Shown here in pieces: positions 1 through 64,000 of a DNA stretch of 64,000 bases. The notes beneath the pieces are model-generated. The model saw nothing but the letters and a program-made list of their open reading frames with translations. It did not search any database and was not told where the DNA came from. The number at the start of each line of letters is the position of its first letter. Within the stretch, counting starts at the first letter, position 1. The position numbers and the translations under genes were made by a program. The stretch covers positions 1-64,000 of the forward strand of contig NW_013657654.1 in the NCBI RefSeq assembly GCF_000142905.1. The letters run 5' to 3'. The stretch comes from Thecamonas trahens ATCC 50062. Its lineage: Eukaryota > Protista > Apusomonadida.

Positions 1-525
1 CCAACAGCAATCTCGAGCCACCCAGCCCCGACCCAGCCCCCTCAGCTCTCCCCTCCTCGCCGACCACCAGCCACCAGCCGCCGCCCGCTCGCCCGATCAG
101 GCCGACCTTCATCACCACCTAGCTCCTTCCCACCACCAGCCACGCTACCCACGACCACACCCAAGGTCATCACACATCCCACACTATCACTAGTATCAGT
201 ATCGCTGTCATCGATTCCCATCGACCTCGGCTCACTTTCGCGTCGACTTGTTTGCCCTAGGTGGTTGAGCACGCCCTCGACCGCCCCACCCCGCACACGC
301 CCCCCACCACACAAATTACAAGATATGTCCAATCTGATTTCTCTACTAGTCTACTACATACACACACTACGTTCTTGCACAGTCTCCAATCCACAGCTGC
401 TGTATTTCAGAATCCGAGTTCTGCCGGCTCAGGCCCAAGTTGTTGGCCCTGTGTCCCTTCGATGCTGCTGACCCCCCTCCCCGGGCCCATCTCCGACCCG
501 CACTCCCGACCATGTCCACCCACAA
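1..525. repeat. Diverged direct repeat, copy 1 (extends off the left edge)
   Basis: Colinear with 1452-1980. Shared blocks include ccaacagcaatctc, cgcccgatcaggcc, cttcatcaccacctagctccttcccaccac, gaatccgagttctgcc and tggccctgtgtcccttcgatgctgctgacccc. Confidence 0.85.
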
Positions 526-1451
526 CCACCACACCCACACTACACATACGCACTACACCTGCAAACGTATCCACCCACTCTCTGCTCCCCGATATTTACA
601 TCAGCCGACACCATCCCGTCAACTGCATGGCTGTCCGTCGCCTGCTGCTCGCCGCTGACCGCCGCCCGCTGCTGACCGACCACCGCCGGCACCACCTAGA
701 GCAGGCTAGCCATCGACGGAGCATCGGAGGCGATGCATACGGATAGCTATATCATTGGCAATGCCTACCAGTGCGCCCTCCAACCCAATCCTCCCCTCCC
801 TCCTCCGGCCTTGCCCATCACAGCCCCCGCCGGCCTGCTCATCACCAGCCGCCCCTGCCGCCGATCACCAAGCTAGACGACGAGGCCTGTGGGCTGGCCA
901 AGACAAGGAAGAACAAGAGAGGGCAAGGGCAAGCGATAGGCAATGCAGTGGTGGGCTAGAGTGCAGTGGTCTGCCTTCTCCTCCAATCACAAGCCATCGT
1001 CTCCATAGGCGTCCATCTCAATCCAATCCGTCCTCCCTCCTCGCCATCGCCGCCCAAGCCCCTCCACGCTCATCGCCCACACTCCACGCCTACCCATTAT
1101 CCTCATCTCACCCGCCCACATCCACCCGCAAGCCCAATCGCCATACCTACCGCCCCCTCCGCCCGCCATGCCTCCCACGTCACGACCCCCCTCATCCCCC
1201 CCTACTATACTCATTACGCCCCATCACCACAAACCACCACCCGCACCCCCTACTCCACCACCATACCTTCCATCCCAGCCACAACCCCCACCCACAGGTC
1301 ATGGTCATGCCCAACACCTTACCATCGCGCACCCCGCTTCCTCTTCCTCCTCATCTTCCTCCTCTCCTTACTTCAGCTCACCCCCATCCCCATCCCCGAC
1401 CCTGACACCCATACCCCTCAACCATCACATGCCAGACTGCCCAATCTCCAA

Positions 1452-1980
1452 CCAACAGCAATCTCAAGCCACCCAGCCCCGATCACGCCCCTCAGCTGTC
1501 CCCGCCTCGCCGACCACCAGCCGCCAGCCGCCAGCCGCCTCCCGCTCGCCCGATCAGGCCCACCTTCATCACCACCTAGCTCCTTCCCACCACAACTTAC
1601 GCAACCCGCGACCACACCCAAGGTCGTCACTTGTCATGCACTATCACCAGTATCAATATTGCTGTCATCGATACCCATCGACCTCGGCTCATTTCCGCGT
1701 CGACTTGTTCTCCCTAGGTGGTTGTGCACATCCTCGACCGCTCCACCCCGCACACAACCCCACCACCGCCATTGCAAGATATGGCCGATCTGAATTCACT
1801 ACTACCCTACTACATACACACACTACCCCCATGCTCGGTATCCAATCCACAGCTGCAGTATTCCGGAATCCGAGTTCTGCCACCTGAGGCCCAAGCTGTT
1901 GGCCCTGTGTCCCTTCGATGCTGCTGACCCCCCAGCCCCGGGCCCATCTCCAACCCCCACTCCCCACCATCTCCACGCAG
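1452..1980. repeat. Diverged direct repeat, copy 2
   Basis: Same blocks as 1-525, offset ~1.45 kb, with many substitutions. Strongly C/A-rich on the + strand. Confidence 0.85.
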
Positions 1981-3184
1981 ACCGGCAACGCACGTCGTCG
2001 CTCGCGTGGAGCGCCGTTTGCATATTTGCCAATGCGGCCTTGATCGTCGCTCGCGGATGGGCCCCCACGTCGACGGCGCGGGCCACTGATGCCACCGCCG
2101 AACAAGCAAGCACCACAAGTGGTCCCGTTGTCCAGTCCGAGTCGGGCCTTGACCGCATGATGCAGAGCATGAGCACGTACTCGACGAGAGGTTCGAGGTT
2201 CGCGCTGGGCGCAGGGGTGGCGGTGCGTGCAGGTGAGGCGGCAGGCGCACTGGACGCCGCCGGGGCAAGCGCAGGAGCGGGCGGCGCGGGCGCGGCCGGA
2301 CCAGGAAGAGCGGGCGCGGCAGTGGGCACAGGAGGCGCAGCGGACGCGGGTGGCGCGGGTGACGCGGCGGGGGCCGCGAGGGGCGCGGGCGCGGCCGGCG
2401 CGGGCGCGGGCGGTACTGATGCATCGGGAGCGGCCGGCGCAGGTGCAGCGGACGCGATAGACATGGTGGGCGTGGCAGGCGCAGGGTGCGGCGCGACGGG
2501 GGCAATGGATAGCACAGCTGCGGTTGGCGCGGGAGAAGTAGACGCGGGGACTGCAGCGATTGTGGCCGCATCAGGTGCAGCAGGCGCCACAGCAACCGCG
2601 AAAGGCGCGCCACCAGGTGCTGGAGCAGGTGCGAGAGCGGCCTGCGCGGGCGCGGCAGGGGCCGGCGCGAGAGGCGCGGGAGCTGCATCGGCCGCAGGAG
2701 GCGCGGCGGGAGTGACGGGCGCCACCGGCTGCGCCTGTTGCGCGGACGCAGGCGGCGCAAGCGCGGCTGGCGCAGACGCCGCGGTTGGAGTGAACGCCGC
2801 GGGCGCGGCGGCTGCGGCCGCAACAGGCGCGGCTGGCGGCACACCGAGCGCAGTCAGCGCGGCGGGGGCAGCGGGTTGCGCGCCAGCGGCCGACGAGGGA
2901 GACGCGGGCAAGGCAGACGTGGCGGGCGAGGTGAGGACAGGAGGCGTGCCGGACGCGGACGCACCCCTCGGCGACGCCGCCGCCAACCTCTTCTTCCGCT
3001 TCACCGGCGTCGCGTACCCGCACTCGAGCACCGAGCGCCGCCGCTTCTGCGCGCTCGGCGCCGCCCGCACCAGAAACGCCCGCAGCTCCTGCTCCCCGCC
3101 CGCTCCCTCCCCCAGCCGCAGCGCAAGCAAGTACTCGAAGTACTCGAGGTCTCCGTCCACAACACGCCCAAAGAGACCGTCCAC
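1823..3184 (-). pseudogene. Ala/Pro-rich hypothetical ORF, probably a gene fragment whose 3' end runs into repeat copy 2
   Basis: 453-aa ORF with a basic KRKKR motif, a long APAAP region and a globular-looking segment (NLEPLVEYVLMLC...) that merges into the repeat. No ATG start. Confidence 0.3.
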
Positions 3185-3773
3185 CCGCGCCTCCGAGAGC
3201 CCGAGAACCGCTGCAGCCTCGTCGTCGCTCTCGCCTTCGCCGGACGAGCCTGAGTGCGTCGAGCGAGGGGAAGCCGGCGTCGAACACGACCTGGTAGGAG
3301 CGGCGAGCGATACACGGGAGCGCAGAGACGCGCTCGCTGATGAGGGAGGAGCGCCGTGTCGCGGCCCTCATGCGCGAGTAGCAGAACGCGGCAAGCTACG
3401 CCGAGGCGAGGTGCCAAAAGCCGTTACCCTCAACGCCCACGATGCCCTCTTTGGCGAGCCACATGGCGATGAGGCCACCCGTGAGCACGGTGTTCGAGCA
3501 GATGCTGCTCCGGGTGGTGGCGACTCGGAGGACGACCGCAGGGATGGCGACACGGCCCGGTTTCCGACTCGGACCCTCGCCGTCAGGGTGAGCGAACGGA
3601 TGCTCGACCCGTGAGGACAAAGTGGTCCTCTCAAGCTCGGGACCAGCTCGGGACAGGGCGTCGTCCGCCTCGCAGGCGCCGGCGCGGCCGCCGACTCCAC
3701 CACGTGTCTTCGCTCGCGCCTCAGCGGCCTCACCTCCGACCCGTCTTCACCCCTCCTCCTCCTCACCCGTGCT

Positions 3774-6122
3774 GTGGTAATGGCGGCTGCCAAGCTGGAG
3801 ACGTCCTCCGCTATGGTGGACGTGCTCACGCGTGCGGTCACCGACGCGGCCGACCTCGTTTCTGGGCTCAGCGGCCAAGTGACGCAGCTGCGTGGCGAAG
3901 TGACGCAGCTGCGTGGCGAAGTGACGCAGCTGCGTGGCGAAGTGACGCAGCTGCGTGGCATTGTCATGCACAAGAGGGGCATCGTGATTTCTGGGCTCAG
4001 CGGCCAAGTGACGCAGCTGCGTGGCGAAGTGACGCAGCTGCGTGGCCGAGCTGCGTGTGGCCAAGAATGAGCTGTTTGCGGCGGAAGAGAAGCTGAAGGA
4101 GGCCTGAAGGAGGCGGAAGAGAAGGCTGAGGAGAAGCTGCCGCAGGCCGAGGAGAAGCTGCTTGCGGCCAAAGCCGAGCTGGTCGCAGCCAAAGCCGAGC
4201 TGGTCGCAGCCAAAGCCGAGCTGAGGGAAGCCGAGGAGAAGCTGCAGGCGGCAAAGTGGGAGAGTGTCCGGGAGAAAGCCCGCCCTTTGGACGTCATTTC
4301 CGCGCCGTCGAATGCCTCGGCGAAGACTGTGGAGGAGCACGTGCACCTGGAGGCTCTCTCGCCGGTGGGCGATCCGGCTTTCCTTGTTGCGCTTGCGGAC
4401 GGTGGGCTGCTGGCCGAGAACGAGGTGGGCGACATTGCTGCGCTCCGCACCGCGGTTTGGGACGGATCTGCGGGCGCTGGACTGCAGACAGCGCTTGCGT
4501 CGGCGCTCAAGGCGCGGCTGGGCGCGCTCTACTTTGCAGAGCGCGGACCCGGGGTCGCCGCCCTTCAACTCCGGAACTCTGAGGTCGCGTTCACCGGGCT
4601 GCTGGGCTCGGCGGTTGCGAGCGTGCTCGCGAGGGGCTTTCCGTGGGCCGTAGCGGTCACGGAAGCGGCCACGTGCGGTGTGCGCAACTCACGGGGCTCG
4701 CCAGCCAACCTCGTGGTCTACGGGCGGGCCGATGGGGAAGAGGGCCGTGCCACCACGGTCGAGCGCGAGAAGCTCCGTCCGAGCCTCGTGGTGGAGCTCG
4801 GGTCGTCGGCCAAGAACGTCCAGGCAGCGGCATACGCGCACAACCTTGCGATTTGCTACGGCGACGTGGAGCATCAGGTGCCGATGGCGACGCTGGAGGG
4901 GCCGCATCCGACGGCGTCGGACTTTACGTGGGCACGCTCACCCTCCGGGCGTTGTTGTCCGTCGGTTGCCGAGCGGGCAAGCGACGCGAGGACACGGACG
5001 ACGGTGCCGTTTGGGACGTGGGAGTATTCAGACCTCGACACGTTTTGCGAGGTGTTTGCTACGGCTTTTGTCGCCGGCCTCAGCGTGGTGGCTGCGACGG
5101 CGGACCTGTTGCTGACTGGGCGCAGGCCGCCTGTGGTGCTTGCGGGCGCCAACACGTGCATGGTGGCCTCGCGACGGGTGTACAAGTGGTTCCGGCCCTC
5201 GACAGCCTCGTCGCGCCGGATCAACTTGCCCATGTGGACAGCTCACTCGCCGGCGGCCGAGGCGCGCGTGCTCACTGAGAGCGGCGGCAGCGACGCTCCG
5301 CGCGTGCTTGTCACCACGTTTCTCGCCCACGAGTCGCACTCGTACGTCCGGGTCGGCCACTTTGTCTCGCTCATCGGCTGGCTCGAGGCCATGCGCCGCG
5401 ACTCGCTCGTCCACGGTGACATCCTGTTCCGCAACATCCGCTTCCCGGCTCCGATCGAGAGGCCCGTGTGCGACGTCATCGCCAGTGCTCTCGCGGCTCT
5501 CGACGACGGGGCGTACTTTGCCGCGGCCGTTGCGACGGCTCAGGCGGGCAAGGCCGCGGCGGACGCGCTGGCCGAGGTCCTGCGCCTGCTCGCCAACCCC
5601 TGCCTCGAAGCTGTCGCGGCGAGCAAGTCACTGCTGTACGCGGCACTGGCTGACGATGCAGACGGCGTCGTGGTGCCCGTGTGGCAGGCGGTGGTCATCG
5701 ACTACGATCTGGCGCGCTCGACGGACGAGGAGCCCCGGTACCCGCCAGGCTTTGTTGTGGACAAGAAGGAGTTGCCAGACGGGGCGCGGCACAAGGGCGC
5801 CAAGGGCAACCTGCCCATGGCGCCCGTCCATGACGTGTTTGCTGTCAAGGCTCTCCTCGAGCAGACTGTACCGAAGGACAGCGGCCTGCTGGCGGGTGCC
5901 TTGCACGGAGCCGTTGCCTTGGACGCGGTGCCCGAGACGCACTACTGCCGCGAGATGTGGAAGGCGACACGGGGGATCGGGCGGTTCGACGGTGACGGGT
6001 CGCAGTGGTGCACCGCTGCGCTCTCTGCGCTCGTGGGCATCCCGCTCGACACGAGGCTTGAGGTACAGCTCGATCCTAGCCCCAAGGCGTCGTCGTCGCC
6101 ACCCACCACTCCGCCAAAGTGA
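3774..6122 (+). CDS. Crinkler/CR-effector-like protein: heptad coiled coil + PD-(D/E)xK REase-like region + atypical protein kinase; 5' part disrupted
   Basis: Kinase-like motifs VYKW, HGDILFRN (catalytic loop), VVIDYDLAR (DFG equivalent) and HDVFAV. REase-like motifs PANLVVYG, SLVVELG and QAAAY. 3774-4070 and 4071-6122 are in the same frame, separated by one TGA at 4068-4070. Coiled-coil repeats EVTQLRG and AKAELVA. Confidence 0.6.
3877..4046 (+). repeat. 21-bp coding tandem repeat (aagtgacgcagctgcgtggcg), 4 + 2 copies
   Basis: Directly visible; encodes EVTQLRG heptads. A second 21-bp unit (gccaaagccgagctggtcgca) lies at ~4167-4223. Confidence 0.9.
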
Positions 6123-6258
6123 GTGTCCAGCACCACCCTCATCGGCGAGAATGTGCGTAAGCGAGTCGAAGACTCGACGTATCCTTGCGCACCCGACGTA
6201 CCATGATGGACATTTCGAGGGGAAGTACTTGCTTCCGCCACGCAGCGGCCCTCCACGC

Positions 6259-9200
6259 CTACAACCTACCGCGGAGCAGAGCCGCCGCAACGGCACGCCG
6301 CAGCCCGGGAATGTCGCTCGGACCCACAACGATTTCAGCATCGGCGGCAACAAAAGCGGCAAACGCCAGCGCAAAGACCCCGCTGTCCGACAGGTTGGTC
6401 TGCTGCGGAAGGCCGACAGGTTTGACGACATGCCACTGCGACATGTCCAGCCTCCTGCCCGTCTCCTGCTCCACCTGCAGCGCCACATACTCCTTCAGCG
6501 CCTCTGCTAGCCCGCTGTCCACCTCGCCCGCCATCGAGTCGTAGAACGTGATCGTTTTGGGTCCAAGCTCAATAGCCACCGTGAACCAGTGGCTATTGTC
6601 CAAGTTGACCGGGACGATGATCTTGGCCAACGACATGATGCCGCCGTCGACGGCATTGCCGAGCCACTTGGACACCCTGCCATAGTTGAGCGTCCGCCTG
6701 TCGAGGTACAGAGCAGCGGCGAGGAACGAGTTGGTGAACCAGACCTTGTGCCGCGTGAACCTGTTGAAGTGAGCCTGCAGCAGCTCCATATACGCGTTGA
6801 CGATCCTGTCACTGAGCCACCCGCCAGGCTCGAGGCGGACAAAGTGAGCCCTGGTGAGGGTTATGTTGCCGACATCGGCCACGCCCCGCGCGGTACACGC
6901 TCGCATGACATGGTCCACCCTCTCCTCCTCGAAGGGGGATAGCGGGGGCTTGATGCAAGCGAGCCAGCCTCTGCGTGTCATGCGCTCGTCGGTACCGAGG
7001 AGCTTGGCGGCCTTGGACTTGGGCCCTGACTTGGCGGCAACCTCGCGCTTGCGCTTGCGCTTGGCCTCGCGCTTGAGGTGCTCGAACATGGGGACAACGT
7101 TGGGCTGGGCAGCGATCTCAGCCAGACTTGACTTGCCGCAGCCACCAAGACCGTTAAAATCTCCGGCCACCTTGCTCGCTCCCTTCAACAACTCACGGAC
7201 GACGGCAGCACGATTCGAGGGTAGTGGCACGTATGCAAGTTGGACTGGCTCGGGGGGGAGCTCGGGGGTCTTAGCCTCGGCCTCAGAGAGCTTCGCTCCC
7301 TCGGACTTGGGCTCGGGCTCGGTGTCGAGTAGCTTGACCTCACGCCTGAGCCGGCGATAGGCCTCAGGCCTGCGCTTGCACTTTCGCTTAAGCTCATGTC
7401 TCACGGCCTTGACGACCTCGAGCTTGAGCTCTCGCCTGAAAGGCTTAAAGGCCTTTGCCTTGGGCTCTGCGTCGGGGGGTTTGGTAGCCTCAAGCTTGGG
7501 TGGGGGCTCACCGTTGGCAAACTTTGCGACCTCAGGCTTGATCCCGACCTCGGCATCAATCGTCGAGAGCACCTTCAGCGAGCGAGTCGCCAGGTCTTCC
7601 AGCAACGCCTCGACAGAGTTCTGGTGCGCGTCATACGGTTCCAAGCCATGGTCAAGAAGCGCATAGGCTGTGGCCACGCGATCGACCTTGTCGGTTGGAG
7701 TGAGATGTCTGTGGCGCCAGGTCTGGAACTGGTGCTCTTGGTCTGGCCCTTGGAAGTAGCTGTACATGAGCTTGATGATGGGGTGGAGAGCAGACGCGGC
7801 AGACTCCGCTGCTTTTTGCATATCAGGCCTGGATGGATCATCTTGGAGCGCAGCATGGTCAGCCTCGGCAGCAGCAAGGAGGTCGTTGAGGTTCGCTAAC
7901 TTGTGGGGTGCAGGGAACGCTTTGAACGTAGCAAGCGAAAGGCTGCCATGGTTGAGGAACACTGGGAACACCTTGCAGTGGTTCGCCCGACAAAGTGCGG
8001 TCTTGGCCTCAGCCACAGCCCAGCGTGTGGCGAGAAAGTACGCCGAGACAATGATGAGGACGACACGCGAGGCCTTGACAATGTCAGCGCAGTCATCTGG
8101 GTATTCACACTGTATGCCGTCGAGTGAGCTGGTGTCCACAAAGACGCTGAGGGACTGGTCGACCCTCAGGATGCGATCACGGAGCGCAACCGCATAGCCC
8201 TTGTCGTAACTACCATGACATATGAAGACGTCATAGGTCTTGGTGGGTAAAGCGGATGACGATGGCGGCATGGAATCGCCATTAGAGTTGGGCGAGAACT
8301 CGCTTGGAGATGGCGGGAGAGGCATTGCAAGCGACGAAGTGGCGGCGACAATTGGCTTAGCAGCCTCTGGCTCGGGTTTTGACTCGGCGACGGCTTCACG
8401 CTCGCGCTTGGCCTCGCGCTTGGCCTTGCCTCCAGACTTGGCCATACTCTTCTTACGGAGATAGATATTCATGCTACGGGCGACGGTGACCTTGACCGCG
8501 TCCTTGTAGCCCATGCTGGCCAGGGTGTCGCTCGAGGCGCCGGGTTGGAAGCCCCGGCGGTGCCACACCATTGACCGCTTTCCAGACCCGAAAACTACAT
8601 CAAAGTACTTGCGGAGGCCATCAACGGCAGACTTGTGGCTCGACGGGCTCTTGCTGCCGCCAAACACCTGCTTCCACGCCGGCGTCCCCGCTGCCGACGC
8701 GCCCCACTTGCGCAGACCCTTGACCGAGAACGGCATGCCGTAGCTCTCCACCGTCTCACCCGGCGGAATGAGGTCAGGCCGCCACGCCACGTACTTGCTC
8801 GCCACACCACCGCCGTGCGCAGTGCCCTTGTTGAGCTCGGCGAGCAAGCCCTTCAGCCGCGCCTTCTCCTTCGGCTTGGGCCCGCGCTTCTTCCCCCCTT
8901 CTTCTCCTTCTCGCGCCGTCGCACGACGACCCTCTTCACACCAGGTGCAAGAGGCAGGGTAGGATCGACAAGCTCTGCCCACGTTGGTGTCTCGACGCCG
9001 GTAGCATCAGCCACCACGGCGACAATCCGAGTCGAAGCAAGGTTGATGGCCACGTCGGAGCGACCGAGGGTGAGATAGCTGGCGTTGTCCGCCTGCAGCA
9101 CCCACCCCGCTGCATACGCCCAGAAGCAAGCCGTACAGAGCAGGAGAGTTCGACGAGGCTTGCAGGGCGGCGTCACAGGCGTGTGGAGTGCGGCGGCCAC

Positions 9201-9371
9201 GACGCTGTTGCCTATCTCGGCGAGGGCAACCCCGCACGACGGACAGCTGGCGAACGGCGAGCCCGAAACCACCGGGGCGGCTATCCCCGGCCCGGCTTTG
9301 GGCGGGCGGAGGTCGGGGTAGAGGCGTGTCATGTGCTGCTGCCATATGGGGGGGAGTTCTGGTGTGGTGCC

Positions 9372-9374
<3 letters not shown>
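6259..9374 (-). CDS. CxxC..CxxC Zn-finger / TIR / remnant P-loop / Ulp1-SENP (C48) pseudo-protease multidomain protein (~1040 aa after repairing one frameshift near 8893-8898)
   Basis: TIR: YDVFICHG..VFVD..IVKASRVVLIIVSAYFLATRWAVAE (~7900-8240). Walker A-like GLGGCGKS (~7125-7152). C48 motifs WLSDRIVNAY, FTNSF, IVPVNLDNSHW, YDSM and QQTNLSDSGVF (~6270-6850). The upstream ORF from ATG 9374 (CPSC...CTAC) joins by adding one G to a G6 run. Confidence 0.8.

Positions 9375-9453
<79 letters not shown>
9375..9453. repeat. (GT)n(GA)n microsatellite abutting the minus-strand ATG
   Basis: Directly visible. Confidence 0.95.
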
Positions 9454-9454
<1 letters not shown>

Positions 9455-10129
9455 TGGGGACTGCCAGAGGGTGGTGCACTTTTTAACGTGCGGCGCTTAC
9501 TGGAGGCGGCTTGAGGCAAGGGTGAGTACCTCCATGGTGGGCTTCTCCGACAGCAACAACGCCGACAACGCGCACCAGGCAACGACGCAGGTGCTGGACC
9601 TCGTCCGTGCTTCGCCTGACTCGCACTTTGGACGTGGCATGCTTCGTCCTGGCCTGCTCGCGCAGATCAACGTGGCGCTCGGCTATCGGGCGCCGTCCAC
9701 GAGACGTCGTTGAGCGAGAACGCCTGCGCCGGGTACTCGGCCATCGGGCACAGAGGTTACGGTATGGCACGGGGCCAAATCGGGCCTACCTGAAGAGCAT
9801 TAGCACCAATATCGCTCTATTGATAGTCACGTCCATCACAGCTTCAGGCTATCCCAGCGGCACCGTCCTCGCCACCTCCTTCCGCCCCCTCCGATCGCCC
9901 ATAGCAGCCACCATCGGCCCCTGCACAACGTCATACAACGCAATCCCAGCCGCGGCTCATTTGACTCTACCCATTGCGAAGCTGTGTGCCCTCACACCCA
10001 GCCGTCTGTCTGTCTCCGCCCAATCGGTTTCTTCGTTTTCCTCCGTGTCGCACACTTCTCCCGCCACCCCACCCACCCACCCACCCACCCACCCCAGCCA
10101 CACACACACACACACCTCGACAGCACACC

Positions 10130-12171
10130 ATGAACTCGAGTACCTTCTCCCTCGCCACAAGCACCCTTGCCGGCTCCGTCGCCGCCCATCGACGGGCGCA
10201 GGCAACGACGACTCGACATGGTCCTGGAACAACTTTGGCGAGTCGGGCTTCGAGTCCGGCTTTGTTGATGCCGGTGCCGACGACGACTCGGCTTCTGCTC
10301 AGCTCGCACCGCCCAAGAATGACGGTGTCCTTGTTCTCATCGATTGCTCGCCATCGATGATGGTGCCAGTCGAGAACACCCGGCCGAAGACCGAAGACGA
10401 CGACAGCGACGACGGCGATGACGACGACCTCAACGAGCCCGAGTCCGGCTACCGCCTTGCGCTCCGCGTCGCCAAGTACGTCATCCGCGACAAGATGATC
10501 TCTTCACCATCGAGCGTCATTGGCGTGTGTCTCTACGGCACTGCCGAGACCCGCAACTCGGCTGGATACTCTGGCATCTACATGCTCATCGACATGGACT
10601 TTCCGGACGTCTCCATGATCGAAAAGCTGGAGGACGAGTTGGCCAAGGACCCTTCAGAGCCGTTTGCCTACGGCCACTGGGAGCCTCCCGCAGGAACCAA
10701 CAATCAGTTCCCGTTCGAGACAGCGCTGTGCGCTTGCAACGAGCGCTACCAAAAGGTGACTCGGACCCGCCTCGGCGGCAAGCGTATCTGGCTCTTCACC
10801 AACAACGACAACCCAAACCCGACAGACCTTGCCCTCCGCCGCATGGCCCAGACTCGCGCCGAAGACCTGCTCCAGCTCAACATCGCCATCGAGCTCTTCG
10901 CCGTCGAGCCGCCACCGGTCCTCGCCCGCACCCCGTTTGACGTTCACAAGTTCTTCCTCAAGATCATCGCCGTCGACGAAGACTCTGACACCGGCGTTCC
11001 CGACTTCTCTGCCATGTCGCAGTTTTCCGAGATGCGCTCCTACTGCCGCCGCCGCATGCACCACAAGCGCGCCGCTGCCATTGTGCCATGGACCCTGTTT
11101 GACGGCGTCCAGGTCGGCGTCGAGATCTTCAACAACATCCAGCGTGAGAAGAAGACTCCTCATGTATGGCTCGATGCAGAGACCAACGAGCCGGTTCAGT
11201 CGCACCGCTCGTGGATCTGTGCCACCACCGGCGCCGAGCTCCAGCAGTCCCGCATCGCCACGGAGTACCGCTTCGGCGACCGCATGGTGCCCATCGCCCG
11301 CGACGAGATCAAGGCCATCAAAGCCTCCTTTGGCGAGCCCTCACTCACACTCATGGGATTTAAGCCGCGGTCCGCGCTCGCAAAGCACCACAACCTCCGC
11401 ACCGCGCAGTTTGTCTATCCCCACGAGAAGAACATCTCCGGCTCAACCCGCGCATTTGCCGCTCTCCACGACCGCATGATTGCCAAAGACAAGATCGCCA
11501 TCTGCCGCCTCATCACCCAGGCCGGCGGCGAGCCCCGCTTTGTTGCCCTCCTCCCGCAGCCCGAGGTTCGCAATCCCGAGACCCGCGTCATGATTCAAGG
11601 CCCGGGCATGCATCTCGTCACCCTGCCGTACGCCGACGACATCCGTGACCTCGCCATCTCAGGTCGTGACCTGCCGCCGCCCACAGCCCAGCAAGTCAAC
11701 GCCGCAAAGGCCGTCGTCACCAGCATCGACCTCGAGGAGTTTGACACCGACGCCTTTGCCGACCCTGCCATCCAGCGCCACCTCACTGCGCTCGAGTCCA
11801 TGGCCCTCCAGCGCGACGACGTTGGCGAGGTCGAGGACGCCGTCATGCCCGACGAGGAGGCCATGGCCGACTTTGCCGAAGAGATCAATGGCTTTGCTGC
11901 CGCGGTCTACCCTCCGGACTACGTCCCGCCCACAAAGGCTGTTCCCAGCCGTAAGCGCAAGGCCACTTCCTCAGCCGCCGGCCCCGCCGCAAAGCGCTCC
12001 AAGCCCGCGCAGCCGCTCGACTGGCTCACGCTCGCCAACCAGGGCAAGCTGGGCAAGGCCACCGTCGCCACCCTCCGCGACTACCTCAACTCCGAGGGGA
12101 TCGCCATTCCGGCACGCGCCAAGAAGGCGGACCTCATTTCCCTGGTCAAGGTTCATCTCGGCGTCGCTTGA
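10130..12171 (+). CDS. XRCC6: Ku70 (vWA, Ku core, C-terminal SAP domain); probable intron 10140-10201
   Basis: Motifs LIDCSPSM, IGVCLYGT, KRIWLFTNNDNP, LMGFKP, GSTRAFAAL, PRFVAL, LPYADDIR, DPAIQRH and a SAP-like TVATLRDYL..KKADLI. A GT..CAG intron joins ATG 10130 in frame. Confidence 0.93.
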
Positions 12172-12194
12172 GTCGGCGCCGCCTCTAAACTGCA

Positions 12195-13265
12195 TCACAG
12201 CGCAGACACCAGCGCGTCCGCCACAAAGCCCGACGCCACCAGCGCCCCATACTGCGAGTTGGCCCGGAACTTGGCCACGGCGTCAGTCGCCGAGTCCAAC
12301 TGGAGGCTCGCCACCTGCCACGCAAGGTGGGCCCCGCCGCCCACAACCGACAGCGCAAAGAACGGCGCGCCCAGCCCCGCCATCACCCCCGACACCGCGA
12401 GCAAGCCGGTGGACGCCGCCGCAAACGCGCCCAGGTATGCCCGCGGCGCATGCGCCGTCGCCAGCGCAGACGACTTGATCCCGACCTTGACATCGTCCTT
12501 CATGTCGGAACGCGCGTAGATTGTGTCGTACAGAAGCGTCCACGCCACTCCAGACCCGTACAGCGGCGCGAGAACCTCGAACGGCATGCCCAATGCGGAG
12601 CCCGACTGCGCGGCATACCCGAGCCACACGCCCCAGTTAAAGGTGAGGCCCAGAAAGAGCTGCGGCCAGTACGTGATCCGCTTCATGTATGGATATGCCA
12701 CTACAAGCCCAAGCGACGACGCCCCAAGCGCAATCGTCGACAAATCATACTGCGCGAGAATGCCGAGCCCGGCAAAGCCGTGCCCGACCACGTACGCCGC
12801 CGCCTGCCTGCGGGTCAGCTCGCCCGACGCCAGCGGACGGTCACGTGTCCGCTCTACGCTTCGATCCAGCTCGGCATCCCACATGTCGTTGACCACGCAA
12901 CCCGCCGAGCGCATGATGAGTGCACCTGCGCCAAACAGCGCCACGTTGCTCACCAGGGCCGGCAGCGCCTCCGGCAGGCCGTCCGCTGCCGCCGCAAGCG
13001 TCAGCGACCACGTACACGGCCACATCAGCAGCCATGTCCCAATCGGCCGATCTGCACGCGACAGTCGCAGGTACGGCTGCATCCACTTGGGGCTTTTGGC
13101 CACCCACGAGACCGCCGGTGGATCCAGCGCGTTGTACGCCACCCCGCGCCGGCAACGCGTCACGCACGCCGCCACCACCACCTGCCCGCCGCCTCGCCCG
13201 CCGCCCACCGCCGCAGCTCCCCATCCTGCCGACATCATCGGCACACGCCGAGCCACTCCCAGCAT
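12195..13265 (-). CDS. COQ2: 4-hydroxybenzoate polyprenyltransferase (UbiA family), mitochondrial
   Basis: Motifs PYLRLSRADRPIGTWLL, NDMWDAELDRSVERTRDRPLASG, YPYMKRITYWPQ and YDTIYA..D..DD. Confidence 0.95.
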   Translation of the reverse strand: MLGVARRVPMMSAGWGAAAVGGGRGGGQVVVAACVTRCRRGVAYNALDPPAVSWVAKSPKWMQPYLRLSRADRPIGTWLLMWPCTWSLTLAAAADGLPEALPALVSNVALFGAGALIMRSAGCVVNDMWDAELDRSVERTRDRPLASGELTRRQAAAYVVGHGFAGLGILAQYDLSTIALGASSLGLVVAYPYMKRITYWPQLFLGLTFNWGVWLGYAAQSGSALGMPFEVLAPLYGSGVAWTLLYDTIYARSDMKDDVKVGIKSSALATAHAPRAYLGAFAAASTGLLAVSGVMAGLGAPFFALSVVGGGAHLAWQVASLQLDSATDAVAKFRANSQYGALVASGFVADALVSAL

Positions 13266-13418
13266 GTCACTACTCCTCGCGCCACTTCCTGCTGTGTGTT
13301 GCCCTCCCTAGAAACGCTGACCTCCACGCTCGTCGCCGCGTCGCTCAGCGAGTCGAGTGCCACGCTGCCGTCGTCCACGCCAGCCGCTGCCGTAGCCACT
13401 CACGCAGAGTCTCGGGCC

Positions 13419-15619
13419 ATGCACCTCACCCGTCTCCGCTTTGCCCAGGCCTCTCTCTCAGCCATGTCTACCACAGACATTACTGTCCGTGGTGAGACGG
13501 CCGTCATCGACGTCTCGCGCTATCCGCACACTCGGGTCGACTCGCTCCTCTCGCGCTACTTTCCACGCCTCTTCCCCACACGCAAGGAGGCGGCAAAGGC
13601 GATCTCTGCTGGTCGGCTTCGAATGGGTGTCGGGATGTACGAGGAGACTGCCGGAGAGTGCGTGGCTAATGGTGGATTGGAAGCGCCCGAGGCCGGCTGG
13701 CTGGCGCTGGCACTTGACCCCATCGCCAAAGCCGTCCTCGCCACGGCTGTTGTCCACGACGACGATGGTCGCAAGCTGCTGCAGCGGACCGTCACTGTTC
13801 CCGACTCTGCTGAAGGCGGCATCAAGATCATCAACGCCGCCCTCGCGTGGTTTGCTGACATGGGCCTTTCTGGCCGCAAGCCTGTCCGCCGGCTCATCGG
13901 TGCCCGCGCCTTTGCCGTCGACGACGTCACCGTGGCGACCAACGTCTTTGTTGCCGCCGGCTCGCGCCTCACGCTCCGCCTTCCGATGCAGCCGCTCGCG
14001 CAACTCCGCTCGTCGATCGCCGCCACCATGGCTGTGGTTGTCGTCTACGAAGACAGCGTCATGGCGGTGGTGGCCAAGCCAGTCGGACTCTCGCCAGAGG
14101 CTCGCGGCCGGACCCCGAGCCTCCGTGGCCTCCTCCCGCAACTCTTTCCTCCCCATCTCCTCCCGCCACACCTCATGCCTGCTGACCCGATGCCGGTACC
14201 GCGGCTGGCAAGCATGCTTGACAAGCATGTCTCGGGCCTTATGGTTGTTGTCAAGTCGCGCTCGGTCCAAGACTCGTGGGGCATCGGAACGTACACTGCG
14301 TGCCGCGCTGGCGGCTCGACCATCGTCACCGGGTGGGAGGCGCTTGTTGTCGGCGAGCTTGGCGACGTCGGCCAAGTGCTCTGCCTTGGCACCACCTACC
14401 CAAATAACGACCGCTGGTCGCAGATCGAGCCGGAGATGACTGTCGTCCCGGTGGCGTGCGAGGTCGGCGTGCCTGATGTCGTCGACGGCGCCACGCCTGG
14501 CCTCTGCTGCGGCGACCATGCTACCACCGTCCATGTCGCCGTTGTGGCACGCGGAAGCTCGAACAATCTCGAGTCCATTTCACGAGTCCGCGCCGTTGTT
14601 GTCCGCGACGGAGGCGCCATTCGCGCCGTCCCTCGCCTGCTCCGGGATGCAGGCACCCGGTCATCGGCTGCGGCAAGGGCATGTACCAGTCTCGGACGAG
14701 AACATCATTCGTCCACGCCGGCGAGCTGGCGCTGGTCCATCCAGTGCACGGCACAACGCTGTACGTGCAGACCCCGGTCGATGCGAGGTTCGAGACCAAG
14801 CTCGCGCGTGAAGCCAGCTTTCACTCGATCAAGGCTGCTGCCAAGGAGGCTGCTATTGCTGCAGCTATTGCTGAGCCAGACTCCAAGTGGACTGAAGACG
14901 ACCGCGAGGCGATGCAGCGGCTGCCGATTCCGTACTTGCTGGGCAAAGCCCGGTTTGCTGGCCTCGAGTTTACTGTCACCAACGACGTTCTCGTCCCGCG
15001 AGTCTCGTCCGAGCCGCTGGTCGATGCTGCCGTGGCGGCGCTAGCCGCACGCCAGCTACCGGTCACAGTGGTAGATCTTGGCACCGGATCGGGCTGCCTG
15101 ATTGTGGCGGTGATGGCCAAGCTCTTTGCTGCCGGCGTCGCAGTCGACGCGGTCCGCGGCGTTGGTGTCGACATCTCGCCGCAGGCTCTGGCTGTGGCAC
15201 GGCAGAATGCGTTGGCACTGCTGCCAGGCGAAGCTGACATCACGTTTGTAGAAGGCGACTTTGCAGCGCTTGACGTCCTCGGCCTGACTGGCGTTGATGT
15301 AGTGGTGTGCAACCCGCCGTACCTTGCATCGCGGGCGCCGACCGCCTACGATGCCGCGAGCACGCTCGTCGCCGAGCCGGAGATTGCGGTGGTGGCTAGC
15401 GAGGCCGGGCGGGGCGCATACCTCGCCCTCGCCGCCGCCTTTCAGCGCACGCCGGACTTTCTTGCCCGCACTATTCCTGGCGAGCTTGTGCTTGAGGTTG
15501 GCGGCCACCACCGGAACGAGAGCATCGCGGCCGAGTTTGCGCCTCAGTTTGAGGTTGTCGACGAGCTTGTGACGCCTCAGGGAGCGGCGCGCGGGCTGCG
15601 GCTGCGGGTATGCATCTAA
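13419..15619 (+). CDS. RluA-family pseudouridine synthase (with S4-like N-terminus) fused to a PrmC/HemK methyltransferase; one-base frameshift at ~14652-14654
   Basis: RluA motifs VYEDSVMAVVAKPVGL, LDKHVSG, G|HPVIG (split by the shift) and VHAGELALVHP. HemK motifs PIPYLLG, VLVPR, DLGTGSGC and NPPY. Confidence 0.8.
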
Positions 15620-15671
15620 CTCGTCGCCCGCCAGCTGGCCGATGTGTTTCATTTGAGAGGCTCCTCAAAGG

Positions 15672-17253
15672 TTATGCTGCGGTCTCTGGGACGACATCCA
15701 TGTCAGTGGGCGAAGTGTCGGCTGGCGGAGCAGGCGCCGAAGAGGGCGCGGCGACGTCCATGGGCTCAGGCGTCGGGTTGGCGGCGGGAGTGGTGGACGC
15801 GGCAGGAGTCGCCGAAGCAGCAACGACAGGCAGGGTGGGTGACGGGGCGGTCGACACCGATGCCGACGCCGACGCGGCCTTGGCCTCCACAAACGAAGCC
15901 TGCATGGCCTTGAGGCGCTCGGCGTTCTCGCGGAGCGCGTCTGCGTCGAGGTTGCGTGAACGCTTGCGCTTGCCCATGAGGCGAATGGCCTCAAACGACG
16001 GGTCGTTCTGCCCGTAGGCGAGCGAAGTCTGCCACGAGCGAGCGCACTGCATCATGGGCGACGACTGGTTGAAGAGGGCGCGGACGGCGCGGGTAAAGGT
16101 GACGTCGCTCGGGTAGCTCTTGGCGTCGGTGCCGACAGACTCGGGCACGCCCTCTGGCATGAGCTTGAGCAAGCGCACACGATCGCGAGCCTTGAGCCGC
16201 ATAAACGCTTCATAGTTAAGGACTCGCGAGAGATCGGCGCCCACCAACAGCGACGACGACGAGGTCAACATCTCGTCAATCTCTTCGCGGTTCATCTTGC
16301 GCAGCTGTTGCGAGAGCGGAATAGACGACTTGCCGGCCATCGTCGGCTTGACATGCTGCGGGCCACGGTCCTTGGCCGCCGAGACCTTGGGCGGCTTGAG
16401 CTTCTGCTTGTCCGCGAGATGCACGTACCGCTTCGCCATCTCCTCAGCAATCTCGGCGGCGCGCTCCGGCTCGGACCGCACCGCGTGCGACCGCGACGGA
16501 AGCGACGCAAACCGAAACGAGACCCTCAGCGAGCGATCCACAAAGTGCGGCGCGTCATCGTTGTCCACAATCTGCTGGTAATGGATCGCGGCCTTGGTCG
16601 GATGCCGCGCCGTCGCCGCCTCGCGCCCGAGCACCGGCAGCGACGCCAGCGTCTCCTTGGAAAGCTGCCACGCCGAGGCCACAAGCTCAAAGCACGGCGA
16701 CGAGCCGAGCTCGCCCAACACAAGTGCCCGCAGCTCGGCCGCGTTGAGATCACGCGGCAGATGCCGCTTGCGCAAATTGCGCACGTCCTCCACAATGTTG
16801 TCAAACAGCAAGCCCTGGGCGCATCAAGCGGAAACGGGGGGGGGGGGGGGGGGTAGAAGGAAAGAGGGTGAGTGTCGGCATTGCCTTGATCAACAGACAT
16901 ATATACGCGCATATATATATATATATATATGTATGTACATGGAAGCGAGCAGCAAGCAGGGGAGGGGCGGGGGAGGGGAGGTGGACACGTACTCGGCAGC
17001 CGTGCTTGACAAAGACCGAGAGCAGCATGGACCGGACGCCCGTGGTCCGGGTATGCGGCTCGGTGGCCTGCGGCGGGAGCGCAGGCACAGCCGGTGTCAC
17101 CGGGAGTGTGGCACCTGCTCCCGGCTTGATGTCTGCCTCTGTAGACGTCTCCATACCCACCACAGCGGGCCCAGTCCCAGGCGCTGCCGGTGGCGTAGCA
17201 GCCACGGGCGCAGCAGTGGCTGGAACGACCTCTACCTCCATGGGTGCTGCCAT
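15672..17253 (-). CDS. ASXL/NFRKB-like chromatin protein with a DEUBAD (ASXH) domain; intron 16815-16992
   Basis: MLTSSSSLLVGADLSRVLNYEAFMRL..DRVRLLKLMP resembles the DEUBAD consensus. Exon 1 (87 codons) splices in frame via GTACGT..CCCAG. The N-terminal region is winged-helix-like. Confidence 0.65.
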
Positions 17254-18638
17254 GGCGAGAACCGTGTCTATTGCTATGTGGGGAGGGAGAGAGGGAAAGG
17301 TAGGGGTGAGGGCGCCGTGGGGAAGTAGGTAGTACGGAGGCGCCGACGAGTGTGTGGCGTTGTGGCCAGGCTGGCTGGAGGTGGTCCCAGCTCGGCGACA
17401 GCGCTAGCTGGCTCGCTACCTCGCTCGCTGGGCAGGCGGCTGGCGGCTGACGGCTGGCCGTGGTCGAATGAGAGAATCATGATTCTGTCGAATCGGCCAT
17501 TGTTCACGATCCACCGGCCAAGCGCGGCACGTCGAAGCCGTAGTAACTCCTCTCCGGACTTCCTCCCTCCCCCCTCCTTCCTCTCGCCCCATTTGCTTCG
17601 TCAGTCTCCCCTGCAAGCCACCCGCCACCTCAGCATCTGCTGGGAACTCGGCCGGCTTCTATGGAGGCTCCGTCAGCAATGGCGCTCGAGTCGCCGCGCT
17701 TGGGCTATCCCACTGCGCCCTCCATCCCAATTACCATTCCCACTCTCAACCTGACCGGCTCGTCCTTCCCGCGCCCCTCGCGCCCAGACCCTGTCCAGGA
17801 CCACCGGCGTCCGGCAGCGTTCTCCCCGCCGTCCTCGGCCGGCTCTTTCCCTACGCTCCCTCTCAAGAGCACCGTGGTACGCTCCCTGTTCCTTCCCCCC
17901 TCCCAGCTGGCTCCTCCTGTCCTCAGCCTAGTCGCCTGGCTATTATTGGACGTCGCGATGACGCGGTCACGCGCAAGCCAGCCTCCCCCCCCCCCCTTCC
18001 CCCCCAACTCCTGAAGGCCCTAGTCTGCTTCGGCTGTCCTGCCTGGGCCCAAGGCTAGCGCAAGGGGATACCACCTGTGCTAGGCAAAGGAATAACCTGT
18101 AGGCACTTGTCCCCTTCCTGCTGCACGCCTTGTACTCCTGCTCCACCGCCGCCCCCCTGCAATGTCGCCATCGAAGGCAATGTCTCATTGGCGCCGTTTG
18201 GCCGTTTCTACCTCGGTTGGCCCTGAGCCTCGCTTCGCCTGAGCACCAGCGAGGCATGGAATCCAGCCGCGAGCGGGTTACGCTTGCTCCAAGTGCTCGT
18301 CATTGTGCACCATGGTGGCCGGTGGTAGTATCTACTGCCTCTCGTCCTCGCGGAGCTTCTACAGGAGCTCTACCGCCTGGTGTCAAGGCTGCAAGCGCCG
18401 GCTCGGTGGCGGCGTGTCGCTCTTTGTGTTTTTTTTTTGCTTCTGGCGAACGTTTTTCGCCACCAGCAGCGACCTTCCTCCCCCCTAAGGTAGCCGACCG
18501 GGGCGTGGGTGCAAGGAGAGTGCGAGAGCGAGAGCACACGCCACACGCCACTCACCCTCTCCGAAACTTTGCGGACACGTGTGAACGTAGGCGTCGTCGT
18601 CTTCCGAGTCTGTTTCGCCTGTGAGCAACCTGCGGTCA

Positions 18639-19361
18639 ATGCTGCAAGGTAGTCTGGGCATGGCGTCGGGAGGCTCCGCCCGTCTCATGGGCTGCCCGCC
18701 GCCGCCCACGCCTGCGTCGACGCCGCGGTCGCTCCGCGGTGGCGTTGGCACCTCGCCGTCGGAGATGTACGCGGCGTACGCGGCCGGCAACGCCCGCAGC
18801 GAGGCCGAAGGCGACGGCGACGGGTCGGGCGACTACTCGTCGGACACCGAGTCGTTCGGCGCGTCTGGCCCGCTTGAGTGCGTCGGCGTCCTTGAGATGG
18901 ACCAGGAGGAGGCTTCGCCGATGGTGTCGGCGACAGTCATCCGGTCCGGGCGCCGCCCGGGCATGCCCACGGCGTCGCTTGTCGACGTCTTTCCACCGAC
19001 CGAGCCGCTCTTCCGCGGCTACGTCGGCAAGCGCGGGACTTGTGGCGAGCCCGAAATCCAGGTCCTTGGCGACGGCTTTGCTGCCCGCGCCCGGACCCGC
19101 AAGCGCCGGTCAGACTCGGACGGCAACGATGACGACTACGGCCCGCAGACCTCGCCGAACGCCCCGTACTCGGTCCCGCCCTCCATTTCATCCTCGCCCT
19201 CGGGCCTCTTCATTGCTGGCCAGGGCCAGTCCTCGCGTCGCTCATCGCACTCGACTTCGCCCTCGCCCATGCCGGGCGCCTACGGCTCGCCCGTCGTCGC
19301 CATGCACGCGTTTGCCGCCATCCCGGCTCGCGCCTCCAAGAAGAAGCGCGGTCTCAACTGA
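18639..19361 (+). CDS. Hypothetical Ser/Pro-rich disordered protein with basic NLS-like ends
   Basis: ORF with host-like GC3 codon bias; RKRR and KKKR motifs; no recognisable domain. Confidence 0.55.
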   Translation: MLQGSLGMASGGSARLMGCPPPPTPASTPRSLRGGVGTSPSEMYAAYAAGNARSEAEGDGDGSGDYSSDTESFGASGPLECVGVLEMDQEEASPMVSATVIRSGRRPGMPTASLVDVFPPTEPLFRGYVGKRGTCGEPEIQVLGDGFAARARTRKRRSDSDGNDDDYGPQTSPNAPYSVPPSISSSPSGLFIAGQGQSSRRSSHSTSPSPMPGAYGSPVVAMHAFAAIPARASKKKRGLN

Positions 19362-20406
19362 CGCCACGCTATGCTCAGCCATGCTTAGCCGGGCTCTCTC
19401 CCACCTGGGCCAATAATGTAAAGATGGACCCAGATACTGAAACTCTATAGATGCGCTTTGAACACTACATGAGCACGTATGATGAAGACAGTTGTGTTTG
19501 CTGTGTTTGTTTGACCATCAGGAGCCCGATCGCAAGCCAACTGCGACCGGGTCTGTGTGCAATGCACAGCACGTGTGCACTTGCACGCCTGCGAATTGAG
19601 CCGGCACGGGGCTAACGCCGATGCTGGCCAGAGGCAGCAAGAGCGAATCGAGACTGGTCAAGCCTCGACATGGCTCCTTCTCATTGGCCACGGTGCCACT
19701 GCACGCAAGGTGGAGGTGTGAAAGACGGTGGGTGAGTGACCGCGCTGGCAATCGCCTGCGACAGCGGTATGAGAGGAGAGAGGGGAGGGGAGGATGGCAG
19801 ACTGTACGAGCTAATGGAGACGCAGGGCAGGTGGTGTTGCACAAGCGCACTATGATGCTCTATTCTATTGCTATGGGAGAGCCGTCGTAGCAAGACGGCA
19901 GCAGCAAGATGAGGACAATGTCAGCCAGCATTCTCATCATCATCACCATCGTCATCATTCCAAGGAACAACAACAACAACGACAACAACAAAAAATATAA
20001 AGCACACACACCGTCCTCTGCATGCAGGGGCGCAATGTCCAAGCCCCCCCCTGGACGACAGGAGAGAAAGACTCTCTCCCATCGGGGGGGTCCGGCACCC
20101 TTGCGAGGCGACCAGACCGGGAGTAAAGAAAGGGCCACCAAAACAACAGCCTCCACATCCCCGCTCCGTCTCCCCACATCACCTCCTCACACACGCACGC
20201 CTCCACAGCCCTCAAAGAAGGAACAGTAGCGGTCATAGTGTGGATAAAGTGGAGGGGTTGGGGGAGGGGAGGAGGGGAGGAGGGGCTGGTAGGTGATGCC
20301 GGGCTCTGGATGCTACCCACTCTCCGTGGGAGGGGAGGGGGAAGAAGGGATGAGGGATGACACGGGCGAGGGGGGAGGGGGGGGGAGCTGGGTACATACA
20401 GAGCAG

Positions 20407-20415
20407 GTGTGTGGG

Positions 20416-20447
<32 letters not shown>

Positions 20448-20468
20448 CGTGTGCGTGAGAGAGAGTGA
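20407..20468. repeat. Imperfect (GT)n(GA)n microsatellite
   Basis: Directly visible. Confidence 0.85.
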
Positions 20469-20494
20469 GTGGGTGAGCTAGGTTGGTAGGTTGT

Positions 20495-22999
20495 TCATCG
20501 CAAGGAGAGAGTGAGGTGTTTGCCCAAGCACAAGGCAGGCCAAGGCCAAGGCCAAGTCACAACAAAGCGGGCGCGATTAGAGTCGGGCACCGTGCCGGAG
20601 GAGCAAGGTCTCGACCTGATCGATGCCAACAGGGACGAGCGGGAGAGGAAGCCCGAGTAGAACGACTCGCCCTGCATGCGGATGGCGTCGATGAACATAG
20701 CGACAAGGTGTGGCGAGGCCGAGAGGGCGCCAGCCGAGTCGAGGACAAGCAGGGCTCGGACCATGTTGGAGGTCGAGAGCTGGGCAAGGAGCTCGGCGCC
20801 CGGGCGCTCGCTGGAGACGAGGGCGTCGGTCATGGCCTCCACGAGCGGGTTGACGGCAGCTGATGCCGGATGCGCAGTGTGGAGCGCCCAGGCCAGGCCC
20901 ATGGCGACCGGGAACGAGACCGCCGACGCCGAGCCGCTTGCCACACGCTGCTCGACGGCGCGGCGGGTGGCCGGGAAGGCGACGCCAGCACGTGCAAGGG
21001 AGACGCAGGCAGCGGCCACCCAGCCGGGCGCGAGTTCATCGAGCCGCGCGGCAATGGTCTCGTCGAGTGCGGCGTAGATCGGATGCCGGGCGTCAAAGGC
21101 GCCCGACTCGACCTGCGTCGCCGCCGAGAGAACCTGCTTGAGCGGATGCGGCCCGAGGCGCGGGAGCTGCGGAACGAGGGCGCCCATGACGGTCTCGAAA
21201 AACGCGAGCGAGAACGTCGATGCTCGCGAGCATGCCACCGCAATGTTGGCCCAGTCGGGTCCGCTCAACTCGTCAGCCCGGGCGGCGATTTCGTTCTGGA
21301 TGGCCGAGAAGAGGAGGAACTGGTTGACCGACGTATGGTTGGCCTTGGCGTAGGCAAAGGCGTTGGTGCAGAGCGAGCGGGCGTCAAACTCGCTCAGTCG
21401 CGCCCGCATCACTACCGCAAGCTCGTCGAGTGCCTCGGCCACAAATCGGTGGACTTCGGGCGTCTCGCGCGCAAGCGCTGACCGCGCCCGCCGCAGCGTC
21501 GAGATCAAGATCGAGAGCTCTTGCGCTGAGCAAGCATCCGCCCGGCCGCGCACCAGGTCGTCGACCAGCGTCATGTACGCCTCGGCGTCGCCGCCGGTCG
21601 TCGCCAGCGCCCACGCCGTCATCACCGCCTCGGACGGCGACGCTCCCTCGCTCCCGCGCGCCACAAGCTCGCCGCCCAGTAGTGAGACCGTCCGCGACGT
21701 ATCCATTCCAGCCTTGGCAAACGCCCACGCCGTGTTCGCCAGGCCCTGCAGCGTAAAATACGGCAGCAGCTCCGGCACCGCTCCACCAATCGCCGCAAAC
21801 ACTGCCCGCAGCGCCGGGCCGGCCTCGCGCGACCGCGCAATGCTCGGCTTTGCAGCCACTCCGCGCGCCAGCGCCCACGCCAGGTTCGCAGCCTCCTGTG
21901 CCGAGCTCACCTCGCCGCCCAGCGCAGTGAAGCGCGCGCAAGCCGAGGCAATAAGCCCCGCAGGCAGCGCCCCGTCCGGCTCAAAGTGGCCCGCCGCGCA
22001 CAGCGCACGCGTCACCTGCCGCATCGCCAGCGAACGCATTCGCGACTGCAGGACAGACAGTGCCTGCGCCTTGAACGCCGGCACCGAGCCCGGCGCAGAC
22101 TGGCCAAGGCACCACACCAGGAACACCAGGTCCTCGGCAGACGACGAGAGCAGCGACCGCGCCAGCTCCGGATCCGCCATCCGCTCCAGCAGCCTCTCGT
22201 CGACGTGGCCAACCTTGCACAGGCCCCACATGGTCATGATGAGGTCGCGCGGAGTAAAGGCGTCCGCTCGGCTCGCCGCGTACGCCGCCAGCGCGTTGAG
22301 CGCCTCCTGCCGCGGACTCGCCCGCGCGTTGACCATCGACCACAGCAGGACAGGAACCGATCGCGGTGGGTAGGCATCAAGGACTTGCGGGAGTGAGCTT
22401 AGAACGCCGTCAAGCACCGTCCGCGCCCGCGCCTCGGCCTCGGCACGGAACGCCGCCGGCGCGTCGACCGCCGCCTTGGTCATGCACCATGCCAGCAACG
22501 TCGAGTCCTTCGGCTCCAGCTCTGCAGCAGCGGCACCATGGCCAGCAGCGGTGGCCAAGCTCGTCAAATAGCCCGAGTCCGTCGACGCATCCGTGCCGAG
22601 CTTGACAAAGACCCAGCCCATCTTGATCCGCTCCGGGAGGGTGAAGGCGTCTGCCGCGTCGGCAGCCACCGCCGGTAGCACCGAGTACAGCCGATGCCGG
22701 AACGATGCCAGCGGGAGCAAGTCATGAACAACAGCCTTGAGCTGCTCGGGCGCAAGGCTCCTCGCCGCCGCAGCATCTGCCACCGTGTTCAGCACCTGCC
22801 GAATCTCCCCATTAGCCAGAGCCTCGGCCCGTGCCGCCCGAGCGCTCGCCTCCCGCCGGGTGAGGGCATGGAGACTCTCCACCGCAGCCGCCGTCACCGC
22901 CGCATCCGGCCGCGTCCCTACCCCACGCACCCCGTACAGGCGTCTAGCTATCATGCCCACCAGCGGTTGCCCCGCAGCCAGCCGCACTCGACCCAGCAT
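20495..22999 (-). CDS. Octotricopeptide-repeat/FASTK-like helical RNA-binding protein, probably organelle-targeted
   Basis: ~38-aa repeats such as FTLQGLANTAWAFAKAG, SAQEAANLAWALA, FTPRDLIMTMWGL and YPPRSVPVLLWSM. Arg-rich presequence from MLGRVRL (ATG 22999). The true stop may be the TAA at 20577 if one C is missing near 20640. Confidence 0.7.
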   Translation of the reverse strand: MLGRVRLAAGQPLVGMIARRLYGVRGVGTRPDAAVTAAAVESLHALTRREASARAARAEALANGEIRQVLNTVADAAAARSLAPEQLKAVVHDLLPLASFRHRLYSVLPAVAADAADAFTLPERIKMGWVFVKLGTDASTDSGYLTSLATAAGHGAAAAELEPKDSTLLAWCMTKAAVDAPAAFRAEAEARARTVLDGVLSSLPQVLDAYPPRSVPVLLWSMVNARASPRQEALNALAAYAASRADAFTPRDLIMTMWGLCKVGHVDERLLERMADPELARSLLSSSAEDLVFLVWCLGQSAPGSVPAFKAQALSVLQSRMRSLAMRQVTRALCAAGHFEPDGALPAGLIASACARFTALGGEVSSAQEAANLAWALARGVAAKPSIARSREAGPALRAVFAAIGGAVPELLPYFTLQGLANTAWAFAKAGMDTSRTVSLLGGELVARGSEGASPSEAVMTAWALATTGGDAEAYMTLVDDLVRGRADACSAQELSILISTLRRARSALARETPEVHRFVAEALDELAVVMRARLSEFDARSLCTNAFAYAKANHTSVNQFLLFSAIQNEIAARADELSGPDWANIAVACSRASTFSLAFFETVMGALVPQLPRLGPHPLKQVLSAATQVESGAFDARHPIYAALDETIAARLDELAPGWVAAACVSLARAGVAFPATRRAVEQRVASGSASAVSFPVAMGLAWALHTAHPASAAVNPLVEAMTDALVSSERPGAELLAQLSTSNMVRALLVLDSAGALSASPHLVAMFIDAIRMQGESFYSGFLSRSSLLASIRSRPCSSGTVPDSNRARFVVTWPWPWPALCLGKHLTLSLR

Positions 23000-23059
23000 C
23001 GGTGTGGGCTGGGTGTCAGAGGAGGGAGAGAGAGAGATGGCTGGTGATGGGCCCACCTC
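22997..23059 (+). repeat. 63-bp exact direct repeat, left copy
   Basis: catcggtgtgggctgggtgtcagaggagggagagagagagatggctggtgatgggcccacctc, identical at 25747-25809. Confidence 0.95.
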
Positions 23060-25746
23060 CAGTGTACGGAACGACGATAGTCATAGTCATTCGTAGTCAA
23101 AAGATTTAGTCATTAGTTAGTCAGTCAAACGTCAATGACTAAGATGGTGATCAAGACGGAGGCACCCCTCTCACACGCAGCATGCCCCGTTCTTCGGCCT
23201 TGTGGCAGCTTGTCACGCACCAGAACAGAGAGGCTCCTTGCTGCAGGCTCTGCGGCAAGCAGATTAGCCTCAACAGTTTCAAGTCGACCTCAAATATCAA
23301 AAGCCACTTCCGAAACGCCCACAGCGAGGTGCTGTCGGCGCTGGACGTTGATGTCCCCACGTCCAGCCAGCGGCTGCAGGCGTACTTCCCCTCGGAAGAC
23401 CGCTTGAAGGCTGCAAAGCCGCGCGTTGCGGAATACGCGCTCAAGAGCGTGCTGTACAAGCACCGCTCGTTTGCGTCGATCGAAGACCCGTACCTCGCCC
23501 ACATGTTCGCTGTCGCAGTGGGTTTGAGTGCGACGAGCGTGCGCAAGATTCTACCGTGCGAGAAGCACCTGCGTGAGGGTGTACTCGATCGCGTTTTCCT
23601 CCAGTACCGCACCAAGATGCAGGAGCACATTGGGGACGGGCCTATCTCCCTCATCGTCGATGAGTGGACGTCGTCTGGGACGCGCCATACCTTTCTCGGT
23701 GTGTGTGCCCAGTTCTACAGTTCGGGAGTGCGCATGACAATCCCCATCGGGTTCAAGGCGCTCACCGCCGATCTCATGAACGCTGTTCGCTCAACGTCTG
23801 ACGACAGCGCCGAGTACGACACCACATATCTCTCCGCCAACGCCGAGAATCTCGCCAAGGTGGTGAAGCTCTGTGTGACAGAGTTCGGGATTGACTGGGT
23901 CCAGGTAGTCGCCTTGTCTAGCGACACAACGGCGCTCATGCCCCGGATGACAAAGCGCTTCCTCGAACTCCCGTGGCATCCATGTCTCTCCCACCGCATT
24001 CAGCGCATCGTCGGTGACGTGCTCAAGGCGGTACAGGCTGACAGTGAGCTGGATCCTGCCTTGGTGCAGACAGACTTGGTCTCGAGCCGTGACACGGCCG
24101 TACTCGAGATGGGCGGCGTAGGCGAGGACACGGACGACGAGGACGTCGAAAAGGAGGATGGGTTCTCGGAGGTGGCATCGTTGTCGTCGTCAGAGTGGCC
24201 GACGCTGAGTGATACCGTTGCATCCGATGACCTTGCCTCTGCCCCGCTCGTGGGAAGCACTGACGCAATTTCTAAGCTGCGCCGCCTTGTCTCTTTCATC
24301 TCTCGCTCGTCCAAGGCCAAGCGCACGATGCGCCACTTCATCAACAAGAAGAACATCGAGGCTACGCACGCATACAAGTCCGCGCTGAACTCATATGAGA
24401 TGGATGTCCAGCTTGGTCAAGTGACCGTGGATGACAAACCGTCTCCACCCGTCCTGGTAACATACACGTCGTTGCGGCCGGACGTGAGTACTCGCTGGGG
24501 CTCGACGGTGACTATGCTGGAACGGGCGTCGAGGATGAAGGATGCCGTGGATTTTGTTTCGACTGAGATCGCGGGTGCCCCGGCTAAGTTGACCGCGAGC
24601 GAGTGGGACGAGGTACATGACGCTGTGGAGGTACTCCTCACGATCAACAACTCGTGCATCATGTCTCAGACGTCCGATATGTCGTCCTCCCTTTCGCTCC
24701 TTACGATGGTGGCGATTGTGGACGATCTGGCAGAGCTCAAGATCAACAACGAGGATATCCCTAGGATCCAACAGCTGTGCGACATCGCCACCCAGGCAGC
24801 GTACAAACAGGTTGCGTACATGTACAAAGAGGATGCGTGCCTCTTTGCTCTCCTTATTGACACGACTGTCACCAAGGACGACCTTGTGTATGTCCAGGGA
24901 GTTGTCGCCGACGCCAACAACTCGCTTGGTGTGCGCCATCTGGCGACCGCTGCTGAGGTCCACCATGACATGTGGCGTCGCTTGGCAGACGTCCTTGAGC
25001 CCAAGCTCCTGGACGTTCTGTCCACGCTCCCGTCGCATACTGCGGCGTCATCGAGCGGAGCGAGCAACACGCTTCCGCAAGAATCGCGGGACCCCACGTA
25101 CTTTTCCCCGAGTATGTCTGCTGCCGGTGGGCCATCCAAGGTGGTAATGGCTGAGCCGGCTTCATCGCCACAGGCGCGCTCGCGGATGGACGCGGAGCGC
25201 GAGGCGCGCGCTCGTAACATTGCCAAGCGCGAGAAGAACGCGGGGAAGCGCCTGCGCGCGAAGAGCGTTGATGAGGTTCGCGGCTGCAAGGTGCGAAAGA
25301 TGACGGTGAACGATACGCCTGCGTCTGTGGCTTCGTTCAGCAACTACAAGCTCGTCGAAGTGTTCTGCAAGGTTCTCACGGCTACGTTGTACAACAGTCG
25401 GCTAATCTCTACCTCTTCAAGTTTGTCCGTAGGCGACATGTTGGCTAAGTTTGAGGACGTGTGCGTCGGTCTCGAGTCTCGCAAGAACTGGAACCGCAAG
25501 GCTGACGTACGGCGGATCCAGGTGCTGTGTGCGAGGTTCCGCTTGTGGGGCCAGGGGATCCTTCTTCCATCGGCCTCCGCTGCCAGCGTCGAACGGCTCA
25601 ACTCGGTGGCGACAGACATGATGACGAGGAAGCGGAACCGCCTCTCGGCTCTGCGCGCCGAGAAGATGATGCTCCTGCGTGCATGGATGCTTTTCGACTT
25701 TGAGCTGACGAAGAAACTGTAGTGACGATACGCATCAGCTGTTAGT
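23060..25746 (+). mobile_element. hAT-superfamily DNA transposon, left end intact, right TIR missing
   Basis: Begins CAGTGT. TAGTCA subterminal repeats at 23078, 23084, 23094, 23107 and 23118, inverted at 23136, and one at 25743. Carries a transposase ORF and has lower GC than host genes. Confidence 0.85.
23182..25722 (+). CDS. hAT transposase with BED zinc finger
   Basis: BED CRLC..TSNIKSHF..H, LIVDEWTS (D), LSSDT (D), CLSH (CxxH), TRWGS, and C-terminal SASAASVERLNS (E, dimerisation region). Uninterrupted 846 aa. Confidence 0.92.
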   Translation: MPRSSALWQLVTHQNREAPCCRLCGKQISLNSFKSTSNIKSHFRNAHSEVLSALDVDVPTSSQRLQAYFPSEDRLKAAKPRVAEYALKSVLYKHRSFASIEDPYLAHMFAVAVGLSATSVRKILPCEKHLREGVLDRVFLQYRTKMQEHIGDGPISLIVDEWTSSGTRHTFLGVCAQFYSSGVRMTIPIGFKALTADLMNAVRSTSDDSAEYDTTYLSANAENLAKVVKLCVTEFGIDWVQVVALSSDTTALMPRMTKRFLELPWHPCLSHRIQRIVGDVLKAVQADSELDPALVQTDLVSSRDTAVLEMGGVGEDTDDEDVEKEDGFSEVASLSSSEWPTLSDTVASDDLASAPLVGSTDAISKLRRLVSFISRSSKAKRTMRHFINKKNIEATHAYKSALNSYEMDVQLGQVTVDDKPSPPVLVTYTSLRPDVSTRWGSTVTMLERASRMKDAVDFVSTEIAGAPAKLTASEWDEVHDAVEVLLTINNSCIMSQTSDMSSSLSLLTMVAIVDDLAELKINNEDIPRIQQLCDIATQAAYKQVAYMYKEDACLFALLIDTTVTKDDLVYVQGVVADANNSLGVRHLATAAEVHHDMWRRLADVLEPKLLDVLSTLPSHTAASSSGASNTLPQESRDPTYFSPSMSAAGGPSKVVMAEPASSPQARSRMDAEREARARNIAKREKNAGKRLRAKSVDEVRGCKVRKMTVNDTPASVASFSNYKLVEVFCKVLTATLYNSRLISTSSSLSVGDMLAKFEDVCVGLESRKNWNRKADVRRIQVLCARFRLWGQGILLPSASAASVERLNSVATDMMTRKRNRLSALRAEKMMLLRAWMLFDFELTKKL

Positions 25747-25809
25747 CATCGGTGTGGGCTGGGTGTCAGAGGAGGGAGAGAGAGAGATGGCTGGTGATGG
25801 GCCCACCTC
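25747..25809 (+). repeat. 63-bp exact direct repeat, right copy
   Basis: Identical to 22997-23059. Confidence 0.95.
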
Positions 25810-26113
25810 GCGAGCTGGCGAGGCCTGGATGGTAGCCTAGCTGATGCCGATGGCGAGGAGGCAAGAGCTCATCCTTCTGCACTGGTGAGAGATCGCTCTC
25901 CCCTCATCAAAGGCTTGCGCTACTTGGTGGCTGTGGCTCAGTCTGCAGGTGTGTCCCATGTTCGGCCGAGTGCTTGATGGCGGTGGGTGGGGGCGGTGGC
26001 CACCTCGGACTGGGTCGGCTGCTGTGGGTGGCTGGGTGGCTCGGTGGCGGCAGAGCAAGGTGCGAGGTGCGAGTCGGAGAGGGGGACTACACTCAGCTCG
26101 TGGAGGCAAGCCC

Positions 26114-27594
26114 ATGTCTGGGCCACACATGCAAGGAGGCCACAACCCACTGCAGGGCTATGAGGACCTCCTGGGCCTGGCAGAGGATCCCTCACTCGAC
26201 GCACAGCTGCGGAACCTGGACCTCTCGGCCGAGTACGCGACGAGGAGGAGGAGGGGGAGGGGGGGGGGGGGGGGGGGAGAGGGAGGGAGGAGGAAGGGAG
26301 GAAGGGAGGGAGGGGAGGGAGGGGGAGGGAGGGAGGGGGGGATGGACCTAGCGGTGCGGGATGCTGTGTAGCTGCTGCCGGCCTGGTGCTGGGCTGGTTC
26401 TGGTGGTGGTCGACCCTGGCCTGGTCTGGGTGGTCGTGGCCAGGAACATCATGGCCGACCAGTCGACGAGGGGAAGAAGAACTCACTCAGATGGGTGCGG
26501 TGTGCGGTGCGGTGTGCGGTGTGAGGGGGTGGCAGGGCAACGGAGCCGTTCCCGATGATTCCGCTTGGCCTGGATGAGGCGCTGCTGGCAGAGTACGGCG
26601 AGTCGGCGGTGCAGCTTGTGCTAGTGGATGAGCCGCCGGAGACGGTGTACAAGAACACGACGTATCATCTGCAGGCGGCGCTGGTATCATCGGATGACAA
26701 GCTTGTTCCGTTCCCATTCTTTCTCCCGGACGATTCCGGCAGGATGATAGAGTACGACTCACTCACCGTCCGTGCACAACTGCTGTACCACGACAACTCG
26801 CCAGTCCCGTCCAAGCGAACGGTCTCGGTCGACGATGCCACCGGCGCGCCGACAACCAAGGAGCTACCACCACTGCGTGCAAGCGAAGGCATCATGCGTG
26901 ACGGGGTGGCCAACGTAGCGCTCGGTGTCAACGCGCTCTCCGGCCGCGGCAAGTCGCTCATCCTTTACAAGCTCAAGATTTACGTCGAGGAGGCGCCACA
27001 GCTCTGCCTCCACACCGATACCTTTATTGTCCGCTCCAAGCCGCCAACCAAGTCAAAAACAAGATCAGGCAAGACGCCCAAGACCTCGCCCAAGGCTGTG
27101 CTGTCTGCCAAGCGCACAAAACCAGCGCGTCGCCGCCGGGGCAGCCGATGGCCTGGGCCATGGCCTCCTCGCCGCACACCTCGCATGGCCCGGTCGACAT
27201 GGACCAGGAGCGCGTTGCCGTGCCAGTCCGCGCCTCCCACACCGCGCCAGCGAGCACGACGACCTCACCGGCGCATCGCTCGTCGACAACCTCGCTCGCT
27301 GCCATGGTCATGGGCGATCCCGAAGGTTCGCGGGGTGGGCTCGGCATGGGCGGGCACGCCGCCTCCGGCTCGGATCCAGTGCTCTCCACCCTGCAGGGCT
27401 TTATGGACATGCACCCGCCGTCGTCGGCCGAGCCTGCTGAGCTGCTGAGGCTCATCCAGTCGTCGGTCGTCGCCCCGCTCCTCTCGGAGATCTTTGCCCT
27501 CCGCGCCTCGCTCTCCGAGCAGCGCGCGCTCACCACCGCGCTCAACACCAAGCTGCAGTACCTCGAGCATCGACTCTCTCACACACAGCGTTGA
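26114..27594 (+). CDS. Putative Ig-fold (velvet/Rel-like) DNA-binding protein with C-terminal coiled coil; intron 26233-26535; frameshift ~27118-27121
   Basis: Pattern LVDEPPETVYKN..AQLLYHD..NALS..YKLKI..TDTFIVRSK. Exon 1 from ATG 26114 splices in frame (GTACGC..GGCAG). Leucine-zipper-like tail LLSEIFALRASL..LQYLEHRL. Confidence 0.55.
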
Positions 27595-27634
27595 CAAATC
27601 GCCGTGGGGGCATATGCTGGACGCTGAAGTGGTT

Positions 27635-28578
27635 TTACGAGAAGCACGGCCGGAGGCTACGGTTGCGGTGGATCGAGAGCCCGGCGGCTACCACTGTGAC
27701 CAGGAGCCCGACCGCGATCTCGGACATGAACGAGGCGACGTAGAGAACATGCTTCATCGTCGTCGCCGACTGTTTCTCGGCAAGCGGCGGCAGACGCGCC
27801 GCGGTCGCCATGCCTACATTCCCTGCGCGGCCCTCGTGGTACTCTGCCTGTGACGAGTAGCTCGAGCCCGAACTCGACGAGCCTGAGCCCAAGCTCGTCT
27901 CGGATCCGGAACAGGACCGCGAAACTGAGCTGGTGGTCGAGTCAGAGTCGGGCGCAGCGCCAGCTGGCGCAGCCTCGGCATCGGACGGCGCGTCTGGGTG
28001 CGGCGGCGCGCAAAAGTTGAGGTACGACTGAAGGATAAGAAAGACGCCGGCGGCGACAAAGGTCAGTATGCCGAGGACGAGCCAGACGGCAGGCACATCG
28101 TCGGCGTCGGCCATGTACGCCATGGAAAGACCGGAATGCCAAGGAAGAACAACATGGCGGCGACGGAATGGATGAGCGTGGAGACGCCGATGGGGATGGT
28201 GAGGCAGCCAGGGCCAAAGCCCACGTAGTACGTAGTCACCGTTCCCGCGCCGTCGGTGTAGAAGATGCCCACCAGCGGGAGGCACCAGATAATCAGCAGC
28301 TGGGCCCACCACGAAAAGTCCGACAAGTCCGACCCGTTCCACCGCTCAAGCATCAGCAGCAGGCTCAGGCCCGACGAGACAGCAAAAGTGAGCGCAAAGA
28401 GCAGTCGGTTGCCAAAGCTCCGAGGATCAGCCGCATAGCTGGAGATGGTAGTGAACGTCGTCCGAATCCGTCCGTAATTGTACACAATGTGCACGCCAAA
28501 GACGGCCACAATCGCCACCAACGCAGCGCCCTCTAGGCCCAGTGCCACCACTGCGTACTCGTGCTGGCAAGTACTCAT
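27635..28578 (-). CDS. Multipass membrane protein, Frag1/DRAM/Sfk1-like; frameshift ~28126-28128
   Basis: Five or six hydrophobic segments with TISSY and HSVAAMLFF motifs. The two ORFs join by adding one T. Confidence 0.55.
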
Positions 28579-28825
28579 CTTGCGTGGATGTGGGAGCAGT
28601 GGAGTGGCGGGAGGGAAGGGGGGGGGGGGGGGGGGGGGGGGGGGAGGCAGTTGGCTGCCTTGGGCACGTGGGAAGTTTTTTTTCAACACTGAATGGGCTG
28701 TGCGCATGGCATGTGTGCAAGTCAGCAGGTGCAGCAGCGGAACCCGGCCCCCGCGCGTTGTACATTGCGTTGCCAGAAATGGGTGGCGGGTGCAGTGGAA
28801 GTTCTGGCTGCGGCTCCGTGCTCGG

Positions 28826-31800
28826 CTACAGGTCGATCATCTCGGTGGCAATGATGTCGCTCGAGTCAAACGAGCCATCCTTGAGGATGCCCTTGGACTG
28901 GGAAGCCTCGAGAAAGGCTGACTCGAGGAGGTTAGCAAGGGCCGGGTCCAGGTCGGCGGCTTCGCGCTGGAAGAGGCGCTCAAAGCGGCGCGAGCGGTCG
29001 CGGGTGGCCGAGTACAGCCGAGCCGGGTTGCGCTCGGCGCGGATGTCGCGGATTTCGATGACGACGGCGTGGACCGAGATGACGACAAGAGCAATGATGC
29101 AGACGATGACGGCAGCGAGGAAGAACATGTCAAAGGCGTCCGAGTCGCGCTCGGCGTACGAGCCCGCGCCTAGTAGGACAAATCCGATGAGAACAAACGA
29201 GAGGAGGCTCTCGGTCCGGTTGTACAGCGGGTAGTAGTACGGCTGGTAGTGGTTGACGATGACGAGCCCGACAAGGAGGATGGCCATGAGCAGGCCGATC
29301 TGGATGAGCTGGTGATTGGTGAAAAAGACGGCAGCAATGACAAGGCCGAGCCGCTTGGTCAGATTCGCCACCTCGCCCCAGTAGTACGGCGTGCGGTAGA
29401 GCCGGTAGAGTGAGCCGCAGCGCGCAAAGACGGCCGGCTCAAAGAGCGAGTCGCGGACAGAGATGAGATTGAAAAGAAAGTAGCTCGGGAAGCCGACGAC
29501 GTAGACCGCGACGCCAAAGAGGCCAAAACAAAGGTGCTCCACCATGCGCCGTCGTAGCACTTGATCCCGAGGTCCGAATCGAGCGCAAACGAGCCGTTGG
29601 GCAGCCGGGTGCAGTCAAAGTACGAGAGCGTGGCCTTGGCCAGCGGAATGTACAGCAGCGGTGCAAACATGAAGAGCAGGCCATCGACAAAGGCCTTGAG
29701 CGTGAGGTCCGGAAGCTGGACCCGGATCGACTCGAACGACGACCTTGCCAACTTGAGCACCACAAACGCCACCACCACAATGGCAAGACCTAGGAGCGGG
29801 AGGCACATAGCGAGTGAGTAGTTGGCGTAAAATCCGCCGACAGAGCACTCGGTCCTGAACAACCGCAGGTCGACGTTGAATGCCTTGAAGCCCGAGAGCA
29901 CGCTCGACGCCGCAGACGTCCACGCCAGGCTGGCGTCGGCTACAATGCCCACCACCTGGAACGCCACCACCACCATCGACAGCGTCGATGGCGCCAGCCG
30001 CATCCGCAGCTCACTCTTGCCGCGGCTCGCTGCGTTGCGGTTCGCTCGCATCACCGACATGACAAGCACCACAATGGCCAGCCCGGTCACGCCCACAAGC
30101 GCCACAATAAAGAGCGCCAGAAACTTGCCTGGCGCATCAGGACACTTGGCGCACTGGCCCTGCTCGTCCGAGTAATACTTGTCGGCGCAGGTGTTGCACA
30201 GGTAGCCGGCGTAGCCGGTGTGGCACCGGTTCCCGCCGGCGCACGCGGCCGGCCGGATGCACGACACAAACCCGGCCTCGGTCTCATAAAACCCTTTGGC
30301 CGAGACCGGCCGCGCCGCGCCGCCGGCACACACAGCGCCGGTCGGACACGGCTCACACGGCCGCTTCGCTGTCCGCATCCCAGCACCCTCCCAGTACCCG
30401 GGCACACACGAGCAGTTTGCAAACGAGCTCGAGCCGGCCGGGCCCGCTGAGAACTGCGGGCAGATGGCGCACGCTTCCGAATTGGACTCCTCAGAGTACG
30501 TCGACGCCTCGCAAGTTGTACATGTAAACTGCTCGAAAACCCGCATGCCCGGCGAGCACCGCTCGCGCGCCGCCACCGGAAACGGCGACGCCGGCACATC
30601 GACATCATTGAACGAAATAGCGATGGTGTAGAGCCCGCCGTTGGGAAACTGGATCGGAACCACACCCACAAACTGGTCATTCGATGGGTTGTCTGCCGCG
30701 CCAGGCGCAAGGACCCGCGCCGCCAGATTCTGGCTTGTCGCCGTCACATTCGACGACTTGAGCCGGATTTCCGCGTTAAGGTTGCTGGAATCGGTCTGAT
30801 CAATCGCGTTGCCAAACTCGTCGGCAAGCGCAAAGAAAAAGTCGAGCGCCTTGCCGGCCTCCACTTCGTACGACTGGGCGCCAGGGCCCAGAATTGGGTC
30901 GACCAGCTCGCATCTGGCGCCCGACGGCGGACCGGCCACAATGTCAACAATTTTTCTCGCAAACCCGCGAGAAGCTGGCGCCTCAAAGAGCTGCCCGAGG
31001 ATGCCAAAGCCAAGCATGTAGCGGCCGGCCGTCGTCGGTAGTTTGACCTTGAAAAGTTCATCGTCGCCGCCGAGTTTGAACACCTCGAGTGCCACTCGCC
31101 CGGAAGTAGGTGCGAGGATCTCCACGAGCACCTCATGAGCCCCGAGCGAGACAGTAGCCGAGGACGCCGTCCTGCCACGCATATTAAATTGAACGTATTG
31201 ACCAGCCTTGAATTCCGAGGCCGTCGCAGGCCCGCCTCTGTTCCAGCTCTCAGCAAATGACGCGGTGATGTTGACCTCGGAGCATGACGGGACAGGACTC
31301 CAATAGTGTTCATAGTAGTTGTCAATGTCGGGACCGTACACGCAGGAGCTCATTGGCTTGCCAAACATGTTGAAACCTTCGTCGCAGGTGTACGCACACA
31401 ATGCACCGCGGGGAACCTGAGCCACGGTCTCCGTGCAGTTGCTGCTGCCTGAATCGATGAATGCGACATCCGCAGGCAGGCCATCGCACTCGTCCAGGAT
31501 GCACTGGGGGGATGGATTCCACTCGAAACCACTCATCACGTCGTATGTGCAGATAAAGTCGTCCGAAGGATTGCCAGAGATGATGAATCCCGGATGGCAG
31601 GTGACGATGGCTTTGCTTCCGACGCCCATGCCACTCGGATACGTGACATCGCCGTTAAGGAACGACAGGAAGGGGCAGCCTTCTGGCGGAGGTGGAGGGG
31701 GAAACATCGGCGACGGTGACGGCGACGGTGACGGCGACGGTGACGGTGACGGTGACGGCGACGGTGACGGCGACGGTGACGGTGACGGTGACGGCGACGG

Positions 31801-32063
31801 CGACGGCGACGGTGACGGTGACGGCGACGGTGATGGGAGAGGCGGAGGCATCATCGGCGGCGGTGGTGACGCCGAAACAGCCTGGCCCAAAGCGACGGTG
31901 ATGGGAGAGGCGGAGGCATCATCGGCGGCGGTGGTGACGCCGAAACAGCCTGGCCCAAAACAGACATGGGCGTCATTCCAAGAAGGAGCGCGAGTGCGAC
32001 AAGGGTGGCCACCAGTGTGCAATGCCCAAAGCGGGTGAAGGGGGAGTTTTGGGAGGGAGTCAT
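28826..32063 (-). CDS. Large cell-surface receptor-like protein: signal peptide, (SP)n stalk, 2 Sushi/CCP-like, filamin/Ig-like, Cys-rich repeats, ~7-8 TM helices
   Basis: Hydrophobic leader in ORF 31851-32063. Sushi-like C..NG..C.PGF...C...W...C twice. DEFGN...GLYTIAI..ASPF resembles filamin. CxxC-rich repeats and TM helices follow. Breaks at a 68-bp duplication (31824-31959) and a T-run (~29525-29528). Confidence 0.75.
31711..31833. repeat. (GACGGY)n hexamer repeat encoding (Ser-Pro)n on the minus strand
   Basis: Directly visible. Confidence 0.95.
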
Positions 32064-32895
32064 GGTGTGGGGGGGTGGGGAGGGAGAGGGGGGAGGGGGG
32101 AGGGGAGAAAGTGGAGTATGGCTTGGTTTTGCTTGGGTGTGTGGGAGGGGGGAGGGGAGGGGGGGGGTCGTTGCCTAAGGGTTGGAGTCGAAAAGGACGG
32201 AAGCTAACTTTTTTCGTTGTGAACAGTTTTTTTTGGAGAGGAAGGAGGAAGGCTAATGGTGTCGAGCTCGTAGCGTGTTGGGTAGGAGAGAGGGGAGGGA
32301 GGAGGGTGAGAGGGGGGGGGTCACAGACACGTATGAGAGTCAACACCTGCTACACCTGCGTGCGAGGGTTGTGGCAGCCGTATTTGGCAGAACGTAGCGT
32401 GTGTTATCTCAGGGAGACTGTGAGGCTCAGTTGATCCACGAAATACGGCCGATCGCACGACAACGTTTGTTTTGACAAACACAGCCACGACTACGACGCG
32501 ATCCGGCCTCCCTCCTCCCTCCCACCGCCCCTCATCACAGCCATGCCCAACAGATCCCAAAGGCCCGCATTGCACACGACTGTATCCTTCAACTTCAGGC
32601 CCTCCCGATTTCGCACACAACACCCATCAGCCCACGTCTACCCCCCACCGTCACCCTCCCCCTCCTCCCCCAACCGGCGCCCGACTGCAGGACGCAGCTC
32701 TCCTCCACCCCCCAACACCCAGATCAAGACCCTCCTCCAACCTGCTGCTGCCGTGCTGCGAGTCGCAATAGTCACAAGCCGCCGCACAACGCAAAAGCGA
32801 CAAGAACGTCTATACCATTCCAGCTGGAAAAAAACGCGTGCCGTTTGTACCAAGCCAAACCCCCCACACTCAGCTCCCCCCTGCCACTGGCGAGC

Positions 32896-34585
32896 ATGTG
32901 GAAGATCATTGCCATGGTAGCAGCCGTTGCCTTTCTCGCCAGCACGGCATCTGCCGAGAAGAACACGCTCGGCCCACGGTGGCTTGTCTTTTCCGGCGAC
33001 CGCCAGTTCTGTGGCCCCATTCCCCAGGTGGCCACCATGTCCATGGTCCAGCCGAAGCACATGACGTACGCCTGCCCCCCACCCCCCCCCTCCCCACCTT
33101 CCCCCCCTGGCACACTCACCCCCCCCCCCCTTCCTCCTGACACAGCCCTCCGTGCAAGCCCGGCAAGTATCACTCTGCACTGGCCAAGGTCTTCATCATG
33201 CCGCTGCTTGTGGTCATCGGTGTCGTTCTTTGTGGCTGTGGTTTCTGCGTCAAGGCCTGCTGCCTCTCGTCGCCATCATCGGCGTCTGCGTCTGCAAATG
33301 GATCGCGTGGTGGCGTGCCTGGTGTCGGCTTTGCCTCGACCAACTCGTCGCTGAGCAAGGCTGCTGGTGATGGACGTGGCGACTACGGTGCGCTGCCGGC
33401 ATCGGCGTCGAATGGGGTCTCGGTCAACGCGCTCTACGCCCGCCGCAACGGGTCGCCACCGGTCATTGCCATTGTGGCGGCGGTGGGCGTGGTGGTGGCT
33501 ATGGCGGTGGCGGTGGCCGGTGGCGACGAGGTGCGGACGCTGACGTATGGCGCGCGACAGCTGTTCCTAGACAACCTCGACTACACTTCGACGACACTGC
33601 ACGAGGCCATGGCAGGCCTGCGGAGCATGGGCGCGCTCAAGCCTGGGCGCCGCAGTCTGCGGCGGCAGTCGCGGCGCTCTCGTCGTACTCATCGGGCACG
33701 CACAAGATCGCCGACTCGCTGGCTTCACTCGACTCGCTCCGCGCCGCTTTTCTCATCATCACCGCCGTGTTTGTCACGCTGGCTGTTGTGGGCGGGCTCG
33801 CGGTCCACGCCCTCAACTGGCGGCGGCTCTCGCTCGGGCTGGCCATTGTGGGCATTGTGGCGCTGGCGTGCGTGTGGGGCAACTTTATGGTGTACGTGAC
33901 GGCGGCAAACGTGATCTCGGACATGTGCCGGACCATCAACGGTTGCCACTTTTGCTACGAGAGCGGCGGGAGCAACTGCGGGTCGACCGTGTGTGCGGTG
34001 CCGTTCTTCGAGACACTGTCCGCGTGCCCGGCGTCGGCGCAGAACCGGTTCCAGTCTCTGACCGCGGTGGCTGCCTCGGCCACCAAGGGCAAGGCCGACG
34101 ACGTCTGCGCCGCGCTCGACAAGCTGTGTCCAGACGGAGCGTCGTGCGCGCGGACCTCGGGCGACTGCACAGCGTCTGCACTCGGCTCTGGCCTCTCGGC
34201 GCTGGTTTGCGACGGCCCGACGTGCTTCCCAGTCTCTACGGTGGCGGCCAACGCGACGGGAAATCCGGCGTTCTTTGCCCGCGTCGACGATGCCGAGGCC
34301 GTCATGACCGCCTTTGCTGCCTTTGGCACCGCCAACTCCTACCAGCTCGGCCTCACCTCGCTCGACTGCGGGAGCAACAACGCGTTCATCGAGCGCGCCC
34401 CGGGCGGGACCTACGACTCGCTGCAAAAGTTCCTCTGCCCGCGCATTGTTCACCCGGTCAACCCGCCGCAGCATACGTTCTCGGTCACCGCCGGCGGCCT
34501 CCTCGCCGCTGGCCTCATCTTTCCGCTCTACGTCGTGTGGCTTGTCCGTGCCCATCACGCCGCCACCAGGCGGCAGGCCGAGTAA
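32896..34585 (+). CDS. Multipass membrane protein with a Cys-rich extracellular loop (tweety/prominin-like topology); intron 33066-33145; frameshift ~33645
   Basis: Signal peptide MWKIIAMVAAVAFLASTASA, in-frame splice to the 33198 ORF, TM segments and a SDMC motif. Joins the 33767 ORF by adding one G. Confidence 0.55.
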
Positions 34586-34622
34586 AAGCCAAGCGCAAGC
34601 GCAAGCGCTAGCAAGCGGTGGC

Positions 34623-36452
34623 CTAAGACTGGTGCGATGGCGCCAGCTGAGTAGCAGCCATGAGGAGGGCGGTGGGACAGTTGGGGTACCGGCGGAGAGC
34701 GTTGACAACCTGATCCGGGGTCAGCATGAGCTGGTTCATGCGGTACTCCTTGGCGGTCTGGGTCCGAGAGACAGTGACCTCGTTGAGCTGCAGTGATGAG
34801 ACGTCGCCAAGGAGGCCAAAGCCAAAGCCGCCGCGCTTGGAGACCTGGTACTTGCGGTGGAGCGTCGAGTAGTCGTCGGATGACATGCCACCCTGGCCAG
34901 ACTCAAACTCGGACGACTGGGCGACGAGCTGGAGCGCCTCGAGGTGCTCAAAGGCCTTGAGCGCGACCTTGCGGGCGCAAAAATGGACCGAGGCAAACGA
35001 GCCCTGCGCGAGCTTGCGGTACTCGTCGTAGATCATCTCAAAGTTGGCGGCGTACATGCCACGCTCCCACATCTGCTTCATGGCAACGAGGAGCCAGAGC
35101 TCGAGGATCGAGAGCCCGCGGAGCATGTTCTCGCGTGCGTCGACAAAGAGCGCCTTGCTCGCGGCAGTGATTGCCGCCAGGGAGAGCCATGGCGCGTCGC
35201 GGCTCGTGTACGCCACCGCCACATTGAACCAGTCGATGAATGAGAGGACCTCGGTGCAGATGTCGTAGCGGAGCCGCAGCGTGTCGAGAAACGAGTCGGT
35301 GGCAAAGAGGGCGTCGGTGGCGGCGGCCCAGGCGGCGACGCGCTCAGTGCCGAGCGCAGCCACCAGCGGAGCCGCGAGCGGCGCGTTGGGGCACGGCGGC
35401 GTGATGCGCTCGCGAAGGACGGCAAGGAGCTGCGAGAACGAGTCGAGCGAGAAAAAGTCGAGCCGCCGGTGCATGAACCGAGAGCGGACCCGCTTCTCCA
35501 GCAGCTCGATGGCGTCGAGCCGCGCTGTGAGGCCGACAACAACAAGGCCGGTCGTGGCGTGCGAGACCATGTTGAGCAGGTTGTATAGCAGCGATTGCTG
35601 CGGATGGCCGGCAAAGAGGTCAAACTCGTCGAGGACAAAGACGAGGGCGCCGCGGTTGGCCCCGGTCAGCGTCTCGACCATGCCCACCACCGCGTCGAGA
35701 GCCTCGGCAAACGACGACGCCTTGGCAGCCTCCAAGTTCGCCACTTGGTTCGCCGTCAGCGTCCGAGTCCCAGCCTCGAGCTCCTCGCCGAGCGTCTTGC
35801 GGCGGCCGCGGGTTCCGCGGATCCGTGCCTCGGCCGGCACCTCCTTGGCCTTGGCCTTGGCGAGCACTACCCGCTCGAGCTCGGGATCGGCGGCAATGTC
35901 GTTCTCCACCGCCAGCATGTGGCGGGCCTCGGCCTCAGCGGCCAGCCCCTCCACACGCTCGATCTCGCGCAAGTTGTCGAGCGCCGCCACCACGCCGCCC
36001 TGCAGCTGCTCCACAATGGCGCGAAGCGCAAGCTGCGCGTTGCAGTGGACAAGGCCCGAGAGGCGGACAACCGTCAACTTGCCCGGATGTTCACCATCCA
36101 GCTCCGAGAGCACTCTGTCGAGCACCAGACTCTTCCCGCATCCCCGAAAGCCCATCATCAGCACAGAGTTGGCCTCGCCCGACTCGATCGAGGCCTCCAG
36201 AATGTCGTGCAGATCGCGCCGCTGCCGCTCCCATGCCTCTACTTCCACCGGAGCGTAGCCCTTGGACAGCGTGTGTCGGAGGTACTGCTGGATGACTCTC
36301 GCCGCCACGGCATCGTCCACCGTCGCCGTCTCGTCCTCCAGCTGTCGCGTCCGCTTGGTCGCCAAGCTGGGCGAGGACGGCCCTGGCCCAGCCGTGGACC
36401 CAGCCGCAGGACCCGAGTTTGTGGTACGCCTCCGCTTGCGGGTTCCCGACAT
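34623..36452 (-). CDS. ORC4: Origin recognition complex subunit 4
   Basis: Motifs GEANSVLMMGFRGCGKS, FVLDEFDLFAGHPQQSLLYNL, LEKRVRSRF and a winged helix NFEMIYDEY..AFEHL. Confidence 0.93.
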   Translation of the reverse strand: MSGTRKRRRTTNSGPAAGSTAGPGPSSPSLATKRTRQLEDETATVDDAVAARVIQQYLRHTLSKGYAPVEVEAWERQRRDLHDILEASIESGEANSVLMMGFRGCGKSLVLDRVLSELDGEHPGKLTVVRLSGLVHCNAQLALRAIVEQLQGGVVAALDNLREIERVEGLAAEAEARHMLAVENDIAADPELERVVLAKAKAKEVPAEARIRGTRGRRKTLGEELEAGTRTLTANQVANLEAAKASSFAEALDAVVGMVETLTGANRGALVFVLDEFDLFAGHPQQSLLYNLLNMVSHATTGLVVVGLTARLDAIELLEKRVRSRFMHRRLDFFSLDSFSQLLAVLRERITPPCPNAPLAAPLVAALGTERVAAWAAATDALFATDSFLDTLRLRYDICTEVLSFIDWFNVAVAYTSRDAPWLSLAAITAASKALFVDARENMLRGLSILELWLLVAMKQMWERGMYAANFEMIYDEYRKLAQGSFASVHFCARKVALKAFEHLEALQLVAQSSEFESGQGGMSSDDYSTLHRKYQVSKRGGFGFGLLGDVSSLQLNEVTVSRTQTAKEYRMNQLMLTPDQVVNALRRYPNCPTALLMAATQLAPSHQS

Positions 36453-36466
36453 GTATTTGAACGTGT

Positions 36467-36468
<2 letters not shown>

Positions 36469-36517
<49 letters not shown>
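36469..36517. repeat. (GT)n microsatellite just upstream of the ORC4 ATG
   Basis: Directly visible. Confidence 0.95.
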
Positions 36518-36519
<2 letters not shown>

Positions 36520-36761
36520 GGACAAGGGAGGGGGTGGCTGAGCTAAGTGCAGTGTGGGCTTGGTTGGCGGGGGAGGGGGAGGGGGGGGTTTGGGGGAGGA
36601 GTGTTGGGGGAGGAGTGGTTGGGGAGGGTGCGATGCGAGATGGATGCTGTGGGGAGGATGTGAGGTACTTCCACATGACACATAATTACACATACACATG
36701 TATGTGGATATACATATGAGTGTGTGGTTGTGCGTGTGGTTGTACATGCATACGGGGATCT

Positions 36762-37451
36762 TCATTGGGCGGCGGCAGCGGCGGCCTCGGCCTCGGCCTT
36801 GGCTTGCTCAAAGGGAGAGGCGATCTGCTCAGCGCCAGACTCGGGCGAGACGACGGTGATGGTCGGGCCACGGCAGACAAGGGTCCCGAGCTCGCGGCTC
36901 TCGCCTGAGAGCACAGCCGGGTTCAGCGGGTTCCGCAGCATCTCCACAGCGTTCTCCAGCGTCAGGTTGAGCAGCTGATCGTATCCCTTCAGCACGCCCA
37001 CCACTACACATCCAGCACCATCCACCACCCCATCATCCCATCACCCCATCCGCACCAGTCCAATCGCGTGTCCACATGAGTATGTACTCTCTCCCTTCAT
37101 CCCCCCCTCCCCTCTCCCCCCTCGCCCGCATCTCACGTACCCTCGCGTCCGCCAGTGAACTTGACCCGGACCGACGAGCCCAGCAGCGGCTCCATATCCA
37201 TGACCGACGTCTTGCTCTGAGTACCACCAGTTCCAGTCAATGTCAGTAAGTATGGTGACCTCGCATGCTCCCTCTCCTTTCCTGCCCCCCCCCCCCCCCC
37301 CCTCCCCCTTCACGCCCTTTCCCTCCACACCCTCCCCTCCTGACCCCTTTCCCCTCACCCCCCTCCGCCCTCGCTTGGCCATGCCCATGTACGCCCCTCC
37401 CTCCCCCCTCCCCCCCCATCCTACCCCATCCCTCCCTACCCCACATACCAT
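36762..37451 (-). CDS. LSM7: U6 snRNA-associated Sm-like protein LSm7; introns 37004-37140 and 37217-37448
   Basis: The spliced product reads M|SKTSVMDMEPLLGSSVRVKFTGGRE|VVGVLKGYDQLLNLTLE..RELGTLVCRG..IASPF. GT/AG sites are in frame. Confidence 0.9.
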
Positions 37452-37677
37452 GCTCTCTGTGTGTGCTGTAGTCGGATGTCCCCCCTCTCCCCACCCCCAT
37501 CCCCACCCCGACCCCCCCACTCCTTCCGATCGTGATCACGATCACGATCACGATCGCCACCACATTCGACGACCCCTCCCGATCACAAGCGCACAGCCTC
37601 CACAGGACAGCCAGCCAGCCACGGCGTTGACGAAAAAGGTCGTGCTTCGACACCGCTCTCTCACACACCCATCAACC

Positions 37678-38754
37678 ATGGCTGCGGCATCCGACACGCC
37701 GCAAATTCTGACCCACATTGCACACTCTGTCACGTATACGGTGTTCGATACCAAGTGGGTGCCGCGGTCGGCGCGGGCTGTGGGGGTGGGACAGACCGCG
37801 CGGGGGCGAGGCATCATCCAGGTCTACTCGCTGGGCAAGAAGGGGACGCTCCAGGTGGAGGCCGAGACCGGCAAGGCTGCAGGCTTCAAGTGCGCGACCT
37901 TTGCAGCGTCTGCGCTGGAGGACAGGTTTCTGGCTACAGGCGACTTCTCCGGCCGCCTCGCGGTGTGGGACCTCGACCACCCAGAGCTCCCTGTCTACGC
38001 TGCGAGCGCCCACGACGGCATTGTCAACGCCATCGATGGTATCGGCGGCGTGCTGGGCGCCGGTGCGCCCGAGATTGTCACCGGCGGTCGCGACGGCGTA
38101 GCCAAGGTCTGGGACACGCGTCAGAAGAACGAGCCAGTGCTTGCCCTCAAACCAGCCGCAGGAAGCGATACCCGCGATTGCTGGGCCGTCGCCTTTGGCA
38201 ACGCGTACTCGGACGAAGAGCGGACGGTGGTGACCGGCTACGACAACGGCGACGTCAAAATGTTCGATCTGCGCATGTCCAAGCTGGTGTGGGAGACAAA
38301 CGTGGCCAACGGCGTCTGCCATCTCGCCTTTGACCGCCCAGACATCGAGATGAACAAGCTGTACGTCTCGACGCTCGAGTCCAAGCTCCGGGTCTACGAC
38401 ATGCGCACCTTTTCGGAGGACCTGGGCTATGCCCACGTCACCCACGCCGACTCGGACTGCACCGTCTGGCGCTCCGCCCCGCTCCCGCAGGACCGCGATG
38501 TGTTTATGGCCGCCTACGGCAACGGCTCGCTCTCACTCTGCAAGTACAAGTACCCAGACAAGCGGTCCGAGACCGACGCCCAGGGCAAGCCTGTTGGCGT
38601 CGCCGGCTCGGTCATCCCGCTCGCCTCGGCCTCCATCTCCACGCAGCCCATCCACTGCTTCGACTGGTCCGCCGACAAGCGCGGCCTCTGCGTCTTTGGC
38701 TCGTTTGACCAGTGCATCCGCGTCGGCATCGTCACCCGTCTGGAAGTTGTTTAG
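37678..38754 (+). CDS. WDR92: WD40 protein WDR92/DNAAF10 (dynein assembly)
   Basis: Motifs PQILTH..TVFDTKWVP, GAPEIVTGGRDG, RDCWAVAFGN, GYDNGDVKMFDLR, FDRPDIEMNKL and YKYPDKR. Confidence 0.92.
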   Translation: MAAASDTPQILTHIAHSVTYTVFDTKWVPRSARAVGVGQTARGRGIIQVYSLGKKGTLQVEAETGKAAGFKCATFAASALEDRFLATGDFSGRLAVWDLDHPELPVYAASAHDGIVNAIDGIGGVLGAGAPEIVTGGRDGVAKVWDTRQKNEPVLALKPAAGSDTRDCWAVAFGNAYSDEERTVVTGYDNGDVKMFDLRMSKLVWETNVANGVCHLAFDRPDIEMNKLYVSTLESKLRVYDMRTFSEDLGYAHVTHADSDCTVWRSAPLPQDRDVFMAAYGNGSLSLCKYKYPDKRSETDAQGKPVGVAGSVIPLASASISTQPIHCFDWSADKRGLCVFGSFDQCIRVGIVTRLEVV

Positions 38755-38950
38755 CCCCAGCCGATCGCCGCCTACCATTATGCCCCCTCTACTGCCAGCC
38801 AGGCTGCCCACCCAACAATTATCATGCCACTACCAGCCCTTCCTCCTCCGCCCCGCCCCAAATCGGGCTAACCTTCTATTCCGGCCACCCCCACCCCCCC
38901 ACCTCCCCGCCACCTCACTTCCCCTCCCCACCCCCCCCACTGCCAAGCGA

Positions 38951-39943
38951 ATGGGCCAATCTGCGTCCAAGGACACGCAACAGTACCGCGAGGGGTATCC
39001 GGGACTGCAGGACGATCCGAGCGAGAAGAGCAACGCCGAGTTCTACCTCAACCTCCGAGCCAGTGAGCCATCCGGCGATACCATTGAGAACATCCACAAG
39101 CAATGGTGGGGCAACTACGAGCTGCTTGAGCGCCATCATGGCTACATTCAATGGCTCTTCCCCATTCGTGAACAAGGTCTCAATCATCGTGCTCATCGTC
39201 TGCATCTTCATGAAATCGCTACCATCAAAGCCGATCCTGTGGCTCTCGCCAGACTCATCACCTCGTACAAGATGATGCTCGACTTTTACGGCATGGTCCT
39301 CCTGGACGAGTCCACAGGTGCTATCGGCCGCAAGGATGACAACTACCGCGCTCGTTACGCCCATCTCAACTCCTCCTATCACAACTACCTCCGCATCACG
39401 CGCATTCTCAAGTCGCTCGGCGAGTTTGGGTTTGAGCACTACAAAGCTCCCTTTGTTCGCCATGTCATGACAGAGATCTTTGTCCACAAGAACCTCATCC
39501 GTGCCCGCGACTCGTGCATCAACTACTGGGCGCCCGTCATCCGCGACGATGCCGCCCGTGACGCACTCGAGGGCGAGCTGGCCGCCTTTGTCAAGTCCCA
39601 GCCCGTCGCCCGCTATGATCCCTACGCCCGCTACCGCGCTGCCGCCGCTGCCTATGCAGCCTCTCATCCGAGCGACGACGACAGCGACGACGACGATGAG
39701 AACGGCAATGGTGGCCAAGCCGAGCTCGAAGACGATTCGTACGAGTGGTCGTCGACCGAGGGTATCGACGACGAGGCTCCTGTCGGCTCCTCTCTCACCC
39801 CACCGCTGCATCTGCCTCTGCCGCCGCCGCCGCCTCCGCCGCCACCACCACCGGCGCCGCCGCCGCCTCCGCCTCGGTTCCCTCCCCGATGGAGACCGAA
39901 GACGATGTCACCACTGCCTGAAACTAAACCTACTTATCTCTGA
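38951..39943 (+). CDS. Opioid growth factor receptor (OGFr) conserved-region protein
   Basis: LERHHGYIQWLFP, MMLDFYG and HNYLRITRILKSLGE. MGQSASK is myristoylation-like. The poly-Pro tail probably results from a missing C at ~39798. Confidence 0.88.
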   Translation: MGQSASKDTQQYREGYPGLQDDPSEKSNAEFYLNLRASEPSGDTIENIHKQWWGNYELLERHHGYIQWLFPIREQGLNHRAHRLHLHEIATIKADPVALARLITSYKMMLDFYGMVLLDESTGAIGRKDDNYRARYAHLNSSYHNYLRITRILKSLGEFGFEHYKAPFVRHVMTEIFVHKNLIRARDSCINYWAPVIRDDAARDALEGELAAFVKSQPVARYDPYARYRAAAAAYAASHPSDDDSDDDDENGNGGQAELEDDSYEWSSTEGIDDEAPVGSSLTPPLHLPLPPPPPPPPPPPAPPPPPPRFPPRWRPKTMSPLPETKPTYL

Positions 39944-39985
39944 CCATCTCTCTCTCTATCTCTCTCTCCCCCCACACACCGCACT

Positions 39986-41074
39986 ATGGCCGATCCCGCC
40001 ACCCGCCTCGCGGCCATCCGATCGATGCGGGCCAACTGGATGCGCGAGCGCGAGGCATCATCTATCCGCAACGACCTGTCATCGCCCACAGCAACCTCGG
40101 CGCCGTCTCCGACCGCAGCCGCCCCGACCCAGCCGCGATCACAGGCCGAACTCCTCGATGCCCTCACCGCCCGCATCTCCGCCAAACTCGAAGCCCGGCT
40201 CTCGATGAGCCACGCACCATCGCCATCGCGTGTTGATGCAGCTGCCAGCGGCGACAGGGTCGCCCGCCTCGCAGCTACGTCTGTCATCGAGCAGCTCTCG
40301 GCCGCGTGCGTGGTGTGCATGGAAGTGTACTCGATGACGACCGAGGCGCTCCGGCCGGTCCTCCTCGTCCCTTGTGGGCACACGCCGTTCTGCCATGGCT
40401 GCTTCCTCGCCTTCTCCAAGCGCTCGGCCCAGCACGTCTGTCCGCTCTGCCGTGCGCCCATCTCCTCGCAGACGCCCAACGTGGTCCTCGGCCAGATGAT
40501 GGACGCGCTCAAGACGGCCGAGCCGGCGACTGTGACCAGCAGCGCCAGCCTTGCGGGCGACTCTGCCGCAAACAGCTTGCCCGACCCTGCCTCGTGTGCA
40601 GCCGAGGAGGCCCACCTCGCCGCGCTGCTCGAGCCTACTGGCGCGAGTGTCGGCCGCCACGACCTCGCCCTCGCAGCCCGCTACCTCAAGGATCTGCGGT
40701 CCAACTCGCTCCGCCTCGACGTTCTCGCTGCTGAAGCGAGCCAGGCCCATGCCGACCACCGCCACTTTGTTGCCAAGGCCTCTGCGGGGGAACTGGTTGC
40801 GCATCACCTCGCCGACGAGCGCGGCGCGCTCTCGGCACGTATTGACGCCTTGCTCGCCGAGCGCGCTGCTCTCGACGCACAGATCGCGAGCCACAGCAGT
40901 AAGCTCACTGCCATCGCCCGCGAGGCCCAGCTGGCGGCCGACGAAGCCGCTCTCTTGGACGAGACCATCGCGGGCGTGAAGCGCCAGACAGCCAAGGCGC
41001 GTCTCCTACTCGACGGCCTTCTCCCACCCGGCATCGCGGCAGCTGCCACCTCTGGAGACTACATTCTTCAATAA
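39986..41074 (+). CDS. C3HC4 RING finger protein with coiled coil
   Basis: CVVC..PCGHTPFCHGC..CPLCR. Confidence 0.85.
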   Translation: MADPATRLAAIRSMRANWMREREASSIRNDLSSPTATSAPSPTAAAPTQPRSQAELLDALTARISAKLEARLSMSHAPSPSRVDAAASGDRVARLAATSVIEQLSAACVVCMEVYSMTTEALRPVLLVPCGHTPFCHGCFLAFSKRSAQHVCPLCRAPISSQTPNVVLGQMMDALKTAEPATVTSSASLAGDSAANSLPDPASCAAEEAHLAALLEPTGASVGRHDLALAARYLKDLRSNSLRLDVLAAEASQAHADHRHFVAKASAGELVAHHLADERGALSARIDALLAERAALDAQIASHSSKLTAIAREAQLAADEAALLDETIAGVKRQTAKARLLLDGLLPPGIAAAATSGDYILQ

Positions 41075-44000
41075 CTCGAGACATCAGCGTCGCTGGCCTT
41101 GAGGCCCTCACTCCGCCGCACGCTCTGCGGCTTGTTCTCGTGCTTGGCGCGAAGAACACGGTTTCCTCGGCAAGCGCCGCCAGCCGGACCTCGTAGCCGG
41201 GGTCGACAACGCCGGCTGGCGCGGCCGCTGCCGACAGCGCAGCCTGCTTCACCCGCAGCTGATCTTTGAGCACTGAAATGGTCCGCTCTTGCTCCACCAG
41301 ACGGCGGTGCAGCTTCTGGATGGAGACGTCCTCGCGCTCGCGCTCGTTCTCCAGAAGCGCGATCTTACGCTGGAGCTTGGTCGCCTCCACCAGCTGCTGC
41401 TCAAGGCCCATGTTGGCGGCGTAGAGCCGGTCTGCCCGGGCCCGCTGCTGCGCAGACTCGGCGAGCGCTGCCTGCAGCTCGGTCTTGGTGCGGTGCAGCT
41501 CCGATTCGAGCCGTCCGTTGGTCGCATCGCCCTGCGCCACTTCTTGCTCTAGCGTCTTGAGCAGCCGGTGCAGCTCGTCGACTTGCTTTTTGTACTCGTC
41601 GACTAGCGTCGACGAGTCCGGCCCAGTTCCGCTTCCACCCGAGCCCTGGCTTTGCGACCGCGCCATCATCGCCATCTTGTGCTCTAGTGCCCGATTCTCG
41701 CGAAGGAGTGCGGCATCGGCGCCCGTCAGTCCGGCCCCAAACACCCGCGCGCTCTGCTGCGACTGCGAGAGCTGCTGCAGTGCCGTCTCCAGCTGCGCTG
41801 CATACCGCCGCGCAGGCTCGAGCTCGCTCCGCAGCTCTGCAATGAGCTTGTCTTTCTCCTCCGACCCGCCCTCGAGCTCCGCCACACGCTGCTGCGCATG
41901 CCCTAGCTCCGCCCGCATTCGTCCCAGCTCGGCGTCGGCTGCCGCACGGGCTTCAGCAAGCTCGAACGACCCGTTGTGCGCCCGGATTGGTGACGTCGGC
42001 ACCTGTGCTCGTGCCGCAGCAGCCTCAGCCACCGCGGCGTCACGCGCAGCTTCGGCCTTGTCGCGTGCGGCCTCGGCCGCCCGCGCCACAGCCTCGGCTG
42101 CGGCCTTGTCCGCCACCGCAGCGTCACGCGCCGCCCGCGCCTCGCTCGCTCCTCGCGCCTTCTCCTGCAACTTGGCCATGACGGCCTCCAGCGAGCCGGT
42201 GACCTCAGCTAGCCGGCTGCGGTAGGCGTCGACGTCACGGAGCGCCGCGTCGCGCTCGGCAAGAAGCTCCTGCATCTGTGCCGCCCGCGCCGCGTCGGCC
42301 TCGGCCTGCACCCGTGCCGCGTCTTCGGCCTCGACATTAGAGACCAGCTCAGCCATCCGCTCCCGGATAGTTGCCTCCATCGTCTGCGTCGCCCGCGCCA
42401 AAAGCGCCACCGACTCGTCCTTGGCCGCCATCGTCTCGTCCAGCAGCCGCTCCAGCGCTGCCGACTCGGCCGCTTCCTGCGCCGCCATCGACTCGTCAAG
42501 CCGCGAACGCAGCAGGCTCACGTCATGAGTCATCGACCGCCAACGCGCCTCCGACTCGACCGCAAACGTCGACTGCATCTCGTGGATGGCTGCCGAAATC
42601 TGGTCCGCCGCACTCGTCTGCACCAACTCTAGCGTCCGCGACATCTGCTCACGCAGCGGCGCCTCGGCCACTTGGGCCTCGAGCGCCGCCAGCCGCTCGC
42701 TCTTGAAAGCCAACTCGCTCTCCAGCTCTGCAATCCGGGTACTCTCCACTGTCTGGGCCTTGGCGTCTGCTACTTGCTTCATCAGCCGCTCGATCCGAGC
42801 CTGCAGCTTGGCCTGCTCCTCGCTCGCCCGTGCTCGCTCCTCGTCGACCAGCGCCGCCACAGCATCCTCGGCAGCCTGTGACTCGACTCGCTTCACCAGC
42901 TGAGCGTGCTCTAGCTGGAGCGCATCGAGCGACTCGCGGAGCTGCGCTTCGGTCTCGCGCGCCTGTGCGAGCTCCCACTCCAGGTCGCGCTTGGCCGCAA
43001 CGAGAGAGTCGCGCGCGCCGAGCGCTTCGTGCGCCGCTCCCTCCAGCTCACCGTAGCGCTCGACATACGCGGCGAGATCCTTCGACGCTACCGCCACCGC
43101 TTCGCGGAGCTGCTCTAGCTCGGCCTGGACCATCTCCAGCTGCGCCTCGGCATCGCGGAGCGCCAACTTGTCCGCCGCCGCCGCCGCCGCCGCCGTCGCC
43201 GCCGCCTCAGTCTTCTCCAGCAAACGCGTTGGAGCTCGTCGAGCTTGGGCTCGAGCATCGCGTTCCGCACAGATGCCCGCTCCATCTCAGCGAGCGCATC
43301 GTTGGCCACCAGGCTCCCGCCCTGCAGCACCCCGTCGGCAGCATCGACGCTCCGCTGAAGCTCGGCCACGCGCTCGCGGAGCTGTGCCAGCTCAACGGCC
43401 TGCGCCTCGAGCTTCGTCGCGTCGGCAGCTGCAGCCGTCGCTGCGTCCTCGAGACGGGTCCGGAGCTCACGGTTGGCGCCGGTCAGCTCGTCGATCTGCT
43501 CCTTGCTTGCCCGCCACGACTCGGCCGCCGAGCTCGCTGCAGCCTTGGCCTTGGCGGCTGCAGCCTCAGCCTCTGCACGCACCTCTTCGTGCCGACGGAT
43601 CTGCTTGGCGGCTTCGCTTCGCGCGGTGGCAATGGCCTCCTCGCGGTCGCGCTCGCGGATGCGCTCGCGGTCGGCGCGCTCACGCTCACGCTCGGCCTCG
43701 ACACGCTCGACCTCGCGCATGCGGACCCGCTCTTCGTCAAGCCGGCGCTGCTCGCGCTCCTGGTCGCGGCGCTCGCGCTCCCGGTCGCGCTCGATGGCGC
43801 GAACCCGCTCGCGCTCCCGCTCGGCCCGCTCGCGCTCAGCCTCGAGCCGCACCCGCTCGCGCTCGCGCTCGCGCTCCTTTTCACGCTCAGCCTCGGCTCG
43901 CTCGCGCTCGATGTCGCGGATGCGCTCGAGCTCGATCCGCTCGCGCTCGCGCTCTTTCTCTCGGTCCTGCATCTCGCGGATGCGCTTTTCGTACTTGGCC

Positions 44001-46294
44001 CGCTCGCGGTCGAGAAGCTCACGCGCAGCATCGGCTGCCGCGGCTTGTGCCGTCGCCTGCATGGCCGACTCGGCCATCTTTTCGCGGGATGTCTGCACAT
44101 CGCGCTGCAGGCCGGCGAGTTCCAGCTGGAGCTGGGTGACCCGGGTCGAGAGCTCGGCCGCCAGCGCCCGCTCACCATCGCGCTCGCGCTTGGCTTCTTC
44201 CAGCGCGCCAACCGCGTTCTCAAGATCACGCTGGGCAACTGCGAGTTGGACGTGCAGGTCCGGCTGAGAGTGGATTGAAGCATCCTTCAGCCGTGCCTCT
44301 AGGTGCTCAACGTTGGCGTTGGCACGTGCGAGCTCGCTCTCAAGCACCTCGTTTCGCGCCGCGAGAGCTGCGCCGCCGTCGGCCTTGCGTAGCGCGTCTT
44401 CTAGCGCCTCGACATCCAGCCGGGCGGCCTTGATCTTGCGGTGGGCCTCCGACTGCGCGGTCTCAGCCTTTTCGTTGGCACTTGCCACCTTCTCCATCGC
44501 TTCGGCAAGCTCCTCACGGAGGTGCGCCTTCTCGTTGGCTGCTGCCTTGGTCACCTTGGTCAGCTGGCGGTCAGCAGCCTCGCGCGCGTCGTGCTCGAGC
44601 GTCAGCTGTCGAGTCAGTTTTGTCTTTGTCTGCTCAAGCTCCGCCACCTGTGCCTCGAGATGGGCCAGGTGCTCACGGGTAGTGGCTGCCCGCGCCAGCT
44701 CGCGCTGAGCCACCGAGTGCTTGGACCGCAAGTCGTCAAGCTCGTCAATAAGCGTGTCAATCCGCTCCTTGAGCGAGCTCCGCTCCGCGTTCCACTGCGA
44801 GGCCCGGGCGTTCAGCTCGCGCTCGGCCTCCTCGCGCCCCGACGTTGCCATGTGCAGCGCCCGTCGCTCGGATGCGTACTTGGCCTGCAGCTCGGCAATG
44901 AGTTCCTGCTGCGCCTCGGTCTCGTTGGCGGCCTCGGCGTCCTTGAGCTTGCGCCGCAAGTCGCGAACAGAAGTTGCGTGCCGGTCCTTGAGGTCTGCGA
45001 GGTCGTCAGCGAGCGCAGTGCACTTGATCTTGAGTGCCGAGCGGTCCGCTGCCAGCGCCCGCTCCTTGGCAGCAGCCTCGCGCTCGGCCTCAGCCCGCGA
45101 TGACTCGGCCTCGTCGAGACGTCGGGTCAGTGAACCGACCTTGACTTTGAGCCGGGCGGCCTCGTCGGCATGGCTCTGGGCCTCTGCCCGCGCTTGCTGC
45201 AGCGCCTCGGCGAGCTGGGCCCGTCCGCGCTCGACTGCCACGAGGCTCTCGCCGCCTTGCCCAAAGCTCCCCCTCTCGTTCCCACCCCCGCTCCCTCCGG
45301 CATCAAGCGCTGTGAGGATGCGTGACTCAGAATGGAGCATCTGGTCCTTCATGGCCGAGAGCTCGGCCACCATCTCGTTGACGGTCTCGTTCTTGGACCG
45401 CAGCGCATCTTTGAGTCGCGCGTTCTGGTTCTGCAGTGAGGCAATCTCGTCGCGCATGAGCATCATCTCTTGTTGGTTGAGCCCTGGCATGGCTTGCTGC
45501 GGATGCGGGTGGAGCGGGAAGCCGCCGCCGACGGACGCGCTGGCCTGTGCCTGCGCCTGTGCCGCCTGAAGCTGGGCGCGCAGCGACGCGATCTCCGCTG
45601 CCGCCGACGATGCTGCGTGGGCCTGCACGCCCGAGTTGTCGATCTGCGCCCGCATGGCACCGGCCTCGCGGCGGGCCTGCTCGAGTTGGCTCCGCGCTTG
45701 GTGAAGCATCGAGGTCAGGTGTGCGTTCTCCGACTCGAGCGCAGCCTTGTCCGACCGCAAGCCGCCGACCGAAGCGTCGACCTCGAGCTGCATGTTCTTG
45801 AGAATGGCCTCGTACTCGGCGCGGGTCTGCTCGCGCATCATCTCCATCTGCCGCAGCATGGCATCGTCATTGGTCGAGCCCGAGAGCGACGCCAGCCGCT
45901 GCTCGAGCATCTTGTTCTGCGAGCGGAGCGCTGCCATCTCCTGCGAGGTCTCGAAGGATGCGCGGTTGGCATCGAGCGCCGCCGCCTCGGCACACGAGAC
46001 CAGATCATTGATCTTGCCCTGCAAACGAGCATTCTCTTCCTTGAGCGAGCTTGCCGCCGTCTGTGCCGACGTCAGCTCCCACTCGAGCGTCCGCACCCGC
46101 TGCGCCAGCTCGCTGTTCTCGCTCCGTGCGCTCGCCAGCTCCGACTCGAGCAGCTTGAGCTCGGTCACCATCTCGTTGAGCGGCTGCACATACTCGAGCG
46201 GTACACCGCCATTGCCTCCGCTCCCGCCTTCTGTTGCCGAGGACATAATGCCTCTGCTGCCCGACGAGTCTGTCTCGCTCTCGTCCGTTGCCAC
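41068..46294 (-). CDS. Giant coiled-coil protein (~1700 aa) with an (ER)n charged-helix tract; frameshifts ~43222 and ~41162
   Basis: ORFs 43115-46294 and 40905-43223 have continuous heptad character and join by adding one T. Adding one A at ~41163 gives EENRVLRAK..SSY* ending at 41068. The start is uncertain. Confidence 0.75.
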
Positions 46295-46912
46295 CTCCTG
46301 TCACACTGCTCGTCCACCGCTCGCTCCCGCCTTGGCGCGCCGTCACCCGTTCGACCACAGACGTACAAATTTTGATTTCAAATTCGTTCGCTGCCCTCCG
46401 CCGCTGGAGAGCACACGAATGACAAAGTGGAGAGCAGCGGAAAAGAGGACCTTGTTTCGATGGAAGGAAGGCCATGTTTAACCATGGGTGAATACCGAGA
46501 GGTGGGGTCCTGGCCCTCCCTCCTTCGCGCCCTCCGCTCACGCCATTGCCATGCAAGCTTGCCGGGAAGACGCATGCGCAGTCTAGTGGGCATTAAGCTT
46601 GTACGGCACCACAGCCATACCGTCGTCACTACCCCGCGCCCTGCCGCCTCATCATATTCCGCTTCCGGGCGAGTCGCAAGTGGCCGCCGTTCCGCAACGA
46701 AAATGTCGTTGTCTGCTACGGTACCCGGCATGGTCGAGAGGAGAAAGCCGTGTACAGTCTGCAACCACCCCGTAGAGACTTATACATCGACACGCGGTAG
46801 CAAGTATGTACGGAAGCGGTGGTAGGTGTGTTAATTTCTCGGCTGCAGCTTGTCGGGGCCGCAGAAGGCGACGGCGAGACCGAGTGAAAACGGAGGACGG
46901 AGGACGCGGCGG

Positions 46913-47215
46913 CTAGCACCCGGTAGAGACGATGGAGCCGCAGTCACCGCAGCGCTTCTGCGGCATGAGGAGGCAGCAGATGAGCCCAATCGGGAAGAGG
47001 AGAACGGCAGTCACAATGCCGCAGCCGGTAAAGCTGTCCAGCGTGCGGTTGTGCGGGCAGCGGCCGTTGCCAGCAACCACCACCGTGTGCTGCGGCGGCT
47101 GTGCGTACTGGGCCTGTGCCGGGGCAGCAAACTGTTGCGGCGGCGGTGTCGCGTGCTGCTGCTGCGGGGCCGCGTACTGCGGCGGCGCATCGTTGCCCTC
47201 CATCTCGTTGCCCAT
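46913..47215 (-). CDS. BRI3 (brain protein I3)-family small Cys-rich membrane protein
   Basis: PPQY-rich N-terminus, then CPH..DSFTGCGIVTAVLLFPIGLICCLLM..KRCGDCG. Confidence 0.8.
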   Translation of the reverse strand: MGNEMEGNDAPPQYAAPQQQHATPPPQQFAAPAQAQYAQPPQHTVVVAGNGRCPHNRTLDSFTGCGIVTAVLLFPIGLICCLLMPQKRCGDCGSIVSTGC

Positions 47216-47494
47216 CGTTGCTCTTGTCTTTGTCTCGAGTCGAGTGTACCTTTTTGCACACTCTATCCGCTTCCTCTGCCAAATAAGGAACTCGCCGGCT
47301 CTGCAAAAACAAGCACACACTGACAACACCGGCCACCGAGTGCCATACTCGCCACCACGCCACCCTCAGCCTCCGCTATACTTGCCTACTACCACCCGTA
47401 CCCTTGCATGCTTTCCTTCCCTGTCCTTCCTCCCCCTTGCTTTCTTCTCTCATCCTTCCTGCGCTTCTTTCTTCATTATATACCTCCTCCTGAA

Positions 47495-47784
47495 ACAGCC
47501 CACCACAGCCCCCTAGCGACTCCACATATACAGCGGGGGCTGTTTCATCCGCGCGCACTCCCTCCCGATCAGCCAAACCACCGAGGATACAGCCCACCAC
47601 AGCCCCCTAGCGACTCCACATATACAGTGGGGGCTGTTTCATCCGCGCGCACTCCCTCCCGATCAGCCAAACCACCGAGGATACAGCCCACCACAGCCCC
47701 CTAGCGACTCCACATATACAGTGGGGGCTGTTTCATCCGCGCGCACTCCCTCCCGATCAGCCAAACCACCGAGGATACAGCCCA
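47495..47784. repeat. 94-bp tandem repeat, 3 near-identical copies plus a partial
   Basis: Units start at 47495, 47589, 47683 and 47777. Each full unit contains the inverted repeat acagccccc..gggggctgt. Confidence 0.95.
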
Positions 47785-47933
47785 ACACCGTGGTCTATTT
47801 CAACCGAGTAGCCGCCCCGCCGAACCCCCCCCCCCCCCTCCCCCCCCCCCGAAAATTATGGCTCAAGCCAGTGCAGCCGTCCAGCCAGCAGCTGACCAGA
47901 GCTCCAGACAAGCGGCACCCCTCGCCAGCAGAC

Positions 47934-49310
47934 ATGTCGACACGACCAGGGTCGCCAACGAGCCCACGAGTGGGCAATGCAGAGCAGGGCGAACCTGAGC
48001 TCCTCATTCAGGCGTACTTTGAGCTTGGGCCGGATGAGGATGTGCTCGAGTTTGAGGGCAACAAGTTCCTGGTGTGCGTCAACGGGTCCAAGCACTCGAA
48101 GTGGGCCATGCGGTATACTATGGAAATCATGCAAGAGAATGATCGGCTGTACCTGTTCCATGCATACTCGCCCAAGGAGAACCCAAAGTATAAGGACGAG
48201 GCTCTGGCTCTGGTGGAGGAGCTGGTGACCGAGGCCAAGTACGCCAACGAGTGGCTTTCCATCGCCTCGATCCTCTTGCCTACCAAGAAGGTCAAGGAGG
48301 CCATCTGTGACATGGCGCTTGCTCTCGACATGTCCTTTGTCGTTCTTGGCACCACCCGTCGCGCCCGTATTGTCTCCAAGTTTGCCGGCAACACCGGGCT
48401 TCACGTCGTCCACCACTCGCCGCTCCCGGTCATTGTCGTCACCGACTCGTACGATCCGGTCAAGCCGCACAACTGGTGGGTCCTCCACGTCGACTTTACC
48501 CGCGCTGCGCACCACGCCTTCCACGTTCTGCGGCCGATGGTCAAGCACACCACAGAGGTTGATCTCGTCCACGTGTTCTCGGGCGAGGACCCGGACCCGG
48601 TCAACGTCCGCAAGATGGAGGAGTACACCGCCCGCTTTGCTCGCGAGCAGCGCGGCAAGGACTGCACCTGCGAGACTCGCATGGTCTCTGGCAACGTCTC
48701 CACCGTCCTCACAGAGGTTGCTTCCGAGCCGGGCGTCACCCTCCTGGTTCTTGGCTACACGCCCGAGACGTACAAGGAGTACATTGCCCACTGCCTGTTC
48801 AACGCCACCGCCGAGGCCATTCTCGTCGTCAAGACGCCACTGCCCAAGTTCGATTCGCTTGCCTCGAGCTCAGGCGTCATGCCGCGCCTCAAGGTCACCG
48901 CCTCAACCGACAACCTGCATGACGCCGACGAGGCCGCAGAGGCCATGCTCGCCGGTCGCCGCACCCGCGTCCGCGCACTCTCGGTCGCCGACCCGCGTCT
49001 CGCCGACGACGACGTCGACACCCATGCCAACGCCGCCTATGACCCCGACGCTACCGAGAAGGACAAGGCCGACAAGGGCAAAGGCCTCGCCCCGGGCCAG
49101 TCGCCGCCGTCGTCGCCACGCTCCGGCTGTTCTACCCACCTCCACGACTCGTCCGCGCCGCAGTCGACCAAGGCCTCGGACTCGGACTCGGACTCGGACT
49201 CGGACTCGGACTCGGGTACGGGCACGGGCTCGAGCTCGGACTCGGACTCGGACACGGCCACCGGCACGGATACAGTCTCAAACTCGGGCTCCAGCTCAAG
49301 CTCCGACTAG
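47934..49310 (+). CDS. Tandem universal stress protein (USP) domain protein with a Ser-Asp tail
   Basis: FLVCVNGSKHSKWA..VVLGT..GNTGLHVVHHSPLPVIVV, then a second degenerate USP ending AILVVK. (gactcg)n tail. Confidence 0.8.
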   Translation: MSTRPGSPTSPRVGNAEQGEPELLIQAYFELGPDEDVLEFEGNKFLVCVNGSKHSKWAMRYTMEIMQENDRLYLFHAYSPKENPKYKDEALALVEELVTEAKYANEWLSIASILLPTKKVKEAICDMALALDMSFVVLGTTRRARIVSKFAGNTGLHVVHHSPLPVIVVTDSYDPVKPHNWWVLHVDFTRAAHHAFHVLRPMVKHTTEVDLVHVFSGEDPDPVNVRKMEEYTARFAREQRGKDCTCETRMVSGNVSTVLTEVASEPGVTLLVLGYTPETYKEYIAHCLFNATAEAILVVKTPLPKFDSLASSSGVMPRLKVTASTDNLHDADEAAEAMLAGRRTRVRALSVADPRLADDDVDTHANAAYDPDATEKDKADKGKGLAPGQSPPSSPRSGCSTHLHDSSAPQSTKASDSDSDSDSDSDSGTGTGSSSDSDSDTATGTDTVSNSGSSSSSD

Positions 49311-49319
49311 CACTACACG

Positions 49320-51673
49320 CTACCGGTCGCCGCTCGGCCGTGCTGCGGTCCACAGCGGGACCATGGTCGGCCGCCCGTGCGCGCACTGGAACGGCAACTC
49401 GCACTCGATCAAGTCGTCGAGAATGGCCTGCTGCTGGCCTACGTCGAGCTCGTCGCCGAACCGGACCGCCGAATGGCACGCAGCCGAGTGCAGCGCGTGG
49501 GTGATCAGCCGTGGCACAAGCCGGCTGCTCCGCGCCTCAAGGACGGCATTGGCGTAGGAGACGACGCCAGCCCAGACAGTCGCCGACAACGCACCCGCGC
49601 CGATAATGCTCGGCAACGTCGCCACTTCCACCACCGTCTCCAGCACCCGCGCGTCGATGCCCCACTCGTGCAGCGCGTCGCGCGCCTCGTTCACCACCAG
49701 CGCCTCGGCCGGCGACGCCGCAAACACCATCGGCCGCGCCAAGTGGATAATCCGCGCCACCCGCGGCACTATCCCGGCGTCCAGCACCACGTCGGCCTCG
49801 AGCGCCTCCAGCCGCGTCCGCTCGTGCGCCGCATGCTGATCCACCACCACCAGCCAACCGTTCGAGACCAGCCGCGCGAGGATAAACTCGGCGTTGGCCT
49901 GTCCCACCGCCACAAGCCCACTCTTCAGCGCGGCCTTGGTCAGCTTGACAGGCACCAGCGCACGGGCGGATGTCTGGCTCCCTTCGACTGCCGAGCCAAA
50001 CTGTCGCGGTTGCCAACATTCAAAGAGCGTGCGGACACGGTCGGCAGCGCCCGGCGTCGCCACGCGCGCACTGCTAGCCGCCAAGCTCCGCCCCCCGTGC
50101 CGCAGCAGGCGCGGCACCTTGCGAGGCCGCGCGTTGCCGCTCTCACCATTGCTGTCACGCCGCCGTACCCGCGCCGACGCCGAGCTCCGCGACTCTGCTA
50201 GCTTGTCGAGCGTCGCCCGCCGGGTCGTTGTCAGCGATCCGAAGAGCGGCACAGTTAGCTTGGGAGGCGGCGCGGCGTAGTTTTCATCGTCGTCGCTCTC
50301 CAGCGTCGCGCCTGCCGTCGCCAGCAGACGCGCCAGATCGCGGGAGGCCTGACTAGCCGACGGCGCTTCGGGCCGGATCCGTCGCAGCGTATACGGCGAT
50401 GACGCGAGCGACGCCGCCGCCGCCGTCTCCCGAACCGACGGCGGTGAATTTGCGCCGCGCTCAACACGGCCGACAAGGCTGGCCCGTGACAGCGGTCGCG
50501 AGACTGCAGCCGCCAGCGCGCTCGCGACAACCTCAGCCAACGCATCCAGCGCCGCGCGTCCGACAAAGAGTGACGAGTAGACGACATGAATTCGGTCTGC
50601 CAACGAGGCAAGCTCATCATCGAGCGCATCGCCCGCAACCACGCCACCACCACGCCGAAGACGCAGCTCGAGCGACGCTGCAGGCATGGCAATGTCTACC
50701 ACGCAAGCCAGATACCGAGCTCGCACTCGTGCACTTGCCTTGGCCGCGCCGTTTGGCGAGAAAATGAGACCGGGGTGCCCGCGAGCTCCGGCGAGGTCGC
50801 CGGCCGCCACCGGCAGCCCACAGCTTGCCACCAGCTGGGCATCGGCCCACACGCCACGTGCAATGCCCAGCAGCAGCTTGTGGATCGGCGAGCTGCGCGC
50901 GAGTGGCACTGAGTTGATGCACACGTGCATGACCGACGGCGACGCGCCAAACGTCCGCGGGTGCCCGATGACATCAGCCTTCCCGCCGCCCGGAAGCGGC
51001 AAGAGCATGTCGGCAGTGGCTCGACCGAGGTAAAACGTCGTTGGCGATGTGTGCAGCGGCCGTGGCGGCAGCAAATACTGCTTGGCGCCCTTGTCCCACA
51101 CCGAGAACGCCACATCGGGCCGCGCTATCGCGAGGCGGCGCACAAAGTCCGCAATCTCGCCCAGCTGCGGCCGCGCTCGTCCGGCCTGCGCCCGCACAGG
51201 CAGACATGCAAACAAGTCGTGGAAAGCAACTCGAGTCTCAGCCCAGTCGGGCAGCGGGTGCAGGACCCGCCCGCGATGGACGAGCTCGTATCCGGCGTCA
51301 TCGCCAGAGTCCACCACCGGCGGCGCAACCGTTTGGCACCAAACTCGCGCGAGGCAAACTCAGCAAGCCCTGCCGTGGATGCTAGCGCCGCCAGCGCTCC
51401 TCCGCGCGGGCGGACTTCTGACGACTTCTTGGAAGTGGCAAAGCGGACAAAGACAAGATCCATATCGTCGGCACACGACAGTCCGCCGCCGTTGTCGATC
51501 ACGCTCGCCGTGAGGCTTCTCGGCTCGAGCGCCACCGCAATCTTGGAAGCCCCGCTCTCCACAGCGTTGATGACCAGCTCAAACACCGCATGTGCGAACG
51601 AACCGACACGTGCTGCACCCACCACACGCACAGCAGAAGCCGGTGCAAGCACACGTATCTGCCTGGTCGCCAT
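49320..51673 (-). CDS. MLH3: MutL homologue MLH3; frameshift ~51332-51334
   Basis: C-terminal DQHAAHERTRLE, ACHSAVRFGD and FQCAHGRPT. N-terminal GHKL remnants ELVINA, DNGGG, RFATSK and RGGALA. Confidence 0.85.
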
Positions 51674-51871
51674 GGAGGAGTGTGGGCGTGCGGGGAGGAG
51701 GGGACATTCGTGGTGACCAGGATCGTCGTCAGGATCGTGATCGCGATCGCGATCGCGATCGCAATCGCAAGCGCAATCAAGTGCCGGAGCAGGAGCAGGA
51801 GCCAGAGCTGCGCATGCAAGAACCTTTCAGAGGGTGGGCAGCCAGCCAGGATGGATTGTTGAAACATAAAG

Positions 51872-51974
51872 NNNNNNNNNNNNNNNNNNNNNNNNNNNNN
51901 NNNNNNNNNNNNNNNNNNNNNNNNNNNNNNNNNNNNNNNNNNNNNNNNNNNNNNNNNNNNNNNNNNNNNNNNNN
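51872..51974. other. Assembly gap (N run)
   Basis: Directly visible. Confidence 1.
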
Positions 51975-52169
51975 TTCTCATTCATGTTGCAATATAACGG
52001 GAGAGTCATCATATCATCCCCACCAACAGCGAACCCCCCCACCCCCCTCCCCTGACCCTAAAAAGGTCGTGAAACGGCCAGCCGTTGCGCAGGCAGCCGG
52101 GTAGCCGACACGACCTGTCGCAGAGACGGCAGACCGAAGCAGCGGTCGGCGTGCGGGAAAGGGGCGTGG

Positions 52170-53876
52170 ATGAGCGTGCTACCACAGAGGCGCGCGGCGC
52201 TGGAGAAGGCGCATACACGGGCGGTTGCGCGGACACAGGCGCTCCGCGAGTGCGGCCTGTCTGCCGAGCGGGTGAGAGAGACCAAGGCCGGGAAGGAGCT
52301 CGCACGGGTGGAGCGCGAGCTGGCGGAGCTGGCCATGGCGGAGCGGATGGAGGAGGTGCTGGCCGGACGAAGCGGAAAGCAGAGTCGGACAGGCCTCGCG
52401 CGCAACGTCAGCTTTGCTTGTCTCTTGTCCGACGACGACTTGAAGAGCGATGACGGTTCCACGAGCAGGAGCGAGGGCGACGGCGTCGGCGACGATGGCA
52501 TGCTCTCCGAGACAGTGATGCGGGGCAAGCGGGTGGTGATGCGGGTGCTGGAGTATGTCATTGAGAAGGCTGACCGTGAGGCGCTCAAAAGCGTCTTTGC
52601 CTGGCTCAAGCGCGACTCGGTGGCGTTTGAGCGTGGAAAGGAGGAGATCGGGTTCTGGCACCTCCGGAGTGTCATTGCTCGCTCGTACTACCGCGAGGAG
52701 ATGTATGTTGTCCGGGCGACAGAGCAGTACGGGCCAGTTGGATTTGTCTGTACAGAGGCCGGGACGTGGGCGCCTGCCCTGCTCTGCGTCCGTCGCTCGC
52801 ACCGTGGCAAGGAGCTCGAGTCCAAGCTGGTCGACTTCCTGCTCGATCGATCCGCCGCCGCCGACGAGCCTGGCATGGTCGCCAAGGTGCTCAAAAGCCA
52901 GGCCGCGTTCTGGGATGCGGCCGAGTTTCTGCGCGTCGCCGACTCGGACGCCTTTGAGGAGCGGTTTGTGAGCAAAGAGCAGCACCGCTTGGACGGCCCG
53001 ATGGCGTCGGGCCTCTCGTCGTCGCTGCTCTCGCAGGCTGCTCTTGAGCTGGTGGTCGAGCGGAACGAGCATGATCAGCTGGCCGAGCTGGTGGCCGAGG
53101 CCTCGGAGACTGCCCTTGTCGACGAGCTTGTCGCCGAAGGTTTCGACTCGGACGACGCTAACCTGCTGGAGGCGCCCGACAGCGACTCGTCGGTCGTCTC
53201 GGACGTTTGGGCGCGGTCGTCACCAGCGCTCGAGCCGATGCCGGACGACATGTCCGAGAGCGAGCCGTCGCTCCCGATGATGAGCTTTTCGTTTGGCCAT
53301 CTAGGCGCGAGCCCGCCAGGCCTGTTCCGGAACCGGGCCAAGGCCGACGACAAGGCGTCGCTGGCGCTGCAGGCGTCGCTGGCGAGCCTCCGCGGTCTGG
53401 AGCCTGCCACGCGACCACCAGTCCCTCCGGCGTCAGCCTTTGAGTATCGGGTCTTTGTCCATGCGCCGCGGCTCAACTTTGTCGAGACTTCTGGTCTCGA
53501 CATCATCGACGACGCCTTGGCCATGCAGCTCTACACCCTGACCGGCGAGCGGCTTGGCGATCGGATTGTGCGCACTGTCTCGCGCCGCCCGCACGCCCGC
53601 CCGCCAGCCTACCTACTCGAAACCGACATTGTCACTTACCTCCCAGACGACCATCACACCGTCCTTGCCGAGGTCTGGCTCTCCGGTGAGCTGCTGTACT
53701 CTGGCCGCCTGTCCCGTCTTGTCTCGCACTTCAATCTCGTCGCCTTGGGTCCGATCCTTCGTTGGCGCGCGGTCCCTTTCACCCTTGAGCGCGACGGCCT
53801 CAGCGCACAACAGCAAGCAGACCTTGCGTCGTGGCTTGCCGAGCCCGATCGTCGTCCGGCCCATCACCGGAGTTGA
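52170..53876 (+). CDS. GNAT-fold acetyltransferase-domain protein
   Basis: GPVGFV..LCVRRSHRGKELESKLV (motif A-like) and AAFW..AEF (motif B-like). Confidence 0.6.
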   Translation: MSVLPQRRAALEKAHTRAVARTQALRECGLSAERVRETKAGKELARVERELAELAMAERMEEVLAGRSGKQSRTGLARNVSFACLLSDDDLKSDDGSTSRSEGDGVGDDGMLSETVMRGKRVVMRVLEYVIEKADREALKSVFAWLKRDSVAFERGKEEIGFWHLRSVIARSYYREEMYVVRATEQYGPVGFVCTEAGTWAPALLCVRRSHRGKELESKLVDFLLDRSAAADEPGMVAKVLKSQAAFWDAAEFLRVADSDAFEERFVSKEQHRLDGPMASGLSSSLLSQAALELVVERNEHDQLAELVAEASETALVDELVAEGFDSDDANLLEAPDSDSSVVSDVWARSSPALEPMPDDMSESEPSLPMMSFSFGHLGASPPGLFRNRAKADDKASLALQASLASLRGLEPATRPPVPPASAFEYRVFVHAPRLNFVETSGLDIIDDALAMQLYTLTGERLGDRIVRTVSRRPHARPPAYLLETDIVTYLPDDHHTVLAEVWLSGELLYSGRLSRLVSHFNLVALGPILRWRAVPFTLERDGLSAQQQADLASWLAEPDRRPAHHRS

Positions 53877-53984
53877 CCGCAGCAGCAACAACTAAAGTCG
53901 ACATCAACTCCTCCGCGCGCGGGCGCTTGGCGTGCTGTTGCCGTTTCGAGCGCGGGCGGTGGCACGTGACTTGGCCACAGCAAC

Positions 53985-55673
53985 ATGAAGTTGACCCTCT
54001 CGACAGCCATGCTGGCAACGGTTGCACTGGCAGCCATGCTCAGCCAGATGACTCAAGCTCGCGTGACATGGAAGGCGACGACGGAGGATGTGGCAGGCAA
54101 TAGCGAGCTCATCATTGACCTTGTGGTGGGTGGCAAGGCCGGCGGGGCCGAGGCGCTCTTCGCCTACACCACGGCCGTCTCTACGCCTGGCCATGAGCTG
54201 TATGGCATGCACCTCTCTGCGGCGGCCGTCTCTGCTCTGTATGATGATATTGATGCCATTGCTGCTACGGTGGCTATCGCGCGTAAGGCTCTGGCAGACG
54301 GTGCTATCGGCGAGTGGTCAGTCTCCCGTCGCGGCGCTTCGTCCTTTGTCCGGCTCCACCTCACGGCTCAGGACGCACACCTCGTCACCGATTGCCAGCT
54401 CAAGGTGTTTGTTCCTCACGGTCCCGGCGCCGACGTGCTGGAGCCGGTCATCCGCTGTGCCGAGGGCCGTCCTATGCTCCGCCACGGACTGCGCGAGCTG
54501 GTGCTGACCGCCGGTGGCCTGACCCGCATGGTGGCGCAGCCGCTGGTGGCCAAGACCGAGCGCGGGCTTGACGCTGTTGATGACGCGCTGGTCATTGATC
54601 CGCACGTTCTCCGCAAGCAATACGGCGTGGACGAGACCATGGGCAACGCGTCGCCCAAGACGACCCAGGCTGTCGCCCAGTTCCTTAAGCAGTACATGAG
54701 CAAGGCCGACCTTGACGAGTTCTTCCTCATCTTTGCCGACTACGCCATCGGCACGCACCCGACCATTCGTGGGCCGAACCACGCCCCGCCGGGCACCGAA
54801 GCTACGCTGGACATCCAGTACATCATGTCGGTGGCTGCCAAGGTGAACACCACATTCTGGTCCACCGGCGGTACGCACGCGAACCAGGAGCCGTTCCTCG
54901 AGTGGCTTGGCGACGTGGCCGCCGATCCTGCCCCGCCCATGACCTTTTCGGTCTCTTACGGCGACGTTGAGGCCTCTATCGAGCCGAGCTATGTGCTGGC
55001 TGTCAACGCAGAGCTGGCCAAGCTCGGCGCCCGCGGCGTCTCGGTCCTCTTTGCGTCGGGCGACTCGGGCGTCGGTTGCGATGCGGCCGGCACCGCTTTC
55101 TCGCCCACCTTCCCGGCAGGCACGCCATGGGTCACCGCCGTCGGCGGGACCCGGCTGACCGACAAGGGCGAGGTGGTCAACGGTCTCTCCACCGGCGGCT
55201 TCTCCAACATCTTCCCGCGGCCAGACTACCAGGCCGCCGCCGTCGCCCACTACCTCGGCAGCTCGGGTGTGAAGCTCCCGCCGGCGTCGTACTACAACGC
55301 CACCTCGCGCGGCTTCCCGGACGTTGCAGCCCTCTCCTCGGGCTTCTCCATCGTCCTCGACTTTGTGCCGCTGCCCGGCATGATTGCCGGCACCTCGTGC
55401 GCGGCGCCGACCTTCTCTGCCGTCGTCTCGCTCCTCAACGACGCCCGCCTCGCCGCCGGCAAGCCGCCGCTCGGCTTCCTCAACCCGTTCCTCTACCAGA
55501 CTGCCGCGTCGTGCGGCTCCGAGTGCTTCTTCGATGTTGTCGAGGGCGGGAACCCGGACCAGGCCGGCGGCTGCGATGGCCAGTGCTTCTTTGCTGCCCC
55601 TGGCTGGGACCCGACCACCGGCCTCGGCACGCCCAAGTACGCCGGCCTGGTCAAGGCTGCGCTGGCGGCGTGA
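53985..55673 (+). CDS. TPP1: Tripeptidyl-peptidase I / sedolisin (S53) with signal peptide and prodomain
   Basis: Motifs EATLDIQY, ASGDSG, GTSCAAP, LGFLNPFLY and GWDPTTGLGTP. Confidence 0.92.
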   Translation: MKLTLSTAMLATVALAAMLSQMTQARVTWKATTEDVAGNSELIIDLVVGGKAGGAEALFAYTTAVSTPGHELYGMHLSAAAVSALYDDIDAIAATVAIARKALADGAIGEWSVSRRGASSFVRLHLTAQDAHLVTDCQLKVFVPHGPGADVLEPVIRCAEGRPMLRHGLRELVLTAGGLTRMVAQPLVAKTERGLDAVDDALVIDPHVLRKQYGVDETMGNASPKTTQAVAQFLKQYMSKADLDEFFLIFADYAIGTHPTIRGPNHAPPGTEATLDIQYIMSVAAKVNTTFWSTGGTHANQEPFLEWLGDVAADPAPPMTFSVSYGDVEASIEPSYVLAVNAELAKLGARGVSVLFASGDSGVGCDAAGTAFSPTFPAGTPWVTAVGGTRLTDKGEVVNGLSTGGFSNIFPRPDYQAAAVAHYLGSSGVKLPPASYYNATSRGFPDVAALSSGFSIVLDFVPLPGMIAGTSCAAPTFSAVVSLLNDARLAAGKPPLGFLNPFLYQTAASCGSECFFDVVEGGNPDQAGGCDGQCFFAAPGWDPTTGLGTPKYAGLVKAALAA

Positions 55674-55729
55674 TTGTACTCCTGTGCATGCGAGTAAACA
55701 GCTATCCCCCCGGCTGGGGCGGCCAAAGC

Positions 55730-56458
55730 TTACATCGGCGGCGGGGCCGGCGCCCACGCGCCCTCGCCGCGCCACCACGGCCGGATGTAGAACACCGAGA
55801 CGAGGAGGACAACCACAACCAGGAGCATGCCTGCGTACAGGATCCAGCGATCCTGGCCGTCGCGGCGCTCGACCATGCGAATGACGTCGAGCGAGAAGCC
55901 GAGAGAAGCCGAGAGATCCAGCAGCTTGGTCTTGGCCCGCTTGAGCATGGAGCCGTCCTCGCGGAGCTGGTCCACGCTCGCCCAGCCCATCTCGATCATC
56001 TCGTCAAGCCTCGACGACGCCCTGGAGAGTCCCGCGGCCTCATCGGCAACGGCGTCCATGTCGATGCGAACCTCTTCTCCGCCGCCAGCACGGAAACCAC
56101 CACCTCGGCCGCCTGCGCCTCCACTGGCAGCCTCTGCGGCCCGCAGGCCATGTTTGGCGTCCTCTGCCAGCAGAGCCTCCAGCTCGTCCGCCACCACCTG
56201 AGCCTTCCTCGACCACATAGCCCGTGCCGATGGCGGGAGCTGAGCCACCGTCCGACTCAGTGCATCACACACATTACTAAGATTCGCCAGTGCTGCTGTC
56301 ACGGGTGCATCGTCGCCGGCCATGGCAGCAGCAGCGGCAGCTGTCGTCGCGCCGTGCGAGAGTGAGAGACTTGCTCGTGAGACGGTCTGTCGGGCGGAGA
56401 GCATGGCTCGTCTGGCTGTCTTGTGCAGTGCTGCCACTTGGTTGCTTGTGCTGTTCAT
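55730..56458 (-). CDS. Qb-SNARE, membrin/GOSR2/Bos1-like
   Basis: SNARE motif LDEMIEMG..QLREDGSMLKRAKTKLLD, then GFSLDVIRMVERR..DRWI and a C-terminal TM helix. Confidence 0.85.
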   Translation of the reverse strand: MNSTSNQVAALHKTARRAMLSARQTVSRASLSLSHGATTAAAAAAMAGDDAPVTAALANLSNVCDALSRTVAQLPPSARAMWSRKAQVVADELEALLAEDAKHGLRAAEAASGGAGGRGGGFRAGGGEEVRIDMDAVADEAAGLSRASSRLDEMIEMGWASVDQLREDGSMLKRAKTKLLDLSASLGFSLDVIRMVERRDGQDRWILYAGMLLVVVVLLVSVFYIRPWWRGEGAWAPAPPPM

Positions 56459-56648
56459 AGTGGCCGAGAGGGAGAGGGAGAAGGAGAGAGAGAGGTGGCG
56501 GTCTTGCCGGTGGTAGTGTGGATGTGGAAGGTCGGCTCCGTGACTCGGCTGGCGTCGGCTGCTGACAGCTGGACGGACGCGCGCGTCGCCCATGAATCCG
56601 GTCCTGCTCTGTGTTTCTGGATTGCGGTGCACCGCTTATGCTATGCCA

Positions 56649-57280
56649 TCAGATCTCGCCAGTTTCACCGTTGACCAGCTGCATCAGTGCCTCGAGTTTG
56701 TCGCCGGCCTCGCTGTCTGTCTGGGAGATCGGACGGCGGCGGAGCGGCGGTCGGTGGAGCTGGTGCCGATGATGATGGTGGCGGTGGCGGCGGATCACAA
56801 CAAGCTCCCATTGGATGACGCACTCTCGATGGCGGCGGCAGCGGCGGTGGTGGCGGCGATTGCAGTGCCGGCGCCTGTGGCGGCTGCCGTGGCCGTGGCG
56901 GCTTGGCGACTGAGATGCCGTCGGCAACCAGGAGGCACTCATCCGCAAAGGCGCCATTCTCCACATACGGCTCTCCATATACGGTAGTCGCGGATCCATG
57001 GTTGTCACACTGAAAGGTTTGTAGCTTGGATCGGGCAGGATCCAGTCTCTAGCAACGGCGGCGGCGCTGCCATTGGCACAGGCCTCCAGCGCATCAATCC
57101 GCAAGTTCTGCAACTGGATACCTCCATGGATGCGTCCAGGATGGCTGCGATGGTCGGCTTGGGCTTGCTGCTCATGTCGAGCTCGACCAGCCGAGCCAGC
57201 TTGTCCATCTTGGCTCGTACGCTCTCGCGCAGCCGCTTCTGCCTCAGCCTCTGTGCCTCTCGCGCCTGCCTTTCGGGCAT
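56649..57280 (-). CDS. Putative bHLH(-ZIP) transcription factor; frameshift ~57121
   Basis: REAQRLRQKRLRESVRAKMDKLARLV..KPTIAAILDASME, then (+1 G) GIQLQNLRIDALE. The 5' exon is uncertain. Confidence 0.55.
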
Positions 57281-57700
57281 CAGTGGTCGACCTGTCTCGT
57301 ACTCCTCTTGTGGCCCGTCTGATCAAGCCGGACACCAAGCCAGTTGCGCCGTCTGGGCCGATCACCTCCCCCCACAGCTGAGCCTGAGCTCAGATCCGGA
57401 CCCGATCCCGACGCCGAATCCCTTCACTCACCCAACAACAGCGCAACAAGCAACATTCCCCTCCCACCCCCCCCCCCCCCCCAGACATAGCACCCTTATC
57501 CCAATGAACCTCCCATCGCACCCGCACCCATCTCTCTCATCGCACCATCCTCTGCCATCTCATCGCCATCCCATCCCATCCCATTCCATTCCCCGGAACA
57601 AGGCTGCGAGGTAAACCGAGCAGAGGCAAACTGACCGCACGGCTTCTCTCCCTCCCTCCCCCTCCCCCCCCCTCCCCTCTCCCCGTCCACGGGAGCTACC

Positions 57701-58002
57701 ATGTCGTCATCCATGCTAGACTCCCTACATGGTATCGCACAACTACTCCGGACAAAGTACGCTGGCTCCCCTCTCTCACTCTCTCCTTGCTGACTACCCT
57801 TGTTCTTGCCCTTGCCCACCCCCACCCCCCACTCCACACACACACCTGCATGGGACGGACCACCTGGCCCGAGCTAGGCTACGACCCTTTTTTGGCAAAG
57901 TCAGCCAGACCACCAACCACCACCAACCACCAACCACCAACCAGCAGCCTTTCCATACCCTCACCGCATTCCATACGGACCTGTGTATGTATATGTATAT
58001 GC

Positions 58003-58037
<35 letters not shown>

Positions 58038-61000
58038 CATACAGAAATGACGTGGTGACGCAACAAAAAGGTGCGGCAGCTCTGCAGTCGTTGGTGGTCT
58101 CGGTCGTTCGTGAGTCGCCGTCGGACTTGCGGACAAGGTTTATGAACGAGCTGAGGAACGTCATCCATGATCTGGTCAACTCGGCATCGGTGGATGAGAA
58201 CAAGGGCGGTGTTCTTGCGATTGCTGTCCTGGTCGACGTCGATACCCACGACAATGCCACCAAGATTGCTCGCTTCGCAAACTACCTCAAGAACGTCCTC
58301 CCCTGCTCGGATCCGTCGGTCATGGAGATGGCTGCCAAGACGCTCGGCCGCTTGGCGCAGGTCGGCGGCACGCTCTCGGCAGACATTGTCGAGTTTGAAG
58401 TCTCCCGGGCCTTTGACTGGCTCTCGGGCAACGACCGTAACGAGTCACGTCGCCTCGCCGCCGTCCTCCTCCTCCGCGAGCTCTCCATCATGGCCCCGAC
58501 CCTCTTCTACGTCCACGTCGCTTCGTTCTTTGACCTCTTCTCCATTCCAGTCTCCGACCCCAAGCTGGCTGTCCGCAAAGTCGCCGTCGAGGCCCTTGCC
58601 TCGTGCCTCCGCCTCATCTCCTCGCGCCAGGCCGCGCTCAAGGCCGACTGGCTCTCGCGCCTCTTTGACGAGGCTATGCGCGCTCTCACCTCGCCATCGC
58701 CCGACGCCATCCACGGCGCGCTCCTCACCCTCTCAGTCCTCCTCGACATGGCGCCCGAGTTTATGGACTCGGTCCTCGACGACGTTGCCGTCATTCTCTC
58801 CTTCCAGTCGCACAAGAACCGCGACATCCGCCGCTCACTCCTCATCATCATTCCCAAGATCGCCGCCTTTCGCTCCGAAGAGTTTATCGCCGTCCACCTC
58901 AAGCATGCCATGGCCGACATGCTGGGAGTCCTCAAGTCGGCCCGCGACGACCGCGACGTCGCCTTTGTGGCCGTTGGCGAAATTGCCCGCGTAGTCAAGT
59001 CCAACATTGCTCCTTTCCTCGACGCCATTTTCAAGGCCATCTCCGACTCGCTCTCCGCCAAAAAGTCGTCCAAGACCTATTCGCTCGCCTCGCTCGACTG
59101 TGTCGCCATGCTCGCCGAAGCCATGGGCCCGCCGCTCGCCAAGCGACTCGCCGCCCTCCTCGACACCATGTTCCTCTCCGGCCTCTCGCAGCGGCTCGTC
59201 GACTCGCTCGCACCCATCGCTGCTCACCTTCCAGAGCTTCTCTCGCCGATCCAGACCCGCCTCCTCGACATGCTCTCGCTCGTCCTCAAGGGTGTTCCCT
59301 ACTCGGCGCCTGGATCCACCGGCTCGTCGTCGTCGGCCACCGCCGCCACGAGCTCGGCCCCGGCTTCGGGCATCTCGCCGCTGAGCGCAAACCCGGCACT
59401 CGCCGCGACCATTGCCGCCCAGGGCGGCGCGTCCAATCCCGAGCTCCTTGCCCTCGCTCTCGAGACGCTAGGTCAATTCAACTTTGAGGGCCACATCCTC
59501 TCGGAGCTGGTCCGCTTTTGCGTCGTCGACTTTCTTGAGCACTCGGAGCCGCTCATCCGCCGCCAGGCCGCCCTCACATGCTGTGCGCTCCTAGTTGAGC
59601 CGGACACACCGGCGCCGACCTCGGGCCACGAGTCCATCGTCGTCGCAGAGGTCCTGGAGAAGCTCATCGTGGTCGGCATTGCTGACCCGGACCCGTCCAT
59701 CCGCGAGGCTGTCCTCGCCTCACTCGACGACCGCTTCGACTACCACCTCGCTCAGGCCGAAGTCCTCCGATCGCTCTTTATTGCGCTCAAAGACGAGGTC
59801 TTTGCCATCCGCGAGCTCGCCATCAAGCTCGTCGGCCGCCTCACCATGCGCAATCCGGCCTACGTCATGCCTGCCCTCCGCAAGACCCTTATTCAGCTCC
59901 TCACCGAGCTCGAGTACTCGGGTGAGGCGACCAACAAGGAAGAGTCGGCCCAGCTCCTCGCCCAGCTCATCGCCTCCTCGCACCGCCTCATCAAGCCGTA
60001 CGTCTCTTCGGTCATCCGTGCCCTCCTCCCGAAACTCACCGACAAGTCGGCTGGCATGCTCGTCGGCACCTACGTCCTCTCTGCTCTCGGCGAGCTTGCT
60101 GTTGTGGCTGGCGAGGCCATGCTGCAGTACACACCGGCTCTGCTGCCGCTCATCATCGAGACACTCTACGACCAGTCGTCACTCCTCCGCCGCAAGGTCG
60201 CCATGCGCACCCTTGGCCAGCTCTGCCAATCCACGGGCTATGTCGTCGCGCCCTACGTGCGCTTCCCGGCCCTTCTCAACATTCTTCTCGGCGCCCTCTC
60301 GTCCGAGTCGTCCGCCGAGATCCGGTCCGAGATCATGAAGGTCCTCGGCATCATCGGCGCCCTCGACCCCTACCGCCACAAGCTCATCCAGCAGCCAGCC
60401 GGTGGCTCGGGCGCACTCGCCGACGTCGCCGAAGCCGGCAGTGAGCCGCTCACCGACGCGGGTGCTGCCGTCCCTGACAACTCGGGTACCCGTGCCACAC
60501 GCGCTCGTCGCGAGACCGTCGCCCCAACCGGCCCCGACCTCCAGTCGCTCGCCCTCCTCCCGCCGGCCGATGCCAACGCCTCGCTCGACGAGTACCACGC
60601 CCGCGTCGCCATAACCGCGCTCATTGCTGTCCTCTCCGACCCGACACTTGCCAAGCACCACAAGCTCGTTGTCTCGACGGTCATGCAGATTTTCACCTCG
60701 CTCGGCATGCGCGCCGCGCCGTTTCTCCCTCAAATCATGCCGCCAATGCTCCAGGTCATGCGCGGGTGCGACCCGTCGCTCCGCGAGGCTCTCTTCCAGC
60801 ACATGTCGTCCATTGTCGTCATCGTGAAGCACCACATCCGCGAGTACCTCGACGAGCTCTTTGACCTCATCCTCGAGTTCTGGGACTCGGGCCTTCTCAT
60901 CCAGATCATCTCGCTTGTCGAAGAGATCTCCACCGCCCTCGCGGACGAGTTCAAGGTCTACCTGCCAAAGCTCATTCCACACCTCCTCCGCATTCTGCAT

Positions 61001-64000
61001 GCCGACGTCTCCGAGGCCGGACTTCCGCGCCGCAAGGCGCTCGCTGCCCTCGAGACCTTTGGCACCAACCTAGACGACTACCTCCACCTCGTGGTCCCGG
61101 CCGTCGTCCGCATGACCGAGCAAGTCGAGGCGCCGCTTGTTGTCCGCGTCCAGGCCCTGCAAGCGCTTGGTCGCCTCTGCCGCAAGCTCAACTTTTCCGA
61201 GTACGCCTCGCGCATCATTCTTCCTCTCGCGCGCATCCTCGCCTCGGGCTCGCCAGACCTCGTCCGCGAAGTCATGGAGACCCTCTGTGCGCTTGTTGTC
61301 CACCTCGGCTCCGACTTTGCCGTTTTCATTCCCATGATCAACAAGGCGCTCCACGCCCAGGGCCTCGCCCATCCGCGCTACGAGGCGCTCGTCTCCAAGC
61401 TCCTTAAGGGCGACCTCCGCGCCGAGCAGGACGACGACGAGGTCGAAGCCGACGAGGTCGAAGCAGGATCGGACGATGCCATTGCCCGCCTCCCGGTCAA
61501 CGAGCAGGTCCTGCAAAAGGCTTGGGAGGCATCGCAGCGGACAACCAAGGAGGACTGGCTCGAGTGGATCCGCAAGTTTTCGGTCCAGCTCCTCAAGTCG
61601 TCGAGCTCGCCCTCGCTCCGCGCCTGCTGGGCTCTTGCACAAGTCTACCCGCCGCTCGCCAAGCACCTCTTCAATGCCGCCTTCCTCTCGTGCTGGACCG
61701 AGCTGTTCGACCAGTACCGCACCGCCCTTACCCGCTCGCTCCAGACCGCGCTCTGCTCCGACACCATTCCCGCAGAGATCCTACAGCAGCTGCTCAACCT
61801 GGCTGAGTTTATGGAGCACAACGACCAGGCGCTCTCCATTCCTATCGAGACACTTGGCCGGCTCGCTGAAAAGTGCCGCGCTTACGCCAAAGCTCTTCAC
61901 TACAAAGAAATCGAGTTCCAGCACGCGCCCGAGGAGACCATCGAAGCGCTCATTTCTATCAACAATCAGCTCGGCCAGCCCGAGGCCGCCGAGGGCATCC
62001 TCCTCTACGCCCGCATCAACCACGGCGTCGTCCTCAAGTCGTCTTGGTACGAGAAGCTCCACCGCTGGGAGGATGCGCTTGCGGCCTACGACGAGGCCGA
62101 GGCCGACGTTTCTGACATTTCGCCCGACATGTCTGTCCAGGTTGCCAGCGCCACCCTCGACCCGCACCTCGGCCGCATGCGCTGCCTCTCGGCGCTCGGC
62201 GAGTGGGAGTCGCTGGCCGCCCTCGCCTCGTCGGCCTGGGACCGCTTGCCGCCGACGCTCCACGGCGACGTCGCGCCCATGGCCGCCGCCGCCGCGTGGA
62301 ACCTCTCGGACTGGTCCGAAATGGCCACCTACGTCGACGCCATGGACGCCGCCACCGTCCCGGGTGCCTTTTACCGCGCCGTCCTCGCGCTACACTCGGA
62401 CGCGTACGCCGAGGCACAGAGCTACGTCGACAAGGCCCGCGAGCTGCTCGACACCGAGCTCACCGCGCTCGTCTCCGAGTCGTACGACCGGGCGTACCCG
62501 GTGATGGTGCAGGTCATGCAGCTCGCAGAGATGGAAGAGGTTATTGCCTACAAGCTCGCCGACGACGAGCAGCAGCGGCTCATCCGCAAGATGTGGGCCG
62601 CCCGCCTCGACGGCTGCCAGCGCTCGATCGACATCTGGCAGCGGGTCCTCGCTGTCCGCTCTATTGTGCTCCAGCCCAACGATGACATGGCGACCTGGCT
62701 TAACTTTGCCGAGCTCTGCCGCGAGTCGGGCCGCATGCGCCTCTCGTACAAGTCGATCACTGCACTCCTCGACGAGACACCGCCGATGCTGGGCACTGCG
62801 CTTGGTGCGGTGGCGTCTGACCCTGTCGCGCCACGCCCTCTCCCGGATGTCCTCGCATCCGCGCCGCCGCCGGTCGTATTTGCCTACATCAAGCATGTGT
62901 GGGAGCAGAAGCCCGAGGGCGCCGCGGTATCGCTGTACGAGCTCTCGCCGTTTGCCTCGGCCGCCTTTGCCTCGTCGTTTGCATCCGGCACCGTTGCCGG
63001 CGACACCGCCGCCGGTTCGGGTGCACTCACGGTCGCCCCGCACAAGATCCTCGCCCTCCGCTACCTGCAGGACATGCTGGCGTCAGGCATGGCCGAGTGC
63101 GAGCCGCGGCTCATGGCGCGCGCCTCGGTCAAGCTCGGCGAGTGGCTCCTGGCGACCCACACCGGGCCGACATCGGACGGCTCGCTCGAGGCCATTCTCG
63201 CCGCCTTTGAGGCCGGGACCGAGCACGACCCGTCATGGTACGACGGGTGGCACTCGTGGGCGCGGATCAACCTCGCGGCGGTCCAGCACCTTGCGGTGGA
63301 CGACGCCAGCCCGCGCGACGAAGACGCGCTTGACCCGTACCTCGTGGCCTCGCTCCGTGGCTTTTTCCAGTCGCTCGCGCTCGGCTCGGCCGGCTCGATG
63401 CTCCAGGACGCGCTCCGGGTTCTCACTCTTTGGTTCAAGTACGGTCACCGGTCGTCGGTCGAGTCTGCGCTCTTTGAGGGCTTTGGCCTTGTCTCGGTCG
63501 ACACGTGGCTGTGTGTCATTCCGCAGCTCATTGCGCGGATCCATGCGTCGAACGAGCGGGTCCGCAAGACCGTCATCGAGCTCCTCACTCAGGTGGGCAA
63601 GGCGCATCCGCAGGCTCTTGTCTACCCGCTCACGGTGGCGTCCAAGTCACAGTCTGCGGCGCGGCGCAAGTCTGCGCTCCTCATTGTCAACTCGATCAAG
63701 AACCACTCCCCGAACCTGATTGAGCAGGCCGAGATGGTTGCCGACGAACTCATCCGCGTCGCCATCCTGTGGTACGAGATGTGGCACGAGGCGCTGGAGG
63801 AGGCCTCACGACTGTTCTTTGGCGACGGTGACGTCGACGGCATGTTTGCCGCCCTCGACGAGCTCCACCAGTCGCTCGACGCCGGCGCGACGACGCTTCG
63901 CGAGGTCTCGTTCCAGCAGGCGTACGGCCGCGACTTGCGCGAGGCGGCCAAGTGGTGCGAGCGATACAAGGCGTCGCGAAAGGCCAACGATCTCAACCAG
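57701..64000 (+). CDS. TOR: TOR kinase (HEAT, FAT and FRB domains; continues beyond the window); intron 57757-58044
   Basis: Read by hand because it is absent from the ORF track: NPAYVMPALRKTLIQLLTELEY, IGALDPY, EKCRAYAKALHYKE, EALISINNQL, WLCVIPQLIARIH and RVAILWYEMWHEALEEASRLFFG. Confidence 0.97.

Follow-up and report, generated by a model that had tools for sequence, protein, structure and literature searches.

A TIR gene of Thecamonas trahens ending in an Ulp1/SENP domain with a serine at the nucleophile position as a possible trigger of cell death that senses SUMO, or possibly a chimeric gene in decay

Peptidase_C48 has been catalogued among the NLR-integrated domains in three plant families, with integrations listed for Fragaria, Glycine and Zea (PMC4759884), and an earlier note on the DNA studied here went too far in stating that no protein with the present architecture is described. 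On the enzyme side, the engineered variants Ulp1 C580S and SENP1 C603S lack activity and capture SUMO at nanomolar affinity (PMC5774762), which agrees with the note's statement that Cys-to-Ser SENP mutants trap substrate. Like plant TIR-X/TIR-N and NLR-ID proteins, the gene described here combines the TIR head of an NLR family with a non-canonical domain paralogous to a host enzyme; its TIR is also nearest in fold to those of plant TNLs and has kept the catalytic Glu. In contrast to plant NLR-ID proteins it comes from a protist, its NB-ARC is only a P-loop stub, no LRR or WD40 sensor is present, the nucleophile of the integrated protease has been changed naturally, and its origin is independent, from the genome's own TIR-NB-ARC-WD40 family. 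With Ulp1/SENP1 (MEROPS C48) and the engineered C580S/C603S traps (PDB 2g4d; UTAG, PMC5774762) it shares the fold, the invariant residues and the Cys-to-Ser site, whereas here the change is natural and genomic, identity of the C48 domain to outside relatives does not exceed 33-37%, and the domain is fused to a TIR.

The window, which is the whole stretch of 64,000 nucleotides analysed (positions 1 to 64,000 of contig NW_013657654.1 from Thecamonas trahens ATCC 50062), carries a main ORF of 907 codons near the contig end (6259-8982, minus strand, frame B). Its domains are real and comprise a TIR, an NB-ARC stub and then a full Ulp1/SENP (C48) domain. The features of the locus are as follows.

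8856..9374, minus strand: upstream ORF in frame A, 173 codons (start ATG at 9374, stop at 8853)
8893..8898, minus strand: G6 run; a seventh G here would bring frames A and B together
8356..8982, minus strand: private N-terminal region of the main ORF (residues 1-209), without a paralogue in the genome
7903..8235, minus strand: TIR domain (residues 250-360), from Pfam TIR_2, an AF2 model, fold matches and the invariant Glu
7555..7902, minus strand: helical post-TIR region (residues 361-476) common to the family, from paralogue alignment; predicted all-helical
7267..7554, minus strand: K/E/P-rich insertion of ~95 residues (477-572), missing from all paralogues
7081..7266, minus strand: NB-ARC stub (residues 573-634), from alignment with seven paralogues
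6928..7080, minus strand: K/R-rich linker (residues 635-685), holding a third cassette copy (7000-7070)
6262..6927, minus strand: Ulp1/SENP-type C48 domain (residues 686-907), from Pfam, the SENP1 match and reads or contigs at the Ser codon

The TIR, the lone Walker A and the C48 domain with its Cys-to-Ser change had all been read correctly from the sequence, while the zinc finger that had been placed in the same polypeptide was not upheld. The private N-terminal region gave no Pfam, NCBIfam or PDB match; its first ATG in frame B is residue 83, and a K/E/P/A-rich cassette (8353-8442) lies at its end. All three junctions of the chimera are low-complexity K/E/P-rich cassettes. An enrichment of SUMOylation sites in the K/E/P linkers was considered and rejected, three psi-K-x-E motifs being present where 1.9 are expected (p 0.3).

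Residues 252-345 matched Pfam TIR_2 with an E value of 4.6e-7 and 30.8 bits, above Pfam's cut-off of 28 bits, which bears out the TIR assignment at the profile level. The AF2 model of the domain reached a pLDDT of 82.6, its best fold matches were the plant NLR TIRs RPP1, RUN1, RPS4 and SNC1 (E about 2e-6 to 1e-5), and almost all of the top 30 fold matches were plant NLR-type TIR domains. PADLOC returned a match in the TIR region only. Glu325 in RWAVAE (8008-8010), which had been pointed out as the retained Glu, indeed corresponds in the alignment to the Glu of the WCxxEL motif of plant TIRs (3jrn) and is invariant across 13 family TIRs. By profile, fold and the position of the catalytic Glu the domain fits an NADase-type TIR, with predicted NAD+ cleavage.

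The C-terminal part matched Pfam Peptidase_C48 (PF02902) at residues 722-899 (E 3.2e-22) and SENP1 over 218 residues (E 4e-18), with the His, Asp, Gln and tunnel Trp residues aligned. Trp722, Asp725, His798, Trp799, Asp815 and Gln859/860 are kept, as is the SUMO-tail tunnel, and every one of the 11 columns that are invariant among 52 relatives is conserved except the Cys. The position of SENP1 Cys603 is occupied by Ser867 (AGC at 6382-6384), and alignment to SENP1 thus supports the proposed replacement of Cys by Ser next to an intact His, Asp and Gln pair. Among the best 150 C48 relatives the nucleophile Cys is present in at least 145 and no other has Ser; the genome's three other full C48 genes all carry Cys. 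Four further sources have the identical AGC codon: a DNA run of the organism from 2010, an estuary metagenome, a seawater metatranscriptome contig and an ENA metagenome protein. The Ser867 codon is therefore confirmed independently, also in an RNA library. The nearest solved relatives are the SUMO-specific SENP1/2/5/3 and Ulp1, with no NEDD8 protease among them. Judged by its aligned residues, the domain is a homologue of the C48 family but not a cysteine peptidase. A derivation from a transposon family was rejected, since the genome has only six C48 loci. No TIR was present in any of the 52 longest C48 relatives found (0/52).

More than 20 copies of a TIR-NB-ARC-WD40/ANK family are present in the genome, most of them near contig ends. 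Residues about 208-476 and 573-634 of the main ORF are homologous to this family (e.g. C70:68813-71965, C59 and C97), and the homology boundaries towards the paralogues are sharp. The family block begins with a pre-TIR segment and continues through the TIR and the helical post-TIR region into NB-ARC, of which it covers the first ~60 residues. Compared to the C70 ANK-TIR-NB-ARC gene, nucleotide identity was 83% over 7565-8355 and protein identity 72-75% across the TIR and post-TIR block and 53% at the NB start. At the level of sequence, these alignments establish the gene as a lineage-specific chimera of the family TIR-to-P-loop block, a private N-terminus and a divergent Ulp1/SENP C48 domain. 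The main ORF thus has TIR, post-TIR and NB-start segments homologous to those of the genome's own TIR-NB-ARC-WD40/ANK proteins, but it lacks the remaining NB-ARC and the WD40/ANK repeats and has gained the 95-residue K/E/P insert, the private N-terminus and the C48 domain. Elsewhere in the genome the same TIR head is part of an ANK-kinase-TIR arrangement and of short forms, and it is also combined with an AAA_22-type P-loop domain. As regards a possible integrated decoy, whose domain would mimic a host target of a pathogen effector, only paralogy to the host's C48 genes was observed. Homologue and metagenome searches yielded no orthologue and no second protein with the same architecture, and word-indexed homologue searches with the whole ORF, the C48 region and the upstream ORF returned one near-identical metagenome protein or nothing.

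The NB-ARC stub contains a pre-P-loop segment, a degenerate beta-1 strand, the Walker A motif GLGGCGKS (7129-7152, residues 611-618) and ~16 further residues. In the alignment with seven paralogues homology stops after ...PNVVPMFEH, at about residue 634, and no Walker B, RNBS, GLPL or winged-helix part was found in the stub. Pfam NB-ARC was not detected in the main ORF, although it was detected in its paralogues, and neither WD40 nor ANK or LRR repeats were detected in it. The GLGGCGKS motif is therefore, as had been noticed, a lone Walker A without the rest of a STAND domain, and it belongs to an NB-ARC whose Walker B, RNBS and GLPL are missing. The lack of an oligomerising NOD domain in the protein weakens the earlier suggestion that the dead protease triggers TIR oligomerisation.

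We favour, with a probability of roughly 0.4, a chimera that acts as a TIR-X protein, in which a natural SUMO trap has taken the place of the NOD switch and the WD40 sensor. The Ser867 domain would bind SUMO or SUMO conjugates without cleaving them, like engineered Ulp1 C580S and SENP1 C603S, or might alternatively serve as bait for factors that target SUMO proteases. Multivalent ligands would gather several copies, so that the plant-type, Glu-bearing TIRs could self-associate and then consume or convert NAD+. The Rdx-like N-terminal ORF would presently be uncoupled by the one-base frame change, and translation of the TIR-C48 part would hence have to begin at an internal ATG, of which residue 83 is the first. 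If functional, the gene would extend the integrated-domain shuffling of NLR heads, known from plants, to a unicellular relative of animals and fungi; it would imply that no nucleotide-binding switch is needed to couple a TIR effector to a sensor and that the SUMO-trapping Cys-to-Ser protease engineered in laboratories has also arisen in nature, and it would give direct access to connections of SUMO with TIR/NAD+ signalling. A bolder version appears doubtful to us, in which a natural SUMO trap is wired to a plant-type NADase TIR as an immune or cell-death effector without a NOD that fires on ligand clustering and either reads SUMO conjugates or baits anti-SUMO-protease factors, and which would make it the first natural Cys-to-Ser SENP pseudoenzyme and a case of integrated-domain logic arisen independently in an apusomonad-grade protist. 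Several observations count against the TIR-X reading: two DNA data sets place the upstream ORF out of frame, the beta-1 strand is degenerate, an oligomerisation domain is lacking, RNA contigs are scant, no orthologue was found in the searches, and the substitution pattern presented below is unfavourable. Moreover, in the C119 copy (99%) the catalytic loop is NSG and not DSG, and the invariant Asp before the nucleophile is lost.

The gene may instead have arisen incidentally through shuffling of the subtelomere type and now be decaying, with a function that was never selected or was recently lost, so that the altered frame at the G run, the loss of the nucleophile and the reduction of NB-ARC to a stub would be successive lesions. 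All of the ~10 recent single-base variants (alleles, strains) are nonsynonymous, the sole silent change being an extra third-position change in an already altered codon, and with 35 derived residues in the main ORF lineage versus 13 in the C70 paralogue the protein has evolved about 2.7 times faster. This combination makes a decaying chimera a serious rival, which we regard as quite possible. It is also in line with the G6 run in two DNA data sets, with a C73 sister C48 copy that is a 116-codon remnant and with the many short or broken family copies near contig ends, including a 215-aa frame with an internal TGA, pieces of 65 aa and 259 aa and a C39 copy in which the NB-ARC match likewise ends at profile position 63. 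The 3-base indels lie in triplet repeats and do not need selection to be explained. However, 907 codons are still open while the closest paralogous DNA is only 79-83% identical, which argues against long neutral decay, as this would leave many stops and frameshifts. The dN/dS was 0.41 versus the C73 C48 fragment (dS 0.54) and 0.59 versus the C70 TIR block (dS 0.34), and such values of 0.4-0.6, rather than 1, suggest past constraint. Furthermore, all invariant C48 residues but the Cys survive, and the sequence is present in RNA libraries, in the form of only two short assembled metatranscriptome contigs, which may stem from DNA. Even a decaying gene would give a clear snapshot of how receptor families at contig ends make and lose chimeric genes.

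The CxxC pairs that the earlier note had assigned to a finger at the start of one continuous polypeptide are located in the upstream ORF (CPSC, 9234-9245; CTAC, 9126-9137). This ORF is unique in the genome, and its start ATG borders a (TG)32 microsatellite. It is in the other frame, and the run at 8893-8898 was G6, not the frame-joining G7, in the assembly as well as in an independent contig from 2010 that spans 8678-9343 with 0 differences; a single polypeptide that includes the CxxC part is thus not confirmed. The 2010 sample carries a 3-base insertion about 240 nt from the G run and therefore represents a separate allele or strain. No match to the upstream ORF was obtained in Pfam or NCBIfam, including the Pfam Rdx profile and any finger profile around the CxxC pairs, and its single-sequence AF2 model had a pLDDT of 38, too low to be used. 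The CTAC motif shows a weak alignment to the redox CxxC found in SelW/Rdx-fold proteins of bacteria (best match 2oka, E 0.004), and four of the seven weak matches to the ORF (residues about 67-150) were SelW/Rdx-fold PDB entries. With the bacterial SelW-like/Rdx proteins 2oka, 2ojl, 2fa8 and 2obk it appears to have in common the beta1-CxxC-helix arrangement with the pattern C-T-x-C-x-W ... A-x-W ... Q, in a match that extends over ~100 residues; it differs from them in the E value of only 0.004, the missing Pfam Rdx match and its position out of frame with the main ORF. The second CxxC thus probably resembles a SelW/Rdx redox motif better than a zinc finger, for which profile support is absent, and a finger is unlikely.

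Were the run really G7 and miscalled, or were the frames bridged by a short intron, a single intact protein of ~1038 residues with Rdx-like, TIR, NB stub and C48 parts would result. Homopolymers are often miscounted in 454 and long-read data, the run records name no sequencing method, and one extra G would give a smooth basic read-through from ...EKEKKGG into KKRGPKPK.... The GC3 is about 0.8 in frame A from 9375 to about 9060, and the frame-specific GC3 moves from frame A to frame B near 8930-9040. The organism also has GT-AG introns, such as the one of ~300 nt in its spliced SUMO gene on C12, whose exons were read separately. Nevertheless, we consider an intact fusion unlikely: G6 is present in the assembly as well as in the contig from a separate allele or strain, none of the hundreds of enumerated GT..AG combinations bridges the frames convincingly, and the candidates 3' of the Rdx-like domain measure only about 35-100 nt, without convincing signals. 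Metagenome scans with the N-terminal region as query and with the exact pattern G6 to G8 at the run returned nothing.

A role as truncated-NLR adaptor or modulator similar to plant TN/TX proteins is rather improbable. The TIR would then pair with full-length family members, above all of the C70 ANK-TIR-NB-ARC type, while the dead C48 domain would only localise the protein to SUMO-rich sites, or the protein would dampen signalling. Such pairing would fit the high identity of the TIR and post-TIR block to the C70 paralogue, the many TIR architectures that occur side by side in the genome and a protein without its own oligomerising domain; however, no sign of co-regulation or linkage with C70 was seen, the pairing surfaces are hypothetical, and the functional doubts raised for the TIR-X reading apply equally. 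That Ser867 acts as the nucleophile of a working serine-type SUMO protease is hardly credible, as a Ser-His-Asp set is formally present but Ser occupies this position in none of the other best 150 relatives and the same substitution kills the activity of Ulp1 and SENP1 (PMC5774762).

The following minus-strand frame (the window gene) encodes a TIR domain, an NB-ARC stub and a C-terminal Peptidase_C48 domain:

6259-8982, minus strand: open reading frame of 907 codons

Peptidase_C48 was detected by Pfam at residues 722-899 of the window protein (E 3.2e-22). Alignment to SENP1 (E 4e-18) agreed with the earlier note, in which a full C48 fold with a Cys-to-Ser change of the nucleophile had been described: His798, Asp815, the Gln pair and both tunnel tryptophans are retained and Ser867 occupies the position of SENP1 Cys603, as in the engineered SENP1 C603S structure 2g4d. 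The nearest solved structures were SUMO-specific enzymes, with no NEDD8 protease among them. The Ser867 codon is real; at 6382-6384 AGC, not TGC, was found in four data sources, namely a 2010 DNA run of this organism, an estuary metagenome contig, a seawater metatranscriptome contig spanning 6194-6442 and the sequence behind a 99% identical ENA metagenome protein. The sequencing runs containing the locus were marine or estuarine.

An exhaustive HMMER search yielded 5257 C48 relatives. The nucleophile is Cys in at least 145 of the 150 best, and Ser is confined to the window gene's own cluster. Among the 52 longest relatives, in which no TIR was found, the Cys column is invariant, and the window protein agrees with the other ten invariant columns. 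Both His and Cys are retained in the three remaining complete C48 genes of the genome (contigs C20, C58 and C1), and Cys is also present in a sister remnant that has lost the His region and has stops upstream:

C73:12245-12565 (excerpt L021:4250-4561): C48 remnant of 116 codons, 72% identical in protein and 79% in DNA

Because Cys is found in the best relatives, the other complete C48 genes and the C73 fragment, these alignments indicate that Ser867 is derived and rare.

The TIR segment with its retained Glu, noticed earlier from the sequence alone, was recovered as TIR_2 at residues 252-345 (Pfam, 30.8 bits, cut-off 28). An AlphaFold model of residues 240-478, based on an alignment of 13 paralogues (pLDDT 82.6), matched best the plant NLR TIRs RPP1, RUN1, RPS4, SNC1, L6 and Roq1, with animal and bacterial TIRs ranking far lower. 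Glu325 (8008-8010) lines up with the Glu of a plant TIR and is invariant across 13 paralogues of the genome's own NLR-like family.

In the surveyed genome (28.7 Mb, 131 contigs), more than 20 paralogues of the TIR-to-P-loop block were found, mostly no more than a few kb from a contig end. Full-length members have the architecture TIR-NB-ARC-WD40 (1271-1733 residues), except for one ANK-TIR-NB-ARC; the nearest paralogue is the gene on contig C70 (83% DNA identity across 7565-8355). Homology of the window protein to the paralogues covers roughly residues 208-634 and ends about 16 residues past Walker A, followed by the C48 domain. The alignment shows no Walker B, RNBS or GLPL, and a Pfam search of the window protein gave no NB-ARC match, in line with the lone Walker A without the rest of a STAND domain that had been reported. 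Between the post-TIR helices and the beginning of the NB part lies a K/E/P-rich insert of roughly 95 residues, and the other two junctions likewise hold related low-complexity cassettes. The family TIR head also occurs alongside an AAA_22-type P-loop domain in one gene, in several short ORFs and in the first of these two genes:

G000:C1:67991-70267 (excerpt L040:2991-5267): ORF of 759 residues with ankyrin repeats, a protein kinase and a C-terminal family TIR
C39 (excerpt L041:3329-4852): short family member of 508 residues, NB-ARC match limited to profile positions 5-63, ending near the P-loop

As the same head is combined with such different partners, its shuffling among domains is common in this genome. 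A chimeric origin of the window gene is well supported.

In plants, truncated TIR-N and TIR-X proteins are well known, and so are NLRs with integrated domains. Peptidase_C48 has been catalogued among the NLR-integrated domains of three plant families (PMC4759884), and the earlier remark that no protein of this architecture is known therefore goes too far. The likeness lies in the joining of an NLR-type TIR head to a domain related to a host enzyme; here the host is a protist and the nucleophile change is natural, and these are the unusual points of the gene. A literature search found nothing tying Thecamonas trahens to NLR or TIR genes.

The dN/dS value was 0.41 in the comparison with the C73 fragment (dS 0.54) and 0.59 in that with the C70 block (dS 0.34). 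Together with 907 uninterrupted codons, while the closest paralogous DNA is just 79-83% identical, these values speak for constraint during most of the time that the gene has existed. The recent past was compared with the help of a further copy, probably a haplotig of the locus:

G000:C119:1-2656 (excerpt L002): near-identical copy, matching 6370-7516 at 99.3% and 6002-6259 without a difference, broken up by N runs

The assembly, this copy, the metagenome contig and the runs differ from one another at about ten single bases. Every one of these changes is nonsynonymous, apart from an extra third-position change within an already changed codon. Since, in addition, the window lineage has 35 derived residues and C70 13, and the catalytic loop is NSG in the C119 copy and DSG in the window gene, recent evolution looks relaxed or diversifying. 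Three-base indels are weak evidence for selection, because they are located in triplet repeats.

The Ulp1 C580S and SENP1 C603S mutants lack activity and have nanomolar affinity for SUMO and SUMO conjugates (PMC5774762), which bears out the earlier statement that Cys-to-Ser SENP mutants trap substrate. All residues forming the SUMO-tail tunnel are retained in the window C48 domain. The best-supported inference, close to the earlier proposal, is that the Ser867 domain would likewise bind SUMO or conjugates without cleavage, and that the NOD-less TIR head could then become active only when multivalent ligands cluster it or partner TIRs engage it. The main rival is that the gene arose by contig-end shuffling and is now decaying; the nearly all nonsynonymous recent variants, the numerous broken family members and a frame break at a G run speak for decay, to be set beside the constraint described for most of the gene's history.

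This break separates the TIR-C48 frame from an upstream frame with two CxxC pairs:

9374 (ATG) to 8853 (stop), minus strand: open reading frame of 173 codons, in a different frame
8893-8898: G6 run in the zone where both frames overlap

In the upstream frame, frame-specific GC3 is high between 9375 and about 9060; in the TIR-C48 frame it is high from about 8930 onward. Because of this switch both appear to be coding, now or recently. One added G at the run would give an unbroken, smoothly basic reading across both. However, a contig of the 2010 run spans 8678-9343 with zero differences to the assembly and thus also has G6; as this run departs from the assembly by in-frame insertions of 3 bases at 7118 and at 8651 and by several substitutions, it represents another allele or strain. 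The single polypeptide proposed earlier is not confirmed. A homopolymer miscall in both data sets is conceivable, and so is a short bridging intron. The organism does have introns, one of them in its SUMO gene, but no convincing candidate was found between the frames:

C12 (excerpt L035:1480-2099): SUMO gene with a 35-codon exon 1, an intron of about 300 nt (GTACGG...CAG) and a 69-codon exon 2

Metagenome scans targeting the frame break and the N-terminal region gave no match. Both N-terminal pieces lack a second copy in the genome and profile searches with them (Pfam, NCBIfam) gave no match. Four of the seven weak PDB matches of the upstream ORF were SelW/Rdx-fold proteins (best E 0.004); the match stops just ahead of the G run, and the second CxxC (CTAC) lines up with their redox CxxC. 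This convergence favours a putative thioredoxin-fold domain over the zinc finger suggested before, though the Pfam Rdx profile did not match and a single-sequence structure model had no usable fold. Rdx-family matches with an in-frame TGA were seen at G000:C61:25978-26118 and G000:C1:166113-166313 and are likely true SelW/SelT-type selenoprotein genes. A perfect (TG)32 microsatellite (9374-9437) adjoins the ATG; as the frame remains open through it, encoding His-Thr repeats, this ATG may not be the true start.

Divergent from the window gene lies a Ku70-type gene (9607-12171, plus strand), whose one uninterrupted frame encodes Ku_N, Ku core and Ku_C and, at the C-terminus, a HeH/SAP-like motif. 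On the other side, two 21-bp repeat arrays (3873-4245) precede a convergent 611-codon ORF (4287-6122, plus strand), for which no match was obtained in Pfam, PDB or PADLOC. The 47 bases at 6100-6146 were matched at higher depth by contigs of three runs that then continue into the same unrelated sequence, so that the 3' end of this ORF probably holds a short dispersed repeat.
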